A stretch of DNA of 64,000 bases from Alphaproteobacteria bacterium (GTDB taxonomy: Bacteria > Pseudomonadota > Alphaproteobacteria > RF32 > CAG-239), in NCBI GenBank assembly GCA_045537965.1, contig JAZSQL010000003.1, positions 3,056-67,055 on the forward strand, in the 5' to 3' direction. Below are positions 1-64,000 of the stretch, in pieces. The position numbers and the translations under genes were made by a program. Each line of letters opens with the position of its first letter. Positions within the stretch are counted from its first letter, which is position 1. The notes below the pieces were generated by a model, which ran no database searches, was not told the DNA's origin, and saw nothing but the letters and a program-made list of their open reading frames with translations.

Positions 1-173
1 CAAATGAGCTTTTGTTAAAAACTCGTATGGAAGCAGGTAAAAAGGTTATGGATACTTTTATTAACATCGCAAAAAATACCAACAAATCTTTTGCTACATC
101 ATACGGAGCCCGCGGAAATTATACACCGCTTGACAATAACCGTAACGCCTTGGCGTTTAATCGTACATTGTAA
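1..173 (+). CDS. 3' end of an unidentified ORF entering from upstream (ends ...NRNALAFNRTL*)
   Basis: Frame is open from the window edge to TAA at 171-173. It lies directly upstream of flgK so may be flagellar, but no motif was recognised. Confidence 0.3.
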   Translation, partial: NELLLKTRMEAGKKVMDTFINIAKNTNKSFATSYGARGNYTPLDNNRNALAFNRTL

Positions 174-184
174 GGAGAAGTGTT

Positions 185-2377
185 ATGGCTTTAATCAGTA
201 GTTTAGCAAGTTCCTTAACTGGTATGAAAGTAGCTCAGGCTCAACTAGAAATCGTTAGCAACAATATTGCTAATGTCGATACCAAGGGATACACACGCAA
301 AACAGCGGCTCAGTCAGCACTGGTTGCTTCTGGTCATACTATGGGAGTAACTATAGGTAATACCCAACGCACTGTAGATGAAGGTTTGCTCAAAAATTTT
401 CTTACCTCTAATTCTTTATCTAACTCTCTATCATCTCAGCGTGATTATATGAGCCGTTTGGATAATCTTATGGGATCAACCGAAGGGCAAAACTCTTTAG
501 CTGCCAATGTTGGTAATTTGCAAAGTGCTTTTGAAACATTTTCTACTAGTGTTTCGTCCCCTGCTTCTCGTTATCAGTTGTTGACTGACGCCCAAGCTCT
601 AACCAATAAACTAAATTATCTGTCCACAAATATTCAAACTTTGCGTGGCGATGCAGATATGGAAATTAATGGTGCAATTAATCAGGTCAACTCTCTTTTG
701 GAAAGCATTGATGAACTAAATACTGAGATTGTTAAGTATACTGTAATGAACCGTGAAGGTGTAGCTAACTTGCAAGATCAACGTGATAATGCCTTGCGTG
801 AACTAAGTTCATATATGGATATAACTTATTATACACGAGATACTGGTGCTGTAGTTATCCAAACAACTTCTGGAGCAATGCTTCTTGATAATGAAGTTCA
901 TCCTTTATCACACACTGCACTAGCACAAGTAGGACCAGATAATACCTACGATAGTGGTAATATTCAGGGCATTTATGCTGACGGAGTTGATATAACAGCT
1001 AAAATTACAGGCGGTTCGATTGGTGGTTTAATAGAAATACGCGACAATACTTTACCGTCTTTACAAAGCCAACTTGATGAACTGACCAAAGTTTTATATG
1101 ATGAAATAAATTCTATTCATAACCAAGGTACTGCATATCCTAATATGCCATCTACCTTAACTGGTAGTGCAACATTTATTGCTGAAAAAGATGCAGCAGG
1201 TAATGATATATATTCTCAAAGACTTCGTATTGATAGCGGTGATGTAAGATTTGTTATTTTTGATACTGATGGTAAACAAGTTGACACAACAACTTTGGTT
1301 GGGGGTCTCAAATTTGGCGAACCTAATAATACTCTAAATGATATGATGTCGATTATGCAAGATTGGTTACAGAATACTGTAGGCTTGCCAGAAGCTAGTG
1401 TTGCAATGAATGGAAACGGTAATTTGGTAATTGATACTGGCGATAGTAATTACACAATTTCTATCATTGATGAGGTGTCATCTAATGCAGGTTCTGCTCA
1501 AGAACCTATTAATTTAAGCTTTAGTGTTAATGGTGACAATATTTATGATACTACAGCTAAAGGGTTTTCAGACTTTTTTGGCTTAAATGACTTTTTTACA
1601 ACTAACAATGTTGATTACATCTATGATTCTAAAGTATTAAGCAATAAAGTAGCTGTGGGTAACAATACTGTGACTACTTGGAGTTTTTCAGATTCTAAAA
1701 ATGGTTTTGATTATGGCGAAATCAATATTACCAAGTCTATGACAATTCAAGATATCGCAAACCAAATTAATGAAAATCCTGAACTTAACACCCATTTAAA
1801 AGCTTCATTAATAGCTAATGGCGATGGTTATATGTTGCGTATTGAAAGTCTTGAAGGAGCTCAACTTGAGATTGCCGAAACAGCAGGAACGGGTATTTTA
1901 GCAAAACTTGAAATAGCTCCATCAAATTGCGGATATTCAGCAGCTATTCAAGTCCGTCAAGATATTGCCGAAAATGCTAATCGCATTGCCTGTGGTTCGC
2001 CAGATTTTGACAGTTCTAAGGCCACATATACAATAAATGCGGCAACCAACAATATTGCTAATAAACTAGCTTCCGCCTTCACAGATAGTTTGGTGTTTAA
2101 ACAATCTGGAGATATGGCTAAAACTACTACAACAATAGCTAATTACACATCAACCTTTGTTGGTAATGTTGCTAGCATAACAAATACAGCAGAATCTTCA
2201 TATGAATATCAAAGTGCTTTGACCGAAGCAATTTCTTACAAAGAAGCTCAGGTATCTGGTATTGATATTGATGAAGAACTCTCACAAATGATTATTTATC
2301 AGCAATCTTATGCTGCTTGTGCTCAAGTATTTACAGCATCAAGAGAAATATTAGATATTTTACTTGGTTTAGTATAG
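185..2377 (+). CDS. flgK: Flagellar hook-associated protein 1 (FlgK)
   Basis: N-terminus MALISSL..GMKVAQAQLEIVSNNIANVDTKGYTRK and C-terminus DEELSQMIIYQQSYAACAQV are the conserved FlgK rod/hook-family termini. GGAG lies upstream of the ATG. Confidence 0.9.
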   Translation: MALISSLASSLTGMKVAQAQLEIVSNNIANVDTKGYTRKTAAQSALVASGHTMGVTIGNTQRTVDEGLLKNFLTSNSLSNSLSSQRDYMSRLDNLMGSTEGQNSLAANVGNLQSAFETFSTSVSSPASRYQLLTDAQALTNKLNYLSTNIQTLRGDADMEINGAINQVNSLLESIDELNTEIVKYTVMNREGVANLQDQRDNALRELSSYMDITYYTRDTGAVVIQTTSGAMLLDNEVHPLSHTALAQVGPDNTYDSGNIQGIYADGVDITAKITGGSIGGLIEIRDNTLPSLQSQLDELTKVLYDEINSIHNQGTAYPNMPSTLTGSATFIAEKDAAGNDIYSQRLRIDSGDVRFVIFDTDGKQVDTTTLVGGLKFGEPNNTLNDMMSIMQDWLQNTVGLPEASVAMNGNGNLVIDTGDSNYTISIIDEVSSNAGSAQEPINLSFSVNGDNIYDTTAKGFSDFFGLNDFFTTNNVDYIYDSKVLSNKVAVGNNTVTTWSFSDSKNGFDYGEINITKSMTIQDIANQINENPELNTHLKASLIANGDGYMLRIESLEGAQLEIAETAGTGILAKLEIAPSNCGYSAAIQVRQDIAENANRIACGSPDFDSSKATYTINAATNNIANKLASAFTDSLVFKQSGDMAKTTTTIANYTSTFVGNVASITNTAESSYEYQSALTEAISYKEAQVSGIDIDEELSQMIIYQQSYAACAQVFTASREILDILLGLV

Positions 2378-2387
2378 GAGAAGTAAT

Positions 2388-4022
2388 ATGGTACGTGTTC
2401 CTACTTATGCAAACTATAATCGTTTATTAAATCAATCTATGAAAACAAAGTCTATGATTGATTTATACAGCTATCAGGCTACTACAGGTATAAAGTATTC
2501 TAACTATGCGGGATATGGCATGAGCGCATCAAATATTGTTAATATGGAAGCGTCTTTGTCTGTTACGCAAACATTTTTAGATAATAACGTTGTTTTGAAT
2601 ACTTCTGTAACTGCTATGTCAACAGTTATGGAAAGCATTGAAAATTCGGTAACTTCATTTAAAAGTCAATTAAATAATTCTTTATCAGCTTTATCTGATT
2701 TGAAAAATGGTGATAAAGTAAGTCAAGAAGTTTCTGCATCGATTTCTGAACTGCAAATGGTTGCTTTTTCAGCAATGTCTTTGCTGTCAGATGCTCTTAA
2801 TACTTCAATGGGTGGAAAATATATTTTTGGAGCAGGTTCATCTTCTGCACCAACCGAATTTCCTTTTCAAACTCTTGATGAATTTCAAGCATATTATGAT
2901 GGTATCAACATAAATTATCCAACATCTTCAAATGCTAATTTATCCAGTCGAGATGTGAACTGGGAAACATCTGGTAATTTAACAATAAACAAAGATACAT
3001 CTGCAGATGCACCAGAAAATCAATTTGTATTATCTTCAACTAAAGGATTTACATCTACGGCTGTTATTGGTGGTGAAAATACAACTGGAACACTCTCTTT
3101 TTCTCAATTAGATAACACCTTAAAATCAACAGTTAGAGGGGCTTTTAATGCTATAGGTGCAGGTGATACTTTAATATTTACAGATAGTGATGGTGTTACG
3201 CAATCTTATATTGTTGATAAAGTGTCTGAAGACGGCAAAACCATAACTTTTGCCGAAAGTACTCCTGTTACTGCAGATGCCGAATATCCTGATGGATATA
3301 ATACAGGAAGCGCAAATCCTGTAACAATAGGAACATCTTTTGCTGTTGGATCTGTAGTAAATTTTGCTGGATATGGCGAAAACAGTAACAACGTTGCTCC
3401 AACTATGCAAATTGTAGGAATTAATCAAGACGGAAGCCTTGTTGTTAGTGCTGATGAAAGCTATTTTGATACAGATAACCTGCCAATAACTATTGATGCT
3501 AATGAAAGATGGAGTATCGATTCTGAAAGTTATTATGTGGGAGGATCTGCAACAGAAACATATCGTATTTCAGATAATCAAAGTATTACTTTGGATATCA
3601 GTGCTAACGATAGCGTTTTTGATAAACTTTTCCGTGCCTTTGGTATGATAGCTCAAGGAAACTTAATAAAAACCGATGAAAATGGCATTATTACCAATGC
3701 TGAAGAGGTTGATTCTCTTGTTAATGAAGCAATGAATTATCTTCAATCTGCAATAGATAACAACGGAAAAGCAACAAACGGTAAAAATGAAACTTTATCA
3801 TTAGTAATTGCTAAAATTTCTGCCAATTATGTAACCTTAGATAATGTTCAAAAAACTTTAGAGTCAGTTCAAGGTAATCTTGAAGATAGTGTTGATTCTG
3901 TTAAGAATGTTGATAAGACAGAGGCTACTGTAAAGTTGCTTGAAGCTCAAAATTCACTTGAAGCTTCATATCAAGTATTAAGTAATGTACTAAACTTGTC
4001 TTTATTAAATTATATGGATTAA
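2388..4022 (+). CDS. flgL: Flagellar hook-associated protein 3 (FlgL, flagellin-family), unusually long
   Basis: Starts 10 nt after flgK. The N-terminus (VPTYANYNRLLNQSM..) and C-terminal coiled region (TEATVKLLEAQNSLEASYQVLSNV) are flagellin/FlgL-like. AGGAG SD is present. Confidence 0.8.
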   Translation: MVRVPTYANYNRLLNQSMKTKSMIDLYSYQATTGIKYSNYAGYGMSASNIVNMEASLSVTQTFLDNNVVLNTSVTAMSTVMESIENSVTSFKSQLNNSLSALSDLKNGDKVSQEVSASISELQMVAFSAMSLLSDALNTSMGGKYIFGAGSSSAPTEFPFQTLDEFQAYYDGININYPTSSNANLSSRDVNWETSGNLTINKDTSADAPENQFVLSSTKGFTSTAVIGGENTTGTLSFSQLDNTLKSTVRGAFNAIGAGDTLIFTDSDGVTQSYIVDKVSEDGKTITFAESTPVTADAEYPDGYNTGSANPVTIGTSFAVGSVVNFAGYGENSNNVAPTMQIVGINQDGSLVVSADESYFDTDNLPITIDANERWSIDSESYYVGGSATETYRISDNQSITLDISANDSVFDKLFRAFGMIAQGNLIKTDENGIITNAEEVDSLVNEAMNYLQSAIDNNGKATNGKNETLSLVIAKISANYVTLDNVQKTLESVQGNLEDSVDSVKNVDKTEATVKLLEAQNSLEASYQVLSNVLNLSLLNYMD

Positions 4023-4037
4023 GGCAAACGATAAAAA

Positions 4038-5678
4038 ATGCGATATGGTGAATTTAAAATAAATCGAGCAGTTGGTGTAATTTTGTGTTCAGATTTGCAA
4101 TTGGGTGAAAAATTCTATCCCAAAGGCCACACCATAAATGCAGAAGATATTATTATTTTTAAAATGTTCAATTTATCATCTATTGTTGGAGCTATTTTTG
4201 AAGAAGGTGATGTTGACTATAAAATAGCGCTAAAACAAGTTGCAGCACAAATAAGTGGCAGAGGCATAGGTTATTTAATCGAAAAAAATGGAATATGCAG
4301 TATTATTGCCGCTCAAGATGGTGTTTTTGTTGCCGAAGACAATCGTATTGATAAGTTTAACCACTTTAACGAACACATAATTTTAAACACAATACCTCCT
4401 TATAGTGTTATAAAAAGAGGCGATTTAATTGCCGAACTTGATATTTCTGTTCCACTAGTAAACGAAACAGAAATAGATGATATAATTTTTCGTCTTTCTG
4501 GTAATTCGCACTTATTAAAAGTAGAAAATATCAAAGAAAAAAAATCTGTATTACTATATCCTCATCTACTTAATGATGAGGCTGAAAATCGTCATTTTAC
4601 CTCTATAGTTATGAAACTTATTACTAATTTAGATGGCTTGGGTGTAAGTTTTACTAAAGAAATAAGTACTAGTTATAAGCAAGATAATCTGGAAGATTCA
4701 TTATTTGATGCATTTTCTTATGGTGCAGACATAATCTTTGTTTTGAGCCCTGTTAAAACATCTGGGCGAGGAGATATTATTGCTAAAGCTTTGTCCAAAA
4801 GTGTTGATGATATTGTTAATTATTCAATGCCTCAAGTAAATGCTTCAGACCTTTTAATTGCTCAAAAGGGAAATTGTAAGATTGTTGTTTTACCCTATTC
4901 TTATGATATAGTTGATACCACACTTATTGATAATCTTATTAAAACAGCAATTTTTACTGAATATTTGAATGTTGCTTTATTTAATCACAAACACTCAAAA
5001 CAACTATTTTCAAATACTAATTTTGATGAAACTACTCAAAATAAAATGATAATGCCATCTAAAAAAGCACTTTCATCTCAAAAAGCATCTATTGGTATTG
5101 TTGTTTTAGCTGCAGGACAAGGACGAAGATCTGGCTCTAGTAAGTTATTGGTTGAAGATGAAACAGGAAGCCCTTTGTTTATGTATGCTGTAAATGCAGC
5201 TATAGCTTCTGATGCTAAACCAGTTTTTGTTGTTATTGGTCATTGCAACGAAGAAATGGAAGAATATTTAGAAAAATTAGATGTTAATGTTTTATATAAT
5301 CCATCATTTGCATCTGGTATTAAAACATCTATCAATCTAGGCTTAAAATCTATTCCATCATCTTGTGATGGAGCTATTTTATTACCAGCTGATATGCCAA
5401 ATATCACAGCATCGGATATCAATAAGCTCATTAATAAATTTGATAAGAACCAAGAAAAACAAGTGTGTTTACTTGCTAATAAAGGAATAAAGAGTAACCC
5501 AATTCTTTGGAGCCGTTCACTTTATGATAGAGCAGATATTGTTCCCGAAAACTCACACTTACGAGCTGTTTTTGTTGAACATGCTGACTATACCAATATT
5601 GTTGAAATAAGGGACAAGAAAAAACTCCTTGATATCAATTTTCCTAATGACATCAAAGAATTTTCTAAACATCAATAA
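4038..5678 (+). CDS. Fusion protein: molybdopterin-binding-like N-terminal domain plus MobA/MocA-like nucleotidyltransferase C-terminal domain
   Basis: The C-terminal part has GIVVLAAGQGRRSGSSKLL and ...LPADMP, typical of the NTP_transf_3 (MobA-like) fold. The N-terminal ~330 aa resemble MoeA/CinA-type domains fused this way in alphaproteobacteria. Confidence 0.6.
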   Translation: MRYGEFKINRAVGVILCSDLQLGEKFYPKGHTINAEDIIIFKMFNLSSIVGAIFEEGDVDYKIALKQVAAQISGRGIGYLIEKNGICSIIAAQDGVFVAEDNRIDKFNHFNEHIILNTIPPYSVIKRGDLIAELDISVPLVNETEIDDIIFRLSGNSHLLKVENIKEKKSVLLYPHLLNDEAENRHFTSIVMKLITNLDGLGVSFTKEISTSYKQDNLEDSLFDAFSYGADIIFVLSPVKTSGRGDIIAKALSKSVDDIVNYSMPQVNASDLLIAQKGNCKIVVLPYSYDIVDTTLIDNLIKTAIFTEYLNVALFNHKHSKQLFSNTNFDETTQNKMIMPSKKALSSQKASIGIVVLAAGQGRRSGSSKLLVEDETGSPLFMYAVNAAIASDAKPVFVVIGHCNEEMEEYLEKLDVNVLYNPSFASGIKTSINLGLKSIPSSCDGAILLPADMPNITASDINKLINKFDKNQEKQVCLLANKGIKSNPILWSRSLYDRADIVPENSHLRAVFVEHADYTNIVEIRDKKKLLDINFPNDIKEFSKHQ

Positions 5679-5697
5679 AATATATTTAATTAAACTC

Positions 5698-6540
5698 TTA
5701 AACCTTTATTACTGTTTTATATGACCACAGCGGAAGTTTACCAAACAAATAGGTAGTAGTTCGATTGCCCAAAGTAACCGTTTTTAATAAAGGTAAAATC
5801 CCAAACAAATAAAACCTCGTAGTATGTTTAGCCTTTAATAAAAACTCATTATACATTACAGGATTGGATTCTTTTACAAACGACCAAATAGCAAATGTGG
5901 CTTGTTCCATTTTTTTAGATTGTTTATGTGTTGTATTATCACCATGATTGCGATAGTAAAACAATACTTCAGCTATATTATGAAACTTTGTATAGGGAAT
6001 AAGCCTACACCACAAAGCATAGTCTTCCGCTGGTGAAAAAACTTCTTCATAGCAAATTCTATTATCAAGTAAAACTTTTTTGCGTATCATTGAAGCTGGA
6101 TGTGTTAAAACACACTGACGCATAAGAGCTCTTTTAATTTCAGTATCTTCAATTGGTGTTTTGGAAATACGTTTACCAATTTTAACCCAACTAGATACAA
6201 CACCTACATCTTTATTTTCATCAAGATACGCTACTTGTTTTTCAAATCGTTGTGGCAAGGATATATCGTCATGATCAAAAACAGCCAAATATTCACCTTT
6301 AGCCATGTCAATCAATTTATTACGACTTGGAGTAATACCTAAATTTTTATCATTTTTAACATATTTTATTCTTTTATCTTTATAAGATTTTACTATTGTT
6401 TCTCTTGTATCTTCTGGACAATCATCTAATATCAAAAATTCAAAATCCGTAAATGTTTGATTTAATATGCTTTCTATTGCTTGACGCAAATATTTTTCTT
6501 TTGTCTTATAGACAGGCATCAATACTGATACTTTGGGCAT
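5698..6540 (-). CDS. Glycosyltransferase family 2
   Basis: VSVLMPVYKTKEKYLRQAIESILNQTFTDFEFLILDDCPED and DHDDIS motifs. The start was moved to the internal ATG (MPKVSV) preceded by AAGGATGG; the track ORF extends to 6588. Confidence 0.85.
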   Translation of the reverse strand: MPKVSVLMPVYKTKEKYLRQAIESILNQTFTDFEFLILDDCPEDTRETIVKSYKDKRIKYVKNDKNLGITPSRNKLIDMAKGEYLAVFDHDDISLPQRFEKQVAYLDENKDVGVVSSWVKIGKRISKTPIEDTEIKRALMRQCVLTHPASMIRKKVLLDNRICYEEVFSPAEDYALWCRLIPYTKFHNIAEVLFYYRNHGDNTTHKQSKKMEQATFAIWSFVKESNPVMYNEFLLKAKHTTRFYLFGILPLLKTVTLGNRTTTYLFGKLPLWSYKTVIKV

Positions 6541-6617
6541 TAGACCATCCTTCTGTGTTTTTAGTTGCACCCTTAGGATAACAAACACAATACAAGAGTC
6601 AATATTAATTATAAAAA

Positions 6618-7058
6618 TTAGCGAACATAACTATTATGCTCATAAAACTTAGCTCTTCCTTCATTGGCAGCCAGATCAGCGAAACGATTGCCAATAGAAT
6701 GAGTTTGAAAAACACGTTGATGAGCCTTTATTTTTTCTAGCTGAATACCACGACGTCTAATTTGGTATGCCCAATATTCACAGTATTTATGACGAATAAA
6801 CTGTTCGTTGGTTCTAGGTTTATCCTTAACTCCACGTTTAATATAGTCAATTGCAACCTGACTATCAGTATATATAGTTCCATTACCAGAAGTTAAGATA
6901 CTGGCCAAATGTATAGCAAAAAGCTCGGCCTCATTATTTGACCGAGCTTGTGTCCATGTTGAGAATAATTTTCTTTTACTGCCATTCTCAATAATTATAC
7001 CAATACCTGCAATTCCCCTTTTATCATCAAATGAGCTGTCACAATATGCTTTTATCAT
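6618..7058 (-). CDS. RNase H type-1 domain protein (divergent RNase HI-like)
   Basis: Candidate catalytic residues are spaced as in RNase H: CDSS, NNEAELFA, YTDSQVA and NRFADLAANEG. Confidence 0.65.
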   Translation of the reverse strand: MIKAYCDSSFDDKRGIAGIGIIIENGSKRKLFSTWTQARSNNEAELFAIHLASILTSGNGTIYTDSQVAIDYIKRGVKDKPRTNEQFIRHKYCEYWAYQIRRRGIQLEKIKAHQRVFQTHSIGNRFADLAANEGRAKFYEHNSYVR

Positions 7059-7162
7059 CGTATCACCTCACTATTATCACACATTTGAGATATAGTAATT
7101 AAAAAGGAGCATTCTATATAGTTTTAACCATATTTATATATTGCTAAATAAAATGGATATAC

Positions 7163-7195
7163 AAAAAAACTCCGTTTAAATGTGTTTAAACGGAG
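7163..7195 (-). terminator. Rho-independent terminator after the DegT-family gene
   Basis: 11-bp stem CTCCGTTTAAA / TTTAAACGGAG (7170-7180 / 7185-7195) followed on the minus strand by a T-run (A-run 7163-7169 on the plus strand). Confidence 0.7.
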
Positions 7196-7227
7196 TTGCG
7201 CCCTTATTTAAATTTGACTGATACTAT

Positions 7228-8388
7228 TTAGGCAGCTTTAGACTTCTTTTGAGAAGCAAATTCGTTCATACAGCCAATAACATAGTCTAGCTGTTCTTTA
7301 TCCAAATATGGAGTCATTGGAATACTAAGAACTGTTTTTGAAAGTTTTTCACAAACAGGCATTGGACGAGTATTCCATTTTGCATAAGCTGTTTGAGTAT
7401 TTACAGGACGTGGATAATATGCACCACAAGGAATACCTTTTTCTTTCAAATAAGCCATTAATTCATCACGATCTTCACAATGAATTGTGTAAAGAGCATA
7501 AGCAGATTTACAATTTGGCAAAATATGTTGTTTACCAAAGTAGTTATCAAGTTCTGCATCATAACGAGCAGCAACTTCTGCACGAGCTTTTAATTCTGCA
7601 TCAAATACTGTCAATTTTTGCAATAATACTGCAGCCTGGAAAGTATTCATACGTCCAGTCATACCAAGACGAATATTATCATAATGATCTGTTGCGCTCA
7701 TACCATGAACACGACAAGATTTCAAAAGCTCATTTTCTTCTTCGGAATTAGTAAAAGTAGCACCACCATCGCCATAACCACCAAGAGGTTTGGTTGGATA
7801 GAACGAAGTTGCAGTCATATCTGCAATTGATCCTGCTTTTTTACCTTTATAAACAGAACCATAAGATTGGCAAGAATCTGACAAAACCTTGAGATTATTT
7901 TTTGCTGCGATAGACATAATTGCATCATAATCACAAGGAGAACCAAAAATATCAACAGGGATGATAACTTTTGGTGTAAGTTTTCCTTCTTTTTTAACTT
8001 CAGCAATAGCGCGTTCCAAATCATTTATATCCATATTGAAAGTATTTGGATCAGAATCAACAAAAATAGGAGTAGCCCCAACAATAGCAACACATTCAGC
8101 TGATGCAACAAAAGTGAACGATGAAACAAACACAGCATCACCAGCGCCAACACCCCATGCCATCAATGCAAGAGTAAGAGCATCTGTACCAGAACCACAA
8201 GTAGCACAAAATTTTGTACCCGAATAATTTGCCAAAGCTGTATCAAGTTCTCTAGTTTCTGGACCTTGGCAATAGCCTCCATGATCTAAAATTGTTTTGA
8301 ATGCATCTAAAAACTTCTGCTGTCCAATAACTTGTTGAGTAGTTTTGCAGTCAAATAGAGGTATTGCTTTTTCTGGTTTATTTAACAT
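7228..8388 (-). CDS. DegT/DnrJ/EryC1/StrS-family sugar aminotransferase (PLP-dependent)
   Basis: Family-typical blocks GPETRELDTALANYSGTKFCATCGSGTDALTLAL and SFYPTKPLGGYGDGG (PLP lysine context). Confidence 0.85.
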   Translation of the reverse strand: MLNKPEKAIPLFDCKTTQQVIGQQKFLDAFKTILDHGGYCQGPETRELDTALANYSGTKFCATCGSGTDALTLALMAWGVGAGDAVFVSSFTFVASAECVAIVGATPIFVDSDPNTFNMDINDLERAIAEVKKEGKLTPKVIIPVDIFGSPCDYDAIMSIAAKNNLKVLSDSCQSYGSVYKGKKAGSIADMTATSFYPTKPLGGYGDGGATFTNSEEENELLKSCRVHGMSATDHYDNIRLGMTGRMNTFQAAVLLQKLTVFDAELKARAEVAARYDAELDNYFGKQHILPNCKSAYALYTIHCEDRDELMAYLKEKGIPCGAYYPRPVNTQTAYAKWNTRPMPVCEKLSKTVLSIPMTPYLDKEQLDYVIGCMNEFASQKKSKAA

Positions 8389-8591
8389 TATATTCTTCCT
8401 TTAATATCTAGTAGTTACACGTTTTCTGGCAAGGATATTAAAAAAAAAATACTTAGTTAGCAAAACACAAAATCTTTCATATTTGTAACAAATAGCTAAT
8501 CTTATGCAACATACAACAGATTATCTTGATTTTCTCAAACAAAAATGGTATATACACTGTTAGTTATTTTTTATATGTTAGGAGAAAAATT

Positions 8592-9350
8592 GTGAATAAC
8601 TTAAAGAAACTAGCTGTTATTTCAACTTTACTACTTGTTTCTGCTTGTGCTACCAATATTCACCGCAACGAAGAACAAGCGGACCCTTTTGAAAATTTTA
8701 ATCGTAAAGTTTTTTCTTTTAACGATGCTGTTTATGAGAATGTTTTTTTTCCTGTTGCTCGCGGGTATCGAGCTGTAACCACTCCTTTTATTCGTGAAAG
8801 AGTTAATAGTTTTGTCGCTAATCTAGATGAACCTATTTCAGCTGCCAACCATTTGTTGCAGTTAGAATTTACAGCTGCAGTTAAAAACTTAACTCGTGTT
8901 GTTCTCAACACAACCTTAGGACTTGCTGGTACTTTTGATGTTGCACAAGGGTGGGGGCTTGAACCTGACAAGGCTACATTTAACCAAACAATGGCTAGTT
9001 GGTGTGTAGCAGACGGTCCATATCTGGTCGTTCCATTTATTGGTGGCAATACAACTCGTGGTATCGTTGGTACAGCTGTAGATGCAGCTGCCGATCCTGT
9101 TTATTGGATGACTTATAATGACGCAAATTATCATGATAAAATTGCCTATCCATATGCCGCTTTGAAATATACCGCGAAAGCCGAAAATTATATGGATTTA
9201 TACAACGATTTTAAGAAAAATTCAGTTGACTTCTATGCAACAATGCGTTCTGCTTATTTGCAAAATCAACGCAAATTAAAGTGTCGCTTTGCTCCAGAAG
9301 AACAAACAGAGTCATATGATTTTGACTTTGATGAAGATTGGGAAGAATAA
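8592..9350 (+). CDS. mlaA: MlaA/VacJ-family outer-membrane lipoprotein
   Basis: GTG start 7 nt after GGAG. Lipobox LLVSAC. VacJ block FSFNDAVYENVFFPVARGYRAVTTPFIRERVNSFVANLDEP. The track ORF starts further upstream at 8526. Confidence 0.85.
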   Translation: MNNLKKLAVISTLLLVSACATNIHRNEEQADPFENFNRKVFSFNDAVYENVFFPVARGYRAVTTPFIRERVNSFVANLDEPISAANHLLQLEFTAAVKNLTRVVLNTTLGLAGTFDVAQGWGLEPDKATFNQTMASWCVADGPYLVVPFIGGNTTRGIVGTAVDAAADPVYWMTYNDANYHDKIAYPYAALKYTAKAENYMDLYNDFKKNSVDFYATMRSAYLQNQRKLKCRFAPEEQTESYDFDFDEDWEE

Positions 9351-9379
9351 TTTTTTAACTAAAAACGAGGAAGTTACCG

Positions 9380-9994
9380 ATGAAAAAAAATATCTTTACT
9401 TTGATTTTAGCTGTTTGTATGGGCTTTGTTTCAACAGCAAATGCAGAGGTTGATGCAACAAAAGCAGAAGATTTTATTAAAACAACAACAGCTAAAGGTG
9501 TTGAACAAATTATCAATGCAAATGTCAGCCAACAAGAAAAAGATAAACGTTTTTATGATTTATTGAATGGTGCTTTGGATATGGACTTTATTGGACAGTT
9601 CGTATTAGGACGCAATTGGAGAACAGCTACAGCACAACAACGTAAAGATTTTATCAATGTTTATCGTGATTTAAATATTGCTACATGGTCAAAAAGATTC
9701 AACGAATTCAAAGGCAAAAATTTTGTATTCAAGGGTACTTCGCCTTCAAGTTCTAAAGGACAAGTTTTTGTTAACACCATTGTTCCTATGGACCAAGGTG
9801 AACCAGCAAAAGTATTGTGGCGTGTAAGAGAAAAAAATGGTAATTACAAAATCGTTGATATTGTTATTGAAGGTGTAAGTTTGGCTCAAGCTTCTCGTAG
9901 CGAATATACAGCTTTCATCAAGAACAATGCAGGCGGAATAGATGCTTTAATTAAAAATTTGAACGAGAAATTGGCTCAACAAAAAACAAAATAA
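9380..9994 (+). CDS. mlaC: MlaC/Ttg2D-family periplasmic phospholipid-binding protein
   Basis: Signal peptide, then MDFIGQFVLGRNWRTATAQQRKDFINVYRDL, typical of the toluene-tolerance Ttg2D family. Adjacent to mlaA. Confidence 0.75.
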   Translation: MKKNIFTLILAVCMGFVSTANAEVDATKAEDFIKTTTAKGVEQIINANVSQQEKDKRFYDLLNGALDMDFIGQFVLGRNWRTATAQQRKDFINVYRDLNIATWSKRFNEFKGKNFVFKGTSPSSSKGQVFVNTIVPMDQGEPAKVLWRVREKNGNYKIVDIVIEGVSLAQASRSEYTAFIKNNAGGIDALIKNLNEKLAQQKTK

Positions 9995-10024
9995 TCTTCT
10001 TAAATCAACAAGAGGACTTTAAAA

Positions 10025-10999
10025 ATGAAAAAAATATTAGTCATGGGTGGAGCTGGCTATATCGGTTCGCACACCGTTAAGCATTTACTTGATAATGATT
10101 ATGAAGTAGTTGTTGCCGATAATCTAATTTATGGACACTTCAATGCTGTTGATAAAAGAGCATCTTTTATCCATGCAGATTTGCTAGATACCATATCATT
10201 ACAAAGAGTTTTTCAAAATCATAAAATAGATGCAGTTGTTCATTTTGCCGCATTTACTTATGTTGGTGAAAGCGTAGAAAATCCTGAAAAATACTATTAT
10301 AATAACGTGGTCGGAACAGTTAATCTACTTAATGCTATGAAAAACTATGGCGTTAAAAAAATAGTATTTTCTAGTACTTGTGCTACTTATGGTGAGCCAA
10401 AGTATATGCCTTTAGATGAAAAACATTCGCAAAATCCTATTAATCCGTATGGTCGCACCAAATTAATGATTGAGCAAATATTCAGTGACTATGCAAAAGC
10501 TTATGATTTAGAATATATTGCTTTGCGTTATTTTAATGCAGCTGGAGCTGCATCAGATGCTTCTATTGGAGAAGATCATAATCCAGAAACACATCTTATT
10601 CCTTTAGTATTAAAGGCTATTAAAGGGGAGCGAGCTAGCATAAAAATATTTGGTACAGACTATGATACACCTGATGGAACATGTATTAGAGATTATATTC
10701 ATGTTGAAGATTTGGCTTTAGCTCATCGTTTAGCTTTAGAAAAACTTGGTTCATATAGTGGCTGTATAAATCTTGGTACAGGAGTTGGAACAAGTGTTAA
10801 AGAGATTATTAAAGCAGCCGAAGATGTTAGTGGAAAAAAGTGTCCTGTTGAATATGCCGAACGTCGAGCTGGCGACCCTGCACGCCTGTTTGCAAACAAC
10901 TCAAAAGCAAAAGATATTTTAGGTTGGCAACCTAAATATAACGATATTAAAGAAATTGTTCAAACAGCCTGGAATTGGGAATTAAAAAAATCCTCTTAA
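10025..10999 (+). CDS. galE: UDP-glucose 4-epimerase
   Basis: GGAGYIGSH Rossmann motif, the YGRTK catalytic YxxxK, and overall GalE-like sequence. Confidence 0.9.
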   Translation: MKKILVMGGAGYIGSHTVKHLLDNDYEVVVADNLIYGHFNAVDKRASFIHADLLDTISLQRVFQNHKIDAVVHFAAFTYVGESVENPEKYYYNNVVGTVNLLNAMKNYGVKKIVFSSTCATYGEPKYMPLDEKHSQNPINPYGRTKLMIEQIFSDYAKAYDLEYIALRYFNAAGAASDASIGEDHNPETHLIPLVLKAIKGERASIKIFGTDYDTPDGTCIRDYIHVEDLALAHRLALEKLGSYSGCINLGTGVGTSVKEIIKAAEDVSGKKCPVEYAERRAGDPARLFANNSKAKDILGWQPKYNDIKEIVQTAWNWELKKSS

Positions 11000-11040
11000 T
11001 TGAACTGTCCAAATTTTGGGGGACAGTTCAAATTAAGAGG
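10992..11040. terminator. Long palindromic bidirectional terminator overlapping both convergent stop codons
   Basis: CCTCTTAATTGAACTGTCC (10992-11010) pairs with GGACAGTTCAAATTAAGAGG (11021-11040), giving ~19 bp with one bulge. Confidence 0.6.
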
Positions 11041-11299
11041 ATTTTTTATTAGACCGTTCGAAATAGCTGTACTTTAGGACTGTTCCCCAAACGATAATGT
11101 TTGCCCCAAAATTAAGCAACAATACATAATCTCCTCTAGAAAAAGCATATACTAAGCTAAGCGAAGAACCTATTATTGATAATAAAACAAATTCGCGAGA
11201 AACACCTTTTGAATGACCGTTTTTAATACTTAATATTGCTTGCGGTAATCCGCTTAAAGTATAAGCTAACGAACCGATGTAACCGATTGTTTGAATCAT
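11033..11299 (-). CDS. PQ-loop / SemiSWEET-like 3-TM membrane protein
   Basis: 88 aa with three hydrophobic helices and SGLPQAILSIKNGHSKGVS, a PQ-loop motif. Confidence 0.6.
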   Translation of the reverse strand: MIQTIGYIGSLAYTLSGLPQAILSIKNGHSKGVSREFVLLSIIGSSLSLVYAFSRGDYVLLLNFGANIIVWGTVLKYSYFERSNKKSS

Positions 11300-11562
11300 T
11301 ATTTTGCCCTCTTAAAAATATCATGCAATTTATAATAAAAAACAACCAATATTCCCATAAGTCCACAAAGAAAGTTTGGAATTATGGTATATTGTTTTGT
11401 TGCAATAACATAAAACAGAGAACATACACCTCCAATTGTAGCAAGTATCAAAAGATAAAGCGAAACACCTTGAGCTGTTTTATTTTTATAAGCTAACACT
11501 GCTTGCGGCCAAGAATTAACCGCTAAGCACAATGAACCTATTAAACCAATTAACTCAAACAT
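11299..11562 (-). CDS. PQ-loop / SemiSWEET-like 3-TM membrane protein (paralog)
   Basis: 87 aa with NSWPQAVLAYKNKTAQGVS. Its stop overlaps the start of the downstream paralog (TAATG). Confidence 0.6.
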   Translation of the reverse strand: MFELIGLIGSLCLAVNSWPQAVLAYKNKTAQGVSLYLLILATIGGVCSLFYVIATKQYTIIPNFLCGLMGILVVFYYKLHDIFKRAK

Positions 11563-11568
11563 TAAATA

Positions 11569-13494
11569 TTACTCATCAGCATGAGGCATTTTGGCTTCTT
11601 CAACCAAAGCTTTGATAAAGTCATCTAAAGTCATAACTTCTTGCTTATCAGAGCCAATACGACGAATAGTAACTGTACGATTTTCACGTTCTTTAGCACC
11701 AACAACAGCAATAACAGGTATTTTGGCAACAGAATGTTCTCTAACTTTGTAGTTAATTTTTTCATTACGCAAGTCGGTTTTTGCTGACAAACCAGCTTTT
11801 TTCAAAGCACTAGCAACTTCGTTTGCATAGTCATCAAATTCGTTGACAATTGAGCAAACAACAACTTGTTCGGGCGACAACCATAAAGGCAAGCGACCAG
11901 CGTGATTTTCTATCAAAATACCTAAGAATCTTTCAATAGAACCGAACAAGGCACGATGCAACATAACTGGTTGATGTTTTTCACCATCTTCACCAATATA
12001 ACTGATATCAAAACGTTGAGGTAAGTTCATATCAACTTGAATTGTTCCGCATTGCCATTCACGACCGATAGCATCACGCAAAATAAATTCTAGCTTAGGA
12101 CCATAAAATGCACCCTCCCCCTCATTAACTTCAAATTCATAACCATGAGAAGTTAACGCATTAGCTAAAGATTTTTCACACAAGTCCCAAATTTCGTCAG
12201 AACCAATACGTTTTTCTGGACGTGTTGAAAGATAAATTTTAACCTCGTTGAAACCGAAATCTTTATAAATATCTAAAATCAATTTCAAAGTTGTAATGCA
12301 TTCTTCTTCCATTTGTTCAGGAGTACAGAATATGTGAGCATCATCTTGAGTAAACTCACGAACACGCATCAATCCCATTAATGAACCTGAAGCTTCGTAA
12401 CGATTTACCATACCAAACTCAGCCATACGTAAAGGTAAATCACGATATGATTTTACACCTTGTTTATAAACCAAAAGTCCACCAGGGCAATTCATTGGCT
12501 TAACACAAAATACTTTTTCATCTTCAGTTTTACCAGAATAGTTATGCGCACCATATTTTTCCCAATGACCTGAAGTCTCCCACAAACATCTATCCATAAT
12601 ACGAGGAGTTGCAACTTCTACATAACCATTATTATCTTGGCGCTTACGCATATATTCAATAAGTTTACGATAAATTTTATATCCTTTATCATGCCAAAAA
12701 ACAGCACCAGGAGCATATTCTGGCTCAAAATGGAACAAATCCATATCACGACCGAGCTTGCGATGATCACGTTTGGCTGCTTCTTCCAACATTTCTAAAT
12801 AGGCTTTGAGGTCTTTTTTATCAGCCCAAGCTGTTGCATAGATACGTTGTAACATTTCTTTGCTAGAATCACCTCGCCAATAAGCTCCAGCAACTTTCAT
12901 CAATTTGAAAGCATCACCAACTTTACCTGTTGAGGGAACGTGAGGACCACGACAAAGATCGGTAAAGTTGCCTTGAGAATACAACGAAATTGTTTCGCTT
13001 TCAGGCAAATCTTCAATAATCTCAGCTTTATAATTTTCGCCTATACCTTTGAAATAAGCAATTGCTTCGTTACGAGGCAAAACTTTGCGCTCTACTTTTT
13101 CGTCACGTTTCACAATCTCGTGCATTTTAGCTTCGATTTTTTCAAAATCTTCAGTTGTAAATGGTTCTTTACGAGAAAAATCATAATAAAAACCATTTTC
13201 TATAGCTGGTCCAATAGTTACTTGAACATCTGGCCACAACTCTTTAACCGCTTCGGCCATAATATGTGAGCAAGAATGACGGATAATTTCCAAGCCTTCC
13301 TTATCTTTACCAGTAATGATAGTTACGGTTGCGTTGGTAGTGATAGGAGTGCTCAAATCGGTAAGTTTTCCGTCAATCTTTACTGCTAAAGCAGCCTTTG
13401 CAAGTCCTGAACTAATTTTGTTAGCGATGTCAAAACCATTGACCCCGCTTTCCATTTCCATCACACTGCCATCTGGCAATTTAATCGCAACCAT
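11569..13494 (-). CDS. thrS: Threonine--tRNA ligase
   Basis: N-terminal TGS domain, class II core and anticodon-binding domain. Highly conserved ThrRS blocks (HRKLG, FEPEYAPGAVFWHDKG, CGTIQVD). Confidence 0.95.
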   Translation of the reverse strand: MVAIKLPDGSVMEMESGVNGFDIANKISSGLAKAALAVKIDGKLTDLSTPITTNATVTIITGKDKEGLEIIRHSCSHIMAEAVKELWPDVQVTIGPAIENGFYYDFSRKEPFTTEDFEKIEAKMHEIVKRDEKVERKVLPRNEAIAYFKGIGENYKAEIIEDLPESETISLYSQGNFTDLCRGPHVPSTGKVGDAFKLMKVAGAYWRGDSSKEMLQRIYATAWADKKDLKAYLEMLEEAAKRDHRKLGRDMDLFHFEPEYAPGAVFWHDKGYKIYRKLIEYMRKRQDNNGYVEVATPRIMDRCLWETSGHWEKYGAHNYSGKTEDEKVFCVKPMNCPGGLLVYKQGVKSYRDLPLRMAEFGMVNRYEASGSLMGLMRVREFTQDDAHIFCTPEQMEEECITTLKLILDIYKDFGFNEVKIYLSTRPEKRIGSDEIWDLCEKSLANALTSHGYEFEVNEGEGAFYGPKLEFILRDAIGREWQCGTIQVDMNLPQRFDISYIGEDGEKHQPVMLHRALFGSIERFLGILIENHAGRLPLWLSPEQVVVCSIVNEFDDYANEVASALKKAGLSAKTDLRNEKINYKVREHSVAKIPVIAVVGAKERENRTVTIRRIGSDKQEVMTLDDFIKALVEEAKMPHADE

Positions 13495-13514
13495 AATTAA
13501 ATATTCCTTTCTAT

Positions 13515-14663
13515 TTATTTGATTAGTTCGTGATAAACTGCAATTGTTTTATCACACATTATTTGTTTCGTAAAATTATCTTTTACGTTTTTAATTGCTG
13601 CTTTAGAAATTTTTTCTCTTTCTTTGGCAGGCAATTTAAGCGCCCAATCAATAGCATCTGCTAAAGACTGAGCATTATTGCTCTCAAACAATTTGCCAGT
13701 TATACCGTCAATTGTATTATCGAGCGAACCTCCAATATTGGAAGCTAAAACAATTTTACCCATAGCTTGTCCTTCGATAGCTGCACGACCAAAGGCTTCG
13801 GGTTCTATAGCTGTCGACAAAACTATATCGGACAACATTAGAATTGCTGGAATGTCAAAGCTATGATCAATAAATTGAATTTTAGCATCAAGATTGTACT
13901 TTTTAGCTAAATCTTTAAGTTCGTTAGTATAATGTATACGACCTTGATCAGAGCCGACAATTAAACAGTAAAAATCTTTTGTTTTTATTTTTGATAGAGC
14001 TTCAATTAAAAGGTGTTGACCTTTCCAACGAGTAACTCGACCAACAAGAGAAATAATTGGTTTATCTTCGGGAATATGATTTTCTTTTAACGCTTTGATA
14101 ATACGTTCTTGGCTTACCTTTTCTGGAGCAAAATTGTCAACATTAACACAACGATGAATGAGGCGCATTTTTTCTTCTGGTACTTTATATTCTTTTATCA
14201 TGTGGTTTTTGATATGGCTAGAAATGGCAATAACAAGTTTGCCATACGTCATAACACGATTATATATCTTTTTAATTCCTAGTGGCCCCAAGCCATACGT
14301 ACCATGAAAAGTTGTAAGATATTGAACGCCTGCACGCTTAGCTGCCCAATATGCACTCCATGCAGGAGCCCGTGAACGAGCGTGAACAATATTAATCCCA
14401 TTTTCTTTGATAATTTTTTCTAATTTTCTAGCATTAAGCCAAAGTTTGATAGGATTTTTGGTTTTTAGTGGCAATTCAAAATGTTTGACCTTGATCTTTT
14501 TAAGATCATAAACCATACGACCACCTGCAGATGCAACAAAGTTTTTAATCCCTTCTGCTTGAAGCCCAGAAGCAATCTCAACAGTACCCATTTCAACTCC
14601 GCCATGGTTCATTTCTGGCAGAACCTGCAAAACAACAGGCTTTTTGTTCTTTTTTTCAGCCAT
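13515..14663 (-). CDS. Glycosyltransferase family 4 (GT-B, GT1 clan)
   Basis: C-terminal EPEAFGRAAIEGQAMGKIVLASNIGG (E-x7-E motif), and N-terminal GGVEMGT typical of GT4. Confidence 0.8.
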   Translation of the reverse strand: MAEKKNKKPVVLQVLPEMNHGGVEMGTVEIASGLQAEGIKNFVASAGGRMVYDLKKIKVKHFELPLKTKNPIKLWLNARKLEKIIKENGINIVHARSRAPAWSAYWAAKRAGVQYLTTFHGTYGLGPLGIKKIYNRVMTYGKLVIAISSHIKNHMIKEYKVPEEKMRLIHRCVNVDNFAPEKVSQERIIKALKENHIPEDKPIISLVGRVTRWKGQHLLIEALSKIKTKDFYCLIVGSDQGRIHYTNELKDLAKKYNLDAKIQFIDHSFDIPAILMLSDIVLSTAIEPEAFGRAAIEGQAMGKIVLASNIGGSLDNTIDGITGKLFESNNAQSLADAIDWALKLPAKEREKISKAAIKNVKDNFTKQIMCDKTIAVYHELIK

Positions 14664-15127
14664 TTTTCCCTCAAAACTATGCTTAATACACCAACATTAG
14701 CTTATATCAACTTTATCTTAACGCCAAGTAAGAATCGGCATAAATTAACAAATTTTAAGTTTAGTCTAGTTAAAAGGGCTTGGCAACAGCAAATTTCAAT
14801 ATCTATTTAATCCTATCAATTATAGTACAATAATATTGGCAAAAAAGACATAACTTAATACCATTACAAATAAGAATATTACAATTACGATCATCGCATA
14901 AAATTTAGCTATATTTATTAATTAGTCATTAACATTAAGCTGAAAAAAGCATACAATTTGTCACTTTTTTTAATTTTACATTCCTTTACAACTATTCTAT
15001 CTATCATTAATCATGTTCGTACAATCAAATTTTTTATATACAAATTTATATTGACAATAACAAGAGCTATAAATATCCTAACCAAGCAATACTATATTAA
15101 TAATTTTTCGCATATATTTTTAACAAA

Positions 15128-15733
15128 ATGCAGTATATTGATAAAATTTTAAAACTTATCAAAGCTAACATTATAAAAACCAAATATTCTCATCACAATT
15201 TGGTATATCGTCGTTGTAATAAATTTGTTTTTAGTGTTGATTGCTCAGGATTAGTTGAATTTTGGCTATTCAAACGTAATCCCCAAGCCCTTGCTGAAAT
15301 ATACGATTTTGTGTTTCAAAATCGTCAAGTAAACAAAAAAGAAATAAAACGACTTTACTCTTTTGATTTTTACGATTTTTTTTCATCAATAGAGTGCACT
15401 TCCTATTGGCAACATATTAAAATATCATCAACACTAAAACGAGGTGACATACTCGCTTTCATTAATCCAAATAAAAAAGGTAGATTTGGGCATGTAGCTA
15501 TAGTTGATAAAGAAATAAGTCGTAATGAGCAAAAAATTATCGTTAAAGTTATAGATTCTAGCCAAATAGAACATAGAGAAGATTATCGCCAATCAATAAA
15601 AAAAGGAATAGGATGTGGTATAATTGAACTATACATAGAAAATGAAAATGTAACTAAAATTAGTTATTGTCCTAATGAGATAAAACCTCGTTTAATCAAA
15701 GTTGCTAGACTACTACAATCACAAAAATTATAG
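15128..15733 (+). CDS. Hypothetical protein with NlpC/P60-like Cys/His signature, no signal peptide
   Basis: SVDCSGLVEFW (candidate nucleophile Cys) and GDILAF..RFGHVAIV (candidate His) are arranged as in NlpC/P60 papain-like hydrolases. No SD is visible and the gene is flanked by long AT-rich spacers. Confidence 0.4.
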   Translation: MQYIDKILKLIKANIIKTKYSHHNLVYRRCNKFVFSVDCSGLVEFWLFKRNPQALAEIYDFVFQNRQVNKKEIKRLYSFDFYDFFSSIECTSYWQHIKISSTLKRGDILAFINPNKKGRFGHVAIVDKEISRNEQKIIVKVIDSSQIEHREDYRQSIKKGIGCGIIELYIENENVTKISYCPNEIKPRLIKVARLLQSQKL

Positions 15734-16104
15734 ATTTATCAATGATTTTAAATAATTCACAAAAATTCCAACAACAGATGATAAATCAACTTTTGCAGAA
15801 TTAGCTTATAAAAACACATTATATATACTAGATAAACGATGAACTAAATAAACTAAAACACCTAAATAACCTTTATAAAGAAGGACAAGGTTTGATAACA
15901 AAAAGATTGCTAAAATACTTTTAATAGCCAAAAAGGACAAATATCTTGCAAATCCAATCGGAGAAAATCGTAAAAAATCTTCTAAAAGTGAGTAAACTAA
16001 AGCATCTATAACATCTTAACTGACGTGTAGGTCCAGCGTAGCAGTTAAAACTGGCTTAAAATAGGCACAAAAAAAGCCCTTTGAACAAGGACTTAAATTT
16101 TTAG

Positions 16105-16192
16105 TGGCGGAGCGTATAGGACTCGAACCTATGCATCGCTATTCACGATGACGGATTAGCAATCCGCTGCATTACCACTCTGCCAACGCTCC
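16105..16192 (-). tRNA. tRNA-Ser (anticodon GCU), class II with long variable arm, CCA encoded
   Basis: Folded by hand: acceptor GGAGCGT/ACGCTCC, anticodon loop TTGCTAA, variable stem CATCG/CGATG, T-arm ATAGG-TTCGAGT-CCTAT. Confidence 0.9.
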
Positions 16193-16254
16193 CATGTGGT
16201 ACGGGCTTATATTTAACTTATGTTTTTCGCTTCGTCAATAGTTTTTTATACTTA

Positions 16255-17037
16255 TTAATGAAAAATCATTGTAACATAAGTCATCAAAATAAAGCCTAAA
16301 AATACCGCCGCTGCTGATTTATTAGTTTCTTTTTGACCATATGTTTCTGGTAATATTTCATTTATCACAACAAACAACAATGTTCCTCCAGCCAAGGCCA
16401 TTCCATAAGGTATTATATTAAAACTAATATCCATCAACAAAAGCCCAATTATTGCACCAATCGGTTGCATAAAACCAATAATAAAAGCAACCATTACCGC
16501 TTTCAACTTAGAATAACCTGCTCCAAGCAATGAAATAGCTATTGTCAAACCCTCTGGAATATTATGTGCTGCAATACCTATAACCAAAGATAATGGATTA
16601 ACCAAACTTTCTGCACCATAAGCAACTCCAACAGCCAAACCTTCTGGCAATTTATGAAGTGTAATTGCAATAATAAATAGCCATGCTTTTTTTATTCCAA
16701 CACTAGAATTAGGTCCATGACGCCCCATTGCATTATGCTCATGTGGAAGCATCAAATTAAGCACCCACACCAATAAAACCCCCATAAACACAGCTACAGT
16801 ATATTCAAATGCATCTGTATACAAACTTTTACCATTGCCAACAATATCTTGCATTGATGGAACCAAAAGCGAAAAAAACGAAGCGGCTAACATAACTCCT
16901 GCAGCTAGATTCAATAATTGATTTATATCTGACTTTAAATAACGTTTTTTAAGAAAAATACACAAACCACCAACACCAGTAATCATTCCTGCAATTAATG
17001 ATGCTATAAATCCATTAACAAACGTATCTGTTATCAT
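16255..17037 (-). CDS. zupT: ZIP-family divalent metal transporter (ZupT-like)
   Basis: Multi-TM protein with HKLPEGLAVG and HNIPEGLTI ZIP motifs. Start set to the internal ATG after AAGGAAATATT; the track ORF extends to 17076. Confidence 0.8.
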   Translation of the reverse strand: MITDTFVNGFIASLIAGMITGVGGLCIFLKKRYLKSDINQLLNLAAGVMLAASFFSLLVPSMQDIVGNGKSLYTDAFEYTVAVFMGVLLVWVLNLMLPHEHNAMGRHGPNSSVGIKKAWLFIIAITLHKLPEGLAVGVAYGAESLVNPLSLVIGIAAHNIPEGLTIAISLLGAGYSKLKAVMVAFIIGFMQPIGAIIGLLLMDISFNIIPYGMALAGGTLLFVVINEILPETYGQKETNKSAAAVFLGFILMTYVTMIFH

Positions 17038-17095
17038 AAATATTTCCTTTTTCAAAAAAATACTATTAATTACCATAATTTAAATAATATTTTCA

Positions 17096-18907
17096 TTAAC
17101 GATCAAACAATTTTGCAATATCTTTAATTTTTAATTCAACATAGGTTGGTCTTCCATGATTGCATTGTCCCGAATGTGGTGTATTCTCCATATCTCGCAA
17201 CAATCTATTCATTTCTTCAATATTTAATCTACGCCCTGCTCTAACCGAACCATGACAAGCCATTGTAGCACAAACTAAATGAATTTTTTCTTTCAAATTA
17301 AAACCACTACCCCATTCACTTATCTGTTCAGCCAAATCTTTTATAAGATCTTGAACATTTGTTTCGCCCAACAAAGCTGGAACGGCCCTAACTATAACAG
17401 CTGTAGAACCAAATTCTTCCAATTCTAATCCCAATTTTGCTAAATCATCTACTGCTTGTAAAAGTTTGTCTTTTTCAGCCATCGACAAATCAACAACTTC
17501 TGGAATTAGCAACAACTGAGACTTTGGATTTTCAGCATCAATATTTGCTTTAAGCTTTTCCATAACAATTCGTTCGTGTGCTGCATGCTGGTCTACAATA
17601 ATTATGCTATCTAGTGTTTGAGATATTATATAAGTATCATTAAATTGAGCTTTTGCTAAACCTAATTCACCAATCTCATCTTCAACCCCATAATCTACAT
17701 TTTCTTCTGCTTTTACAGAAAATTTATATTCCAGATCTGGTAAATTAGCTTGTTTTTTAGCCCCTCCATAAGCAAAACTTTGATAATTTCCTAATCTAAT
17801 ATTTGATGGTTCATATTTATGCTCATTTAATACCAAACCATCTTCGAAAGATGATACTTTTTCCGACAAAACAATTTTATTTAAATCCAAAGTATTAGAT
17901 GTTTTTCCTGATGCTCTAGCTAAAGCATTTCTAATTGATGAAACTAGTAATCCCCTAACCAAATTATTATCATAAAAACGAACTTCAGCTTTAGTTGGAT
18001 GAACATTTACATCAACATCTTGAGGTAAAACATCAAAAAATAATGCACACATAGGATAGCGACCAGAACTCAATACGTCTTGATAAGCTCCTCTAATCGC
18101 CCCCAATAAAAGTTTATCTCTGACTGGACGATTATTAACAAACAAAAATTGCGATAAAGAATTAGCCTTGTTCAAAGTAGGCAATGATATATATCCACTT
18201 ATTTTCACATTATCACGCTCTGTATCAATCAATATTGAGTTTTCTCTAAACTCTTTCCCCATAACACTAGCCAAGCGTTCCATTCTTGATTCAAATAAAT
18301 CACCTTGAGCTATAGGATAATACAGCTTTTTCTTTCCATCAGAATACAAACTAAATGCCACAGTAGGATTTGCTAAAGCAATCCTTTGTACAACATCTAC
18401 ACAATTTGCTGTCTCTGAAGACGCCGCTTTCAAAAATTTTAACCTTGCAGGTGTTGCATAAAACAAATCTCTAACATCTATTCTTGTTCCTTGAACACAT
18501 GCTGCTGGAACAACTGCTGATTTAACACCTCCACAAACTTCAATTTTCCAACCATTATCTGCATCTTTCTGCTTACTAGTTATACTCATTCTAGCAACAG
18601 ATGCTATCGATGGTAATGCTTCTCCTCTAAAACCAAAAAAACAAATATTAAACAAATTATCATCTGGAAGTTTAGAAGTTGCGTGTCTTTCAACAGCAAC
18701 CTCTAACTCATCTGCTGACATTCCCTTACCATTATCAATAATAGTAATTAAAGTTTTTCCCCCTTCATTCAAATGAACTTCAATAGACGTAGCTCCTGCA
18801 TCAAGCGCATTTTCAACCAACTCTTTTACAACAGATGCAGGTCTTTCAACCACTTCTCCTGCCGCAATCTGATTTACTAAATTAGAAGGTAGAATTCTAA
18901 TAGTCAT
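17096..18907 (-). CDS. mutL: DNA mismatch repair protein MutL
   Basis: N-terminal GHKL ATPase block LPSNLVNQIAAGEVVERPASVVKELVENALDAGAT, and C-terminal dimerisation domain with QHAAHERI. Confidence 0.95.
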   Translation of the reverse strand: MTIRILPSNLVNQIAAGEVVERPASVVKELVENALDAGATSIEVHLNEGGKTLITIIDNGKGMSADELEVAVERHATSKLPDDNLFNICFFGFRGEALPSIASVARMSITSKQKDADNGWKIEVCGGVKSAVVPAACVQGTRIDVRDLFYATPARLKFLKAASSETANCVDVVQRIALANPTVAFSLYSDGKKKLYYPIAQGDLFESRMERLASVMGKEFRENSILIDTERDNVKISGYISLPTLNKANSLSQFLFVNNRPVRDKLLLGAIRGAYQDVLSSGRYPMCALFFDVLPQDVDVNVHPTKAEVRFYDNNLVRGLLVSSIRNALARASGKTSNTLDLNKIVLSEKVSSFEDGLVLNEHKYEPSNIRLGNYQSFAYGGAKKQANLPDLEYKFSVKAEENVDYGVEDEIGELGLAKAQFNDTYIISQTLDSIIIVDQHAAHERIVMEKLKANIDAENPKSQLLLIPEVVDLSMAEKDKLLQAVDDLAKLGLELEEFGSTAVIVRAVPALLGETNVQDLIKDLAEQISEWGSGFNLKEKIHLVCATMACHGSVRAGRRLNIEEMNRLLRDMENTPHSGQCNHGRPTYVELKIKDIAKLFDR

Positions 18908-20559
18908 TATTTTCTAAACCCTTTAATAACTTTTATTAATGCTGTGGTTGAAGAATCATGATTTGCAATTTCTTTATTACCCTGCAACTCTGGTAAAATT
19001 CTTAATGCCATTTGTTTGCCTAGCTCAACCCCCATTTGATCAAAAGAATTAATATTCCAAATAATCCCTTCAACAAATGTCTTGTGTTCATACATAGCCA
19101 CCAACATACCCAAAGCATGAGGATCAATCTTCTTAAATATTATGGTATTAGAAGGACGATTTCCCTTAAAACTTTTATACTTTTTAAGTTTTTTAATTTC
19201 TTCACTAGATTTTCCTACTGCTTTCAACTCTTCAGCGGCTTCTTTAATTGTTTTACCTTTCATTAAAGCTTCACTCTGAGCCAAAATATTAGCCAATAAA
19301 ATCTCATGATGCTCACCTATTTCATTATGAGAAATTGCAGGAATAATAAAATCACAAGGCACAAAAGATGTCCCTTGATGAATCATCTGAAAAAATGAAT
19401 GCTGAACATCTGTACCCGCACCACCAAAAATTACTGGCGATGTTTGATATTTAATAAATTCATTATTCAAATCAACATTTTTACCATTACTCTCCATAAT
19501 TTGTTGCTGCAAATATGCTGGTAAATAAGTCAAATATTGATCATATGGCACAACCACATGATTTCTAATTCCAAAAAAGTTATTATACCAAATACTTAAA
19601 AGTGCTAACACTACAGGAATATTTTTATCTAATGGCGCCGAATGAAAATGCTTATCCATCTCATTAGCACCTGCAAGCATTTTTTCAAAATTGTCATAAC
19701 CAACTGCAATTGCAATAATTAATCCAATTGCTGACCACATCGAATAACGTCCACCAACAAAATCCCAAAATTCAAACATATTTTCAACGTCAATACCAAA
19801 ACTTGCAACTTCTTTAGCATTTGTAGAAACCGCAACAAAATGTTTTGATGTTGCATGTTCACCCAATGCATCAACCAACCACTTGCGACATGTTTTTGCA
19901 TTAGTCAATGTTTCAATTGTTGTAAAAGTCTTTGAACAAACAATAAACAAAGTTGTTTCTGGATCAAGTTTATTCAAAACCTCAGCACATGCTGTTCCAT
20001 CAATATTTGAAATAAAATAACATTTCATATCTTTGGGCATATACTTTTGCAATGCTTCAACAGCCATTTTTGGCCCCAAATCAGAACCACCTATACCTAT
20101 ATTAACAATATTAGTCAGCTTTTTACCCGTATATCCCTTAAATTTACCTAGTCTTATATCTTCCGAAAAATCTTTAATTTTAGCCAACACTCTGTTAATT
20201 TCAGGCATAACATCTTTACCATCAACATATATAGGAGTATTATCTAGATTACGTAAAGCAATATGCAAAACAGCCCTATTTTCTGTAATATTTATTTTTT
20301 CACCAGAAAACATTTGTTCTATTTTCTTTTGTACTTTTGCTTGTTTCGCCAAAGCTTGCAAATAAATAAAAGCTTTTTCATCAATCCTATTTTTTGAAAA
20401 ATCAACCAACATATTTTCAAGGTTGATACTATATTTTTCTGCACGTTTAGGATCTTTTTCAAACATATCTCGCATTTCTACTTTACGTATTTTGCTTGCA
20501 TATTTCTCTAAATGTTTCCAAGCTCTTGTTTTATTTATTTCTTTATTTAATCCAAACAT
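18907..20559 (-). CDS. pgi: Glucose-6-phosphate isomerase
   Basis: GIGGSDLGP, the SKTFTT-type block and FDQMGVELGK are PGI signatures. Its stop overlaps the mutL start by 1 nt. Confidence 0.95.
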   Translation of the reverse strand: MFGLNKEINKTRAWKHLEKYASKIRKVEMRDMFEKDPKRAEKYSINLENMLVDFSKNRIDEKAFIYLQALAKQAKVQKKIEQMFSGEKINITENRAVLHIALRNLDNTPIYVDGKDVMPEINRVLAKIKDFSEDIRLGKFKGYTGKKLTNIVNIGIGGSDLGPKMAVEALQKYMPKDMKCYFISNIDGTACAEVLNKLDPETTLFIVCSKTFTTIETLTNAKTCRKWLVDALGEHATSKHFVAVSTNAKEVASFGIDVENMFEFWDFVGGRYSMWSAIGLIIAIAVGYDNFEKMLAGANEMDKHFHSAPLDKNIPVVLALLSIWYNNFFGIRNHVVVPYDQYLTYLPAYLQQQIMESNGKNVDLNNEFIKYQTSPVIFGGAGTDVQHSFFQMIHQGTSFVPCDFIIPAISHNEIGEHHEILLANILAQSEALMKGKTIKEAAEELKAVGKSSEEIKKLKKYKSFKGNRPSNTIIFKKIDPHALGMLVAMYEHKTFVEGIIWNINSFDQMGVELGKQMALRILPELQGNKEIANHDSSTTALIKVIKGFRK

Positions 20560-21962
20560 TATTTTTTCTCCTTATCAAAAGATCCTATAACAGCTTGCAA
20601 TCGCTTTTCAACAAAATATTTCTTAGCTACTTCATTAAGTTGTTCAACTGTTACACTCTCAACATACTGATTTCTTTTTTCTAAAAAATCTAATCCCAAA
20701 TTATTTCTTTGCATATAAACAAGCATTCCAGCAATTCCTGCCGTTGAAGCAAAACGCAAATTGTATGACGCAATCAAATAATCTTTTGCCTTTTTCAGCT
20801 CATCAATATCAAAACCTTTATTTCTAATTTTTTGCCACTCTTGCTTAAACATTTCTTCTGCTTTTGCATATTTATTAGCTGTAGCTGAAAAACCAGAAAC
20901 TATCAAATTTGCTTTATCCTGCAAAACCAAAGCCGAATAACCACCATAAGTTAAACCTTCTTTTTCCCTAATTTGTTGGTTTAATTTTGAATTAAGCCCA
21001 GCTCCACCAAATAAATAATTAGCAATATACAACGGATAAAAATCCTCACAGGTGCGACAAGTACCTTCAAAAACAAACGCAGTTATGTTCTGTCCTCCAT
21101 CACGTTTTATTTCCCAAACAGGTTGTTGCCAATTAATATCAACAGCTTCAATCTCTTTATTCTTAGCATTTTTATCAATACCAGCAAAAATTGTATCTAA
21201 AACTTTTTTAGCACTATCTTTGTCTAAATTACCCACAATACCAACATATAAATTATCCGTAAATAAAGTAGATTTGATAAATTGTTTCAAATCACCTTGT
21301 GTAATACCTCTAACTACCTCAATACTTCCTAAAGGATTTTTACCATAAGGATGCGTACCATACACCAATCTATCAAATTCTAACTTCAATTCTTGATTTG
21401 GATCCTCTTTTTCTACCTCTAATGATTTAATTGTTTGAGCCTTGGCTATATCCAAATATTTTCTTTCAAATTTAGGATAAAGCAAAATCTCTCTTAAAAG
21501 CTTTACTGCATCTTGCAAATATTGTGAAGGAACAACTAATAATCCCCCAAAATCATCTTTATCCACGCTAAAAGACAACTTTATTCCCTTAAGGCGCATT
21601 TCATTTCGCAAATTATCTGCATTTATATTCCTAGTTCCTTCTTTAATCATTGAGGCAACAAGCATCGCTACACCATCTTTTTGTTCATAAGCATAACCCG
21701 CATTTTTAAACACAAAACTAAGAGCTATCAATGGTGTCGTATCATCCTTCATAAAATATGCTTTTATACCAGTCTTATCCGCACTAATTTCCTCAACAAT
21801 ACCTCTAAAACTACGTCCATTTAATTCTGAATTATCCACCAAATATTGCAAAGAAAGACTATTGCGATAACCATAAATTATACCAACAACTATTAACAAT
21901 AACAACAATAGCAACCAAGAAGAACCACTCTTATTCCTCATATAAACAGGACGTCTACTCAT
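20559..21962 (-). CDS. M16-family (pitrilysin) peptidase, non-HxxEH subunit
   Basis: M16 fold-like sequence lacking the zinc motif, paired with the upstream active-type subunit. N-terminal TM segment. Confidence 0.8.
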   Translation of the reverse strand: MSRRPVYMRNKSGSSWLLLLLLLIVVGIIYGYRNSLSLQYLVDNSELNGRSFRGIVEEISADKTGIKAYFMKDDTTPLIALSFVFKNAGYAYEQKDGVAMLVASMIKEGTRNINADNLRNEMRLKGIKLSFSVDKDDFGGLLVVPSQYLQDAVKLLREILLYPKFERKYLDIAKAQTIKSLEVEKEDPNQELKLEFDRLVYGTHPYGKNPLGSIEVVRGITQGDLKQFIKSTLFTDNLYVGIVGNLDKDSAKKVLDTIFAGIDKNAKNKEIEAVDINWQQPVWEIKRDGGQNITAFVFEGTCRTCEDFYPLYIANYLFGGAGLNSKLNQQIREKEGLTYGGYSALVLQDKANLIVSGFSATANKYAKAEEMFKQEWQKIRNKGFDIDELKKAKDYLIASYNLRFASTAGIAGMLVYMQRNNLGLDFLEKRNQYVESVTVEQLNEVAKKYFVEKRLQAVIGSFDKEKK

Positions 21963-23284
21963 TTATGTTCTCCTTCTGGATACAAAATTCCCACCGCTGA
22001 CGGAGCATCATTCCACAAATAATCAGCAGCACTCTTAATATCTTTCAAGCTAACATTATTAATATTTTCAGAATATTTCTGCAAATCATCAAGCTTAAGC
22101 CCTGTTGCAATCATCCAACCAACAGTTTTAGCCAAACTTTCTGGGTTATCTTTCAAATAAATCAAATCAATCAACATTTTCCTTTTTACATTTTCAAGCT
22201 CTTTTTCTGTTAGACTAGCCAAAGCAAAATTCCACCCTTTATTAACTATATTTTCAAAACCGCTATCCAACTTTACTTTAGGAACAACACTAATCACAAA
22301 CATACCATAACTACGACTCAATCCATCATAATAAGCACTAACACCTAATGCTGCCTTATCTTTAATAACCATCTTTTGATATAATGGAGAATTTTTATCA
22401 CCACTAAGATATTCACCCAAAACCTCCAAGGCATACGCCATCTTAGTATCCTGAACAAAGGATGGAACTGCTATCATTTTAACAAACCTTCCTAATTTTA
22501 CATTAGGTAATTCCATTTCTATTTTTGCCTTATAATTATTTGGCAATTTTTCAAATTCTTTTTTAGGTAAAAATACTGGCGTTAATTTTCCATAATACTT
22601 TTCAGCCATTTTTTTAGCCATTGCTACATCAATATCTCCTGCCAATACTAAAACCGCATTATTAGGAGCATAATACTGCTTATAAAAATTAATAGCATCT
22701 TGTTTACTTAAATTTATAATTTCATCATCATAACCTGTAATAGGATTAGCATATGGGTGGTTCTGCCATAAAGCATGTCTTACTTTTTCAAAAAATTTAG
22801 CTGCGGGATTATTATCAATACGCTGTTTGCGTTCTTGATAAACAATATCCCTTTCAGTTATAAAATCACTATCATTAATAGCTAAATTTTGCATTCTATC
22901 TGCTTCTAAAAACATCGCTAATTCTAATCTGCTTATATCCATAAACTGATGATATGCCGTAACATCTTGAGCTGTAAAAGCATTACTATCTGCACCATTT
23001 CGTTCCAAAATACGATTAAACTCTTGTCCTTTAACTTTTTTTGTACCACGAAACATCAAATGTTCCAACAAATGAGCTATTCCACCTTTGCCTTTGTTTT
23101 CATCAACCGCACCAACTTTATAAAAAAGCATCTGCTTTACAATCGGAGCTTTACTATTTTTTACAACAACAACTTGCAACCCGTTATCTAAGAAAAAATC
23201 TTCAACATCAAAATTTTCTGCCATTACCATATAAGGAAACAACAATAACAAACTCAAAAATATCGCTATACAAAAATTTTTCAT
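21959..23284 (-). CDS. M16-family zinc peptidase (HxxEH subunit)
   Basis: GIAHLLEHLMFRGT contains the inverted zinc motif HxxEH. Signal peptide present. 4-nt overlap with the downstream partner. Confidence 0.85.
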   Translation of the reverse strand: MKNFCIAIFLSLLLLFPYMVMAENFDVEDFFLDNGLQVVVVKNSKAPIVKQMLFYKVGAVDENKGKGGIAHLLEHLMFRGTKKVKGQEFNRILERNGADSNAFTAQDVTAYHQFMDISRLELAMFLEADRMQNLAINDSDFITERDIVYQERKQRIDNNPAAKFFEKVRHALWQNHPYANPITGYDDEIINLSKQDAINFYKQYYAPNNAVLVLAGDIDVAMAKKMAEKYYGKLTPVFLPKKEFEKLPNNYKAKIEMELPNVKLGRFVKMIAVPSFVQDTKMAYALEVLGEYLSGDKNSPLYQKMVIKDKAALGVSAYYDGLSRSYGMFVISVVPKVKLDSGFENIVNKGWNFALASLTEKELENVKRKMLIDLIYLKDNPESLAKTVGWMIATGLKLDDLQKYSENINNVSLKDIKSAADYLWNDAPSAVGILYPEGEHK

Positions 23285-23293
23285 AAAACAAAC

Positions 23294-23467
23294 CTATTGC
23301 ATATCTTCGACAGGACGAAGCCCAAATTCTGGAGGTATAGACAATACATCTCTTTGTTCAACCAATCTTTCATTAGGAGACTTTCTTGCTAATCCTAAAT
23401 CATCCTTAGTAACATTGGAACAAGCAGCTACCAAAGAAAATAAAACAACAATCAAAAACTTTTTCAT
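23294..23467 (-). CDS. Small lipoprotein (57 aa), absent from the ORF track
   Basis: Hand translation: MKKFLIVVLFSLVAACSNVTKDDLGLARKSPNERLVEQRDVLSIPPEFGLRPVEDMQ*. Lipobox LVAAC. It fills the gap between lspA and the M16 genes exactly. Confidence 0.55.
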   Translation of the reverse strand: MKKFLIVVLFSLVAACSNVTKDDLGLARKSPNERLVEQRDVLSIPPEFGLRPVEDMQ

Positions 23468-23468
23468 T

Positions 23469-23939
23469 TTAGCTCCTTTTATCTTTTATTTTACTAAATA
23501 TGGCATGAGCAATAACTATAGCCGCACCAATACAAATAAAACTATCTGCAATATTAAATGCTGGCCAATGAGCCTCTCCAATATGAATATCTAAAAAATC
23601 AAAGACAGCCCCAAATCTAACTCGATCAATAACATTACCTATAGCTCCTCCCATAATCATTCCTAAAGCTAGCTGTATAATACGATTTTGTTCATTTTTT
23701 AACCAATTAAACAACGCTAGCACAATTACAATTGCCACAAAGGATAAAAGCCAAGCTCCAAAATTGCCGTAATCATTAAACATTGAAAAGCTAACACCTG
23801 TATTCCATGCCCTAACAATATTAAAATACTCACCAAAAGGAATATAACTATTTAATCCTAAAAAATGATACAAAACAAAATATTTTGACAACTGATCTAA
23901 AATAATCACTACCACAGCTACAGCCAAACCTAAAAACAC
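23469..23939 (-). CDS. lspA: Lipoprotein signal peptidase (signal peptidase II)
   Basis: NTGVSFSMF and FNIADSFI blocks, with four TM segments. Confidence 0.9.
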   Translation of the reverse strand: MFLGLAVAVVVIILDQLSKYFVLYHFLGLNSYIPFGEYFNIVRAWNTGVSFSMFNDYGNFGAWLLSFVAIVIVLALFNWLKNEQNRIIQLALGMIMGGAIGNVIDRVRFGAVFDFLDIHIGEAHWPAFNIADSFICIGAAIVIAHAIFSKIKDKRS

Positions 23940-24038
23940 TTTTCTATCCTTTACTTAAATTACCAACACAAGAAAAACTACGCTAAAATTGATTATATCT
24001 CAACATTTGCGCACAAGATACACACAAAAAAGCAAAAA

Positions 24039-24992
24039 TTAAAACATCTTTTTTTTGCGAAAGAACAAAATTACCAACGCTGTTAAAACAACTGATGCTG
24101 ACACAATGTACCAAAAACCAAATTTATCACTACTCAAAGGCAAACCAACATTCATTCCCCAAAAACTAGCCAACATTGTTGGAATAGATAAAATAATCGT
24201 AATCGCTGCCAAAAATTTCATTACCTGATTAACATTATTATTAATAACCGAAGCAAAACCATCCATCATGCTTTCCAAAATTGTACGATGCATATCAACC
24301 ATTTCAATAGCTTGCTTATTTTCAATCATAATATCTTCCAAAAGATCTATATCATCTTCAGTAAAACTCAAAACCTGAGCAATTGACTTAGCCCTCACCA
24401 TACGCAACAATTTTTGCAAAATGAGTTGGTTATCACGCAAGGCTGTTGTAAAATAAACTAATGATTTCTGAATTTCCATTAATTGAAATAATTCTTTATT
24501 ATTAGTTGTATTACGCAAACTGTATTCTATCGATTCTGTTTTACGATTAATTATTTTCAAATACCTTAAATAAAACTGGGTCGCCTTATACAAAATATTA
24601 AGCATCATCCTCGTTCTATCTTTTGTATCAAAAGTACTAGACGTCGATTTAGTAAAAGAACCAATAATCCTATTTTCTCTAGTACATAATGTAACAAAAT
24701 TTCTAGGTGTAAACACCATCGAACAAGGCAATGTATCAAATTGTCCTTCATCATCCAAAAGAGGCAAATTCACAATTAGCATAAAATTTTTGCCTTCATG
24801 CTCAATACGTGAACGCTCATCAATATCTAGTGAACTTTTTAAAGTTTCAACATCCCAATCAATCCACTCTGCAATCTTTTCCAACTCTTCTCCAGTTGGA
24901 TTTATCATATTAACCCAAGCCCCAGGACAAAGACGATTCTTCTTCAGCTTAACGAGTTTTTTATTGGCGTCTGTTTTGCAAATCTTAAACAT
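24039..24992 (-). CDS. corA: CorA-family magnesium/cobalt transporter
   Basis: C-terminal two TM helices with FWGMNVGLP (GMN motif). Confidence 0.85.
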   Translation of the reverse strand: MFKICKTDANKKLVKLKKNRLCPGAWVNMINPTGEELEKIAEWIDWDVETLKSSLDIDERSRIEHEGKNFMLIVNLPLLDDEGQFDTLPCSMVFTPRNFVTLCTRENRIIGSFTKSTSSTFDTKDRTRMMLNILYKATQFYLRYLKIINRKTESIEYSLRNTTNNKELFQLMEIQKSLVYFTTALRDNQLILQKLLRMVRAKSIAQVLSFTEDDIDLLEDIMIENKQAIEMVDMHRTILESMMDGFASVINNNVNQVMKFLAAITIILSIPTMLASFWGMNVGLPLSSDKFGFWYIVSASVVLTALVILFFRKKKMF

Positions 24993-25077
24993 AAGCTTTA
25001 ATATCCTCCTTTAAACCTTAGAAAATCTTATAAAATAAAATCGATGGCAACTCCCAAGAAACAAAAAAAGCCTTATT

Positions 25078-25164
25078 TGGTGCGGCCAAAAGGACTTGAA
25101 CCTTCACGGGATACCTCCCATAACGACCTCAACGTTACGCGTCTACCAATTCCGCCATGGCCGC
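25078..25164 (-). tRNA. tRNA-Leu (anticodon GAG), class II, CCA encoded
   Basis: Folded by hand: acceptor GCGGCCA/TGGCCGC, anticodon stem TAACG/CGTTA with loop TTGAGGT, variable stem GGGA/TCCC, T-loop TTCAAGT. Confidence 0.9.
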
Positions 25165-25284
25165 TCGCATTTCCAATAAAGCTGTGCTAATTGATATAGC
25201 ACAAATAAAAAATAATCAAGCTTTTTTTAACGTTGTTAATTTTTTTACTCTAAAAACTATTTTTGACACTATTGACAAAAAATA

Positions 25285-25313
25285 TTGCATCCTTTTCAAA
25301 ATTATGATATAAT
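25285..25313 (+). promoter_or_regulatory. Sigma-70-like promoter with extended -10
   Basis: TTGCAT (25285-25290), 17-nt spacer, then TGaTATAAT (25305-25313), about 50 nt upstream of the 25363 ATG. Confidence 0.4.
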
Positions 25314-25362
25314 TACGCTCATAAATAAATATTATTTACCAACTAAACACATATTATAAATT

Positions 25363-25668
25363 ATGGAAAATGTAATTATTGCAAGAAAGAGCTGGAAAAA
25401 TGCTGCTATGAAAAATGCTGCTGCATTCATCAAGATGATGCCCAATGGAAAGGTATATGTAACAGGAAAAGTCTTCGAAGGCTTTCGGGCATCTCCAGGA
25501 CCTGAAACAGGAGTTATCACAGAAATGCCACATCTTCTGACTTATGAGGTCAAAGCTCCATCGTTTTCTTGGACAACCCCTAGAAAAAGCCCTGAGCTTG
25601 AAGCTTTCTGTAATGAGGTGTGGCAAAAAGCTAAGGAGGCAAATTCTTGGTTTGATTACACCCTTTAA
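25363..25668 (+). CDS. Hypothetical protein (101 aa)
   Basis: Preferred over two overlapping minus-strand ORFs because it has a candidate promoter upstream and a strong hairpin terminator just downstream. No family recognised. Confidence 0.5.
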   Translation: MENVIIARKSWKNAAMKNAAAFIKMMPNGKVYVTGKVFEGFRASPGPETGVITEMPHLLTYEVKAPSFSWTTPRKSPELEAFCNEVWQKAKEANSWFDYTL

Positions 25669-25681
25669 CTTCATCGTTTTC

Positions 25682-25717
25682 AAAAAAGCTCTGTTCTAAC
25701 AAAACAGAGCTTTTTTT
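25682..25717. terminator. Bidirectional rho-independent terminator
   Basis: AGCTCTGTT (25687-25695) pairs with AACAGAGCT (25703-25711). An A-run flanks it on the left and a T-run on the right. It lies between convergent stops. Confidence 0.8.
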
Positions 25718-26266
25718 CTAATTCAACCTCATTCTCAACCAAAACAACGCTACATTACCAAAATTTTTCAATCCAGGAACATAGGCTGCCTGTAAAGCTA
25801 TTCCTTTATATTCTATACCAACAATTGGTAATGGCATTGGTATTGGAATATAATAATATTCTTCTCTTTGTGTCATTCCCAAAGTATAACCAACACCAAC
25901 TTTCCAATCTCCACTACAACCAACATTCCAATTATGTTGATAAGCAAACCCTGCAACTGTTTCTAATTTTGAGTTAGAATCCTTAAATGCAAAAGCATAC
26001 AAACCATACCAATTGCCTTTCTCATCATAAATAGATTTACCCAAACCAAAACCAAAAGCATTTTCATTATATTTTGCAATATGCTCATCATCATAAGCCA
26101 AACGATTATGCCATGCATAAAAAGGCAAATAAGCATCATAGTGGTCAGAACGCCAAACAGCTCCAACTTCACCTAAAAATTTTTCCTTCCACTCCTCAAA
26201 GGTAGCTGCTTTAACAACCATAGGAACAAAAGTCAATAAAAATACCAAACAAAAAAACTTTTTCAT
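25718..26266 (-). CDS. pagP: Lipid A palmitoyltransferase PagP (outer-membrane beta-barrel)
   Basis: Alignable by eye with E. coli PagP: HYDAYLPFYAWHNRLAYDDEHIAKYNENAFGFGLGKSIYDEKGNWYGLYAFAFKDSNSK versus [59 protein letters not shown]. Signal peptide present, and C-terminus FGNVALFWLRMRL. Confidence 0.8.
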   Translation of the reverse strand: MKKFFCLVFLLTFVPMVVKAATFEEWKEKFLGEVGAVWRSDHYDAYLPFYAWHNRLAYDDEHIAKYNENAFGFGLGKSIYDEKGNWYGLYAFAFKDSNSKLETVAGFAYQHNWNVGCSGDWKVGVGYTLGMTQREEYYYIPIPMPLPIVGIEYKGIALQAAYVPGLKNFGNVALFWLRMRLN

Positions 26267-26308
26267 TTATCTCTTTTATCAGCTAAATCTAAGTTATAAT
26301 TGTATCTA

Positions 26309-27946
26309 TTATATCAAACGGCTTTTGTCAATTGCAGCTCTAATAAAAGACACAAATAATGGTGCTGGATCAAAAGGTTTTGATTTCAACTCAGGATGAA
26401 ATTGAACTGCAACAAACCAAGGATGATCTTTAATTTCAACAATTTCTGGTAGTTTACCATCTGGAGACCTGCCTGTAATTTTCATTCCAGAACGTTGCAA
26501 AGTTTCTGCATATTTCATATTAACTTCATATCTATGACGATGGCGTTCAGAAATTTTATTCTTACCATAAATCTGTGCCACCAATGAATTTGCTTCCAAC
26601 ACACATTCATAAGCACCAAGTCGCATTGTACCACCTAAATCACCATCTTTATGGCGAATTTCTTTTGCTCCTTCCTTATCCCATTCGGTCATCAAACCAA
26701 CAATAGGTTCGCAATTTGCATCAAATTCCGTTGTTCCTGCATTTTTAATGCCTGCCACATTACGCATTGTTTCAATAACAGCCATCTGCATTCCCAAACA
26801 AATACCCAAAAATGGTATTTTATGTTCACGAGCATACCTTATTGCTTCAATTTTACCCTCTGTTCCCCTTTGACCAAAACCACCAGGAACTAATATTGCG
26901 CTAACATCTTTAAGATGATCTTCTGGCGATTCTTTTTCCAACAATTCAGAATCAATCCATTTAACCTTAACCTTATATCTATTTGCAATACCACCATGAG
27001 TCAGGGCTTCATTTAAGGATTTATAAGCCTCTAAAAGCTGCGTATATTTACCAACAACAGCAACTCTAACCTCTCCTTCAGGATGCCTAATATTATCTAA
27101 AATATTTTCCCATTTACTCAAATCCAAATTATCTGATGTTGGTATATTAAAGTGTCTACAAACTTGACGTCCCATACCTTCTTTAGCATAGGCTATAGGT
27201 ACTTGATAAATACTACTAGCATCTAGCGCCGTAATAACATTTTCTTCTCTAATATTGCAAAACAACGCTATCTTACGTTTTTCATTTTGTGGAATTTCCA
27301 TTTGTGAACGACAAAGCAACATATCTGGCTGAATACCATATTCTTGCAGTTTTTTAACCGAATGCTGTGTAGGCTTAGTCTTCAATTCACCAGCAGTTGG
27401 AATATATGGCAACAATGTAACATGAATAAACATTGAACGTTCACGTCCTAATTCATAAGCTACTTGACGAATTGCTTCCAAATAAGGCTGACCTTCAATA
27501 TCGCCAACTGTTCCGCCTATTTCACATAAAACAAAATCTTCATCTGTTATATCTGACAAAATAAAGCTTTTAATTTCATTTGTAACATGTGGAATAACTT
27601 GAATTGTTGCTCCCAAATAATCACCATGACGTTCTTTGTCTATTACACGCTGATAAATTTTACCTGTTGTAATGCTATCTGTTTTACGACAAGGTACACC
27701 TGAAAAACGTTCATAATGCCCTAAATCTAAATCTGTTTCCGCCCCATCATCTGTAACGAATACCTCACCATGCTGATAAGGACTCATTGTTCCAGGATCA
27801 ACATTAAGATATGGATCCAACTTACGCATTCTAACCTTAAAACCTCTTGCTTGCAACAAAGATGCTAATGAAGCCGAAGCCAATCCTTTGCCCAATGAAG
27901 AAACTACACCACCTGTTATAAATATAAACTTAGTATTTTCAGACAT
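26309..27946 (-). CDS. pyrG: CTP synthase
   Basis: [13 protein letters not shown], the GICLGMQ glutamine amidotransferase Cys, and HRHRYE. Confidence 0.95.
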
Positions 27947-27980
27947 CTATTCCACCTTTTTACCCTAATCATAAAGTGAT

Positions 27981-28016
27981 AAAGGCACCTTCCCTTTCAC
28001 TGGAGAAGATGCCTTT
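27981..28016 (-). terminator. Hairpin between secG and pyrG (possible weak terminator or processing site)
   Basis: On the minus strand AAAGGCATCTTC pairs with GAAGGTGCCTTT (12 bp, one mismatch). There is no strong T-run. Confidence 0.3.
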
Positions 28017-28039
28017 ACTATATCAAACCACAAATTTCA

Positions 28040-28366
28040 TTATTTTTCTGCCGTAGGAACAACAGGAACATCTGGAATTGATGGCACAGTCTGTTCAACT
28101 GCAGCCTTATCAACTATCGATTCTCTAGGTTTTGCTTGACCTCTATAGTACAAAGCCAACGAAATACTAGTAACAAATAATAACGTTGCCAAAATAGCTG
28201 TTGTTCTGGTCAATAAATTGCCAGTTCCTCTAGCGCTCAAAAAGCTAGAAGCACCAGAACCTCCACCCAAGCCATCAAGAGCACCACCTGTAGAACGTTG
28301 CATTAAAATACACGCAACCAAAAAAATACACACCAACAAGTGAATAACCAACAAAACTGTACCCAT
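28040..28366 (-). CDS. secG: Preprotein translocase subunit SecG
   Basis: ~108 aa with two TM helices and a G-rich loop (GGALDGLGGGSGASSFL). Conserved tpiA-secG-pyrG neighbourhood. Confidence 0.85.
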   Translation of the reverse strand: MGTVLLVIHLLVCIFLVACILMQRSTGGALDGLGGGSGASSFLSARGTGNLLTRTTAILATLLFVTSISLALYYRGQAKPRESIVDKAAVEQTVPSIPDVPVVPTAEK

Positions 28367-28392
28367 TACCTTATCCTTTTTTCTATTTCAAA

Positions 28393-29151
28393 TTAACAAC
28401 CTGCATTATCTGCAATAGCCATAAAATCAACAGATTTCAAGCTAGCTCCACCAATCAAAGCACCATCTACATCTGGTAAAGATAAAAACTCTTTAGCATT
28501 TGATGGTTTTACTGAACCACCATACAAAATACGCATTTTATTAGCTTGAGCTTTACCCAATTTCTTAGCCAAAACCTTCCTAACTGCAGCATGAACATCT
28601 TCAACGTCTTGTGCCGTTGGAGTTTTACCTGTACCAATTGCCCAAACAGGCTCATAAGCAATAACTGTATTTTGTGCTGTTGCCCCCTCGGGAACAGACC
28701 CCATAACCTGTTTTGAACAAACATCAATAGTCTTTCCTGCGTCACGTTGTTCTAATGTTTCACCAATACAAATAACTGTTTTCAACCCTGCCTTATTAGC
28801 TGCTTCAGCCTTTTGACAAACTAATTCATTAGATTCGCCATGATCAGCTCTCCGTTCTGAATGCCCCAAAATAACGTACGAACATCCAGCATCAACCAAC
28901 ATCAAAGGACTAACATCACCCGTATGTGCTCCCTTTTCATTAAAATGACAATCTTGCGCACCAAGAGCAACCTTAACACCTCTCAAAGTCTTCTTTACTG
29001 ATGTCAACAAAGTAAATGGCGGACAAACCAAAAATTCACAAGTTCTCTTTTTTGATTTTACAGCAGTTTTAACTTCCGTTGCTAAAGCAACAGCATCTGC
29101 AGTTAAACCATTCATCTTCCAGTTACCTGCTATCAACATTTTTCTAGCCAT
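28393..29151 (-). CDS. tpiA: Triosephosphate isomerase
   Basis: [15 protein letters not shown] and [11 protein letters not shown] motifs. Confidence 0.95.
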
Positions 29152-29314
29152 TTTAACTTACCTCTCCTAATCCAAATTTATCAAATTACCATTTTTCTAC
29201 CATAGTCAAAAAAACTTTTCAACACCAATATTTGAATAGTTGTATAAAATTATAAAATGATTATAATCAGCAACAATTATGAATATCTAACAAATTTTTA
29301 GGAACTAAAACAAA

Positions 29315-31198
29315 ATGATAAGCAAAATAAGAAAATATCAAGATTCTTGGTTGACCAAAGCCATTCTAGCCCTAACAGCCTTAAGTTTTATGTCTCTGTT
29401 TGGAATTACTGGCTATGTAAATTCTGCAAATAAAAATCGTGCAGTTATCAAGGTTGACAACATTGAAATACTTCAAGATGAAATGAATGCCAAACTTCAA
29501 AACAATATCCGCAAAGCTCAAAATATGTTTGGCAATACTATAGAAATTGACGAAGATACTCGCAAAAATATCTTATCAAGCATCGTCAAAGAAGATTTAA
29601 CCAATATGATAATTGCCCGCGAAGCCCAAAAAGAAAATGTAAGCATTTCAGATGAATTAATTCAAAAAATAATCGCATCTCAACCAGAATTTATGGATGC
29701 TTCAGGTCGTTTTAATCCTGAACTTTTACGCCGTCAATTATCTTATTTTGATATGAGTGAGCAAGAATACATCTCAGATCTCAAACAAAACATTTTAAAA
29801 TCTCACTTAGTAACATCGCCCGTTGCTAAAATTACATTTCCTCAATTTATGAATCCTTATATTGCAAAAATAGAAAATCAACAAAAAATTTTCAACTATA
29901 TTGTCATTGACCCTGCCAAACTCAAAGTTGATCGAAATATATCAGATGAAGAAATCGAACAATACTATCAAGATTTTGCACCACAATTTGAAGAACCAGA
30001 AAACCGCACTATAGAATTTATTGAGTTTAAAACCAATGAATTAGCTAAAAACATTACTCCATCAGATGAAGAGATAAAGACTTATTATGACAGTAATTTA
30101 AGCGAATATATTGTTCCTGAAAAACGTCAGGTTTTGCAAATGGTAGTAGACAACAAAGAAACTGCTGAAAAAGCTGTGTCACTTCTAAACAAAGGAGAAG
30201 ATTTTTATCAAGTTGCTAACAATATTGCTAACCAAGACAAAGAAACAACTCGTCTTGGTGAAGTAACTCCAGATTCTCTTTTACCAGAGCTAAGCGAAGA
30301 TGTTTTTGATGCCAAATTAAATCAAGTTGTTGGACCTCTAAAATCTGAATTTGGTTGGCATATTCTTAAAGTAATCAATATAACCGCAAAAAAAGAGACA
30401 CCTCTAGCCAAAGTAAAAACAGATATAATAAACACAATCAGACAAGAACATGCTTATGATGAGGCTCTCAAAACCATGAATAATGTTGAAGACAAGATTG
30501 GTAGTGGAGCCAACTTAGAAGCCATCGCTGAAGAATACAGGTTAAAAATATTCAAAGTAACCAACTTGAAAGAAGATGGTTCTTATGTTTCTTTAAGTAA
30601 CAAAAAATATGCTGATTTAATAACTTTAAACGACTTTATCGAAGCTGCTTTTTCTTATAATCAAGGTGAAATAAGCCAGGTTATCGAAACAGAAGATGGT
30701 TTTGTCCTTACATCTGTAAGCAATATCAATGAAGCTCACATCAAAGAGCTTGATTTGGTTAAATCTGAAATCATCAAAATTTGGACAGAAAATGAAAAGT
30801 CAGCCATTGCACAGGAGATAGTCAACGATGTAATTGCTGATCTAGACAATGGTGAAAACTTAGCTGATATAGCTAATCGCTTCAACCTTAAGTTAATCAC
30901 AACAACACCTCTAAAACGTGGTGAAGCATTTGCTAATCTAAATTCGTTGCAATTAATCGAAGCATATCAAACTCCAATTAACGAGTACCGTTTGCTTTCA
31001 TCTAACGGAACAACTACAATTATCACCCCTATAAAAGTAATTAATAAAACTATCTCTAACAATAAAAAACAACTAGAAAATATAAATGCTAATATGCAGC
31101 AAACTCTTGAGCAAGACTTATCTGCAGAACTAATAAATAACTATTCTAAAGATATGGATGTCAGGATAAAATATCGTCTCATGGGATTAGAAGATTAA
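29315..31198 (+). CDS. PpiD-like periplasmic chaperone / parvulin-type PPIase domain protein
   Basis: N-terminal membrane anchor, SurA-N-like region and a parvulin block (SEFGWHILKV). Confidence 0.7.
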   Translation: MISKIRKYQDSWLTKAILALTALSFMSLFGITGYVNSANKNRAVIKVDNIEILQDEMNAKLQNNIRKAQNMFGNTIEIDEDTRKNILSSIVKEDLTNMIIAREAQKENVSISDELIQKIIASQPEFMDASGRFNPELLRRQLSYFDMSEQEYISDLKQNILKSHLVTSPVAKITFPQFMNPYIAKIENQQKIFNYIVIDPAKLKVDRNISDEEIEQYYQDFAPQFEEPENRTIEFIEFKTNELAKNITPSDEEIKTYYDSNLSEYIVPEKRQVLQMVVDNKETAEKAVSLLNKGEDFYQVANNIANQDKETTRLGEVTPDSLLPELSEDVFDAKLNQVVGPLKSEFGWHILKVINITAKKETPLAKVKTDIINTIRQEHAYDEALKTMNNVEDKIGSGANLEAIAEEYRLKIFKVTNLKEDGSYVSLSNKKYADLITLNDFIEAAFSYNQGEISQVIETEDGFVLTSVSNINEAHIKELDLVKSEIIKIWTENEKSAIAQEIVNDVIADLDNGENLADIANRFNLKLITTTPLKRGEAFANLNSLQLIEAYQTPINEYRLLSSNGTTTIITPIKVINKTISNNKKQLENINANMQQTLEQDLSAELINNYSKDMDVRIKYRLMGLED

Positions 31199-31304
31199 TT
31201 ATAATATTTTAATTCTACAAAAAATATTTGATTTTAATAATTAAATATATTATCATTTGCCCACTATTTGAAATTATGATGTCTAACTATTAAATTTATG
31301 TATT

Positions 31305-31607
31305 ATGAAAAAAGAAATTTTATGCGGAAAAATTGCTTCTCAACCATCTGCTGTAACACTTAATGGTGTACATATAGGGCTTATGGTATTTGTTTTAGTT
31401 GAGGTTGATGGAAAATATTATAAACTCTATTATAAAGATACCATTCCAAGCAATACGTTTTCTAACATCCTTGTTTCATCTGTTGGAGACGATGTGGAGG
31501 TTGTAGCACTGTCATCATATTATCACGGGGCAAGGGAGATAAGTGAGTTTTTCAATTGTACCCGTGGTTTAGGAAAACATTGCGATAAACATACCTTTAG
31601 TAAATAA
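31305..31607 (+). CDS. Hypothetical protein (100 aa)
   Basis: ORF only. No SD and no recognisable family. Lies in an AT-rich spacer between ppiD-like and the Ca2+/Na+ antiporter gene. Confidence 0.3.
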   Translation: MKKEILCGKIASQPSAVTLNGVHIGLMVFVLVEVDGKYYKLYYKDTIPSNTFSNILVSSVGDDVEVVALSSYYHGAREISEFFNCTRGLGKHCDKHTFSK

Positions 31608-31628
31608 CCATTAAAAACTTTATAAATT

Positions 31629-32111
31629 ATGGAAAATTTATTTCATCAAATTGTAAATAATATTAATTCACTATTTATAATTGCTCTTTGCTCATTAGCT
31701 TACTTTGTGATTACTTATCACATATGGAAATTGTCAGCAAACAGAAGGAATTTACAGGAGCAAACATCAAAAGCCGTGGATCTTTTTAAAGAGAGATATG
31801 ACAAAACTCCAAGTGAGGCAGGTTTTCCTGTAATTGGTATTTATGAGAGACAAAGTGCATACCTTTATGCTACATCTGAAAAGGTGATTAATGCTTATAA
31901 AACCCAAGAAAATATAATTCGTTGGATGATAATGTGGTATTTGTGGCCATTTCCTTTTATGAAATACACAAGTTTCACACATCCATCGTTTATTGCTTGG
32001 TATTTCTTTACAGCTTTATGGAGCATATTAGGCTTTGTGTTATGTGCAAAAGCACTAATAGCATCACGTATTGTAAAATTTAATGAAAATGTTACCTATT
32101 TAAATTATTAA
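31629..32111 (+). CDS. Hypothetical membrane protein (160 aa, about 3 TM segments)
   Basis: Hydrophobic helices (LFIIALCSLAYFVITYHIW, WMIMWYLWPFPF, FIAWYFFTALWSILGFVLCAKALIA). Followed by a strong terminator. Confidence 0.4.
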   Translation: MENLFHQIVNNINSLFIIALCSLAYFVITYHIWKLSANRRNLQEQTSKAVDLFKERYDKTPSEAGFPVIGIYERQSAYLYATSEKVINAYKTQENIIRWMIMWYLWPFPFMKYTSFTHPSFIAWYFFTALWSILGFVLCAKALIASRIVKFNENVTYLNY

Positions 32112-32132
32112 GTTTAACAGTTTAATTTAATT

Positions 32133-32170
32133 AAAACCCCTCACAATTTTTAATAATGTGAGGGGTTTTT
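32133..32170. terminator. Bidirectional rho-independent terminator
   Basis: CCCCTCACA (32137-32145) pairs with TGTGAGGGG (32157-32165), flanked by AAAA and TTTTT. Confidence 0.8.
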
Positions 32171-32171
32171 A

Positions 32172-33128
32172 CTAAAAACTCCAAACTCCATTTGCAATCA
32201 AGATCTGTGACAATAAATATGCCATATAAATCAGTAAAAATACTCCCCCTTCTATTCTGCTAATCTTATTCTGACTAAGCATTATCGGGAATAACAACAT
32301 TGTTGCCAAAACCATAACCCAAATATCATATAATAAAAATTGTCTAGGAACTTCAACATCTATAATCGTAGATGTAAGTCCCATAATAAATACAATATTC
32401 CAAATATTTGAACCAACAATATTGCCCAACGCAACCCCATTTTGTTTACGTAAAGCAGCTACTACTGTTGTAGCCAATTCTGGCAAAGATGTTCCAACTG
32501 CAACAATTGTTAGACCTATAATTTCCTCCGAAACTCCCAAAATCCTAGCAATATCTACAGCTCCTTTTACTAACAAATCTGCCCCATACATAATTGCAAT
32601 CAATCCCGCTATTGTAATCAACACAACAACCCACCAACTTTTACTAGCTAAAATACTAACTGTATCTTCCGAAGCATCACTATCTTTAGAATTTCGATAA
32701 TTAAAATATATAAAAGCAAATAACAAAGCCAACAAAACTAATCCTTGCCAACAAACAAACTTTCCTGTAATAGCAAAACATACAAACAAAACATTAACCA
32801 ATAACAAAAACTTATAATCACGTAAAAATTCTTTTCTGTTACAAACAACAGGATAAATTACTGACGTAACTCCCAAAATAAACAAAATATTAGCAATATT
32901 CGAACCAACAATATTACCGATTGAAATTCCACCAGCCCCATTTAACGCCGCTTTAATACTAACCACAAATTCAGGAGTAGATGTACCAAAAGCAACAATT
33001 GTTAGTCCTACAATAATCGCTGGTATTTTTAACTTATTAGCTATCGCAACAGCCCCCTTAACTAAATATTCAGCTCCACCAATAAGCAAAACAAAACCTA
33101 CTAAAATAAAACATAATGCTGAAATCAT
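32172..33128 (-). CDS. CaCA-family Ca2+/Na+ antiporter (YrbG-like)
   Basis: Two alpha-repeats, GTSTPE and GTSLPE, each followed by GNIVGSNI. About 10 TM segments. Confidence 0.85.
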   Translation of the reverse strand: MISALCFILVGFVLLIGGAEYLVKGAVAIANKLKIPAIIVGLTIVAFGTSTPEFVVSIKAALNGAGGISIGNIVGSNIANILFILGVTSVIYPVVCNRKEFLRDYKFLLLVNVLFVCFAITGKFVCWQGLVLLALLFAFIYFNYRNSKDSDASEDTVSILASKSWWVVVLITIAGLIAIMYGADLLVKGAVDIARILGVSEEIIGLTIVAVGTSLPELATTVVAALRKQNGVALGNIVGSNIWNIVFIMGLTSTIIDVEVPRQFLLYDIWVMVLATMLLFPIMLSQNKISRIEGGVFLLIYMAYLLSQILIANGVWSF

Positions 33129-33180
33129 CTTTTTATCCTTATCAAATTAAGGGGCTCTTTATTATAAAGCCCCTTTACTA

Positions 33181-34944
33181 TTACTCAGCCAAATCTAACT
33201 TAATATGCAATTCTTTTAATTGTTTTTCCGTTGGACTATTTGGTGCCTGCATCATCAAATCCTGAGCCTTTCCATTAAGCGGAAACAAAATTACATCTCG
33301 AATAATCGGTTCATCTAACAAAAGCATAACCAACCTATCCATACCAAAAGCAGAACCAGCGTGTGGAGGTGCACCAAATTTAAATGCACTTAACATACCA
33401 CCAAATTTATTTTCAACCACCTCTTTACCATATCCAGCCAATTCAAAAGCCTTATACATAATTTCAGGGCTATGGTTTCTAACCCCTCCCGATAACAATT
33501 CAACACCATTACATACAAAGTCATATTGATATGCCAAAATATCCAATGGATTTTTGGTCGTCAAAGCCTCCATACCTCCTTGAGGCATTGAAAATGGATT
33601 ATGTGAAAATTCAACTTCACCTGTTTCCTCATTTTCTTCATAGAATGGAAAGTCAACAATCCAACACATTTTAAAAGAATTATTATCAATCAAGCCTAAT
33701 TCTTCACCAACTTTGTTACGCAAACGACCACTAAATTTATCAAACTTAACACCCTTACCCACCATAAAGATAATTGCATCACCATCTTTAACACCATAGA
33801 TTGATTTTAACTCATTAAGCTTTGCTTCATTCAATAATTTAGCAATACCTTTTGCACCACCGCTAGCAAAAGCTACATAAGCAATACCGCCCATACCTTC
33901 TTCTTTAGCAAAAGCATCTAATTTATCAAAGAACGAACGTGGTTTTTCAGCTATTGCCTCAACTACCATACCCTTAACGATTTTACCTTCTTTTACCAAA
34001 TTATCATAAACACCGAAACCGCTCTCACCAAAGAAAGACGTAGCATCTTGCAATACTAAAGGATTACGCAAATCAGGTTTATCAGAACCGTATTTAGCCA
34101 TAGCTTCTCTAAACGGAATATGAATAAATGGAGCTTGATCAACTACTTTACCATTAGCAAATTCATTAAAAATTGTACCCAAGGTGTGTTCAATAACCCC
34201 AAACACATCATCTTGTGTCGCAAAACTCATTTCCATATCCATCTGATAAAACTCACCAGGGCTTCTATCAGCCCTTGGATCTTCATCTCTAAAACATGGT
34301 GCAATTTGAAAATATTTATCAAAACCTGAGACCATCAATAATTGCTTAAATTGTTGTGGTGCTTGAGGAAGAGCATAAAACTTGCCAGGGTTCAAACGAG
34401 ATGGAACCAAAAAATCGCGTGCTCCTTCTGGTGAAGATGCTGTCAAAATAGGAGTCTGATACTCATTAAAACCTTGTTCTCTCATCAACTCTCGAGTACG
34501 CTGAATAACTGCTGAACGTAACAAAATATTGTTATGAATACGCTCTTTTCTTAAGTCTAAAAAACGGTACTTCAATCGCAATTCTTCAGGTGCATCATCT
34601 TCAACAGCAATCTGAAAAGGCAAAACATCTGCTGCTGAATGTAACACCAAATCCGTAACCTTAATTTCAATATCCCCTGTTGGCATATTTTTATTAATAC
34701 TTTCACGTAATATAACTTCGCCATCGATTCCTATAACCGATTCGGGTCTAATTTCTTCAATCTTTGCAAACAAATCTGAACTACTATCAAATACACATTG
34801 GGTAATACCATAATGATCTCGCAAATCAACAAAACACAAATTTCCCAAATTACGTTTACGTTGTATCCAACCAGCCAATTTAATCTTTTGACCAATATGT
34901 TCTTTTCTTAATTCTCCACAAGTATGCGTACGATAAATATTCAT
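33181..34944 (-). CDS. aspS: Aspartate--tRNA ligase
   Basis: OB-fold N-terminus and class II motifs ([32 protein letters not shown]). Confidence 0.95.
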
Positions 34945-35161
34945 TATTTACATAACCTTTTCTATAAAATTCATTTTAGATTTAAATCTTTTACCCTTCA
35001 AAAAGGCAAAAATCAAGCATCTTTACATAATTAGCAACCATAAAAAACAAATTTATATAATAAAATCGATAACAACTGCATAAGCATTTTTTTATTGCAA
35101 TTCAAAATAAATGCTATATGAATGCTACATAATTTCACACATCTAAAACGAAAAAAGTAAA

Positions 35162-36322
35162 ATGCAATTAATTGAAAATACCGAAAATTTATCGCTATTG
35201 TGCCAAAGATTATCAAAAGAAGAATTTGTTTGCGTTGATTTAGAATTTTTACGTCAACATACCTACTTTGCTGAACTTTGCCTTATCCAAATAGCATCAC
35301 CAAACGAAGCTGCAATTATTGACCCTCTTGCTAAAGATATTAACTTACAAGCATTTTTTGATTTAATGCAAAATCCTAACATTGTTAAAGTATTTCACTC
35401 TGGACGACAAGATATTGAAATATTATACAATCTTACATCAAAGATACCAATCCCTATCTTTGACACCCAAATAGCAGCCTCTGTTGCTGGATTTGGTGAA
35501 AGTGTAAGTTACGAAACCTTAGTCAACCATATTCTCAACATATCTATCGATAAATCATCTCGATTATCTGATTGGAGCAAAAGACCTTTATCTGAAAATC
35601 AACTCTCTTATGCTCTGTCAGATGTTACTCATTTAGTATTGATATACCAACACCTAAAATCTTGGCTAGAAGAGCAAAATCGTATTGATTGGATAAAGGA
35701 TGATATAGCAAACATCTGCAACGAAAACTTATACAAAATTAATGTATACGATGCTTGGCAAAAAATGCGTCACCGTTCTCATAGCCCTCGTTTTTTAACA
35801 CTATTAAGAGAACTTGCAGCTTGGCGTGAAACTCGAGCTATTAATAAAAATGTTCCTCGCCACTCATTCATAAAAGATGAATTGTTGCTCAATATATGTG
35901 CTGATTGCCCCCAAAACAAAGAAGAACTTGCTACTGTTCGAGGCATGCGTGCCGATATGGCATCAGGCATAATAGGCGATGAAATAATTGATGTTATTCA
36001 AAAGTTTAAACTTTTAGATAAAGATGATTACGTAATTCCGCCTAAAATAAAAGATTTTTCAGGGGTTGACGGGCCGTTGCTTGAACTGTTAAAATTACTT
36101 CTACGTATTAAAGCACAAGAATATAAAATCGTTCCTCGTATGCTTGCAAATGACGATGATCTAAAAATCTTTTGCCATCATCATGATAAAGATTTTTCAA
36201 ACAAACAAGAATGGCAAAAGAATATTTTTTGGAAAGATGCTTTAAAAATTAAAAACGGTCAAATTGCAATATCATATGATCAAAAAACAAACAGCATAAA
36301 ATTCATTTCCATATCAAAATAA
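35162..36322 (+). CDS. rnd: Ribonuclease D
   Basis: DEDD exonuclease motifs (VDLEF, HSGRQDIE, YALSDV) followed by an HRDC-like region. Confidence 0.9.
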   Translation: MQLIENTENLSLLCQRLSKEEFVCVDLEFLRQHTYFAELCLIQIASPNEAAIIDPLAKDINLQAFFDLMQNPNIVKVFHSGRQDIEILYNLTSKIPIPIFDTQIAASVAGFGESVSYETLVNHILNISIDKSSRLSDWSKRPLSENQLSYALSDVTHLVLIYQHLKSWLEEQNRIDWIKDDIANICNENLYKINVYDAWQKMRHRSHSPRFLTLLRELAAWRETRAINKNVPRHSFIKDELLLNICADCPQNKEELATVRGMRADMASGIIGDEIIDVIQKFKLLDKDDYVIPPKIKDFSGVDGPLLELLKLLLRIKAQEYKIVPRMLANDDDLKIFCHHHDKDFSNKQEWQKNIFWKDALKIKNGQIAISYDQKTNSIKFISISK

Positions 36323-36595
36323 ATCATCTAACAATTTTAATACGCTTTTTGTTTTCTCATCTTTTAACTGATAAAAAATTGTCTGTGCTTTTCTACGAGT
36401 TTTAACAATATTATCTGCACGCAAAATAGCCAAATGCTGAGACAAGGCAGATTGGCTTAAATTTACTAATTTTTCTATTTCTCCTACACTAAGCTCCTTA
36501 TCTTTAATATTGTACAAAATTTTAAGCCTTTTCTCATTGGCAACAGCTTTTAAAACTTTTGTAGCTTTTATCATATCTTGATTATTCATTAGCAA
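36314..36595 (-). CDS. ArsR/SmtB-family transcriptional regulator
   Basis: Winged HTH ELSVGEIEKLVNLSQSALSQHLAILR. 93 aa. Confidence 0.8.
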   Translation of the reverse strand: MLMNNQDMIKATKVLKAVANEKRLKILYNIKDKELSVGEIEKLVNLSQSALSQHLAILRADNIVKTRRKAQTIFYQLKDEKTKSVLKLLDDLF

Positions 36596-36729
36596 TATCC
36601 CTTATCTAAAATTTCTATATTCCTAATTTAGTAATAAATTTGCCTTTTGACATCTATACTTAGGTATTGCTAAACCCATTTAAATGTTTTAATATCCTAA
36701 ATACCATTTGTTATATGAAGGAATATATT

Positions 36730-36975
36730 ATGGAATACAATGAAATTAAAGATCTCAGCTTTGAAGAAGCTATAACCCAACTAGAAACAATCGTACGCGA
36801 ACTTGAAAGTGGACGAACCAAACTTGATGATGCTGTTACCGCATACGAAAAAGCTGTTGCCTTAAAAAAATTTTGTGAAACAAAACTAAAAGATGCCCAA
36901 TTAAAAATTGAAAAAATAGAAATATCCCCTTCAGATGAAGTAAAAATTTCAGAATTTACCGTACCAGAGGATTAA
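36730..36975 (+). CDS. xseB: Exodeoxyribonuclease VII small subunit
   Basis: SFEEAITQLETIVRELESG signature. Start set to the ATG after AAGGAA; the track ORF starts at 36667. Confidence 0.85.
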   Translation: MEYNEIKDLSFEEAITQLETIVRELESGRTKLDDAVTAYEKAVALKKFCETKLKDAQLKIEKIEISPSDEVKISEFTVPED

Positions 36976-36981
36976 TACGCA

Positions 36982-37875
36982 ATGTCTAGTTTTGAACAAA
37001 CTCTCAAGGAATTTAGCAACCAATTTAATTCCTTTTTGCCATCGTTATTCAACCACCCTAAAGGAAGTGAACGCCAAGTAACTGAAGCTATGTTTTATTC
37101 TCTGAGCAATGGTGGAAAAAGATTGCGTCCATTTCTTGTTTGTGAAACTGCAAAACTCTTTGACATTACCGAAGATACATCTTTTCATGTTGCTGCATCC
37201 CTTGAAATGCTACATACTTATTCTCTAATACACGATGATCTACCAGCTATGGACAATGATGATTTTCGCAGAGGAAAACCAACATGTCACAAAAAGTTTG
37301 ATGAAGCAACTGCAATATTAGCTGGTGACGGTCTTCTAACCTATGCTTTTGAGATTCTATCCCAAGCTCCACAAATTTCAAATGATACCAAACTAAAATT
37401 AATAAGTCTTCTTGCTCAGAGGGCTGGTGCTTTCAATGGTATGATAGCAGGACAAATGCTAGATATCCAAACAGAAAAAACACCTGAACTCTCAAATGAA
37501 GAAATTATAAAACATATTGAAGAAATGAAAACAGGATGCCTTATAGCTTATGCTTGTCAAGCTGGAGCAATTTTAGGTAATGCTTCAGAAGATGAATATA
37601 AAACCATAATAACCTATGCTCGAAATGTTGGTATAGCATTTCAAATTTCTGACGATATTCTAGATGTAATTGGCGATTCTACACTAATGGGAAAAACTTT
37701 GGGTAAAGATGCCAAACAAGGAAAACTAACCTTTGTTTCTTTATACGGTTTTGAAAAGGCGCGTAAAATAGCTAAAGAACTAATAACTGAAGCTCAAAAA
37801 GCTATATCTGTTTTTGGAGATAAAGCTAACACTCTATATGAACTAGCCGATTTTATAATAAGTCGCAACCATTAA
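36982..37875 (+). CDS. ispA: Farnesyl/geranyl diphosphate synthase (polyprenyl synthetase)
   Basis: LIHDDLPAMDNDDFRRG (first DDxxD) and FQISDDILD (second). Classic xseB-ispA pairing. Confidence 0.9.
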   Translation: MSSFEQTLKEFSNQFNSFLPSLFNHPKGSERQVTEAMFYSLSNGGKRLRPFLVCETAKLFDITEDTSFHVAASLEMLHTYSLIHDDLPAMDNDDFRRGKPTCHKKFDEATAILAGDGLLTYAFEILSQAPQISNDTKLKLISLLAQRAGAFNGMIAGQMLDIQTEKTPELSNEEIIKHIEEMKTGCLIAYACQAGAILGNASEDEYKTIITYARNVGIAFQISDDILDVIGDSTLMGKTLGKDAKQGKLTFVSLYGFEKARKIAKELITEAQKAISVFGDKANTLYELADFIISRNH

Positions 37876-38807
37876 TCTTTATCAATAAAAGTTAAGTAAA
37901 CATATTTTGCTGTTGGTGCTGGGTTTTCTATTACTAAATCTAGAGGAACTCTCGCATTAGGTGTTACAACATTTTGTTTAGAAGCCCTATTACTACTCTG
38001 CAATAAAGAAGTATTTTTATCTAAAATCTCAACATGGATTGTTGGAATATCAATATCTTTGTCTGTAACATTATTAATAAATCCCTTAATCTCTAATCTT
38101 GTATTTTCTTTATCTATAACAAAATTCCAACTAACATTCTGAAATTCTAATCCCTCTCCTGGAATTTTTGCCTTAATTCCTAACATTCTATAAAAGCCAT
38201 TAAAAAATGGTAATTCTCTAACAATTTGATATCTATTATTATACATAGATAACAATACAAAAACAGCCAAAGCAATAAAAATATAATTCCATTTAATTTT
38301 AAAATGAAAACCTAATATATTTTTTACTTGCAGCCACGCTTTTTCATAAAAAGGAAGTTTTTTCTCTCTATCTATCAAACCAGCTGTATGCTCTGATAAT
38401 CTTTCAAAAATATTTTCAAGATCAACTTCTGTATCTTCCGAATTTTCTTCCTCCAAATTTCCATCAACATTATCAGAAATATCTGCTTCAATAACGTCCT
38501 TTTCTTTTTTTTGTTCATCTACAGCAACAGCAATTTTTTCTTCTATTACTTCAACTTGCTCATTTTTAGTATCTTGTTCAACTATATCTTCTACAATTTC
38601 AACAGTTTCTTCCTCACGCATCACTGCAGACAAAGCTTCAAAAGGATTCTCTTCATTTACTACTAAATTGTCCACAAGTCTTGTCTTGAGGCTTCCTGCC
38701 TCAAAAACCATAGCACAACTACTACATTTAACTCGACGACTCTTATCTTTAATAAGCTCTTCATCAATGTCATAACCAGTATTACAATTAGGACAATATA
38801 TTTGCAT
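37872..38807 (-). CDS. MJ0042-type zinc-ribbon membrane protein (DUF3426-like C-terminus)
   Basis: N-terminal CPNCNTGY...CSSC zinc ribbon, acidic linker, one TM segment. Such proteins sit upstream of ftsE in alphaproteobacteria. Confidence 0.65.
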   Translation of the reverse strand: MQIYCPNCNTGYDIDEELIKDKSRRVKCSSCAMVFEAGSLKTRLVDNLVVNEENPFEALSAVMREEETVEIVEDIVEQDTKNEQVEVIEEKIAVAVDEQKKEKDVIEADISDNVDGNLEEENSEDTEVDLENIFERLSEHTAGLIDREKKLPFYEKAWLQVKNILGFHFKIKWNYIFIALAVFVLLSMYNNRYQIVRELPFFNGFYRMLGIKAKIPGEGLEFQNVSWNFVIDKENTRLEIKGFINNVTDKDIDIPTIHVEILDKNTSLLQSSNRASKQNVVTPNARVPLDLVIENPAPTAKYVYLTFIDKD

Positions 38808-38929
38808 TTCCTCTAAAATCCTTTCTTTCTCAATATAAAATGAAAAAGATTTTAATCAAAGAAAAAAAATACTTTATTAAATGAATAATTACCTATATCC
38901 TGTTTAATAATATTAAAGGAGATTCTTTC

Positions 38930-39649
38930 GTGCTAAACAAAAGTATTGAAAACATTATTGAAATGAACGGAGTTGGCATGCGTTATGACCAAGGTCCCGA
39001 AATTTTAAGTGATATAAAGCTTGCTCTGCCTAAAGGATCTTTTCACTTTTTAACTGGACAAAGTGGTGCTGGAAAAACTTCTCTGCTAAGCCTTATGTAC
39101 CTAACTCAAAGACCTAGCCGTGGACAAATGAGTGTTTTTAATTATAACCTAAACTTTACCAATCGCGACCAACTAGCCTCTTTACGCCGCCGAATTGGCG
39201 TTGTTTTTCAAGATTTTCGTCTTATCGAACATCTATCAGCTTTTGATAATGTTGCCTTGCCCCTTCGTGTTAGTGGAATGGATGAACACGAAATAAGAAA
39301 AAGAGTAACAGAACTTTTGACTTGGGTTGAACTAGATAGACACATGCATGATAAAACATCAACTTTATCTGGAGGTGAAAAACAACGTATTGCAATTGCC
39401 CGTGCTGTAATCAATCGTCCAGATCTTTTGCTTGCTGATGAACCAACAGGAAATGTTGACAATATAATAGCTGGAAAATTAATGAAGCTATTTGTAGAAC
39501 TAAACAAATTAGGAACTACTGTTGTTATTGCTACTCACTCTGATAAAATAATTCATGACTTTGCTTATCCTCGTCTTCACTTACAAAATCGTGGATTACA
39601 CATCTACTATCCATCAGATACTTCTTTATTGCGAGGTATGAATGTCTAG
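38930..39649 (+). CDS. ftsE: Cell-division ABC ATPase FtsE
   Basis: Walker A GQSGAGKTS, signature LSGGEKQR, Walker B LLLADEPTG. GTG start 8 nt after AAGGAG. Confidence 0.9.
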   Translation: MLNKSIENIIEMNGVGMRYDQGPEILSDIKLALPKGSFHFLTGQSGAGKTSLLSLMYLTQRPSRGQMSVFNYNLNFTNRDQLASLRRRIGVVFQDFRLIEHLSAFDNVALPLRVSGMDEHEIRKRVTELLTWVELDRHMHDKTSTLSGGEKQRIAIARAVINRPDLLLADEPTGNVDNIIAGKLMKLFVELNKLGTTVVIATHSDKIIHDFAYPRLHLQNRGLHIYYPSDTSLLRGMNV

Positions 39650-40556
39650 CCCCAAACACATATCACGTAAACAAGAACTTCCTCTTAAAGGTGAAAATAC
39701 ATCACTGTTTTTACAAATAATTATCTCTATTGCTGTATTTATTTTTGCAATAACTCTTTCTGGTGTCTTATCTATCAATTCAATGATACGTAACTGGAAT
39801 AGAAGCATTTTAGGTTCCTTAACAGTACAAATTATGCCTATAAACAACGCAAATAAAGAAAAAGCCAAAGCAGAAACTTTAGCTTATGAGGAAAAGGCCG
39901 TAGAATTTCTAAAATCAGTTAATGGCGTTTTAAAAGTAACTCCTCTTTCTGACAGTCAATTAGATGAATTATTACGACCTTGGCTTGGTGACGAGGTAAA
40001 TATCACCGAACTTCCTACACCTCGCATTATTGATGTAAAAATATCACCCAATGCTAAAGTAGATTTTGCCCAACTAGCTCAAGATCTTGCAATAGCCTCT
40101 CCTCAAGCATCCCTTGATAACCATAAACTTTGGCTAAATAAATTAATTGCTTTTGCTGACGGAATCAATTTGATAGCTACCACTATTTTACTTTTAGTAT
40201 CAGCAATTACATCTGGAGCAATATTCTATACAACTCAAATGAGTCTTGGTCTTCATCGCAACATTATTGAAATACTTCATATTATTGGTGCTAAAGATAC
40301 ATACATAGCCCAACAATATGCTAAAAGAATGGCTTTTCTTGGTTTTATTGGTGGTATTATCGGTCTATTTTTTGCTATACCAGCTATATTTTTCTTAAGT
40401 AATCTTGCAACAGCTATTGAAGGTGGCATAATTAGCGACGCTAAATTAAGTTTTTTTGATTGGAGCATAATAATATCGCTTCCTTTTCTTTCAATGTTTA
40501 TCGCAATGATAACAGCTTATTATACTGTTAAAAACACTCTAAAAAAGATGCTCTAA
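39642..40556 (+). CDS. ftsX: Cell-division permease-like protein FtsX
   Basis: 8-nt overlap with ftsE. One N-terminal and three C-terminal TM helices with a periplasmic loop. Confidence 0.8.
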   Translation: MSSPKHISRKQELPLKGENTSLFLQIIISIAVFIFAITLSGVLSINSMIRNWNRSILGSLTVQIMPINNANKEKAKAETLAYEEKAVEFLKSVNGVLKVTPLSDSQLDELLRPWLGDEVNITELPTPRIIDVKISPNAKVDFAQLAQDLAIASPQASLDNHKLWLNKLIAFADGINLIATTILLLVSAITSGAIFYTTQMSLGLHRNIIEILHIIGAKDTYIAQQYAKRMAFLGFIGGIIGLFFAIPAIFFLSNLATAIEGGIISDAKLSFFDWSIIISLPFLSMFIAMITAYYTVKNTLKKML

Positions 40557-41116
40557 TGAAAAAAATATATTACCCAGCAATAGCTATAATATCACTGTGG
40601 ATTATTGGTTTTTTCCATTTTGCATGGCAAATAAATAATTTCAACATTGATTTATTAACTCATACTGACGCAATTATTACCCTAACAGGTGGGCGTAACC
40701 GTATAACAGAAGCTATAAAACTTCTGCAAAAAGGTTTTGCTCCTCGTTTATTTATTTCTGGTGTAGCTAAAGATATATCTTTTCAAAACATTAAAAACAC
40801 ACAAAATATATCATTATCAAACTCTCCTAATATTGATATTGGACATAATGCTACCAATACAATTGAAAATGCTATTGAAAGTAATCGTTGGATATTAAAA
40901 AACAACATAAAATCTATACGTTTAGTAACATCAAACTACCATATTCCTAGATCTGTAGTCGAATTTACAAAACAAAATAATTCTATCAAAATTATTATTC
41001 ATCCAGTTTATTCTGAAAAAATTGAAAAAAAATGGTGGACGAGTTTAAGAACTTTCTCGCTTATTTTTGAAGAATATAATAAGTTCTTATATACATACAT
41101 TCGAAGTAAATTATAG
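40556..41116 (+). CDS. YdcF/ElyC-family (DUF218) protein
   Basis: N-terminal TM segment, then AIITLTGGRNRI...LFISG and TSNYHIPRS, typical DUF218 blocks. Confidence 0.7.
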   Translation: MKKIYYPAIAIISLWIIGFFHFAWQINNFNIDLLTHTDAIITLTGGRNRITEAIKLLQKGFAPRLFISGVAKDISFQNIKNTQNISLSNSPNIDIGHNATNTIENAIESNRWILKNNIKSIRLVTSNYHIPRSVVEFTKQNNSIKIIIHPVYSEKIEKKWWTSLRTFSLIFEEYNKFLYTYIRSKL

Positions 41117-41129
41117 GAAGTGAGGTTCC

Positions 41130-41888
41130 ATGTTATTCATTCGCTCTTTACTATTTAATATCGTTGGTTACAGTATTATCGCTATGGGTTGCATTACCAA
41201 CTCGGTAGTTGGGATATTCTCACGCAAAGCAACTATAAAATCTTGGAATTACTTTTTCCTTCCCCTTTTTGCTATCGCTCTGCGTTACATAGCTGGAATA
41301 AAAGTAGAAATACGTGGACAACAATATATTAACCAAGATAGTGGAATATATGCAGGAAAACACGAATCTGCTGTTGAAACATATCTTCTTACCAATTTTA
41401 TAAAAAAAGCAACATTAGTAATGAAAAAAGAGCTTACTTATATTCCTATTTTTGGTTGGGCTCAAGCCTTTTACGGTATGATTCCCATTGACCGTTCAGC
41501 TGGCTCTGCTGCTATGAAAAATATGCTTAGAAATGCCAAAATTATGATCGAAAAAAAACGCCCTATAATTATTTTTCCTGAAGGAACTCGCCGTAAACCA
41601 GGACAAGAACCAGCTTATAAACCTGGTGTAGCTTTGCTTTATCAACACCTAAACTTACCTGTAACCCCAATAGCATCAAATACTGGATTTTTCTGGGGTA
41701 AAAATTCATTTATGCGCTATCCTGGAAAGATTATTTTTGAATTTCTTCCTCCTATTGAATCAGGATTAAATAAACAAGAGTTTATGGAAAAACTACAAAA
41801 CAATCTTGAAGAAAAATGTCATGAACTTAATATGGAAACCATAAGAGAATACCCTTATGTAGAAAAAATGCTTTACAAAAAGGATTAA
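41130..41888 (+). CDS. plsC: 1-acyl-sn-glycerol-3-phosphate acyltransferase
   Basis: GKHESAVET (acyltransferase H-x4-acidic block) and IFPEGTR. Confidence 0.85.
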   Translation: MLFIRSLLFNIVGYSIIAMGCITNSVVGIFSRKATIKSWNYFFLPLFAIALRYIAGIKVEIRGQQYINQDSGIYAGKHESAVETYLLTNFIKKATLVMKKELTYIPIFGWAQAFYGMIPIDRSAGSAAMKNMLRNAKIMIEKKRPIIIFPEGTRRKPGQEPAYKPGVALLYQHLNLPVTPIASNTGFFWGKNSFMRYPGKIIFEFLPPIESGLNKQEFMEKLQNNLEEKCHELNMETIREYPYVEKMLYKKD

Positions 41889-41893
41889 ACCTA

Positions 41894-42982
41894 GTGAAAA
41901 GATTGTTGCAAAAATATCTTTTACTTATTGCAGAAGTCGCTAGCAAAATAATGACTTATGCCAGTAAGAGCTCAATATCCATTTTTGCGTGCATCTTTTC
42001 TTTTTGTATTGTTTTTGGTGGAATATATATAACATCTTCTCGCAACCTTGCCATAAAACAAATACGTTGGCAAATGGCACATTTAATTTCTCAATTAAAT
42101 GAAATAGGAATAGACATTGCTTATGAAAATATTGAATTCAACTCAATGTTCTTTTCTCCTCTGGTTAAAATAAACAAGTTTCAAATATACAATTTTAACA
42201 ATACTAACAACTGGATACTATCTTTCGATAACATAAAAGCATTCCCCAACATTTTTGGAACATCTAAGATTCGTTTTGAAGCATCTAGTGATGGTGTATT
42301 CTCTTTTAATGACTATCAAACATCTATGAGTACAGACAGAACATTCTTAGATATTACAAAACAAGAACATGGTTTTAAAGAAATCGTATTTCACTCTCAA
42401 AATATCAATTTTAAAGATTTAGCCAAAATTGAAAAAATATCATTTCTTCTTCAAGCCTTATCATTCAAGAAAGAAAATTCCTCAATTACAATACCAAGTT
42501 TTGAAAGTTTTTTTGAAATAAAGAATGTCAAAATCAATGGGTTAATTGACTATCCTCTATCATCTAACATCAACCTTATCTATGCTAAATCATCTATAAT
42601 GGGACGTTTCACTCCAGAAGAGCATTTATTAACAACTTTAGAAACATGGCTCAAAGAAGGTGGTTTTATTGAAGTACCAAACTTAATCGTTCAATGGGAA
42701 CCTTTAACATTGGTTGGTAGAGGAAGTATAAACTTTAATGAAAACTTTTCTCCTCGTATTAATTTCAATACATCTTCTAAAGGTATACTTCGCCTACTTG
42801 ATGATTTACAAAAAAATGAATTTCTTGAAAGTAAAAACGTATTTGTTGCCAATATTCTTTTATCTAATAAAGCATTTAAAATAAACCCAGAAGATGAAGA
42901 ACTAACCATATCAACACCTATTGGCTATTCAGATAAAAAAATAACTATTGAAAATTTAACAATAAAAGATTTTACAAAATAA
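41894..42982 (+). CDS. DUF2125-like membrane-anchored protein
   Basis: The position after plsC and the N-terminal TM segment plus long periplasmic region resemble alphaproteobacterial DUF2125. Assignment is from memory of synteny. GTG start. Confidence 0.5.
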   Translation: MKRLLQKYLLLIAEVASKIMTYASKSSISIFACIFSFCIVFGGIYITSSRNLAIKQIRWQMAHLISQLNEIGIDIAYENIEFNSMFFSPLVKINKFQIYNFNNTNNWILSFDNIKAFPNIFGTSKIRFEASSDGVFSFNDYQTSMSTDRTFLDITKQEHGFKEIVFHSQNINFKDLAKIEKISFLLQALSFKKENSSITIPSFESFFEIKNVKINGLIDYPLSSNINLIYAKSSIMGRFTPEEHLLTTLETWLKEGGFIEVPNLIVQWEPLTLVGRGSINFNENFSPRINFNTSSKGILRLLDDLQKNEFLESKNVFVANILLSNKAFKINPEDEELTISTPIGYSDKKITIENLTIKDFTK

Positions 42983-43511
42983 ATTCAGCTATTAGAATTT
43001 TAGCTATTCCATAACACCGCTCATCAATTAACTTATAATTAGAAGGTAGTATGCAGTCCTCACCTTTCTCAAGTTCTATCAAACACAAAGCTCCATCAAT
43101 TAAACACTCCTTAGCACATTCTAAAGCCAGTTCCGTTAATCCCATCTTATATGGAGCATCCATAAACAAAACATCATATTTTTTATCAACTATAATTTTT
43201 TTAGTAGCATCGGCTTTTATAACTTTTATTTTATCGTTTTCAGTTGCAAATAATCTAACATTTTTCTGCAAATCACTAACATCTATATCCACTAAAGCAA
43301 TTTCAGAAAACCCCTGTGATAAGGCCTCTAATCCAAATGCTCCGCTTCCCGCAAAAACATCTATCAGTTTTCTACCATAAAAATTCCCACCAAATTTATT
43401 ACGCAAAATATTAAATATCGCCTCTCTCGCTTTATCAGATGTAGGACGAATATTCTTAGAAACAGGTGATATTAATTTTTTACCTCTATATTTTCCGCCA
43501 ATAATTCTCAT
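42972..43511 (-). CDS. rsmD: 16S rRNA (guanine966-N2)-methyltransferase RsmD
   Basis: MRIIGGKYRGKKL, DVFAGSGAFGLEALSQG (SAM motif I) and FMDAPY. Confidence 0.85.
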   Translation of the reverse strand: MRIIGGKYRGKKLISPVSKNIRPTSDKAREAIFNILRNKFGGNFYGRKLIDVFAGSGAFGLEALSQGFSEIALVDIDVSDLQKNVRLFATENDKIKVIKADATKKIIVDKKYDVLFMDAPYKMGLTELALECAKECLIDGALCLIELEKGEDCILPSNYKLIDERCYGIAKILIAEFIL

Positions 43512-44230
43512 AATTCAAACTTTGTTCCTAGTTGTTCTTTTAAAACTTTCTGAGGGATTTCTTTAACATCACCTTTCTTCAATGAACCAAGCTGAAAAGG
43601 ACCATATGACAAACGAATAAGCCTTGAAACCTCAAGTCCCAAATATTTCATAACTTTTCTAATTTCACGATTTTTTCCTTCTGTCAACGTAACCAAAAGC
43701 CATATATTAGCTCCCTGTCTAGTTTCTATTTCTGCCTTTATAGAGCCATATTCAACCCCATCAATAATAACGCCTTTCTGCAATAGCAACAACTTTTCTG
43801 AACTAACATTACCAAACACTCTAACCTTATATCTTCTAACCCATCCATTTGAAGGTAACTCCAACTTCCTAGAAAGTTCTCCATTATTAGTAAGTAATAA
43901 CAATCCTTCTGAATTTAAATCCAAACGTCCAACCGAAATAACTCTTGGTAAACCACTTGGCAAATTATCAAAAACTGTAGGACGATTTTTTTCATCTTTA
44001 TGAGATGTAACCAGCCCCGTTGGTTTATGATAAAGCCATAATCGTGTTGATTGTGTTTCGGGTAACTTTTCACCATCTATTAAAATTTTTTCACTACCAT
44101 CAACATTAACAGCTGGTTCTTTAACAATATCTCCATTAATTGTAATTCGTCCCTGCTTAATTAATTCTTCGGCCTCTCGTCGAGAACAGGCACCAGAACG
44201 TGCTATAAATTTTGCAATACGCATTTTCAT
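43508..44230 (-). CDS. RsuA/RluB-family pseudouridine synthase
   Basis: S4 domain RIAKFIARSGACSRREAEELIKQGRITING and catalytic block VGRLDLNSEGLLLLTN. Start set to an internal ATG; the track ORF extends to 44284. Confidence 0.85.
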   Translation of the reverse strand: MKMRIAKFIARSGACSRREAEELIKQGRITINGDIVKEPAVNVDGSEKILIDGEKLPETQSTRLWLYHKPTGLVTSHKDEKNRPTVFDNLPSGLPRVISVGRLDLNSEGLLLLTNNGELSRKLELPSNGWVRRYKVRVFGNVSSEKLLLLQKGVIIDGVEYGSIKAEIETRQGANIWLLVTLTEGKNREIRKVMKYLGLEVSRLIRLSYGPFQLGSLKKGDVKEIPQKVLKEQLGTKFEL

Positions 44231-44298
44231 TTTTTTCTTCCCTTTTTTTCTTTCTTCTATCATAATCTTATTAAAATACAACAAAAAAAGGGAATATT

Positions 44299-44760
44299 AT
44301 GAGTATTGAAGACTACATGAATATGGCTCTAAAACTTGCTCAAAAAGCTATTGAGCAAGATGAAATACCTGTTGGCTGCCTAATTGTTGATCCAAAAACT
44401 AATACAATAATCGCTGCAACACATAATCTTAGTCAACATAGTGAAGATGCAACATCTCATGCTGAAATCCTTGCAATTCGTGAAGCTTGTCAAAAACTAG
44501 GACAAAATCGTCTGCGAGATATGGACATGTATGTTACCCTTGAACCTTGTACTATGTGTACCGCTGCAATCTCTTTTGCTCGAATCAAAAATCTTTATTT
44601 TGGTGCCTTTGATGAAAAAGGTGGAGCTGTAGTAAATGGCATAAAATTTTATGAACAGCCAACCTGCCATCATCGCCCAAACGTTTTTGGCGGAATTTTA
44701 GAAGATGAGTGCTCTAAAATACTAAAAGAGTTTTTCAAAAATAAACGAAATAAAACCTAA
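44299..44760 (+). CDS. tadA: tRNA-specific adenosine deaminase
   Basis: HAEILAIREA and PCTMCTAA zinc-binding motifs. Confidence 0.9.
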   Translation: MSIEDYMNMALKLAQKAIEQDEIPVGCLIVDPKTNTIIAATHNLSQHSEDATSHAEILAIREACQKLGQNRLRDMDMYVTLEPCTMCTAAISFARIKNLYFGAFDEKGGAVVNGIKFYEQPTCHHRPNVFGGILEDECSKILKEFFKNKRNKT

Positions 44761-45644
44761 ACAAATTTAGCTAGCTCCTTATAATAAGCCATTGTTGGAT
44801 TTTCACGTATTTTTATAACATCAAAAATTACATCAGGAACTTTCAAATCACCTTTACCAATCCCAACTTCTACGTTAGGATGAGCTCCACCATGAAAATC
44901 TGATCCTCCAGATGATATAAGACCCAATGTTTCTATCATCATCAAATAATCTTGTTTTAACAAAGAGTTGTGATCAGAATGAAAAACTTCTATTCCTTTC
45001 AATCCGCACATTTTCAATTCTTTAATTAAATCAAACAATTCACGCCCTTGTTTTTTTGTATGAATTGGATGAGCTAATATGGGAACAGCGCCATTATCTA
45101 AAACAAAAGAAATAACTTCATTATATTCAGGCTCTTTTTTAGCTACATACGCAGGACATCCTCTATTCAAATATTTATCAAATCCTTCATCCCAATCATT
45201 AATATAGCCATTTTTTAACATTGCTGCTACAATATGAGGTTTTCCAACTTGATTACGTAACATTCCGTTTTCATAATAGGCAACATCATTCCAATCAAGA
45301 ACTATACCTAATTTAGCTAACAACTCTAAACGTTCTTTGGCAACTTTAAAACGTTCTTCAATCATTATCTTTTGACGTTCTTTAAAAGCATCAATATTTC
45401 GTTCTGGAATATCTAAAGCAACAATCTCCATAGGCACTCTTGAATAATGAGCAGACAATTCGCTAGCATTCATTGTTAATATATTATACTTCTTAGCTGC
45501 TTCCGCAAAATAACAACAACCATCAACCACATCATGATCAGTTAAGGCTGCTGCTTTTAATCCTGCTTTTGCTATCTTATCAATTAACTCATCAGGACTA
45601 CAAGTACCATCTGAAAAAACCGAATGCATATGTAAATCAATCAT
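44757..45644 (-). CDS. PHP-domain phosphoesterase (TrpH/YciV-like)
   Basis: IDLHMHSVFSDG at the N-terminus, with downstream His-rich PHP motifs (AHP, HSDH, GSDFHG). Confidence 0.8.
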   Translation of the reverse strand: MIDLHMHSVFSDGTCSPDELIDKIAKAGLKAAALTDHDVVDGCCYFAEAAKKYNILTMNASELSAHYSRVPMEIVALDIPERNIDAFKERQKIMIEERFKVAKERLELLAKLGIVLDWNDVAYYENGMLRNQVGKPHIVAAMLKNGYINDWDEGFDKYLNRGCPAYVAKKEPEYNEVISFVLDNGAVPILAHPIHTKKQGRELFDLIKELKMCGLKGIEVFHSDHNSLLKQDYLMMIETLGLISSGGSDFHGGAHPNVEVGIGKGDLKVPDVIFDVIKIRENPTMAYYKELAKFV

Positions 45645-45815
45645 TATATATTCTCATCTAACATATTTAATTATTATGGTATATCATTGCATTTTTCATA
45701 AGAAATAACACAAGCTCAAACTAGTGTAAACTATCATTTTAAATTATTATCCTTTTCATAACAACTTTTTAATTTTTCTTCCTTATCATTATATAAATAC
45801 TTAAGGATTTTTAAC

Positions 45816-47045
45816 ATGAAAATATACCAAGTTGGCGGATCCGTTCGTGATAAATTAATGCACAAAACCCCCAATGATTTTGATTATGTAATAGTTGGTT
45901 CGACCACAGAAGAATTGCTTTCTTTTGGCTATCATCAAGTAGGTAAAAATTTTCCTGTATTCATAAACCCAATAAACGGCTATGAATACGCTCTTGCTCG
46001 CAAAGAAATAAAAACAGGACCTAAACATTCAGATTTCAAATTTATATTCGACACCAACATCACCCTTAAAGAAGATTTAGAGCGTCGCGATTTCACTTGT
46101 AATGCTTTAGCCTATGATGAAACCAACAACACAATTATAGATTATCACAATGGACAAAACGATATAAAAAATAAAATATTACGTCATATAAATTCTACTC
46201 ATTTTGTCGAAGACCCATTACGTATACTTCGTTTATGTCGCTTTGCGGCACAATTAGACTTTAGCGTTGCTGAAGAAACCCTTGCTCTTGCTAGTAAAAT
46301 GGTTTCTGAAGATATGTTAAAATACCTAAGTCCTGAACGTATTTGGCAAGAAATATTTAAAGCCTTACAAACAACAAATTTTACCAAATTTCTAATAACA
46401 GCCAAACAATGTGGTGCTTTAGCTAAAATATTACCTGAAATTGACGAATTATCATCAGTACCAGAAAGTCCTGAATATCACTCCGAAAAAAATGCATTTG
46501 CACACACTATTTTAGCTTTACAATATGCTAAGACATCCTCTGCTGAAGTAAAATTTGCAATCCTTATGCATGATCTTGGAAAGCTAAAAACATTACCCCA
46601 AAAACTTCCTATTCATAATGGTCATCACTTAGCAGGAATAAATATCATCAAACAAATATGCCATCGCTTAAAAATTCCCAACACATTCAAGGAATTTGCC
46701 ATAATATCTTGTTTACATCACTGTGATTTTGATTATATCAAAAAACTTGACATTAATAAAATCGTAGATTTCGCCAATAAATTCATAAAAAAAGACAAAC
46801 TATTAGATGATTTTATTAAAGTATGTCGTGCTGATTTTTATGGACGTCAAGTTATCATTAATGATACTGATAAACAATTATTTTCAGAAAAAGAAAATAT
46901 ACTCCGACAATCAGTGTCAATACTTCAAAACATAAGAGCTTCAGATGTTCCTAACTTTAAAAATATAAAAAAAGACAAATCATTTGCTCAAATATTTCAT
47001 CAACATAAAGTTGATATATTACAAAAAAACTTAACTATTTTATAA
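45816..47045 (+). CDS. cca: CCA-adding tRNA nucleotidyltransferase with HD domain
   Basis: VGGSVRD and RRDFTCNA polymerase-beta head motifs, plus a C-terminal HD block LMHDLGK. Confidence 0.85.
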   Translation: MKIYQVGGSVRDKLMHKTPNDFDYVIVGSTTEELLSFGYHQVGKNFPVFINPINGYEYALARKEIKTGPKHSDFKFIFDTNITLKEDLERRDFTCNALAYDETNNTIIDYHNGQNDIKNKILRHINSTHFVEDPLRILRLCRFAAQLDFSVAEETLALASKMVSEDMLKYLSPERIWQEIFKALQTTNFTKFLITAKQCGALAKILPEIDELSSVPESPEYHSEKNAFAHTILALQYAKTSSAEVKFAILMHDLGKLKTLPQKLPIHNGHHLAGINIIKQICHRLKIPNTFKEFAIISCLHHCDFDYIKKLDINKIVDFANKFIKKDKLLDDFIKVCRADFYGRQVIINDTDKQLFSEKENILRQSVSILQNIRASDVPNFKNIKKDKSFAQIFHQHKVDILQKNLTIL

Positions 47046-47682
47046 CGTTGATAACATAATTAATGTAATAGATAGCAAAAGATGAGGATATATGATTTTT
47101 TGATATTGTTTATCTATATCCTTACTATACAGCAATAAAAGTTATTGATACATTTATCGTTGCTGCTTTTTTTCACTTAGTCAAATAGTTGTCCCTATCC
47201 TTTCATTTTTTGTTCTTAACGAAGTTCTAAACCCTCATCAATACATCAGATTTATGATAATAATTTTAGACAAATCAATTATAGTAATACAACAATTAAA
47301 TACAAACCTTTAATAATATCCGTAAATTCTAAAGAAAATAACAATTTTTAAAATAACATCTTTTTTAGTAATCTGAAATTATGCTTTATTATTTTTTAAA
47401 ACGAAACTTTGCAATATTTTTTATATTATTTTACAATACTATTATTATCAGTTTAAATTTTACGATTCGTTTTTCTTGTATAGTTATACGTTATATTATC
47501 GTAATTTCTAATTATAAATATGTTACTCTCAAAGTAATTTTCTATACATCCATTACCATACAGACTCAGATAAGATTACCTAATACACATTAAATTATTC
47601 TTACTTTTCATAGAATTAGGTCTTTCATAATAAACATAAATATTATAATTTAATTATACGAACATATTTTTAAAATAATTAC

Positions 47683-47711
47683 TTGACTAAAAGCAACTAA
47701 TATCTTATTTA
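47683..47711 (+). promoter_or_regulatory. Candidate sigma-70 promoter for the tRNA(CAU) gene
   Basis: TTGACT (47683-47688), 17-nt spacer, TATTTA (47706-47711), about 19 nt before the tRNA 5' end. Confidence 0.4.
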
Positions 47712-47729
47712 TTTATCTGTTTTAGTTAA

Positions 47730-47806
47730 GGGCCCTTAGCTCAGTTGGTTAGAGCAGGCCGCTCATAACGGTCTGGTCGTTGGTTCGAGTCCATCAGGGC
47801 CCACCA
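47730..47806 (+). tRNA. tRNA with CAU anticodon, either elongator Met or lysidine-dependent Ile2 (ileX-like acceptor and anticodon arms), CCA encoded
   Basis: Hand fold: acceptor GGGCCCT/AGGGCCC, D-arm GCTC-AGTTGGTTA-GAGC, anticodon loop CTCATAA, T-loop TTCGAGT. The T-stem GTTGG/CCATC has one T-T mismatch. Confidence 0.9.
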
Positions 47807-47813
47807 AATTAAA

Positions 47814-47842
47814 CCCTTCCCTTTGAGGAAGGGCTTTTTTTT
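47814..47842 (+). terminator. Rho-independent terminator after the tRNA
   Basis: CCCTTCC (47814-47820) pairs with GGAAGGG (47827-47833), followed by an 8-nt T-run. Confidence 0.8.
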
Positions 47843-48093
47843 ATCCTCTACATCGCAGTATTTCTGCGGTTTCGCAGAATCGGTCTGACTGATATCTATT
47901 CTTTTTTATCTGTAAATTTTGTATTTTTACTCCTTTTGTATCTCAAATAGATACTTTTGGTCTGAGCTCGTATAGATGAAAATAGCTTGAAAATCAGCTA
48001 CTTAAAATTTGGTTGTTCTTTGTGCGTATGGGCAGACATGTTTTTGCCATTAGCACTCCGAACATATGACCATATAAAAAAATTATAAAAAGT

Positions 48094-48132
48094 GGGAACG
48101 GTTTTATTTTTTCTATGGGTGTTCCTGTTGTG
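48094..48132 (+). promoter_or_regulatory. 39-nt conserved box, copy A (GGGAACGGTTTT-N10-TGGGTGTTCCTGTTGTG)
   Basis: 32/39 identity with 52682-52720. Lies 22 nt upstream of the small ORF that heads the recombinase operon. Confidence 0.5.
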
Positions 48133-48154
48133 TAAATCATAACAGGAGAATTTT

Positions 48155-48295
48155 ATGTTATCGGAATTTGAACGACTATTAGAGATTTTATCTCGCCCAG
48201 TTATAGAGCTTTTAGACGAGCAAGAAAGTGACGAATATAGCAATAAATCATTGGACTTCTTGGCTTTTCCAAGCATTCATTGTGTTAAGAAATAA
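48155..48295 (+). CDS. Small hypothetical ORF (46 aa) heading the recombinase operon
   Basis: AGGAG lies 6 nt before the ATG. Hand translation MLSEFERLLEILSRPVIELLDEQESDEYSNKSLDFLAFPSIHCVKK*. Its stop is 10 nt before the DUF2924 gene. Not in the track (<60 aa). Confidence 0.35.
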   Translation: MLSEFERLLEILSRPVIELLDEQESDEYSNKSLDFLAFPSIHCVKK

Positions 48296-48305
48296 GGAGT
48301 TGATA

Positions 48306-48710
48306 ATGATAGAATTGCCTAATTTAAATATCGAGTTGACAGAGGTTGCGAACCTTCCATTTGATAAATTAAAACATATGTATGTTTACCTTTTTAATAG
48401 GACTGTTAACTCCAGCCGACGTGAATTTTTTATATGGAGAATAACTTATCGTTTGCAAGAACTTCGGTTTGGCGGACTAGATACTAAGACTAAATCAATC
48501 CTTGAAAATTTAGATAAGAGACCAGTTAAAGAAGAAAATAATCTTCCTGTAGGTACAGAGATTACAAAAAAATATAAGGGTGAAATTTATCGAGTACGTA
48601 TTGTGGCTGGAGGCTTTGAACTTAAAGATGAGTTTTATAAATCTCTTTCAGCGGTGGCTTTTCATATAACAGGTAGAAAAATTTCAGGAAAGGAATTCTT
48701 TGGAGTGTAA
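48306..48710 (+). CDS. DUF2924-family protein (recombinase-associated)
   Basis: C-terminal GTEITKKYKGEIYRVRIVAGGFELKDEFYKSLSAVAFHITGRKISGKEFFGV matches the DUF2924 pattern seen next to large serine recombinases. Start follows AAGGAG; the track ORF starts at 48228. Confidence 0.7.
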   Translation: MIELPNLNIELTEVANLPFDKLKHMYVYLFNRTVNSSRREFFIWRITYRLQELRFGGLDTKTKSILENLDKRPVKEENNLPVGTEITKKYKGEIYRVRIVAGGFELKDEFYKSLSAVAFHITGRKISGKEFFGV

Positions 48711-48712
48711 TC

Positions 48713-50338
48713 ATGGAAGAAATTAGATGTGCAATATATACCAGAAAATCTACAGATGAAGGTTTAGAAAAAGAATTTAATACACTTGAAGCTCAACGAG
48801 AAGCTGGTGAAAGTTATATTCGAAGTCAAAAACATCAAGGTTGGACACTAATTGATGAACGCTATGATGATGGTGGTTATTCCGGTGGCAATATGAAAAG
48901 ACCGGCTTTGACCAGATTATTTGAAGATATTAAGGCCGGTAAAGTGGATATGATTGTAGTTTATAAAATTGATCGTCTTACTCGTTCATTATCAGACTTT
49001 TCTAAAATGATAGATATTTTTGATAAGCATAAATGCTCTTTTGTTTCGGTTACACAAAATTTTAATACCTCGGACAGTATGGGAAGATTGACCTTAAACA
49101 TGCTATTATCTTTTGCTCAATTTGAAAGAGAGATTGGTGCAGAACGTGTTAGAGATAAAACTGCAGCATCTAAAAAGAAAGGTATGTGGACAGGTGGTGC
49201 TGTTCCATTTGGATATAAAAACATAAATAAGAAGTTAGAAATCAATCCTGATGAAGCTGAAGCAGTAAAATTTATGTTTGAAATGTATCATAGATATAAT
49301 TCAGCGATGGCAGTTTGTAAACTTATGTACGAACATGGCTATAAAGCTTTTAGACGAGATGCAGTAAAACGAATGCTTAAAAATCCAATCTACATGGGTA
49401 AAATTAAGTATGGTCAAGAATTGTATGATGGTCAACATCAAGCAATAGTTACACCAGAGCTATTTGCATCTGTTCAACAGATAAGAGATACAAAAGATAT
49501 TCGTATAAGGGCTTGTTTATATAAAAAAAATGAAGTTGGAATTCTGCGAGGATTGTTAACATGTGCCTGTTGTAATACATTAATGACACCAACATCTTGT
49601 CAAACGAGAGGTGTGCGCCGATTTTATTACACATCAACGAAGGCTAAATATTATGGTTATCATCACTGTCGTAATGGTTCAGTTCCAGTTGCATTGATGG
49701 ATGAATGTATTTTAAAAATTGTAACGCCATTGTTTAAGGATATTAAAGTGCTTAATGGACTAATAAATAGAGTGGCGCCAGAAAAAACAGCAGAGATATA
49801 TAAAGTAATGAAAAAGCCTGAAGCTATTTTAGAAAAAATTCCTGAGCGAGATAAACTACAGCTGATGCGTTTGTTAATCACAAATATTTTAGTGAAGTAT
49901 GATACGTTAGAAATTAACTGGAGTGATTTGGCTTTAGGAATTTTACCTGATAACTATAAAGAAAAAACTGATGGATGCAAAATGGTAATAGATTTGCCTT
50001 TTACCAGACGTAATGGAGCTATGATACTCTCGATACCCGAAGATGTGGTTCAAGATGTTAGTTATAATCAAGAATTAATAAATGCGCTGGGTAAAGCCTT
50101 TAAGTATCAAAAAATCTTAAATCAAGACAAGCTTACCATACTTCAACTTGCATATCAGGAAAAAATTGATGCCGGGTATTTGGGAAGATTGATAAGATTA
50201 ACCTGTCTTGCGCCGGATATTATTAAGCGCATATTAAATGGCACACAACCACCAACCATTTATTTACAACGCCTGATAAGAGAAGAAATTCCTCCAATTT
50301 GGGAAGATCAACGTAAATTGTATAAGGTTAGGAAATAG
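48713..50338 (+). CDS. Large serine recombinase (resolvase/invertase N-domain, recombinase domain, zinc ribbon)
   Basis: CAIYTRKSTDEG (catalytic Ser context), YKIDRLTRS, and a Cys-rich region CACCN...C. 541 aa. Confidence 0.9.
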   Translation: MEEIRCAIYTRKSTDEGLEKEFNTLEAQREAGESYIRSQKHQGWTLIDERYDDGGYSGGNMKRPALTRLFEDIKAGKVDMIVVYKIDRLTRSLSDFSKMIDIFDKHKCSFVSVTQNFNTSDSMGRLTLNMLLSFAQFEREIGAERVRDKTAASKKKGMWTGGAVPFGYKNINKKLEINPDEAEAVKFMFEMYHRYNSAMAVCKLMYEHGYKAFRRDAVKRMLKNPIYMGKIKYGQELYDGQHQAIVTPELFASVQQIRDTKDIRIRACLYKKNEVGILRGLLTCACCNTLMTPTSCQTRGVRRFYYTSTKAKYYGYHHCRNGSVPVALMDECILKIVTPLFKDIKVLNGLINRVAPEKTAEIYKVMKKPEAILEKIPERDKLQLMRLLITNILVKYDTLEINWSDLALGILPDNYKEKTDGCKMVIDLPFTRRNGAMILSIPEDVVQDVSYNQELINALGKAFKYQKILNQDKLTILQLAYQEKIDAGYLGRLIRLTCLAPDIIKRILNGTQPPTIYLQRLIREEIPPIWEDQRKLYKVRK

Positions 50339-50347
50339 CTTAAAACG

Positions 50348-50378
50348 AAACCCGTCATTTTTTATGACGGGTTATTTT
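50348..50378. terminator. Hairpin terminator between convergent recombinase and lipoprotein operons
   Basis: AACCCGTCAT (50349-50358) pairs with ATGACGGGTT (50364-50373), 10 bp. T-rich tails are modest on both strands. Confidence 0.6.
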
Positions 50379-50789
50379 CTATTCAACTTCATGTGCTTCG
50401 AGAAATAGAGATTGTCCTAAAGCATTAAAAAAGTTTTGATATGCCATAGGATCTTCAATTGCTTCTAAACCTGATTGTGCATTAATTCTAACAACAATTT
50501 GTTTTGAATTAATTGCTCGGACTGAAGCTGTAAGTTTAGATGAATGAGTAAAAGAAGTACCACTAATAGTACCTAATTTTTCATCCGCTTTATCAATGAT
50601 AAAACCTAAATCTTGCATTGTTGAAATTACAGCCCTTAAAACCATAGCTTTATTATTGGTATCAAAATAACGAGATTGATAATTTCTCATTTGAACTTGG
50701 GTTTGCGACATTCCTAAAACGTCTTGATGAGTTGAAGCACAGGCAGTAAGACCTAATATCATAGTGATAGTTAATAAAATTTTCTTCAT
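50379..50789 (-). CDS. Lipoprotein, paralog of the upstream gene (136 aa)
   Basis: Lipobox GLTAC. Shares the blocks ..MQDLGFIIDKADEKLGTISGT.. and ..IEDPMAYQNFFNALGQSLFLEA.. with the 173-aa neighbour. Confidence 0.7.
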   Translation of the reverse strand: MKKILLTITMILGLTACASTHQDVLGMSQTQVQMRNYQSRYFDTNNKAMVLRAVISTMQDLGFIIDKADEKLGTISGTSFTHSSKLTASVRAINSKQIVVRINAQSGLEAIEDPMAYQNFFNALGQSLFLEAHEVE

Positions 50790-50798
50790 CCTAGTCTC

Positions 50799-51320
50799 CT
50801 ATATATTGTTCGCTGTTAAGAATACAGATTGACTTAACTTATCAAAAAAGTCTTTGTAGATAACTTCGTCTTCTATTTTTTCAATTCGAGCTTCATTCAT
50901 GTTATTCCAAATTACACGAGCAAACTCTACTCTTACATTATAACCATAATTGTTGTGGCTTTTTGTAGAAACTAAAGTTACATAAATTTTTTGATTTGTA
51001 TCGTAAACTGGTTGGGTTCCTGCAAATGCAGCTAATAAAATTAATCCGACTTTACCAGCGGTAGAACCAGCCTCTCTATCTTTACTTGCAGTAATAAGAC
51101 CTAGCTTTGTTTCACTTTCATTTAAAGTAAAACCAAGATCTTGCAAAACCTGTGCAGAAGCAATTAATAAAGCTTCTTCATTTTGTGTTTCGTATCTTCT
51201 TGTTTCTAATTGTCTTCTTGCTAAATATTGTTCATCTAGCATGTAGTAGTCACCATAATATCTAGCACATCCTGAAAGGAATAGTGATATTACAAAGACA
51301 AAACTTATTATCTTTTTCAT
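50799..51320 (-). CDS. Lipoprotein, paralog (173 aa)
   Basis: Lipobox FLSGC, and the blocks LQDLGFTLNESETKLGLITAS and IEDEVIYKDFFDKLSQSVFLTA. Confidence 0.7.
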   Translation of the reverse strand: MKKIISFVFVISLFLSGCARYYGDYYMLDEQYLARRQLETRRYETQNEEALLIASAQVLQDLGFTLNESETKLGLITASKDREAGSTAGKVGLILLAAFAGTQPVYDTNQKIYVTLVSTKSHNNYGYNVRVEFARVIWNNMNEARIEKIEDEVIYKDFFDKLSQSVFLTANNI

Positions 51321-51330
51321 ATCTTATTCC

Positions 51331-51729
51331 TTAGAAAGTAGATGTTCTATATGCAAAATCTCTAACTAGACCATTTTTATCAAATTTAACAATGATAGTT
51401 AAAGTTCTTTGATTAGAGCTAGCTTGTTTTTCTCTTCCTTCTCCATAAAATAGAAGTAACCATATACCTTTTGTTGATGAAGAAGATTGAATATTGGTAG
51501 AAACCTTGTCATAAACCCAAGTTTCTCTACGCTCTGTATCTGTTGTAACCATATTTGGTGAACCAAGAGCTTCAATGACAGCTGAAGATGTCATACCAAT
51601 TTTAATTTCTCTTTGAGCTTTAGCAACAGTCATTCTTTCTTCGTTTAAACTATAGTTAGTTGTAGAACATGCAGAAAGAAATGGTATTGTTGCAATAGCT
51701 GCGGCTAATAAAATATTTTTATATTTCAT
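51331..51729 (-). CDS. Lipoprotein with SmpA/OmlA (BamE)-like domain
   Basis: Start at MKYKNILL after GAGGGG. Lipobox FLSAC. IKIGMTSSAVIEALGSPN...ETWVYD...IIVKFDKNGLV resembles BamE-fold lipoproteins. Confidence 0.6.
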   Translation of the reverse strand: MKYKNILLAAAIATIPFLSACSTTNYSLNEERMTVAKAQREIKIGMTSSAVIEALGSPNMVTTDTERRETWVYDKVSTNIQSSSSTKGIWLLLFYGEGREKQASSNQRTLTIIVKFDKNGLVRDFAYRTSTF

Positions 51730-51750
51730 AATATACCCCTCAATAACTAA

Positions 51751-51937
51751 CAAGTCGCCCTGATGAGAGGCGACTGGAAGTTGAGAACAATACCACTAGT
51801 TATTGTGCGATATATTGACTTTAAAAGCGTATTTTATCGCCTTCCAGTCAAAAACTGGTAGGCGAAAATATCGTCTTTCGCGACGCTAGTGGATATTAGG
51901 TTCTCACACCCAAGTCAGACCATCAACTCTGACTTGC
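51751..51937. ncRNA. Candidate structured RNA or cis-regulatory leader (unclassified); strand undetermined
   Basis: ORF-free, GC-enriched stretch with eight perfect 4-10 bp complementary pairs, some mutually exclusive. Coordinates are in the findings. Confidence 0.35.
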
Positions 51938-52029
51938 TCATTATAGAATTAAGAGATTAAAAAATGCAAGGAATTTTTATTATTGATGTGATATTTTATA
52001 TTGATATTCAAAACAGTAGATAAAAAATT

Positions 52030-52052
52030 GTTTTTACACAGGTTTTTACACA
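52030..52052 (+). repeat. Tandem direct repeat GTTTTTACACA x2 (12-nt period), possible operator
   Basis: 52030-52040 and 52042-52052 are identical. Located in the divergent intergenic region upstream of the sigma-like gene. Confidence 0.4.
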
Positions 52053-52151
52053 AGATACATTTCTCTACAACTATGTAAAATGCTAATATATCAAGCTCTT
52101 TAGCTCGGATGTAATTTGGAGTTTTCTTGTAATTTTATAGGTAATTCAAGA

Positions 52152-52191
52152 CAATAAACCTCTCATTAACATTAAAAAAAGAGGTTTATTG
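52152..52191 (+). promoter_or_regulatory. Perfect 12-bp hairpin sequestering the SD of the sigma-like gene
   Basis: CAATAAACCTCT (52152-52163) pairs with AGAGGTTTATTG (52180-52191). The 3' arm contains the AGAGG SD and ends at the ATG (52192). Confidence 0.5.
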
Positions 52192-52680
52192 ATGAAACTC
52201 AATATTTTTAGCGGACTACCTGAGTATGTCCGAATGACAATTTTATCGCAAATTAGGCGCTTATTGTCGACACCATTATTTTCATATGAAGATAAAGAAG
52301 ATTTAACCCAAGAACTATTACTGTTTTATCTCAAGCGATTTTATGATGTCCCCGATGTCGATGAGGCATTGGTGGTACATGCATTAAAACAGTATGCCAC
52401 TAATTTATTAGTTATGAGATATCGCCGGCGCGACTTTTTATATTCCTCATTAGCTGACTTCGAAGCAAATGAGGATTTTTCTTATTTAAATATATATACG
52501 CCAAATCATGATACCAAACTACTTTTTATGAAAATTTGGGAATTGGCCGAAGGTAGAGAGAAAATTGTCGTAGAGCGATTATTACAAGGCGATAGTTTAG
52601 ATAAAATATCAAGGGAGATGCATATACATAAAAAGACGATTTATAAATTTTTTGAAAAAATACGCAAAAAATTAAAATAA
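52192..52680 (+). CDS. ECF-like sigma factor / sigma-70 region-4 HTH protein (divergent)
   Basis: EDLTQELLLFYLKRF resembles region 2.1-2.2. The C-terminus EKIVVERLLQGDSLDKISREMHIHKKTIYKFFEKIRKKLK resembles a region-4 HTH. Confidence 0.5.
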   Translation: MKLNIFSGLPEYVRMTILSQIRRLLSTPLFSYEDKEDLTQELLLFYLKRFYDVPDVDEALVVHALKQYATNLLVMRYRRRDFLYSSLADFEANEDFSYLNIYTPNHDTKLLFMKIWELAEGREKIVVERLLQGDSLDKISREMHIHKKTIYKFFEKIRKKLK

Positions 52681-52681
52681 A

Positions 52682-52720
52682 GGGAACGGTTTTGATTTTT
52701 GCGTGGGTGTTTCTGTTGTC
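52682..52720 (+). promoter_or_regulatory. 39-nt conserved box, copy B (GGGAACGGTTTT-N10-TGGGTGTTTCTGTTGTC)
   Basis: Begins 2 nt after the sigma-like stop codon, 26 nt upstream of the next ORF. 32/39 identical to copy A. Confidence 0.5.
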
Positions 52721-52746
52721 ATTAACTAATTTTGAAAGGAATAAAA

Positions 52747-52953
52747 ATGAACAACAGTAAACGCAAAACCAATGTAACAGAGGCTATTAGAGAAATTCCG
52801 GCAATGTATTTGATGGAGTTAAAGTTTTCTACGTTGAATAAATTGGAGAAGAAAATCAAACAAGAAATTGATCGTTCTACTCTTGCCTTGCGGTGGGTTC
52901 AGGGTATTAAACGCATCAAAAGAGCCAAAGATATCGGAGGATATAATGGATAA
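52747..52953 (+). CDS. Small basic hypothetical protein (68 aa)
   Basis: ATG follows AAAGGA. Overlaps the next gene by 8 nt (translational coupling). No family recognised. Confidence 0.35.
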   Translation: MNNSKRKTNVTEAIREIPAMYLMELKFSTLNKLEKKIKQEIDRSTLALRWVQGIKRIKRAKDIGGYNG

Positions 52954-53590
52954 AAAGAAAAGTTTCATTATATTTGCGCCCGAGTTTTTAGCGCTGTCAA
53001 ATCATTTGACAATAAAACAACGTGGAGAACTGATGACAGCTCTCTGTGAAATGGTTTTGTATGGTGAGCCTGTGCGTCCTGTTCCTCAATATATTGCGAA
53101 AGCCTATAATTTTATGGCAGAGAGCATTTCTGAAAACTTCAAAAAATATAATGAAGTATGTGAGAAAAGGAAAGCAATTGCAACAAAAGCTGCAAGCAAA
53201 CGCCGAGCAAATGCTGAGCAAAAGAAACACCCTAGCCAAGCAACAACCAACCTTAATGATAATGAGAATGTATATAATAATGATATAAAGAATAAAAATG
53301 AAAATGGTAAAAAAGAAAAAATAAATAAAAAAGAAATTGGTGGTTTTGCTGTTCCAACATTAGAGGACATAAAAATTTACTGTGCTATTCGTGGGTTTAG
53401 TAATGTAGATCCACAGGCTTTTTATGATTATTACGAGGCTAAGAATTGGTGCATTGGCAATATTCCGATCAAAGATTGGCAAGCAAAAATTATAAAATGG
53501 GAGAATGGTGGAGAAAATACATCTGCATTTGCAAGCATTGGTGATTGTTTGAGATTACCCAAATTAGCTCAGCAAGGAGGTGCTCAATGA
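52946..53590 (+). CDS. Hypothetical phage protein (N-terminal region reminiscent of DUF6291-type proteins)
   Basis: Start after GGAGG. LTIKQRGELMTALCEMVLYGEP...FMAESISENFKKYNEVCEKRK pattern, with a K/N-rich linker. Family name recalled from memory and unverified. Confidence 0.45.
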   Translation: MDKKKSFIIFAPEFLALSNHLTIKQRGELMTALCEMVLYGEPVRPVPQYIAKAYNFMAESISENFKKYNEVCEKRKAIATKAASKRRANAEQKKHPSQATTNLNDNENVYNNDIKNKNENGKKEKINKKEIGGFAVPTLEDIKIYCAIRGFSNVDPQAFYDYYEAKNWCIGNIPIKDWQAKIIKWENGGENTSAFASIGDCLRLPKLAQQGGAQ

Positions 53591-53961
53591 CTAAATTGAC
53601 AATTGATGACATCAAAATCCGTATAGAGAGTGCTGTTTATGTTATGCATTTGTTACCACCTGTTAAGGCTCAAGGTTATCGTTCTACTATGCCAGATATC
53701 ATTTATACTCCTCAAGAGATTATGTTAATGGATAGAAAACCGATAAAACCTAAACCAACAAGCGAGCAGATAACCCAAATGGATGAAGTGTTAGTTTGGC
53801 TTGAAGTATTAGAGCCTTGGGAACGTAAGCTTGTTTGGAAACGAGGAGCTAGAATACCTTGGAAATATTTGTGCCGAGAATTTGGGTTGTGTCGTAGCAA
53901 CATAAATAAAAAGTACGATATTGCGCTAATAAAAATTCAATACAGTATCAAAAGTGTCTAG
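53587..53961 (+). CDS. Hypothetical protein with possible C-terminal HTH
   Basis: ATGA overlap with the upstream gene, and AGGAGG SD. WKYLCREFGLCRSNINKKYDIALIKI looks HTH-like. Confidence 0.45.
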   Translation: MTKLTIDDIKIRIESAVYVMHLLPPVKAQGYRSTMPDIIYTPQEIMLMDRKPIKPKPTSEQITQMDEVLVWLEVLEPWERKLVWKRGARIPWKYLCREFGLCRSNINKKYDIALIKIQYSIKSV

Positions 53962-54016
53962 GACATTTTAGTCGTGGACATTTTTTGCTTTATTGATTAT
54001 AAAATTGAGTATAATC

Positions 54017-54047
54017 GGGGCGATGGTATGAACGCGCCCCTTTTTTT
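54017..54047 (+). terminator. Rho-independent terminator
   Basis: GGGGCG (54017-54022) pairs with CGCCCC (54035-54040), followed by TTTTTTT. Confidence 0.8.
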
Positions 54048-54173
54048 ATTTTTCATCTTGACATTTTTAATAAAAAGTACGAGTTTTATCCCGAAGTCAT
54101 CAATGAGGGTGGCTTCGATGTGGATTTAACCTAACTTGTCCCACAATAGAGGACTAAATAAGGAGAATTAGTT

Positions 54174-55208
54174 ATGCAAAAAACTGCAGAAGCGGTGTCT
54201 CTTGGACATCCTGATAAAATTTCCGATTACATTTCAAGTTACATTTTAGACCGTATGATTGAGCAAGATAGCTCAGTTAAATATGCTGTTGAGGTTATGA
54301 TTAAGGATAATAACGTTATTCTTGGTGGTGAAATCAAGGGAGATGTTTCTCTTGAAAATGTTAATGAGTATGTTATTTCAGCCCTGGCCGATATAGGTTA
54401 TACCAAAGATTATGCTAAAATCTGGGGTGAATATGCTATAGAACCTGATAAAATAAAGGTTACAAACTTAATTGGTCAACAGTCTGCTGATATTAACCAA
54501 GGTGTTGAGCAAGATGGTTGGGGAGACCAAGGAGTATTTGTGGGCTATGCTTGTAAAGGTGATGGGCTAATTAATTGTGAATTGTTTTTAGCGCGTAAGC
54601 TCAACAATGTGTTGTATGAGAAAGCTAAAACATCTACCAATCTTGGTTTGGATATTAAAACGCAAATTACTTTAAATGATGGTCAAATTGAAACTGCTAT
54701 TGTTGCAATACCAATGTTAAATGATGAAGATTTAACTGATTTAATAGTTGAAACATTAGGTGAAACACCTAAAAACATTATCGTTAATGGAACAGGTCGT
54801 TATACTTACCATTCATCTGTCGCAGACTGCGGCATTACAGGTCGCAAGCTCGCTTGTGATTTTTACTCTACCGCTTGTCCAATTGGCGGTGGTAGTCCAT
54901 GGACTAAAGATGGTTCAAAGGCAGACCTAACCTTAAACTTGTATGCTAGACAGTTAGCTGTAGAGAACTTAAAAGATAATGATGAGTGCTTTATTTATTT
55001 ATCTTCTTGCATTGGTAAAGCAGAACTTCCAAGTGGTTTGATTAAAACAATCAAAGATGGTAAGGAAGAAAACAGAAGTCTGTGGTGTAATCAAAAACCA
55101 AAGACTCTCATTAAATATTTAGGACTTGATAAGCCTGTGTATGCAAAATTGTGTAAGAAAGGATTACAAGCTTTGACTATAAAAGCAACGGGTCCTTCCT
55201 CCGATTAG
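54174..55208 (+). CDS. metK: S-adenosylmethionine synthetase-like protein (compact, phage-borne MetK homolog)
   Basis: MetK motifs in order: GHPDKISD, QQSADINQGV, GWGDQG, DIKTQ, ADCGITGRK, GGGSPWTKDGSKAD. 344 aa, and AAGGAG SD. Confidence 0.8.
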   Translation: MQKTAEAVSLGHPDKISDYISSYILDRMIEQDSSVKYAVEVMIKDNNVILGGEIKGDVSLENVNEYVISALADIGYTKDYAKIWGEYAIEPDKIKVTNLIGQQSADINQGVEQDGWGDQGVFVGYACKGDGLINCELFLARKLNNVLYEKAKTSTNLGLDIKTQITLNDGQIETAIVAIPMLNDEDLTDLIVETLGETPKNIIVNGTGRYTYHSSVADCGITGRKLACDFYSTACPIGGGSPWTKDGSKADLTLNLYARQLAVENLKDNDECFIYLSSCIGKAELPSGLIKTIKDGKEENRSLWCNQKPKTLIKYLGLDKPVYAKLCKKGLQALTIKATGPSSD

Positions 55209-55263
55209 AACGTATGCGGGGGTGCAAGCCGCGCCATTTTTCTAGCGAAACAGATTTTATTTT

Positions 55264-55395
55264 GGTTGTCGGTTGTCACTTTCTAAATATTGTAAATTCT
55301 AAAAATTCAGGGTGACAACCATTTTTGTTTGGTTGTCACTTTTTGTTTATGTGGTGATGACTATAAATTAGGTTGTCATTTTGGTTGTCATTTTT
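55264..55395. repeat. Array of six GGTTGTC(A/C) repeats (five direct, one inverted), iteron or parS-like
   Basis: Copies at 55264, 55271, 55311-55320 (inverted, GGTGACAACC), 55331, 55371 and 55383. They end 18 nt before the ParB-methylase ATG. Confidence 0.7.
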
Positions 55396-55412
55396 AATTC
55401 AGGAAATAAAAA

Positions 55413-56669
55413 ATGGAGTTTCAAGAGAACTATCCAGTGGATAAACTTATACCTTATGCTCGTAATTCTCGCACACATAATGATGAGCAAGTTGCTCAAA
55501 TTGTAGCTAGTATTAAAGAGTTTGGTTTTACCAATCCTATTTTGATTGGTGGTGATGATGTCATTATAGCCGGACATGGCAGACTTTTAGCTGCCCAACG
55601 TATGGGATTAAAGGAAGTTCCGGTCATCAGATTACCTCATCTGTCCGAAACTCAGCGCCGAGCATTAGTTATTGCAGATAATAAAATAGCTCTAAATGCC
55701 GGATGGGATGAAGAAATGCTAGCTCTTGAGATGAAAGAGCTTGAGGATATGGACTTTAATCTTGATATTTTAGGCTTTTCAGATGAAGAGTTAAAAGAGC
55801 TTGAAACCTTTGGTGAGCCTGAAACAGAAGGTCAATGTGAAGAAGATGCTGTTCCTGAACCTCCTGAAGAGGCTATTACAAAACGTGGTGATATTTGGAT
55901 TTTAGGTAATCATCGTCTGATCTGTGGTGACACGACAATGTATGATGATGTAAAAAAAGTAATGCAAGATGATATCGCTACTATGATTTTTACAGATCCA
56001 CCATACAATGTAAACTATGGTTCCACGATGAAAGACAGCATTAGATATCATGCCGGTTCGCTTGGTGGTCGTAAAATTATGAATGATAACTTAGGCGATG
56101 GTTTTGCTCAGTTTTTAACTGACAGCTTGTCTAATCTCATGATGTTTTGCCAAGGTTCAGCTTATGTTTGCATGAGCTCATCCGAACTCCACACATTATA
56201 TAATGCATTTATTACAGCCGGAGGTAAATGGTCAACCTTTATTATATGGGCAAAAAACACCTTTACATTAGGCCGAGCTGATTATCAGCGCCAATATGAG
56301 CCAATTTTATATGGTTGGAATGCTGAACATAAGCATTATTGGTGTGGAGATAGAGACCAAGCTGATGTGTGGGAATATAATAAACCTATTAAAAATGACC
56401 TGCATCCGACTATGAAACCAGTTGAACTGGTTGAAAGAGCTATTACTAACAGCTCTCGATCCGGAGATGTCGTGCTAGATGGTTTTGGTGGTTCGGGTTC
56501 TACTCTTATTGCTGCTGAAAAAACTGGCAGAAAAGCTCGTCTTGTGGAGTTAGATCCTAAGTTTTGTGATGTAATTGTAAGGCGTTGGGAGGAATTTACC
56601 GGTAAGAAAGCAGAACTATTGGAAGATAATGCAGAAAGTTCGGAAAATGATGTCGAATTAACTGGATAA
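55413..56669 (+). CDS. ParB-like N-terminal domain fused to N6-adenine/N4-cytosine DNA methyltransferase
   Basis: ParB/Srx block FGFTNPILIGGDDVIIAGHGRLLAA, methylase motif IV IFTDPPYNV, and SAM motif VLDGFGGSGST. Confidence 0.9.
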   Translation: MEFQENYPVDKLIPYARNSRTHNDEQVAQIVASIKEFGFTNPILIGGDDVIIAGHGRLLAAQRMGLKEVPVIRLPHLSETQRRALVIADNKIALNAGWDEEMLALEMKELEDMDFNLDILGFSDEELKELETFGEPETEGQCEEDAVPEPPEEAITKRGDIWILGNHRLICGDTTMYDDVKKVMQDDIATMIFTDPPYNVNYGSTMKDSIRYHAGSLGGRKIMNDNLGDGFAQFLTDSLSNLMMFCQGSAYVCMSSSELHTLYNAFITAGGKWSTFIIWAKNTFTLGRADYQRQYEPILYGWNAEHKHYWCGDRDQADVWEYNKPIKNDLHPTMKPVELVERAITNSSRSGDVVLDGFGGSGSTLIAAEKTGRKARLVELDPKFCDVIVRRWEEFTGKKAELLEDNAESSENDVELTG

Positions 56670-56720
56670 ATAAAGAAATCCAAGCATTCATTGTATTGTA
56701 AAGAAACAATGGAGTTCATT

Positions 56721-57038
56721 ATGAAAACAGTTAAAACCTACTTAGTACGCAAGCCGACCGATTTAGATGAAGTCTTAAGCTTAACTCAAAAATATGGTTT
56801 TGAAGCAACTGAGGTTAAAGTGGCTGAAACCATTAAGTTAGATGAAAAAACATATCAAAGCATCTGCAATAATCCACTAGCTGATTATAATTTTTTAGCT
56901 GGTAAAGGTGGTTATGATGATAATGGGATGCGCCAAATTATCGCCTTAAGCTGCAAGGGTAAGCAAACTTTATATGCTGATCCATCAGGTTCAAGCTACT
57001 GTCGTTATTTAGGTGTTAAGGTTAACGAAAGGAGTTAA
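56721..57038 (+). CDS. Hypothetical phage protein (105 aa)
   Basis: ATG lies 6 nt after GGAG. No family recognised. Confidence 0.4.
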   Translation: MKTVKTYLVRKPTDLDEVLSLTQKYGFEATEVKVAETIKLDEKTYQSICNNPLADYNFLAGKGGYDDNGMRQIIALSCKGKQTLYADPSGSSYCRYLGVKVNERS

Positions 57039-57039
57039 G

Positions 57040-57534
57040 ATGACTGAAATTTTACCAACACAAAATAAAAACTGGGGATTTTGGGGTGTTGCATCAAGTT
57101 ATACAGATAAAGAACAGATGCCTAAAATATGGGCTGCAACATTTAAAATTATTCAAAATAGTTCTGGATTTACACCCTTAGAAACATTAGCTCTGATGGA
57201 TAGCCGATGGGGACGTCATACAGCTGACGAGTTCGCAGAAGAAATCAGTTGCGATTTAGAAACCTTTACAAAAGCTTTTTGTATGAAAATGACTAAAGAA
57301 CGTTTGTATAGAGATTTTAATTATTACATTGATCCGGATGCTTACAAGTCAACCAAGCCAACGCGCCGTTATGAGAATTTCGCAAAAGACCTTGCTAAGC
57401 TAAGCAAGACGTATGGTATTGTTATCAAATCCATTGGTGGCGTTACTTTATGTTCGCAAGAAGATTTGAAGAACTTCAAGGGATATACAACCGACTTAGA
57501 AAGCGGTGATTTAGAACCAGTTTGGGAGGCTTAA
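57040..57534 (+). CDS. Hypothetical phage protein (164 aa)
   Basis: ATG after AGGAG, 1 nt after the previous stop. No family recognised. Confidence 0.45.
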   Translation: MTEILPTQNKNWGFWGVASSYTDKEQMPKIWAATFKIIQNSSGFTPLETLALMDSRWGRHTADEFAEEISCDLETFTKAFCMKMTKERLYRDFNYYIDPDAYKSTKPTRRYENFAKDLAKLSKTYGIVIKSIGGVTLCSQEDLKNFKGYTTDLESGDLEPVWEA

Positions 57535-57535
57535 G

Positions 57536-57910
57536 ATGGAAAAGAAAGAATTACCTGAACAACAGTTAGTTAAAATAAAAACGATAGCCTCTATGTTTGA
57601 TCAGGAAAGAGCTTTTATTGATACGGCTATTTTTAGAATAAACGGAGAGTTCTATGGTTATCAACCATATGAGCAAAAATACAAAAAGAAATACGAAAGC
57701 ATTTCAAACCAAAGGTTAGATAAAATCCGAGAGCTGTTAGTTGATTTTGAAAATAAACTAAATGCTGAAAAAATTGATTTACTACTTTGTTATGTTTCAG
57801 TAGAAGAAGGTGGTGCTATCATTAATTTTGGTTCTGAAGCAGTTAAAATGAAGGATTTTGTGATGCAAGAACTTCAAGAGTTGGAGGAAAGACATGCCCA
57901 AATATCCTGA
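57536..57910 (+). CDS. Hypothetical phage protein (124 aa)
   Basis: Tightly coupled to neighbours. Coiled-coil-like, acidic C-terminus. Confidence 0.4.
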   Translation: MEKKELPEQQLVKIKTIASMFDQERAFIDTAIFRINGEFYGYQPYEQKYKKKYESISNQRLDKIRELLVDFENKLNAEKIDLLLCYVSVEEGGAIINFGSEAVKMKDFVMQELQELEERHAQIS

Positions 57911-58091
57911 TATCACAGTTAAATTAGTTGGCCAAAATGGGAATGCTTTTTGTATTTTAGGAATTTGTCTTAGGGCAATGAGAGATGCTGGTTTATCTCA
58001 AGATGAACGAGATAAATTTCACGATGAAGCAACATCAGGTGATTATAATCATCTGCTTATAACCTGTATGAGATGGTTTAACGTAGAATAA
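57894..58091 (+). CDS. Small hypothetical phage protein (65 aa)
   Basis: Overlaps the upstream ORF by 17 nt. Pattern VKLVGQNGNAFCILG...ATSGDYNHLL recurs in small phage proteins (from memory). Followed by a terminator. Confidence 0.45.
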   Translation: MPKYPDITVKLVGQNGNAFCILGICLRAMRDAGLSQDERDKFHDEATSGDYNHLLITCMRWFNVE

Positions 58092-58115
58092 ATTAAATTT
58101 TGTATTTTAAATTCA

Positions 58116-58142
58116 AAGCGTGATTTTTTTCACGCTTTTTTT
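58116..58142 (+). terminator. Rho-independent terminator
   Basis: AAGCGTGA (58116-58123) pairs with TCACGCTT (58130-58137), running into a T-run. Confidence 0.8.
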
Positions 58143-58161
58143 GTTGCGTGAAAGATAACAT

Positions 58162-59319
58162 ATGAGAGTTTTAAGTCTTTTTGACGGCATTTCTTGTGGA
58201 CGTGTCGCTTTAGAACGTGCCGGAATATCGGTTGATACATACTATGCCAGTGAAATTGATAAATATGCAATAAGTATATCTCAAAAGAATTATCCGGATA
58301 TAATTAGGCTCGGAGATATTCGAGATATAGATTTTAGTCAGTTTGTCGGAAAAATTGATTTGATTATGGGAGGAAGTCCATGCCAAGACTTATCAATAGC
58401 AAAAAAGAACCGACAAGGTCTTTCTGGAGAGCGTTCGGGTTTGTTTTGGAAATTTGTGGAAGCTATAGAGACAATAAAACCTAAGTATTTTTTGTTGGAA
58501 AATGTAGCCTCTATGAGCAAAGAAAATCGAGATATTATCACACAAACTCTTGGAGTTGAACCTATCTTGATAAATTCAGCACTTGTTTCAGCTCAACAAC
58601 GCAAACGCCTGTATTGGTGCAATTGGGAGGTTACACAGCCTGAGGATAAAGGTATTTATCTGAAAGATATTTTGGAGAAAGGTTTGGCAATGACTGACAA
58701 AAGTTATTGTTTAACTGCCAGATATGATGGAGCTCATTTTCCACATGATTTTTTCTATAAGCAACGCTCTATGATAGCTGAACCTATCGGTTGTGCATTT
58801 CGCTCTAGAAATAAGCAGAAACAATTGGAAATTAGAAAAGATAAAAAATCTAATGCTTTGACATCTGTAACATCTGATAGTTCTGTGCTCATAAATATTG
58901 CGGTAAAGGTCATCAATAAATTTAAACAAATTAAGAAAATCAATCCTGATAAGAGTGACACTCTTATTGCTGGATATTATAAAGCTCCATTTAATCAACA
59001 AACCACAGGAGTTTTAACTCCTGTCCGTTTGGGTGATATTGGGCGAGATAGCCAAGGATACCGAATTTATTCAGTACGAGGCAAATCGGTATCATTAAGT
59101 GCTAATAGCGGTGGTTTTGGTGGTAAAACAGGATTATACCGAATTGATTTGCCTGATGGTGACTATTATGTCAGAAAACTTACACCTCTAGAATGTGAGC
59201 GATTGCAGACATTATCAGATGGTTACACAACAGGTGTTAGTAACACACAACGTTATAAGGCAATTGGTAACGGATGGACGGTAGATGTTATCGCCCATAT
59301 TTTTAGGTGCTTGAAATAA
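58162..59319 (+). CDS. DNA (cytosine-5)-methyltransferase
   Basis: Motif I LSLFDGISCG, motif IV GGSPCQDLS, motif VI LLENV, QRKR, and motif X AIGNGWTV. Long variable target-recognition region. Confidence 0.9.
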   Translation: MRVLSLFDGISCGRVALERAGISVDTYYASEIDKYAISISQKNYPDIIRLGDIRDIDFSQFVGKIDLIMGGSPCQDLSIAKKNRQGLSGERSGLFWKFVEAIETIKPKYFLLENVASMSKENRDIITQTLGVEPILINSALVSAQQRKRLYWCNWEVTQPEDKGIYLKDILEKGLAMTDKSYCLTARYDGAHFPHDFFYKQRSMIAEPIGCAFRSRNKQKQLEIRKDKKSNALTSVTSDSSVLINIAVKVINKFKQIKKINPDKSDTLIAGYYKAPFNQQTTGVLTPVRLGDIGRDSQGYRIYSVRGKSVSLSANSGGFGGKTGLYRIDLPDGDYYVRKLTPLECERLQTLSDGYTTGVSNTQRYKAIGNGWTVDVIAHIFRCLK

Positions 59320-59322
59320 TAA

Positions 59323-59835
59323 ATGGAAGTTTCATTAAGAAAATATGCGAATATTCGGGGTGTTTCTTTGGCCGCAGTTCAAAAAGCTGTGAAAACCAGT
59401 CGCATCCGATTAGAGAGTTCAGGGAAGATTAATGTAGAAAAAGCTAATCGTGATTGGCGAGAAAACACTAATCCTATGCAAGCAAAACCTGTTGATGTTC
59501 AGGATGTTTCTATTTCAGTTACAGATGCTCCGCTTAAAGATACTAGAGGAGCAACATATAATCAGGCTCGTGCGGCTAATGAATTTTATCGCGCGATGTT
59601 TATGAAAGAACGGCTTAAAAAGTTTAAATCGGAGGTAGTTGATAGGCAAAAAGTTAATAATCACGTGTTCCGTCTGGCTCGAGCCACCAGAGATTTAATA
59701 GCAGGTTTTCCTTCCAGACGGGCGGCGGTTATAGCAGCAAAGCTAAAAGCCGATGAACACGAAACGTTGGTGGTATTGGAAGATGAGTTCAGAGACCTCT
59801 TGTCAGAAATCGGAGATTTTGGAAAGCCATTATGA
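59323..59835 (+). CDS. Putative terminase small subunit
   Basis: Immediately upstream of the GpA-type large terminase. N-terminal HTH-like KYANIRGVSLAAVQKAVKTSRI. Confidence 0.55.
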   Translation: MEVSLRKYANIRGVSLAAVQKAVKTSRIRLESSGKINVEKANRDWRENTNPMQAKPVDVQDVSISVTDAPLKDTRGATYNQARAANEFYRAMFMKERLKKFKSEVVDRQKVNNHVFRLARATRDLIAGFPSRRAAVIAAKLKADEHETLVVLEDEFRDLLSEIGDFGKPL

Positions 59836-59863
59836 TGGAGATGATGCGGTTGGTGAGAATTGG

Positions 59864-61726
59864 ATGCATGGATTTTATCCGGATTCTTATAAAACTGTTT
59901 CAGAATGGGCTGATGAATATAGAATACTATCTAGTAAATCGGCTTCGGAAGCTGGAAAATGGCGAACTTCAAGAACTCCTTATTTGAAGGAGATTATGGA
60001 TTGCTTATCACCACATAATCCAGTGCAGAAGGTTATTTTTATGAAAGGTGCACAAATTGGAGGAACTGAGTGTGGAAATAACTGGATTGGATACGTAATT
60101 CATCACGCGCCTGGTCCAATGTTGGCTGTATCGCCAACTGTTGAAATGGCAAAACGAAATTCTCGCCAACGTATTGATCCTTTAATTGAGGATTGTCCGG
60201 CACTTAAACAGTTGGTTTGTCCAGCTAGATCTAGAGATAGTGGAAATACGATGCTATCTAAAGATTTTCCTGGAGGAGTATTGGTATTAACAGGTGCAAA
60301 CTCTGCTGTTGGATTACGTTCTATGCCAGCTCGATATTTGTTTATGGATGAAGTTGATGGATATCCTAGAGATTTGGAAGGTGAAGGCGATCCAATTCTT
60401 TTGGCAGAAAGACGTACTGCGACATTTCAAAAGCGCAAGAAAATATTTCTGGTTTCTACGCCTACAATCAAGGGATTGTCTAACATAGAGCGAGAGTTTG
60501 AGCATTCGGATAAACGCTATTTTATGTTGCCATGTCCTTTTTGTGGAGAGTATCAAGCTCTAAAATGGGAACAAATCCGTGCAGAACCTGAGGTTATGTA
60601 TGAATGTGAGCATTGTCATGAACTGATACCTGAATATCATAAAACTCAAATGCTTGAAAAAGGTAAATGGGTTGCAACAGCGGAGAGCGATGGTTTAACA
60701 GTTGGTTTTCATTTATCATCACTTTATTCTCCTGTGGGATGGTTATCTTGGAAAGAGTGTGTTGGCATTTACAAGAGAGCGCAAGAAGATACAACATTGA
60801 TGCAAGGTTTCCAAAACACTATTTTAGGTGAGACTTATGAAGAAGAGACGGATGCTCCTGAATGGCAAAGAATTTATGAAACAAGGGAGGATTATCCAAT
60901 AGGTTCAGTACCGATGGATGGTTTATTCTTAACTGCCGGAGTTGATATTCAGAAAGACCGTATTGAATGTGAGATTGTTGCTTGGGGACGTCAAAAACAG
61001 AGTTGGTCTGTCGACTATCAAGTTTTAATGGGAGATACTGCTAAACCTGAAGTTTGGAGAAAGCTCGAAGATGTTTTAATGAAAGATTATCCGCATGCAA
61101 GCGGAATAACTCTTCCTATAAGGGTTATGTGTGTGGATAGTGGTTATGCAACACAAGATGTTTATACATTTGTAAGGCAGTTTACTCAAGCCAGTTGGGG
61201 TGGAAATGGAGCAAGAGCAAATGCGCCAAGAACTGTTGTTGCGATTAAAGGTCAGAGCCGAGATACAGCAATGATACTTTCAACATCTAAGGCTGATACA
61301 AAGAAAAAAGGCTTAAAAGTTTGGAATATATCAGGTCCTGTAATTAAAACAGAATTTTATCGTTGGCTTAAAATGGAAAGGATTGGAGATGATGCTTCAC
61401 AATTTGGTCGTTGCCATTTTCCTCAGTATTCCGAAGAATATTTCAAACAAATTACTTCTGAACATCAGGTTGTTAGAATAACCAAAGGATATCCTAAACC
61501 TGTATGGGAAAAAGATCCTACAAGACGAAATGAGGCTTTAGACTGCAGAGTATATGCTCGTGTTGGTGCTGCAATTTATGGTCTTGATCGGTTTTCAGAA
61601 AATATGTGGGTAGAACTTGAAGCTCAAATTCCTGTTGCACAAGTACAAGAAAAACAAGAATTTAAGCGCAAGAAACCTAAATTACAACAATATCAAACAA
61701 TGAGGATTGATGATCCATGGCTATGA
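59864..61726 (+). CDS. Terminase large subunit, lambda GpA family (start uncertain: 59753, 59783 or 59864)
   Basis: GpA-like N-terminus (TVSEWADEYRILSSKSASEAGKWRTSRTPYLKEIMD), Walker-like KGAQIGGTE, and a long conserved C-terminal nuclease region. Confidence 0.85.
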   Translation: MHGFYPDSYKTVSEWADEYRILSSKSASEAGKWRTSRTPYLKEIMDCLSPHNPVQKVIFMKGAQIGGTECGNNWIGYVIHHAPGPMLAVSPTVEMAKRNSRQRIDPLIEDCPALKQLVCPARSRDSGNTMLSKDFPGGVLVLTGANSAVGLRSMPARYLFMDEVDGYPRDLEGEGDPILLAERRTATFQKRKKIFLVSTPTIKGLSNIEREFEHSDKRYFMLPCPFCGEYQALKWEQIRAEPEVMYECEHCHELIPEYHKTQMLEKGKWVATAESDGLTVGFHLSSLYSPVGWLSWKECVGIYKRAQEDTTLMQGFQNTILGETYEEETDAPEWQRIYETREDYPIGSVPMDGLFLTAGVDIQKDRIECEIVAWGRQKQSWSVDYQVLMGDTAKPEVWRKLEDVLMKDYPHASGITLPIRVMCVDSGYATQDVYTFVRQFTQASWGGNGARANAPRTVVAIKGQSRDTAMILSTSKADTKKKGLKVWNISGPVIKTEFYRWLKMERIGDDASQFGRCHFPQYSEEYFKQITSEHQVVRITKGYPKPVWEKDPTRRNEALDCRVYARVGAAIYGLDRFSENMWVELEAQIPVAQVQEKQEFKRKKPKLQQYQTMRIDDPWL

Positions 61727-61944
61727 TAGATGTATTAAAACAACGATTAACGGAAGCAGAAGATGCCTACCATAAGCTGATGATTGGAGAAAAAGAAGTT
61801 AGTGTATCGGTTGGTAATTTTGGTTCAACAAGCTACAATCAGACGAACATTTCTCAATTAGAGAAGTATATTTCTGCGCTTAAAACACAAATAAATAAAG
61901 TTGAAGGTCGAGCATCAAGACGAGTTATAAAGGTAGTATTTTAA
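61717..61944 (+). CDS. Head-tail joining protein gpW family
   Basis: 75 aa with LKQRLTEAEDAYHKLMIGEKEVSV pattern. Canonical position between GpA terminase and the lambda-type portal. Confidence 0.7.
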   Translation: MAMIDVLKQRLTEAEDAYHKLMIGEKEVSVSVGNFGSTSYNQTNISQLEKYISALKTQINKVEGRASRRVIKVVF

Positions 61945-63458
61945 TGTCAGACACATCACATACATCAGCATCTGTGACAGCAAGAGAATTAGCATCATGG
62001 AAACCATCAATGGGTTCTGCCGATAATGATTTATTGCCTGAACTTTCTACAATTGTTGCTCGTTCTAGAGATTTAAGCCGTAATCATGGTGTCGCTAGCG
62101 GTGCTATTCAAACATTGAATGATAATATTGTAGGAACAGGTTTAAGGCTTTCGGCAAAACCTGACTATAAATTGTTAGGCAAAACTAAGGAATGGGAAGA
62201 AGAATGGCAAGTCAAGGTTGAAGGTCTTTGGAGATCTTGGGCGGAAACAACATTATGTGATGCATCTCAAACAATGAATTTTCATGGTTTGACTACTCTT
62301 GTGTTTAAGTCTTGCTTAGTAAATGGTGAAGCACTGGTTTTACCTTTATGGTTAAAAGATAGAAAGTTCTCAACATGTCTGCAGTTAATAGAACCTGATA
62401 GATTATCAAATCCGCAAAACACAACGGATAGTAAAAATATGCGCGGTGGTATTGAAATTGATAAGTATGGGGCTCCTGTTGCTTATAATATAAAGAAGAG
62501 CCATCCTGGAGATTATTGGATTGGTGCTGATATTGATAATTGGGAGAGAATTCCGGCATATACAGATTTTGGAAGACGTAGGGTTATTCATATTCATGAT
62601 ATTGAACGTATTGGGCAAACTCGTGGGAAACCAATTTTAACAGCAATTATGCCAATGTTTAAGATGCTTGATCATTATGAACGCTCTGAACTTCAGGCAG
62701 CAATAGTTAATGCAATGATTGCAGCGTTTATTGAAACACCAATGGATGCAGAAAACTTAAACGAAATGTTTGGTGGAAATGGTACAGATTATTTAGATGC
62801 TAAGAAAGATTGGAAAGTTAAACTTGAAGGTGGTTCTATTATTCCAATATTTCCTGGTGATAAAATTGCACCTTTTACTCCTAGCCGTCCGAATTCAGCA
62901 TACGGAAGTTTTATAGAGAATGTTCTAAGAAATATTGGAACAGGATTAAATATTCCATATGAGTTACTTTTGAAGGATTTTTCTAAAACGAATTATTCAT
63001 CTGCACGAGCAGCATTGCTTGAAGCATGGCGATTTTTTAATGGCCGCAGACAATGGCTTGCTGATAATTGGGCTACTCCTGTTTATGAGTTATGGCTTGA
63101 AGAAGTAGTAAATAAGGGACTTGTTGATGCTCCAGATTTTTATGAAAACCGCTATGCTTATACGAGGTGTAAATGGATTGGACCAGGACGTGGTTGGGTA
63201 GATCCTGTAAAAGAGGCTCAGGCTTGTCAACTTAGGATTGAAATAGGTCTATCAACCCTTGAAGCTGAATGTGCATCTCAAGGTTTGGATTGGGAAGAAG
63301 TTGTTGAACAGCGACTTCGAGAAAAAAATAAACTTAAAGAACTTGGATTAGATGGAGGTTTGAGTAATGAAGATACTCACAAAAACTATATGGGCAATAA
63401 CTCCCGAGATGATGGGAACGATGATGGAGATAGCAAATCATACAAAAAAGAGCCCTGA
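61944..63458 (+). CDS. Portal protein, lambda family
   Basis: TAATG coupling with gpW. About 500 aa with lambda-portal-like blocks (SRDLSRNHGVASGAIQTLNDNIVGTGL, GRGWVDPVKEAQA). Confidence 0.85.
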   Translation: MSDTSHTSASVTARELASWKPSMGSADNDLLPELSTIVARSRDLSRNHGVASGAIQTLNDNIVGTGLRLSAKPDYKLLGKTKEWEEEWQVKVEGLWRSWAETTLCDASQTMNFHGLTTLVFKSCLVNGEALVLPLWLKDRKFSTCLQLIEPDRLSNPQNTTDSKNMRGGIEIDKYGAPVAYNIKKSHPGDYWIGADIDNWERIPAYTDFGRRRVIHIHDIERIGQTRGKPILTAIMPMFKMLDHYERSELQAAIVNAMIAAFIETPMDAENLNEMFGGNGTDYLDAKKDWKVKLEGGSIIPIFPGDKIAPFTPSRPNSAYGSFIENVLRNIGTGLNIPYELLLKDFSKTNYSSARAALLEAWRFFNGRRQWLADNWATPVYELWLEEVVNKGLVDAPDFYENRYAYTRCKWIGPGRGWVDPVKEAQACQLRIEIGLSTLEAECASQGLDWEEVVEQRLREKNKLKELGLDGGLSNEDTHKNYMGNNSRDDGNDDGDSKSYKKEP

Positions 63459-64000
63459 AGCTGTTGCTAGAGAAATAGGAAAAGAGATGAAAAACACAAA
63501 TGCCGTTTCAGTTAGAGACGGCATTGCTGTTATTAGAGTGTCTGGTCCATTATTTAGATATGCCAATTTATTTACAAAAATATGTGGAGCAACCTCGTAT
63601 GAATTGCTCGCGCAAGATTTTAATAAAGCCTTGCAAGATATTAATATTAAAGGAATTTTATTAGATGTTGATAGTCCTGGTGGTGAGGTTAATGGCTGTT
63701 CTGAGATTGCCGATATGATATTTAATGCTAGAGGTAAAAAGCCAATTATTGCATATGCATCAGGCTATTGTTGTTCTGGAGCATATTGGATTGCATCAGC
63801 TTGCGATAAAATTTTAGCATCAGATACAGCGATATTAGGTTCTATTGGTGTGGTATCTATTTTTGAAAAAGATGATGAAAACAAGACAATTGAAATTGTT
63901 TCATCTCAAAGTCCTAATAAACGTCCTAATATTAATACAGATGAAGGTAGAGCTAAAATTCAAGCTCGTATTGATGAATTAGCAGAGGTTTTTATAGATA
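63421..64000 (+). CDS. S49-family (SppA/ClpP-like) prohead protease, 5' part; continues beyond the window
   Basis: Hand-translated frame: ..RDGIAVIRVSGPL..ILLDVDSPGGEVNG..ASGYCCSGAYWIASACDKI..ILGSIGVV.. The frame is open from 63364. Candidate ATGs are at 63367, 63409, 63421 and 63487. Confidence 0.8.
   Translation, partial: MMEIANHTKKSPEAVAREIGKEMKNTNAVSVRDGIAVIRVSGPLFRYANLFTKICGATSYELLAQDFNKALQDINIKGILLDVDSPGGEVNGCSEIADMIFNARGKKPIIAYASGYCCSGAYWIASACDKILASDTAILGSIGVVSIFEKDDENKTIEIVSSQSPNKRPNINTDEGRAKIQARIDELAEVFID

Follow-up and report, generated by a model that had tools for sequence, protein, structure and literature searches.

A minus-strand leader RNA in the window, the 64,000-nt stretch of DNA analyzed here, probably acts as a bistable, riboswitch-like regulator of the three-lipoprotein operon that follows it and is carried in a prophage moron; no effector or transcript data are available. 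Comparative analysis established the strand of this RNA, its conservation, the two sets of helices that it can form and the mutual exclusion of these sets. Its output was inferred, and would be exerted on translation initiation in the window leader and on termination in relatives. The element belongs to a conserved family of leaders not in Rfam 15, which we infer, without transcript or biochemical data, to control outer-membrane genes in uncultured gut Alphaproteobacteria. The apparent regulon, a porin and BAM-accessory-like lipoproteins, points to outer-membrane biogenesis.

Helices and folding energy of the element

A sequence-only reading of the window had described the element as a GC-rich stretch packed with complementary segments, some of them competing. 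Each of its eight helices was read against the window sequence and found at the following positions (plus-strand letters):

51753-59/51769-75: agtcgcc/ggcgact, loop ctgatgaga
51772-80/51841-49: gactggaag/cttccagtc, 9 bp, perfect
51782-88/51900-06: tgagaac/gttctca
51793-99/51886-92: ccactag/ctagtgg
51830-41/51861-70: 10 bp with a 2-nt bulge
51844-48/51854-58: ccagt/actgg
51872-75/51882-85: cgtc/gacg
51911-19/51928-36: caagtcaga/tctgacttg

GC content is 0.37-0.42 over 51700-51949 vs 0.20-0.30 in the spacer to the right, which bears out the enrichment. Folding, which the same reading had proposed as a check, placed both strands below all dinucleotide shuffles (0/200 as good on either). The plus strand has a minimum free energy (MFE) of -73.4 kcal/mol vs -41.8 +/- 3.8 for 200 dinucleotide shuffles (z -8.4), and the minus strand one of -71.9 kcal/mol vs -46.9 +/- 4.5 for 200 dinucleotide shuffles (z -5.6). 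The 9-bp helix has bases in common with the first hairpin and is incompatible with the nested fold, as had been noted.

Strand, promoter and extent of the leader

The consensus fold of the family contains many G-U pairs together with one-sided changes from G-C to G-U or from A-U to G-U. Read on the plus strand, these pairs would become A-C mismatches, so the minus strand is the RNA strand. The compensatory changes are also compatible only with the minus strand, and a covariance model built from the leaders scored the minus strand of the window at 243 bits and its plus strand at 27 bits. These results bear on the possibility that the element functions as DNA, its inverted repeats forming a recombination site, an origin or protein sites, or that it is a plus-strand leader of the nearby sigma gene. 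The better z-score of the plus strand and the location of the element in a prophage near a serine recombinase would fit such a role, but neither a sigma gene nor a recombinase lies near the chromosomal copies, and the sigma gene is present in related phages that lack the element. Given these observations and the strand-specific pairs and scores, an explanation at the level of DNA or of the plus strand is already largely refuted and in our judgment scarcely credible. An attP or other recombination site for the serine recombinase was likewise rejected as a candidate, since chromosomal copies lie away from any recombinase and related phages lack the element.

The signals flanking the leader are as follows:

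51964-51969, minus strand: putative -35 box TTGCAT; CTTGC invariant in all copies, spacer variable
51940-51945, minus strand: putative -10 box TATAAT; 18-nt spacer; TATAAT or TATTAT conserved in 21 sequences
51736-51741, minus strand: Shine-Dalgarno sequence (SD) GAGGGG of the first lipoprotein gene; start codon at 51727-51729

The -35 box was not flagged by a simple consensus scan because only 3/6 positions of TTGACA are matched; its assignment rests on the conservation pattern, an invariant CTTG against a varying spacer. The bases between the -10 box and GUCAG vary, and conservation starts at GUCAG, ~7 nt past the -10 box. From there to the SD, ~200 nt are almost invariant in the alignment of 21 sequences. 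We infer from this pattern, and not from measurement, a putative promoter at 51969-51940 on the minus strand and an RNA start near 51933. The leader RNA (~200 nt), with its start so inferred, would begin just past the promoter and end at the SD of the first lipoprotein gene.

A ribosome-mediated leader-peptide attenuator was rejected because the leader has no conserved short ORF. No ORF of at least 20 aa was found on the leader strand, and the window leader contains only AUG-stop pairs of 1-2 codons, none of which is kept across subtypes.

Conservation and distribution of the leader family

Databases contain more than 900 relatives of the first lipoprotein, and the three-gene operon occurs in many different chromosomal neighborhoods, in contigs and MAGs whose labels are mostly those of uncultured gut Alphaproteobacteria (neighbors include nusG/secE, parB/htpG, psd and a tRNA synthetase gene). 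The gap upstream of the operon is always 270-450 nt, and the element was found in it in 21 distinct sequences, always directly upstream of a gene, in the same orientation and 25-40 nt from the SD. Upstream of more distant homologues of the operon, the sequence is plain and AT-rich. The leaders are 89-97.5% identical to that of the window, the adjacent coding sequences 72-90% and their third codon positions 51-74%. The leader is thus far more conserved than the adjacent coding sequence, which places it under much stronger constraint than the protein. The proposal that the element is an unclassified structured RNA forming the minus-strand leader of the operon is supported by the promoter, the strand-specific pairs and this conservation above that of the coding sequence. 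Homologue collection and a covariation check had also been suggested, and the paired segments are conserved across the 21 distinct copies and covary across the wider family, as judged by pair counts on the alignments.

In L029 a second, divergent leader (L029:133-337) lies ~1.1 kb upstream of the lipoprotein leader (L029:1294-1500), before an Omp25/31-type beta-barrel porin gene (PF13505). Homologous porin genes in other MAGs also carry the leader, at other genomic sites; these porin-gene leaders have other helix sequences and an identical architecture. A covariance model built from lipoprotein leaders only detected the OMPa porin leaders at 55-65 bits (E 1e-12 to 1e-14) and the leader of L118 at 28.5 bits, and a model of lipoprotein and OMPa leaders together detected L118 at 35 bits (E about 1e-6). 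No second copy was found in the rest of the window with either model, and the lipoprotein-leader model had no further match in 244 kb of other, unrelated loci. BLASTN of the element against phage and plasmid collections returned nothing relevant, scans of IMG/VR with three exact element patterns gave no match, and the first lipoprotein had only one distant viral match in a viral search. The leader-porin cassettes are sited differently in each MAG, which suggests that they are mobile. In L111 (1276-2232), a cassette of leader and porin gene lies between rpoA and rplQ, within the normally contiguous ribosomal protein/rpoA operon.

Two mutually exclusive folds

A multi-branch consensus fold, state A, was obtained with RNAalifold and mapped to window coordinates (all on the minus strand):

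51911-51936: P1 hairpin, core GUCAGA/UCUGAC, invariant loop UGAUGG (51920-51925)
51900-51906: P2 outer helix, 5' strand UGAGAAC, partner 51782-51788
51782-51788: P2 outer helix, 3' strand GUUCUCA
51886-51892: P2' helix, 5' strand CCACUAG, partner 51793-51799
51793-51799: P2' helix, 3' strand CUAGUGG
51872-51885: P2a hairpin CGUC-GCGAAA-GACG (predicted fold)
51830-51870: P2b hairpin, 3' arm carrying SD-like GACUGGAAG (51841-51849)
51800-51829: junction strand CGCUUUUAAAGUCAAUAUAUCGCACAAUAA, unpaired in state A
51772-51781: anti-SD/switch strand ACUUCCAGUC, pairing with the SD region (state A) or with 51841-51849 (state B)
51753-51775: P3 hairpin GUCGCC-UCUCAUCAG-GGCGAC, then UUGUUAGUUAUU; loop UCAUCA (51761-51766)

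In the 24-sequence family alignment, 98.4% of state A cells are standard pairs and 25 pairs change on both sides, and slid controls, in which the 3' partner was shifted by 1-3 columns, gave 29-53% paired cells and 2-5 two-sided pairs. The alignment was fitted to state A, so these counts lean towards that structure. Most helices are invariant within the lipoprotein type, and much of the covariation comes from just three OMPa sequences and L118.

P1 is paired in 100% of cells, with both sides changing in 5/6 pairs across the family, and its G-C to G-U changes suit the minus strand only. P2 occurs in the subtype versions UGAGAAC/GUUCUCA, UUGAUACC/GGUAUCAA, UUGAAAGC/GCUUUCAA, UUAGAACC/GGUUCUAA and UAAGAAC/GUUCUUA. 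Within the lipoprotein type, P2' changes from C-G to G-C in six sequences and from U-A to A-U in three, and in other subtypes its strands have different sequences that are still complementary. All pairs of P2a (4/4) change on both sides across the family; P2b is 98% paired and includes several G-U pairs that suit the minus strand only. P3 shows C-G to U-A in three sequences as well as U-A to U-G changes. Within the junction strand, AGUCAAUAUAUCGCACAAUAAC is invariant in 21/21 lipoprotein-type copies. RNAalifold also paired ACUUCCA, just 5' of P3, with UG.GAGGU, which is the SD. An extra pairing of 8-9 bp before the SD in the lipoprotein type, CAAUAACUA/UAGUUAUUG, was not adopted, as it has uncompensated breaks in L018, L030, L096 and L100.

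The 9-bp helix, from which either a pseudoknot or two exclusive folds had been proposed, is the alternative pairing and covaries across subtypes. In this second fold, state B, GACUGGAAG, the SD mimic in the 3' arm of P2b, pairs with CUUCCAGUC, which consists of the anti-SD and the first three bases of P3. This switch helix encloses two hairpins, B1 and B2, whose strands are unpaired or otherwise paired in state A; the junction strand gives the 3' arm of B1 and the 5' arm of B2. The state B elements and the versions of the switch helix are:

51835-51840 with 51807-51812, minus strand: B1 hairpin, GCGAUA with UAUCGC
51801-51805 with 51788-51792, minus strand: B2 hairpin, CAAUA with UAUUG
switch helix GACUGGAAG/CUUCCAGUC: lipoprotein type and two porin leaders
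switch helix GACCGGAAG/CUUCCGGUC: L115
switch helix GGUCAGAGG/CCUCUGACC: L118
switch helix GGUCGGGGAG/CUCUCCGACC: L017 and L024

The state B helices, taken with P1 and the loop contact described below, are 98.2% paired in the family alignment with 11 pairs changing on both sides, against 32-44% paired in slid controls; the alignment was fitted to state A and not to state B. The switch helix itself is 99.5% paired and has a U-A to C-G double change in L115, and its four versions are all collinear, at a constant position relative to the other helices. B1 occurs in coherent versions across subtypes (GCGAUA/UAUCGC, GUAGU/ACUAC and GCAGU/ACUGC), as does B2 (CAAUA/UAUUG vs CUAUU/AAUAG). Because the switch helix, B1 and B2 change coherently across subtypes, both folds are kept by selection. 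The comparative evidence thus demonstrates, at the level of predicted pairing, two mutually exclusive, covarying folds, as a switch requires.

The loops of P1 (UGAUGG) and P3 (UCAUCA) are invariant and complementary to each other. Porin leaders have wholly different P1 stems, yet UGAU and AUCA are retained in their loops, and in L111 a pair flanking the contact changes from U-A to C-G, a compensatory change. A kissing contact that ties both ends of the leader together in state A is likely, although only one compensatory event supports it, and neither L118 nor the type-2 leaders show the P1-P3 loop complementarity.

These type-2 leaders, of ~300 nt, precede the lipoprotein operon in L010 (2700-3000), L017 (1200-1500) and L024 (1200-1500). 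Aligned by hand, they display the P2/P2'/switch/terminator logic without detectable sequence similarity, and their homology to the other leaders is unproven. They were not significant to either covariance model (10-13 bits). L017 and L024 differ from each other by compensatory changes, and no Rfam family was matched.

In 5/5 subtypes, the best fold that includes the switch helix lies ~10-11 kcal/mol above state A by nearest-neighbor energies (ViennaRNA), and the elements of state A are the MFE structure at every transcript length examined. With state A so much lower in energy, state B would need an effector or co-transcriptional kinetic trapping, neither of which has been demonstrated.

Proposed coupling to the Shine-Dalgarno sequence and to terminators

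The 5' strand of the switch helix carries an SD-like GGAAG, GAGG or GGGGAG, and its 3' strand the anti-SD complementary to it. The true SD, GAGG(U) or GGAAGU (6 perfect pairs), is the partner of this anti-SD in lipoprotein and OMPa leaders, and the complementarity follows the SD of whichever gene lies downstream. For the window's own sequence the SD-paired fold has an energy of -71.8 vs an MFE of -71.9, and is thus only iso-energetic. In L118 and the type-2 sequences L010, L017 and L024, the position of P3 is taken by a true intrinsic terminator just upstream of the SD. The clear terminators of these relatives (L118, L017 and L024) have the form GACCACC..GGUGGUU followed by a U-run. P3 of the window was flagged as terminator-like on the minus strand, and its tail, TGTTAGTTAT, is a weak U-tract. 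Riboswitch classes are usually marked by just such a combination of one conserved core with different expression platforms.

These observations can be combined into a provisional mechanism. In state A, P1, the multi-branch domain (P2, P2', P2a and P2b) and P3 would form and GGAAG would be locked inside P2b, so that the anti-SD CUUCC is free to pair with the real SD. Expression would then be off, through the paired SD or, in other family members, through the terminator. The contact between the P1 and P3 loops would probably clamp this state. In state B, GACUGGAAG would leave P2b and capture CUUCCAGUC, B1 and B2 would replace P2 and P2', P3 would lose its base and the SD would be freed, turning expression on. 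An effector, inferred only and most likely a cytoplasmic small molecule or ion, would stabilize the state A junction, making the leader an OFF switch; none has been identified.

The terminator-like P3 also allows for a different product, a stand-alone sRNA acting mainly in trans and ending at P3, with the operon expressed by read-through only. One relative has a sub-threshold match to a known sRNA family (sRNA-Xcc1, below), which would agree with this. We nevertheless regard such an sRNA as very unlikely, because the element is invariably found directly upstream of a gene in the same orientation, 25-40 nt from the SD, because the anti-SD tracks the downstream SD, and because the U-tract of the window is poor.

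It could also be argued that there is no true two-state switch, the leader serving as an RNA thermometer whose SD pairing melts with temperature, or as a constitutive stabilizing or processing element that only sets mRNA half-life. The helix between SD and CUUCC is short and imperfect, and state A is thermodynamically dominant, as this would predict. However, a near-invariant stretch of ~200 nt, together with a multi-branch domain and an alternative helix that covaries, goes far beyond the requirements of a thermometer. As inhabitants of the gut, the host bacteria experience little change in temperature, and none of the Rfam thermometer families matched the element. A thermometer or constitutive element is, on this evidence, highly improbable, and the bistable leader remains the preferred reading.

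Comparison with known RNA families

Searches of Rfam 15 used 4227 covariance models at their gathering thresholds. Only tRNAs scored above threshold in the window, a search of 51600-52250 with permissive filters returned only noise (E > 2) over the element, and the type-2 and OMP leaders had nothing above threshold. The failure of the sequence-only reading to assign the element to a known class is therefore borne out by Rfam 15, and that reading was essentially right. A text search of the literature found no description of the motif, although such a search cannot prove absence.

Two candidate families were examined and set aside. A hammerhead ribozyme had been suggested by CTGATGAG in the plus-strand loop at 51760-51767; this ribozyme requires a three-helix junction with CUGAUGA and GAAA cores and a cleavage site, no match to its covariance model was found at E <= 10, and CUGAUGAG lies in a hairpin loop on the plus strand, which is rejected by the pattern of G-U pairs and compensatory changes and by the model scores. 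The second was sRNA-Xcc1 (RF02221), which matched L115:1378-1453 at 35.6 bits (E 0.004), below the gathering threshold of 53, in an alignment with the state B fold. One of four leaders (L115) matched it at E <= 1, and nothing in the window did. Both RNAs have a 9-bp outer helix enclosing two hairpins, in L115 as state B. sRNA-Xcc1 resides in integron cassettes upstream of symE-like genes (bioRxiv 10.1101/2025.06.18.660453). Membership in this family was rejected on the sub-threshold score, the restriction to L115 and the different genomic context.

Two of the criteria for a riboswitch, which also include direct, protein-free binding of a small-molecule or ion ligand, were applied, a conserved, structured 5' UTR domain with covariation and an exclusive alternative pairing that links this domain to an SD or terminator; the leader meets both, the second in five subtypes. 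Its organization resembles that of SAM-I and TPP OFF riboswitches in several respects: a conserved multi-helix domain lies upstream of genes and control extends to more than one gene family; a strand of the domain, here the 3' arm of P2b, is shared with an anti-terminator or anti-anti-SD helix; and one core is combined with SD-sequestering platforms or intrinsic terminators. Unlike these riboswitches, the element has no known ligand and no Rfam 15 match, exceeds most aptamers in length, carries an additional 5' hairpin with a loop that matches that of the platform hairpin, and is predicted to favor state A strongly without ligand. The three-way competition among the GGAAG mimic, CUUCC and the SD (GAGG or GGAAG) is that of SD/anti-SD/anti-anti-SD switches, but here the mimic sits inside a large conserved domain, where such switches use a leader peptide or a simple hairpin to control it, and there is no leader ORF. 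Guanidine-II riboswitches are kissing-loop regulatory RNAs, and the element similarly has two conserved, complementary loops able to dock and stabilize one state; its loop sequences differ, and its hairpins are 150 nt apart and flank a large domain.

We tentatively propose, as a possibility that remains short of being probable and for which there are no ligand data, that the leader represents an undescribed riboswitch class, in which the P2/P2'/P2a/P2b junction would be the aptamer for a cytoplasmic metabolite or ion and would co-ordinate outer-membrane biogenesis in uncultured gut Alphaproteobacteria through control of BamE/BamC-like lipoproteins and an Omp25/31-type porin. If so, a temperate phage would have captured the switch together with its cargo, and the moron would be wired into a host envelope-homeostasis signal. 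As the effector, which is unidentified, we favor a small molecule; its main rival is an RNA or protein that acts in trans. In Gammaproteobacteria, porin and BAM-type genes such as those regulated here are classic sRNA targets, and enterobacterial OMP mRNAs are under trans control. The minus-strand leader might accordingly be set by a trans-acting sRNA or by an Hfq-, ProQ- or CsrA-type protein in place of a ligand. The identity of the regulated genes, a porin and BAM-like lipoproteins, would fit this, as would the presence of GGA-containing motifs and the conservation of the UGAU/AUCA loops and the junction strand despite differing stems, since these could be recognition sites. However, the conserved loops match each other in cis, a complementarity that one compensatory change preserves, and riboswitches typically combine one core with varied expression platforms. 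The analysis identified no sRNA or protein as a candidate, and the exported products cannot autoregulate. Control by such a trans-acting factor is thus unlikely, though it cannot be dismissed.

The conservation of the leader family, its two covarying folds and its two kinds of platform make it a concrete candidate for ligand hunting. We know of no earlier description of cis-acting RNA switches before genes for porins and BAM-accessory-like proteins; the well-studied Gammaproteobacteria rely on trans-acting sRNAs for such control. The leader family would give access to envelope regulation in an uncultured gut lineage of which little is known.

The operon and its prophage cassette

The prophage in the window adjoins tRNA-Met (47730-47806). 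Its gene order is a DUF2924 protein, a large serine recombinase, a terminator, the three minus-strand lipoprotein genes and the element, followed by further phage genes:

48713-50338: large serine recombinase
50349-50373: bidirectional intrinsic terminator closing the cassette
50379-50789, minus strand: lipoprotein 3; lipobox; central segment resembling that of lipoprotein 2, by eye
50799-51320, minus strand: lipoprotein 2, predicted BamC-N-domain-like fold; AF2 model pLDDT 80
51331-51729, minus strand: lipoprotein 1, BamE/OsmE-like; Pfam BamE 7e-07, weak NCBIfam BamE and OsmE matches
52192-52680: sigma/GerE-like gene, then DUF6291, DUF6362, MetK-like and ParB-methylase genes

Lipoprotein 2 belongs to no Pfam or NCBIfam family. 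Its AlphaFold model had its best PDB matches in the BamC N-terminal domain (E 1.4e-4, TM 0.56-0.61 on target), and the model resembles the helix-grip domain of the BamC N terminus. Lipoprotein 3 had no family match. The three lipoproteins look like a small BAM-accessory-like set.

In the related phage contigs L001 and L002, whose sigma proteins are 94% and 66% identical to that of the window, the recombinase gene runs straight into the region upstream of the sigma gene, with neither the lipoprotein genes nor the element. Because the cassette is missing from these phages and has its own terminator, the segment from 50339 to ~52030 is taken to be an inserted moron. It meets the criteria of a moron: its own promoter (inferred) and terminator, a position between conserved phage genes, and absence from related phages. 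Like other morons, it is a promoter-to-terminator cassette on the opposite strand between integrase and regulatory genes, and it carries cargo, here envelope lipoproteins; unlike the usual moron, it brings a complex cis-regulatory RNA of host type. The cassette of promoter, leader and operon occurs in chromosomal contexts too, the element accompanying the operon and not the phage. We infer that the prophage acquired the whole self-regulated cassette as a moron. A phage moron can thus carry a sophisticated host-type regulatory RNA, beyond a promoter and a gene, and a leader so carried bears on how lysogens silence or induce prophage cargo.

Three further features were observed in the plus-strand genes beyond the element. 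From its SD (AGAGG) to its start codon, the sigma/GerE-like gene lies in the 3' arm of a 12-bp hairpin (52153-52191, plus strand; CAAUAAACCUCU..AGAGGUUUAUUG; MFE -18.6, z -2.9), which is kept in the cassette-less L001 and L002 and may control translation of this phage regulator. Upstream of the same gene, at 52030-52055 (plus strand), is a tandem direct repeat, GTTTTTACACA(G)GTTTTTACACA, which is present in one copy in L001 and may be an operator. Farther downstream, a divergent S-adenosylmethionine synthetase-like protein is encoded at 54174-55208 (plus strand), followed at 55413-56669 (plus strand) by a fusion of a ParB N domain and a DNA methyltransferase.

Follow-up and report, generated by a model that had tools for sequence, protein, structure and literature searches.

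A divergent, probable ECF-type sigma factor encoded by a prophage, and two putative cognate promoters that bracket its gene

The stretch of DNA analysed here (the ‘window’; 64,000 nucleotides of contig JAZSQL010000003.1, positions 3,056 to 67,055 of the forward strand, from the alphaproteobacterial assembly GCA_045537965.1, GTDB lineage RF32; CAG-239) carries a prophage of an uncultured gut or rumen alphaproteobacterium. Working along the relevant part of this prophage in the direction of transcription, with all genes on the + strand, we first encounter a 39-nt box at 48094–48132, GGGAACGGTTTTATTTTTTCTATGGGTGTTCCTGTTGTG, hereafter P1, consisting of a -35-like hexamer (48094–48099), a 17-nt T-rich spacer and a -10-like GGGTGTTC (48117–48124). 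This is followed by a small ORF of unassigned function, orf46 (48155–48295), which has no Pfam hit and for which a role as recombination directionality factor is only a guess; a small ORF of 46–57 aa holds the same position in five of the related loci (numbered here with the prefix L), L032 and L106–L109. Next come a DUF2924 gene (48306–48710; PF11149, E = 1.2e-28), the usual partner of large serine recombinases, and the large serine recombinase itself (48713–50338), the prophage integrase, which matches the Pfam models Resolvase, Recombinase and Zn_ribbon_recom as well as PHROG 95 ‘integrase’ (E = 9e-105). A bidirectional terminator hairpin at 50349–50373 (-15.6 kcal/mol, z = -5.7) closes this operon.

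Further downstream lies a tandem repeat of TTTTTACACA (52031–52052; two copies, period 12) that looks like an operator, and that is conserved as two copies of TTTT(A/G)CACA in all lineages aligned. Below this, a leader hairpin at 52152–52191 contains in its 3′ arm the Shine-Dalgarno sequence (AGAGG, 52180–52184) of the gene that follows; its folding energy is -15.6 kcal/mol (z = -4.7, with 0 of 200 shuffles as stable), and it is conserved in 14 loci, with one compensatory pair. The gene itself, at 52192–52680, encodes 162 aa from an ATG located 7 nt after the Shine-Dalgarno sequence; the 163 aa given in the preliminary description would require use of the TTG at 52189, whereas all homologues start MK/MN-L. 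A single base (A) separates the stop codon from a second box, P2 (GGGAACGGTTTTGATTTTTGCGTGGGTGTTTCTGTTGTC; 52682–52720), in which GGAAC ends at 52687 and TGGGTGTT starts at 52704, leaving 16 nt between them; counted instead from the -35-like hexamer GGGAAC (52682–52687) to GGGTGTT, the T-rich spacer is 17 nt, with the -10-like GGGTGTTT occupying 52705–52712.

Three overlapping ORFs follow P2. The first, orf68 (52747–52953), encodes a small helical protein without any family hit, conserved at 66–71 aa in all 15 loci examined; that it might be an anti-sigma factor is only a guess, and no known anti-sigma domain was found. The second (52946–53590) encodes a DUF6291-domain protein possibly linked to replication (PF19808, E = 3e-9; PHROG 15768; with a weak match to PHROG 6451 ‘primosomal protein’), and the third (53587–53961) a DUF6362 protein that is probably an HTH DNA-binding regulator (PF19889, E = 4e-25), weak relatives of which in Rhodobacter phages are annotated ‘helix-turn-helix DNA binding domain protein’. 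A speculative connection between this last protein and the GafA/GafZ regulators of gene transfer agents found no support in the papers we consulted, which do not mention the domain. The operon ends at an intrinsic terminator (54017–54052), a G+C-rich hairpin GGGGCG..CGCCCC (54017–54040) followed by a T-run, in a stretch that folds at -20.8 kcal/mol.

The preliminary description had reported P2 alone, as a GGAAC-containing box directly after the gene of an ECF-like sigma factor and ahead of a three-gene operon ending at a strong terminator; this observation is confirmed, with the box lying exactly where it had been placed. GGAAC plus TGGGT alone in one sequence would be at chance level, but the whole box is conserved after the sigma stop codon in all 31 related loci first retrieved, and in all 40 or so related loci that keep the downstream operon. 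The copy at P1, 32 of 39 bases identical to P2, had been missed there; a search with 30 nt of the box at up to 3 mismatches likewise returned only P2 itself, and a GGAAC-N17-TGGGT search, one base off the true spacing, returned only chance hits, P1 emerging once the -10-like core was used as the query. An equivalent copy lies upstream of the recombinase operon in the related loci where that region is on the contig. A 40-nt weight matrix trained only on other lineages scores P2 and P1 at 53.3 and 50.3 bits respectively, whilst the next best site in the window, on both strands, scores 2.9 bits and the maximum in 20 shuffles was 6.1 bits. No further weak sites were found in the window or in L032, and a scan of IMG/VR finds at most two matches in each 27–50 kb contig of this phage family, together with single matches on unrelated contigs.

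The protein encoded between the two boxes is a highly divergent two-domain member of the sigma-70 family, of the ECF type (group 4), with a sigma2-like domain at about residues 10–90, a linker at about 85–104 and a sigma4 HTH at about 106–161. It aligns end to end with sigma models, although below their cut-offs: TIGR02937 sigma70-ECF at residues 22–162 against model positions 19–162 of 165 (E = 1.3e-4; 21.6 bits against a cut-off of 42.9), three other ECF models, and PHROG 1740 ‘RNA polymerase sigma factor’ (E = 1.7e-9). The sequence has a region-2.1/2.2-like EDLxQELLLFYL stretch and a region-2.4-like NLLxxRYRRR stretch. It nevertheless falls below every curated HMM cut-off, with Sigma70_r4_2 (PF08281) scoring 14.7 bits against 25.7 and GerE (PF00196) 23.1 against 23.5; of 23 family members, 12 touch Pfam Sigma70_ECF and 13 touch Sigma70_r4_2, but none hits Sigma70_r2 (PF04542). 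The link to region 2 is therefore only transitive: a profile search of 1.84 billion representative proteins gives full-length distant hits, 19 of 30 of which match Sigma70_r2 (three of them, P0163, P0167 and P0171, passing its gathering score), and hhalign of the family profile against a profile of these distant relatives gives a probability of 99.85% (E = 1.5e-30) over 157 columns; a statistic that is partly circular, as the second profile was chosen from hits to the first.

In agreement with this assignment, the AF2 model of the protein has two helical domains—helices at 11–25, 32–50 and 58–89, and four C-terminal helices—joined by a disordered stretch at 85–104, in line with the sigma2–linker–sigma4 architecture of about 160–200 aa, without regions 1.1 or 3, expected of group-4 factors. 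Nearly all of its top 20 Foldseek matches in the PDB are ECF sigma factors, including SigH, RpoE, SigL, AlgU, SigW and BldN, with probability up to 0.96 but with weak E-values (0.02–1). The N-terminal domain alone is confidently modelled (pLDDT 87), but its matches to SigH sigma2 reach only TM 0.53–0.55 at an E-value of about 1.6, which is not significant, mixed with unrelated helical bundles; a three-helix bundle being a common fold.

We also considered that the protein might instead be a LuxR/GerE-type transcription activator with an unrelated helical N-terminal domain, binding the upstream hexamer and recruiting the holoenzyme of host sigma-70, or of another host sigma, to P1 and P2. The best single Pfam hit is indeed GerE (E = 5.8e-5, just under its cut-off), which 21 of 23 members touch; precomputed Pfam annotations list PF00196 for many relatives, NCBI names some members ‘LuxR C-terminal-related transcriptional regulator’, and a profile search against PDB sequences finds only LuxR/NarL-type HTH domains, at E-values of 0.05 or worse. 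Sigma region 4 and GerE HTH domains are homologous, however, so these hits do not discriminate between the two readings, whereas the full-length alignments, N-terminal half included, go to ECF sigma models and to relatives that match Sigma70_r2. LuxR/GerE-type activators usually have a receiver or ligand-binding N-terminal domain; that of the present protein aligns to sigma region 2 relatives. Furthermore, neither a TAnnnT-type -10 nor a sigma-70-like promoter was called on the + strand at either box, the site is asymmetric, unlike the dyad-symmetric boxes bound by LuxR-type dimers, and the downstream half of the box is as conserved as the hexamer and co-varies with the N-terminal domain (see below); something an activator model does not predict. 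We regard this alternative as unlikely, though it is the strongest of those considered.

The anatomy of the boxes is promoter-like. Both lie on the same strand as the genes, 16–45 nt before start codons, and in lineage B of the related phages P1 leaves only about 16 nt between GGGTGTTCC and the ATG, with GGAGG in between, such that a start site must lie right after the box. A hairpin, terminator or RNA element at P2 is rejected: the box folds at only -6.4 kcal/mol (z = +1.25), has no Rfam match, and lineages with GGCTCC show no compensating change in GTTCC. Public RNA runs yielded only low-depth assembled contigs (X25–X28), which show that the operon is present in RNA-derived libraries but are too sparse to provide 5′ ends; a peak of depth at 47730–47769 is only the conserved tRNA-Met.

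Further evidence comes from comparison across related phages, in which the two halves of the box change in step with the two predicted DNA-reading domains of the protein. In most relatives the hexamer is GGAAAC, GGCTCC, CGAAC or TGTGAC and not the GGAAC emphasised in the preliminary description. An HTH of the type ..KKTIY(K/G)FFEK goes with GG(G/A)AAC; ..HKRV(I/V)RR(L/F) goes with GGC(T/C)CC (in L010, L016, L030, L032, L106 and L107 at both promoters, and at P2 in L013 and L014); ..SKETIYKFF goes with CGAAC; and ..HKQIIYRF goes with TGTGAC. Wherever P1 and P2 are both on the contig they carry the same hexamer class, apart from single-base differences such as GGCCCC for GGCTCC, although they lie 3–4.6 kb apart. 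The -10-like element tracks the region-2.4-like helix instead: L017–L020, with a KETIY HTH and an RKRKRTR sigma2 helix, have CGAAC with GGGAATGTT, whereas L109, with a KETIY HTH and an RYRRRD sigma2 helix, has CGAAC with GGGTGTTC at both promoters. The -10 half thus tracks domain 2 and the -35 half domain 4, matching established ECF biology and engineered chimeras (PMC3817407). Saying this, the sigma4-coding sequence and P2 are adjacent, so part of the covariation could be linkage, with P1 being the informative site. One locus, L108, pairs a KETIY-type sigma with a GGGAAC P1, but is a decayed hybrid with a split recombinase and no P2 operon. A chimeric protein, P0010 of L032, is a less independent test than it might appear, as the whole phage is L030-like (98% identity over the recombinase region) and only the N-terminal half of its sigma gene is window-like; it shows that swapping sigma2 leaves the -35 class unchanged, and nothing more.

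Two further alternatives bear on these patterns. The boxes are direct repeats flanking a 4.6 kb recombinase–sigma cassette, are unusually long and well conserved, and in lineages A, B and E contain an imperfect dyad, GGAAC...GTTCC; they could be binding or recombination sites for another phage protein, such as the serine recombinase, the DUF2924 protein or the DUF6362 HTH protein, their match to the sigma HTH arising through linkage and gene conversion. All genes in a lineage co-vary, so attributing the covariation to sigma rests on correlation. In lineages C and D, however, the left arm is GGCTCC while the right arm stays GTTCC, so that the dyad is not maintained, which also argues against a symmetric dimer site; the two halves assort independently with the two sigma domains; both boxes sit immediately upstream of start codons in the orientation of the genes; and no contig or joint in the RNA runs examined lacks the 4.6 kb segment, albeit at low coverage. 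We consider this reading improbable. Even less likely, in our view, is recognition of the boxes by a host ECF sigma factor, with another role for the phage protein. There is a precedent, in that a conserved 40-bp region upstream of int in Staphylococcus aureus prophages is a promoter used by host sigma-H (PMC2869324), and GGAAC-type -35 elements are common to many ECF groups, but the hexamer differs between closely related phages in step with the phage protein's own recognition helix, and these phages are found in similar gut and rumen Alphaproteobacteria.

Taken together, the interpretation offered in the preliminary description, a phage sigma factor with its cognate promoter, is supported on comparative evidence, not experiments, although the circuit is not confined to the one box. 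In the model we favour (probability of roughly 0.72), the factor binds host core RNA polymerase and directs it to two phage promoters sharing a 40-nt bipartite motif, with the sigma4 HTH reading the hexamer and the strongly conserved sigma2-like domain reading GGGTGTTC. P1 would drive orf46, the DUF2924 gene and the recombinase, and P2 would drive orf68, the DUF6291 gene and the DUF6362 gene; the factor would therefore couple expression of the integration/excision module with an early regulatory or replication operon, its own gene appearing to be gated by the operator-like repeat and by the hairpin that buries its ribosome-binding site. Our analysis shows the family relationship, the two-domain architecture, the conservation, copy number and position of the motif, and its covariation with the protein, whereas binding to core RNA polymerase, promoter-specific initiation, a transcription start about 6–8 nt after GGGTGTT, and any role in induction or in the establishment of lysogeny are inferred. 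The whole 40 nt, spacer included, is more conserved than in typical ECF promoters, and there are only two sites; a second protein, or gene conversion between the two copies, could contribute to this.

Compared with group-4 sigma factors such as E. coli sigma-E and M. tuberculosis SigH/SigL, the protein has the same layout of two domains (sigma2-like and sigma4) joined by a flexible linker within about 160–190 aa, and the promoters a GGAAC-type -35 element with about 16–17 nt to a short G/T-rich -10 element, domain 2 reading the -10 and domain 4 the -35 in those systems (PMC3817407). It differs in failing the curated HMM thresholds, in its -10-like GGGTGTTC and conserved T-rich spacer, in that no recognisable anti-sigma gene was found (a co-encoded anti-sigma factor being common in the family but not universal), in being encoded by a prophage, and in that the putative cognate promoter lies after the gene, not before it, so that autoregulation, if any, would have to come from read-through from P1. 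Phage- or prophage-encoded factors such as B. subtilis PBSX Xpf, SPO1 gp28 and gp33/34, T4 gp55 and phiEco32 gp36 likewise redirect host core RNA polymerase to phage-specific promoters, but switch on middle or late gene sets with many promoters; here only two are detectable per 27–50 kb phage, they bracket the sigma gene, and one is placed to drive the integrase operon. At the S. aureus int promoter, a conserved region of about 40 bp with no sigma-A-type promoter is likewise read by an alternative sigma factor, and so modulates integration and excision, but that factor is host-encoded (PMC2869324), whereas here it is carried by the phage, diversifies together with its promoters, and the integrase is a large serine recombinase preceded by a DUF2924 gene. 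The combination seen in L109 against L017–L020 and lineage B shows the same pattern as the modular specificity of engineered chimeric sigma factors, which combine domain 2 of one factor with domain 4 of another, activate the matching chimeric -10/-35 promoters and are orthogonal to the parental promoters (Rhodius et al. 2013, PMC3817407), although ours are natural recombinants inferred from sequence. A functional analogy can be drawn with lambda CII, a phage-encoded regulator that turns on integrase transcription from pI together with another regulatory operon from pRE; CII is, however, an activator of the sigma-70 holoenzyme that binds a direct repeat straddling the -35 element, and not a sigma factor.

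A more far-reaching possibility, which we put forward only tentatively, is that this family of gut and rumen prophages runs its integration/early-gene decision on a minimal switch of one phage sigma factor and just two promoters bracketing its gene, diversified into at least four naturally orthogonal sigma4/-35 specificity classes (GGRAAC, GGCTCC, CGAAC, TGTGAC) and two sigma2/-10 classes that recombine modularly between phages, in effect forming sigma-based immunity or compatibility groups. In the lineages that lack the cargo genes, read-through from P1 into the sigma gene would give positive feedback, with the hairpin and the operator-like repeat setting the threshold for switching.

The family also illustrates that real sigma-70 relatives can lie below every curated HMM threshold, and so are annotated inconsistently as sigma factors, as LuxR-type regulators, or not at all. 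As far as we could find, sigma control of a prophage integrase has so far been described only with a host sigma factor; if confirmed, the present case would be a phage-borne sigma factor that controls the phage's own serine integrase operon together with an early operon. The compact factors (about 160 aa) of this family, and their 40-nt promoters, whose -35 and -10 specificities have been swapped modularly by evolution, are candidate orthogonal parts for synthetic circuits and bear on how ECF specificity evolves.

The open reading frame at 52192-52680 (+ strand) encodes a protein of 162 amino acids from its ATG; the stop codon ends at 52680 and, one base later, a 39-nt box occupies 52682-52720. 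Three overlapping ORFs then follow (52747-52953, 52946-53590 and 53587-53961), ending at a G+C-rich hairpin with a T-run at 54017-54052. The observation made in the preliminary description is therefore accurate apart from off-by-one details: the protein has 162 rather than 163 amino acids, the gap between stop codon and box is 1 nt rather than 2 nt, and 16 nt rather than about 17 nt lie between GGAAC and TGGGTGTT. Its interpretation, that a phage sigma factor is here paired with a cognate promoter, is supported by our analysis, albeit on comparative evidence.

The region from 47.8 kb to the end of the window is the left part of a prophage. An intact tRNA-Met (47730-47806, CAT anticodon) and a terminator, together spanning 47730-47833, lie about 260 nt to the left of the first of the two boxes described below, such that the left junction of the prophage must lie between 47834 and 48090; in other lineages the neighbouring host genes differ (cold-shock protein, LpxB/LpxI, SHMT). 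Working from left to right, we then find orf46, a DUF2924 gene and a large serine recombinase (48155-50338), followed on the opposite strand by three lipoprotein genes (50379-51753), each with a signal peptide and a lipobox-type cysteine, and one of them with a BamE-like domain. The latter are inserted between the recombinase and sigma genes only in the window, L001 and L108 lineage (handles with the prefix L denote related loci), whereas L032 has two different small genes at this point and most lineages have none; they are probably cargo (‘moron’) genes expressed from the prophage. After the sigma-like gene and the three-gene operon come, in a row, a diverged MetK-like SAM synthetase (54174-55208), a ParB-N6/N4 methyltransferase fusion (55413-56669) and a C5 cytosine methyltransferase (58162-59319)—a methylation and SAM-supply module that is conserved in the related loci and plausibly directed against host restriction—and then an ORF at 59753-61726, in the position of the GpA-type large terminase called in L032, and a lambda-family portal gene. 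One relative, L106, carries an HTH_3 plus HipA-like toxin-antitoxin pair (L106:8023-9480) inserted between the MetK-like and ParB-methyltransferase genes. Relatives come from uncultured, low-G+C gut and rumen Alphaproteobacteria and from IMG/VR viral contigs; the only GenBank phage record with this gene is an unannotated 6 kb metagenomic fragment.

Direct family searches with the protein all fall below threshold. Pfam gives only C-terminal HTH hits (GerE, 23.1 bits against a cut-off of 23.5; Sigma70_r4_2, 14.7 against 25.7) and nothing for Sigma70_r2; indeed, none of 23 family members hits Sigma70_r2, although 12 touch Sigma70_ECF. The weak hits are nevertheless end to end, with TIGR02937 sigma70-ECF matching residues 22-162 to model positions 19-162 of 165 (E = 1.3e-4), three other ECF models behaving likewise, and PHROG 1740 ‘RNA polymerase sigma factor’ matching residues 18-162 at E = 1.7e-9. 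Distant homology supports the assignment: a profile of 23 homologues, searched against 1.84 billion representative proteins, found 142 proteins, many of them 160-200 amino acids long and matched over their whole length; of 30 such distant hits, 19 match Pfam Sigma70_r2, 11 match Sigma70_r4_2 and 10 match Sigma70_ECF. Alignment of the family against them with hhalign gives a probability of 99.85% (E = 1.5e-30) over 157 columns, a statistic that is partly circular as the set was chosen from hits to the same profile.

The predicted structure is consistent with this assignment, but not decisive. The AF2 model (pLDDT 74.6) has three N-terminal helices, a disordered linker at residues 85-104 and a four-helix C-terminal HTH domain. 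Nearly all of its top 20 Foldseek PDB matches are ECF sigma factors (SigH, RpoE, SigL, AlgU, SigW and BldN), with probability up to 0.96 but E-values of only 0.02-1; whilst the N-terminal domain modelled alone (pLDDT 87) matches the sigma2 domain of SigH at a TM of 0.53-0.55 and E of about 1.6, which is not significant by itself. We conclude that this is a bona fide but very divergent member of the ECF-type sigma-70 family, with sequence relationship as the main support and the structure merely consistent with it. NCBI already names some members ‘sigma-70 family RNA polymerase sigma factor’ and others ‘LuxR C-terminal-related transcriptional regulator’.

To ask whether the box itself is real, we extracted the DNA after the sigma stop codon in the 31 related loci first collected. 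The proteins there are only 47-94% identical to that of the window, yet every locus has the same element: a hexamer, a T-rich spacer, GGGTGTTC-CTGTTG, and then the ribosome-binding site of the next gene. In L015, the C-terminal third of the sigma gene is frameshifted (L015:6001-6483; protein P0088) although both boxes are intact, indicating either a pseudogene or an assembly error. Searching with the ‘-10-like’ core revealed a second copy of the box in the window at 48094-48132, GGGAACGGTTTTATTTTTTCTATGGGTGTTCCTGTTGTG, which is identical to the first at 32 of 39 bases and lies upstream of orf46, the DUF2924 gene and the recombinase. The same pair—P1 before the recombinase operon and P2 after the sigma gene—is present in related loci wherever the contig reaches far enough. 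A 40-nt weight matrix trained on 28 boxes, none of them from the lineage of the window, scores the two window sites at 53.3 and 50.3 bits; the next best site in 64 kb on both strands scores 2.9 bits, and 20 shuffles reach at most 6.1 bits. An exact-pattern scan of 2.9 million IMG/VR contigs finds at most two matches in each 27-50 kb contig of this phage family, and single matches on unrelated contigs.

Position and form are in keeping with a promoter. Both boxes face the downstream genes and, in lineage B of the related loci, P1 leaves only about 16 nt, containing GGAGG, between GGGTGTTCC and the ATG; transcription would therefore have to begin right after the box. No sigma-70-type promoter is called on the + strand at either site, and the box has neither RNA structure (z = +1.25) nor an Rfam match. 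No start site could be mapped from RNA-derived contigs of bovine gut libraries, which cover the 5' end of the sigma gene and operon genes 2 and 3, but only at a depth of 2-4. In lineage B and some other lineages (L002:3511-3552, and the same place in L003, L010, L015, L022 and L028), the -10-like GGGTGTTCC of P2 is also the exact or near-exact inverted repeat of GGAACACCC, which overlaps the ribosome-binding site of orf68, the first gene after P2; read-through transcripts from the sigma gene could mask that site, whilst transcripts started at P2 would lack the 5' arm. This pairing is not present in the window itself (GGAATAAAA).

The case for assigning the box to this particular protein rests on covariation, the hexamer differing between lineages in step with the recognition helix of the C-terminal HTH. 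A helix of the form ..KKTIY(K/G)FFEK goes with GG(G/A)AAC (window, L001-L009, L021-L031); ..HKRV(I/V)RR(L/F) with GGC(T/C)CC (L010, L013, L014, L016, L030, L032, L106, L107); ..SKETIYKFF with CGAAC (L017-L020, L109); and ..HKQIIYRF with TGTGAC (L011, L012, L111). Wherever both are on the contig, P1 and P2 of one phage carry the same hexamer class (apart from single-base differences such as GGCCCC for GGCTCC), although they lie 3-4.6 kb apart. The hexamers of L106, L107 and L109 were predicted from their protein sequences before the DNA was examined, and all three predictions were correct. The -10-like half, by contrast, is constant wherever the N-terminal domain has the ...RYRRRD helix, and changes to GGGAATGTT in L017-L020, whose sigma2 helix reads RKRKRTR; L109, which combines the KETIY HTH with an RYRRRD-type sigma2, has CGAAC plus GGGTGTTC at both promoters. 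The two halves of the box therefore assort independently with the two domains, as is established for ECF sigma factors, where domain 4 reads the -35 element and domain 2 the -10 element, and where engineered chimeras read chimeric promoters (PMC3817407). This also argues against a symmetric dimer site: GGAAC...GTTCC looks like a dyad in some lineages, but GGCTCC lineages keep GTTCC.

Saying this, sigma4 and P2 are adjacent, so that linkage explains part of the P2 correlation; P1 is the informative site, and gene conversion between the two boxes could keep them alike. The chimera L032 is overall L030-like, with only the N-terminal half of its sigma gene being window-like, and shows only that swapping sigma2 does not change the -35 class. 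L108 is a mismatch, pairing a KETIY-type sigma with a GGGAAC P1, but its recombinase is split into two ORFs and its P2 operon is replaced, giving it the appearance of a decayed hybrid. It belongs to a sub-family of the sigma gene (proteins P0056 and P0093; L108:969-5666 and L110:424-2391) that sits in a different context, followed by three CGGGCTGGTCA repeats, a gene of 167-169 amino acids and a small resolvase; L108 is a hybrid of this element with a window-type left end. The spacer is, in addition, unusually conserved and the regulon tiny. Taking these points together, we place the probability of the sigma-plus-cognate-promoter model at roughly 0.7.

Phage-encoded sigma factors and ECF promoters are both well known. 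What appears to be new is a family so divergent that curated models miss it; a proposed regulon of just two promoters that bracket the sigma gene; the proposed control of the phage's own serine-integrase operon by a phage-borne sigma factor, where the closest precedent we found uses host sigma-H in S. aureus (PMC2869324); and the natural modular diversification of -35/sigma4 and -10/sigma2 pairs.

The sigma gene appears to have its own controls. A tandem direct repeat of TTTTTACACA (52031-52052; two copies, period 12) lies about 150 nt upstream of its ATG, is conserved as two copies of TTTT(A/G)CACA in every lineage aligned, and in loci without cargo genes lies directly after the recombinase stop codon; it looks like an operator for an unidentified regulator of the sigma gene. 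Below this, a conserved 12-bp hairpin (52152-52191; CAAUAAACCUCU / AGAGGUUUAUUG) buries the Shine-Dalgarno sequence of the gene in its 3' arm, which ends at the ATG (-15.6 kcal/mol, z = -4.7), with one compensatory pair and several G-U changes across 14 loci; this arrangement suggests translational gating of the sigma factor. In lineages without the lipoprotein cargo the sigma gene follows the recombinase directly on the same strand, and read-through from P1 could then give positive feedback. Whilst the family relationship, the conservation and placement of the two boxes and their covariation with the protein come directly from the sequence comparisons, this feedback step, as well as the binding of core polymerase and promoter-specific initiation, is inferred. 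In the mechanism we propose, the phage sigma factor would bind host core polymerase and fire P1 (orf46, DUF2924, serine recombinase) and P2 (orf68, DUF6291, DUF6362), thus coupling, whether at induction or at the establishment of lysogeny, the integration/excision module of the phage to an early regulatory or replication operon.
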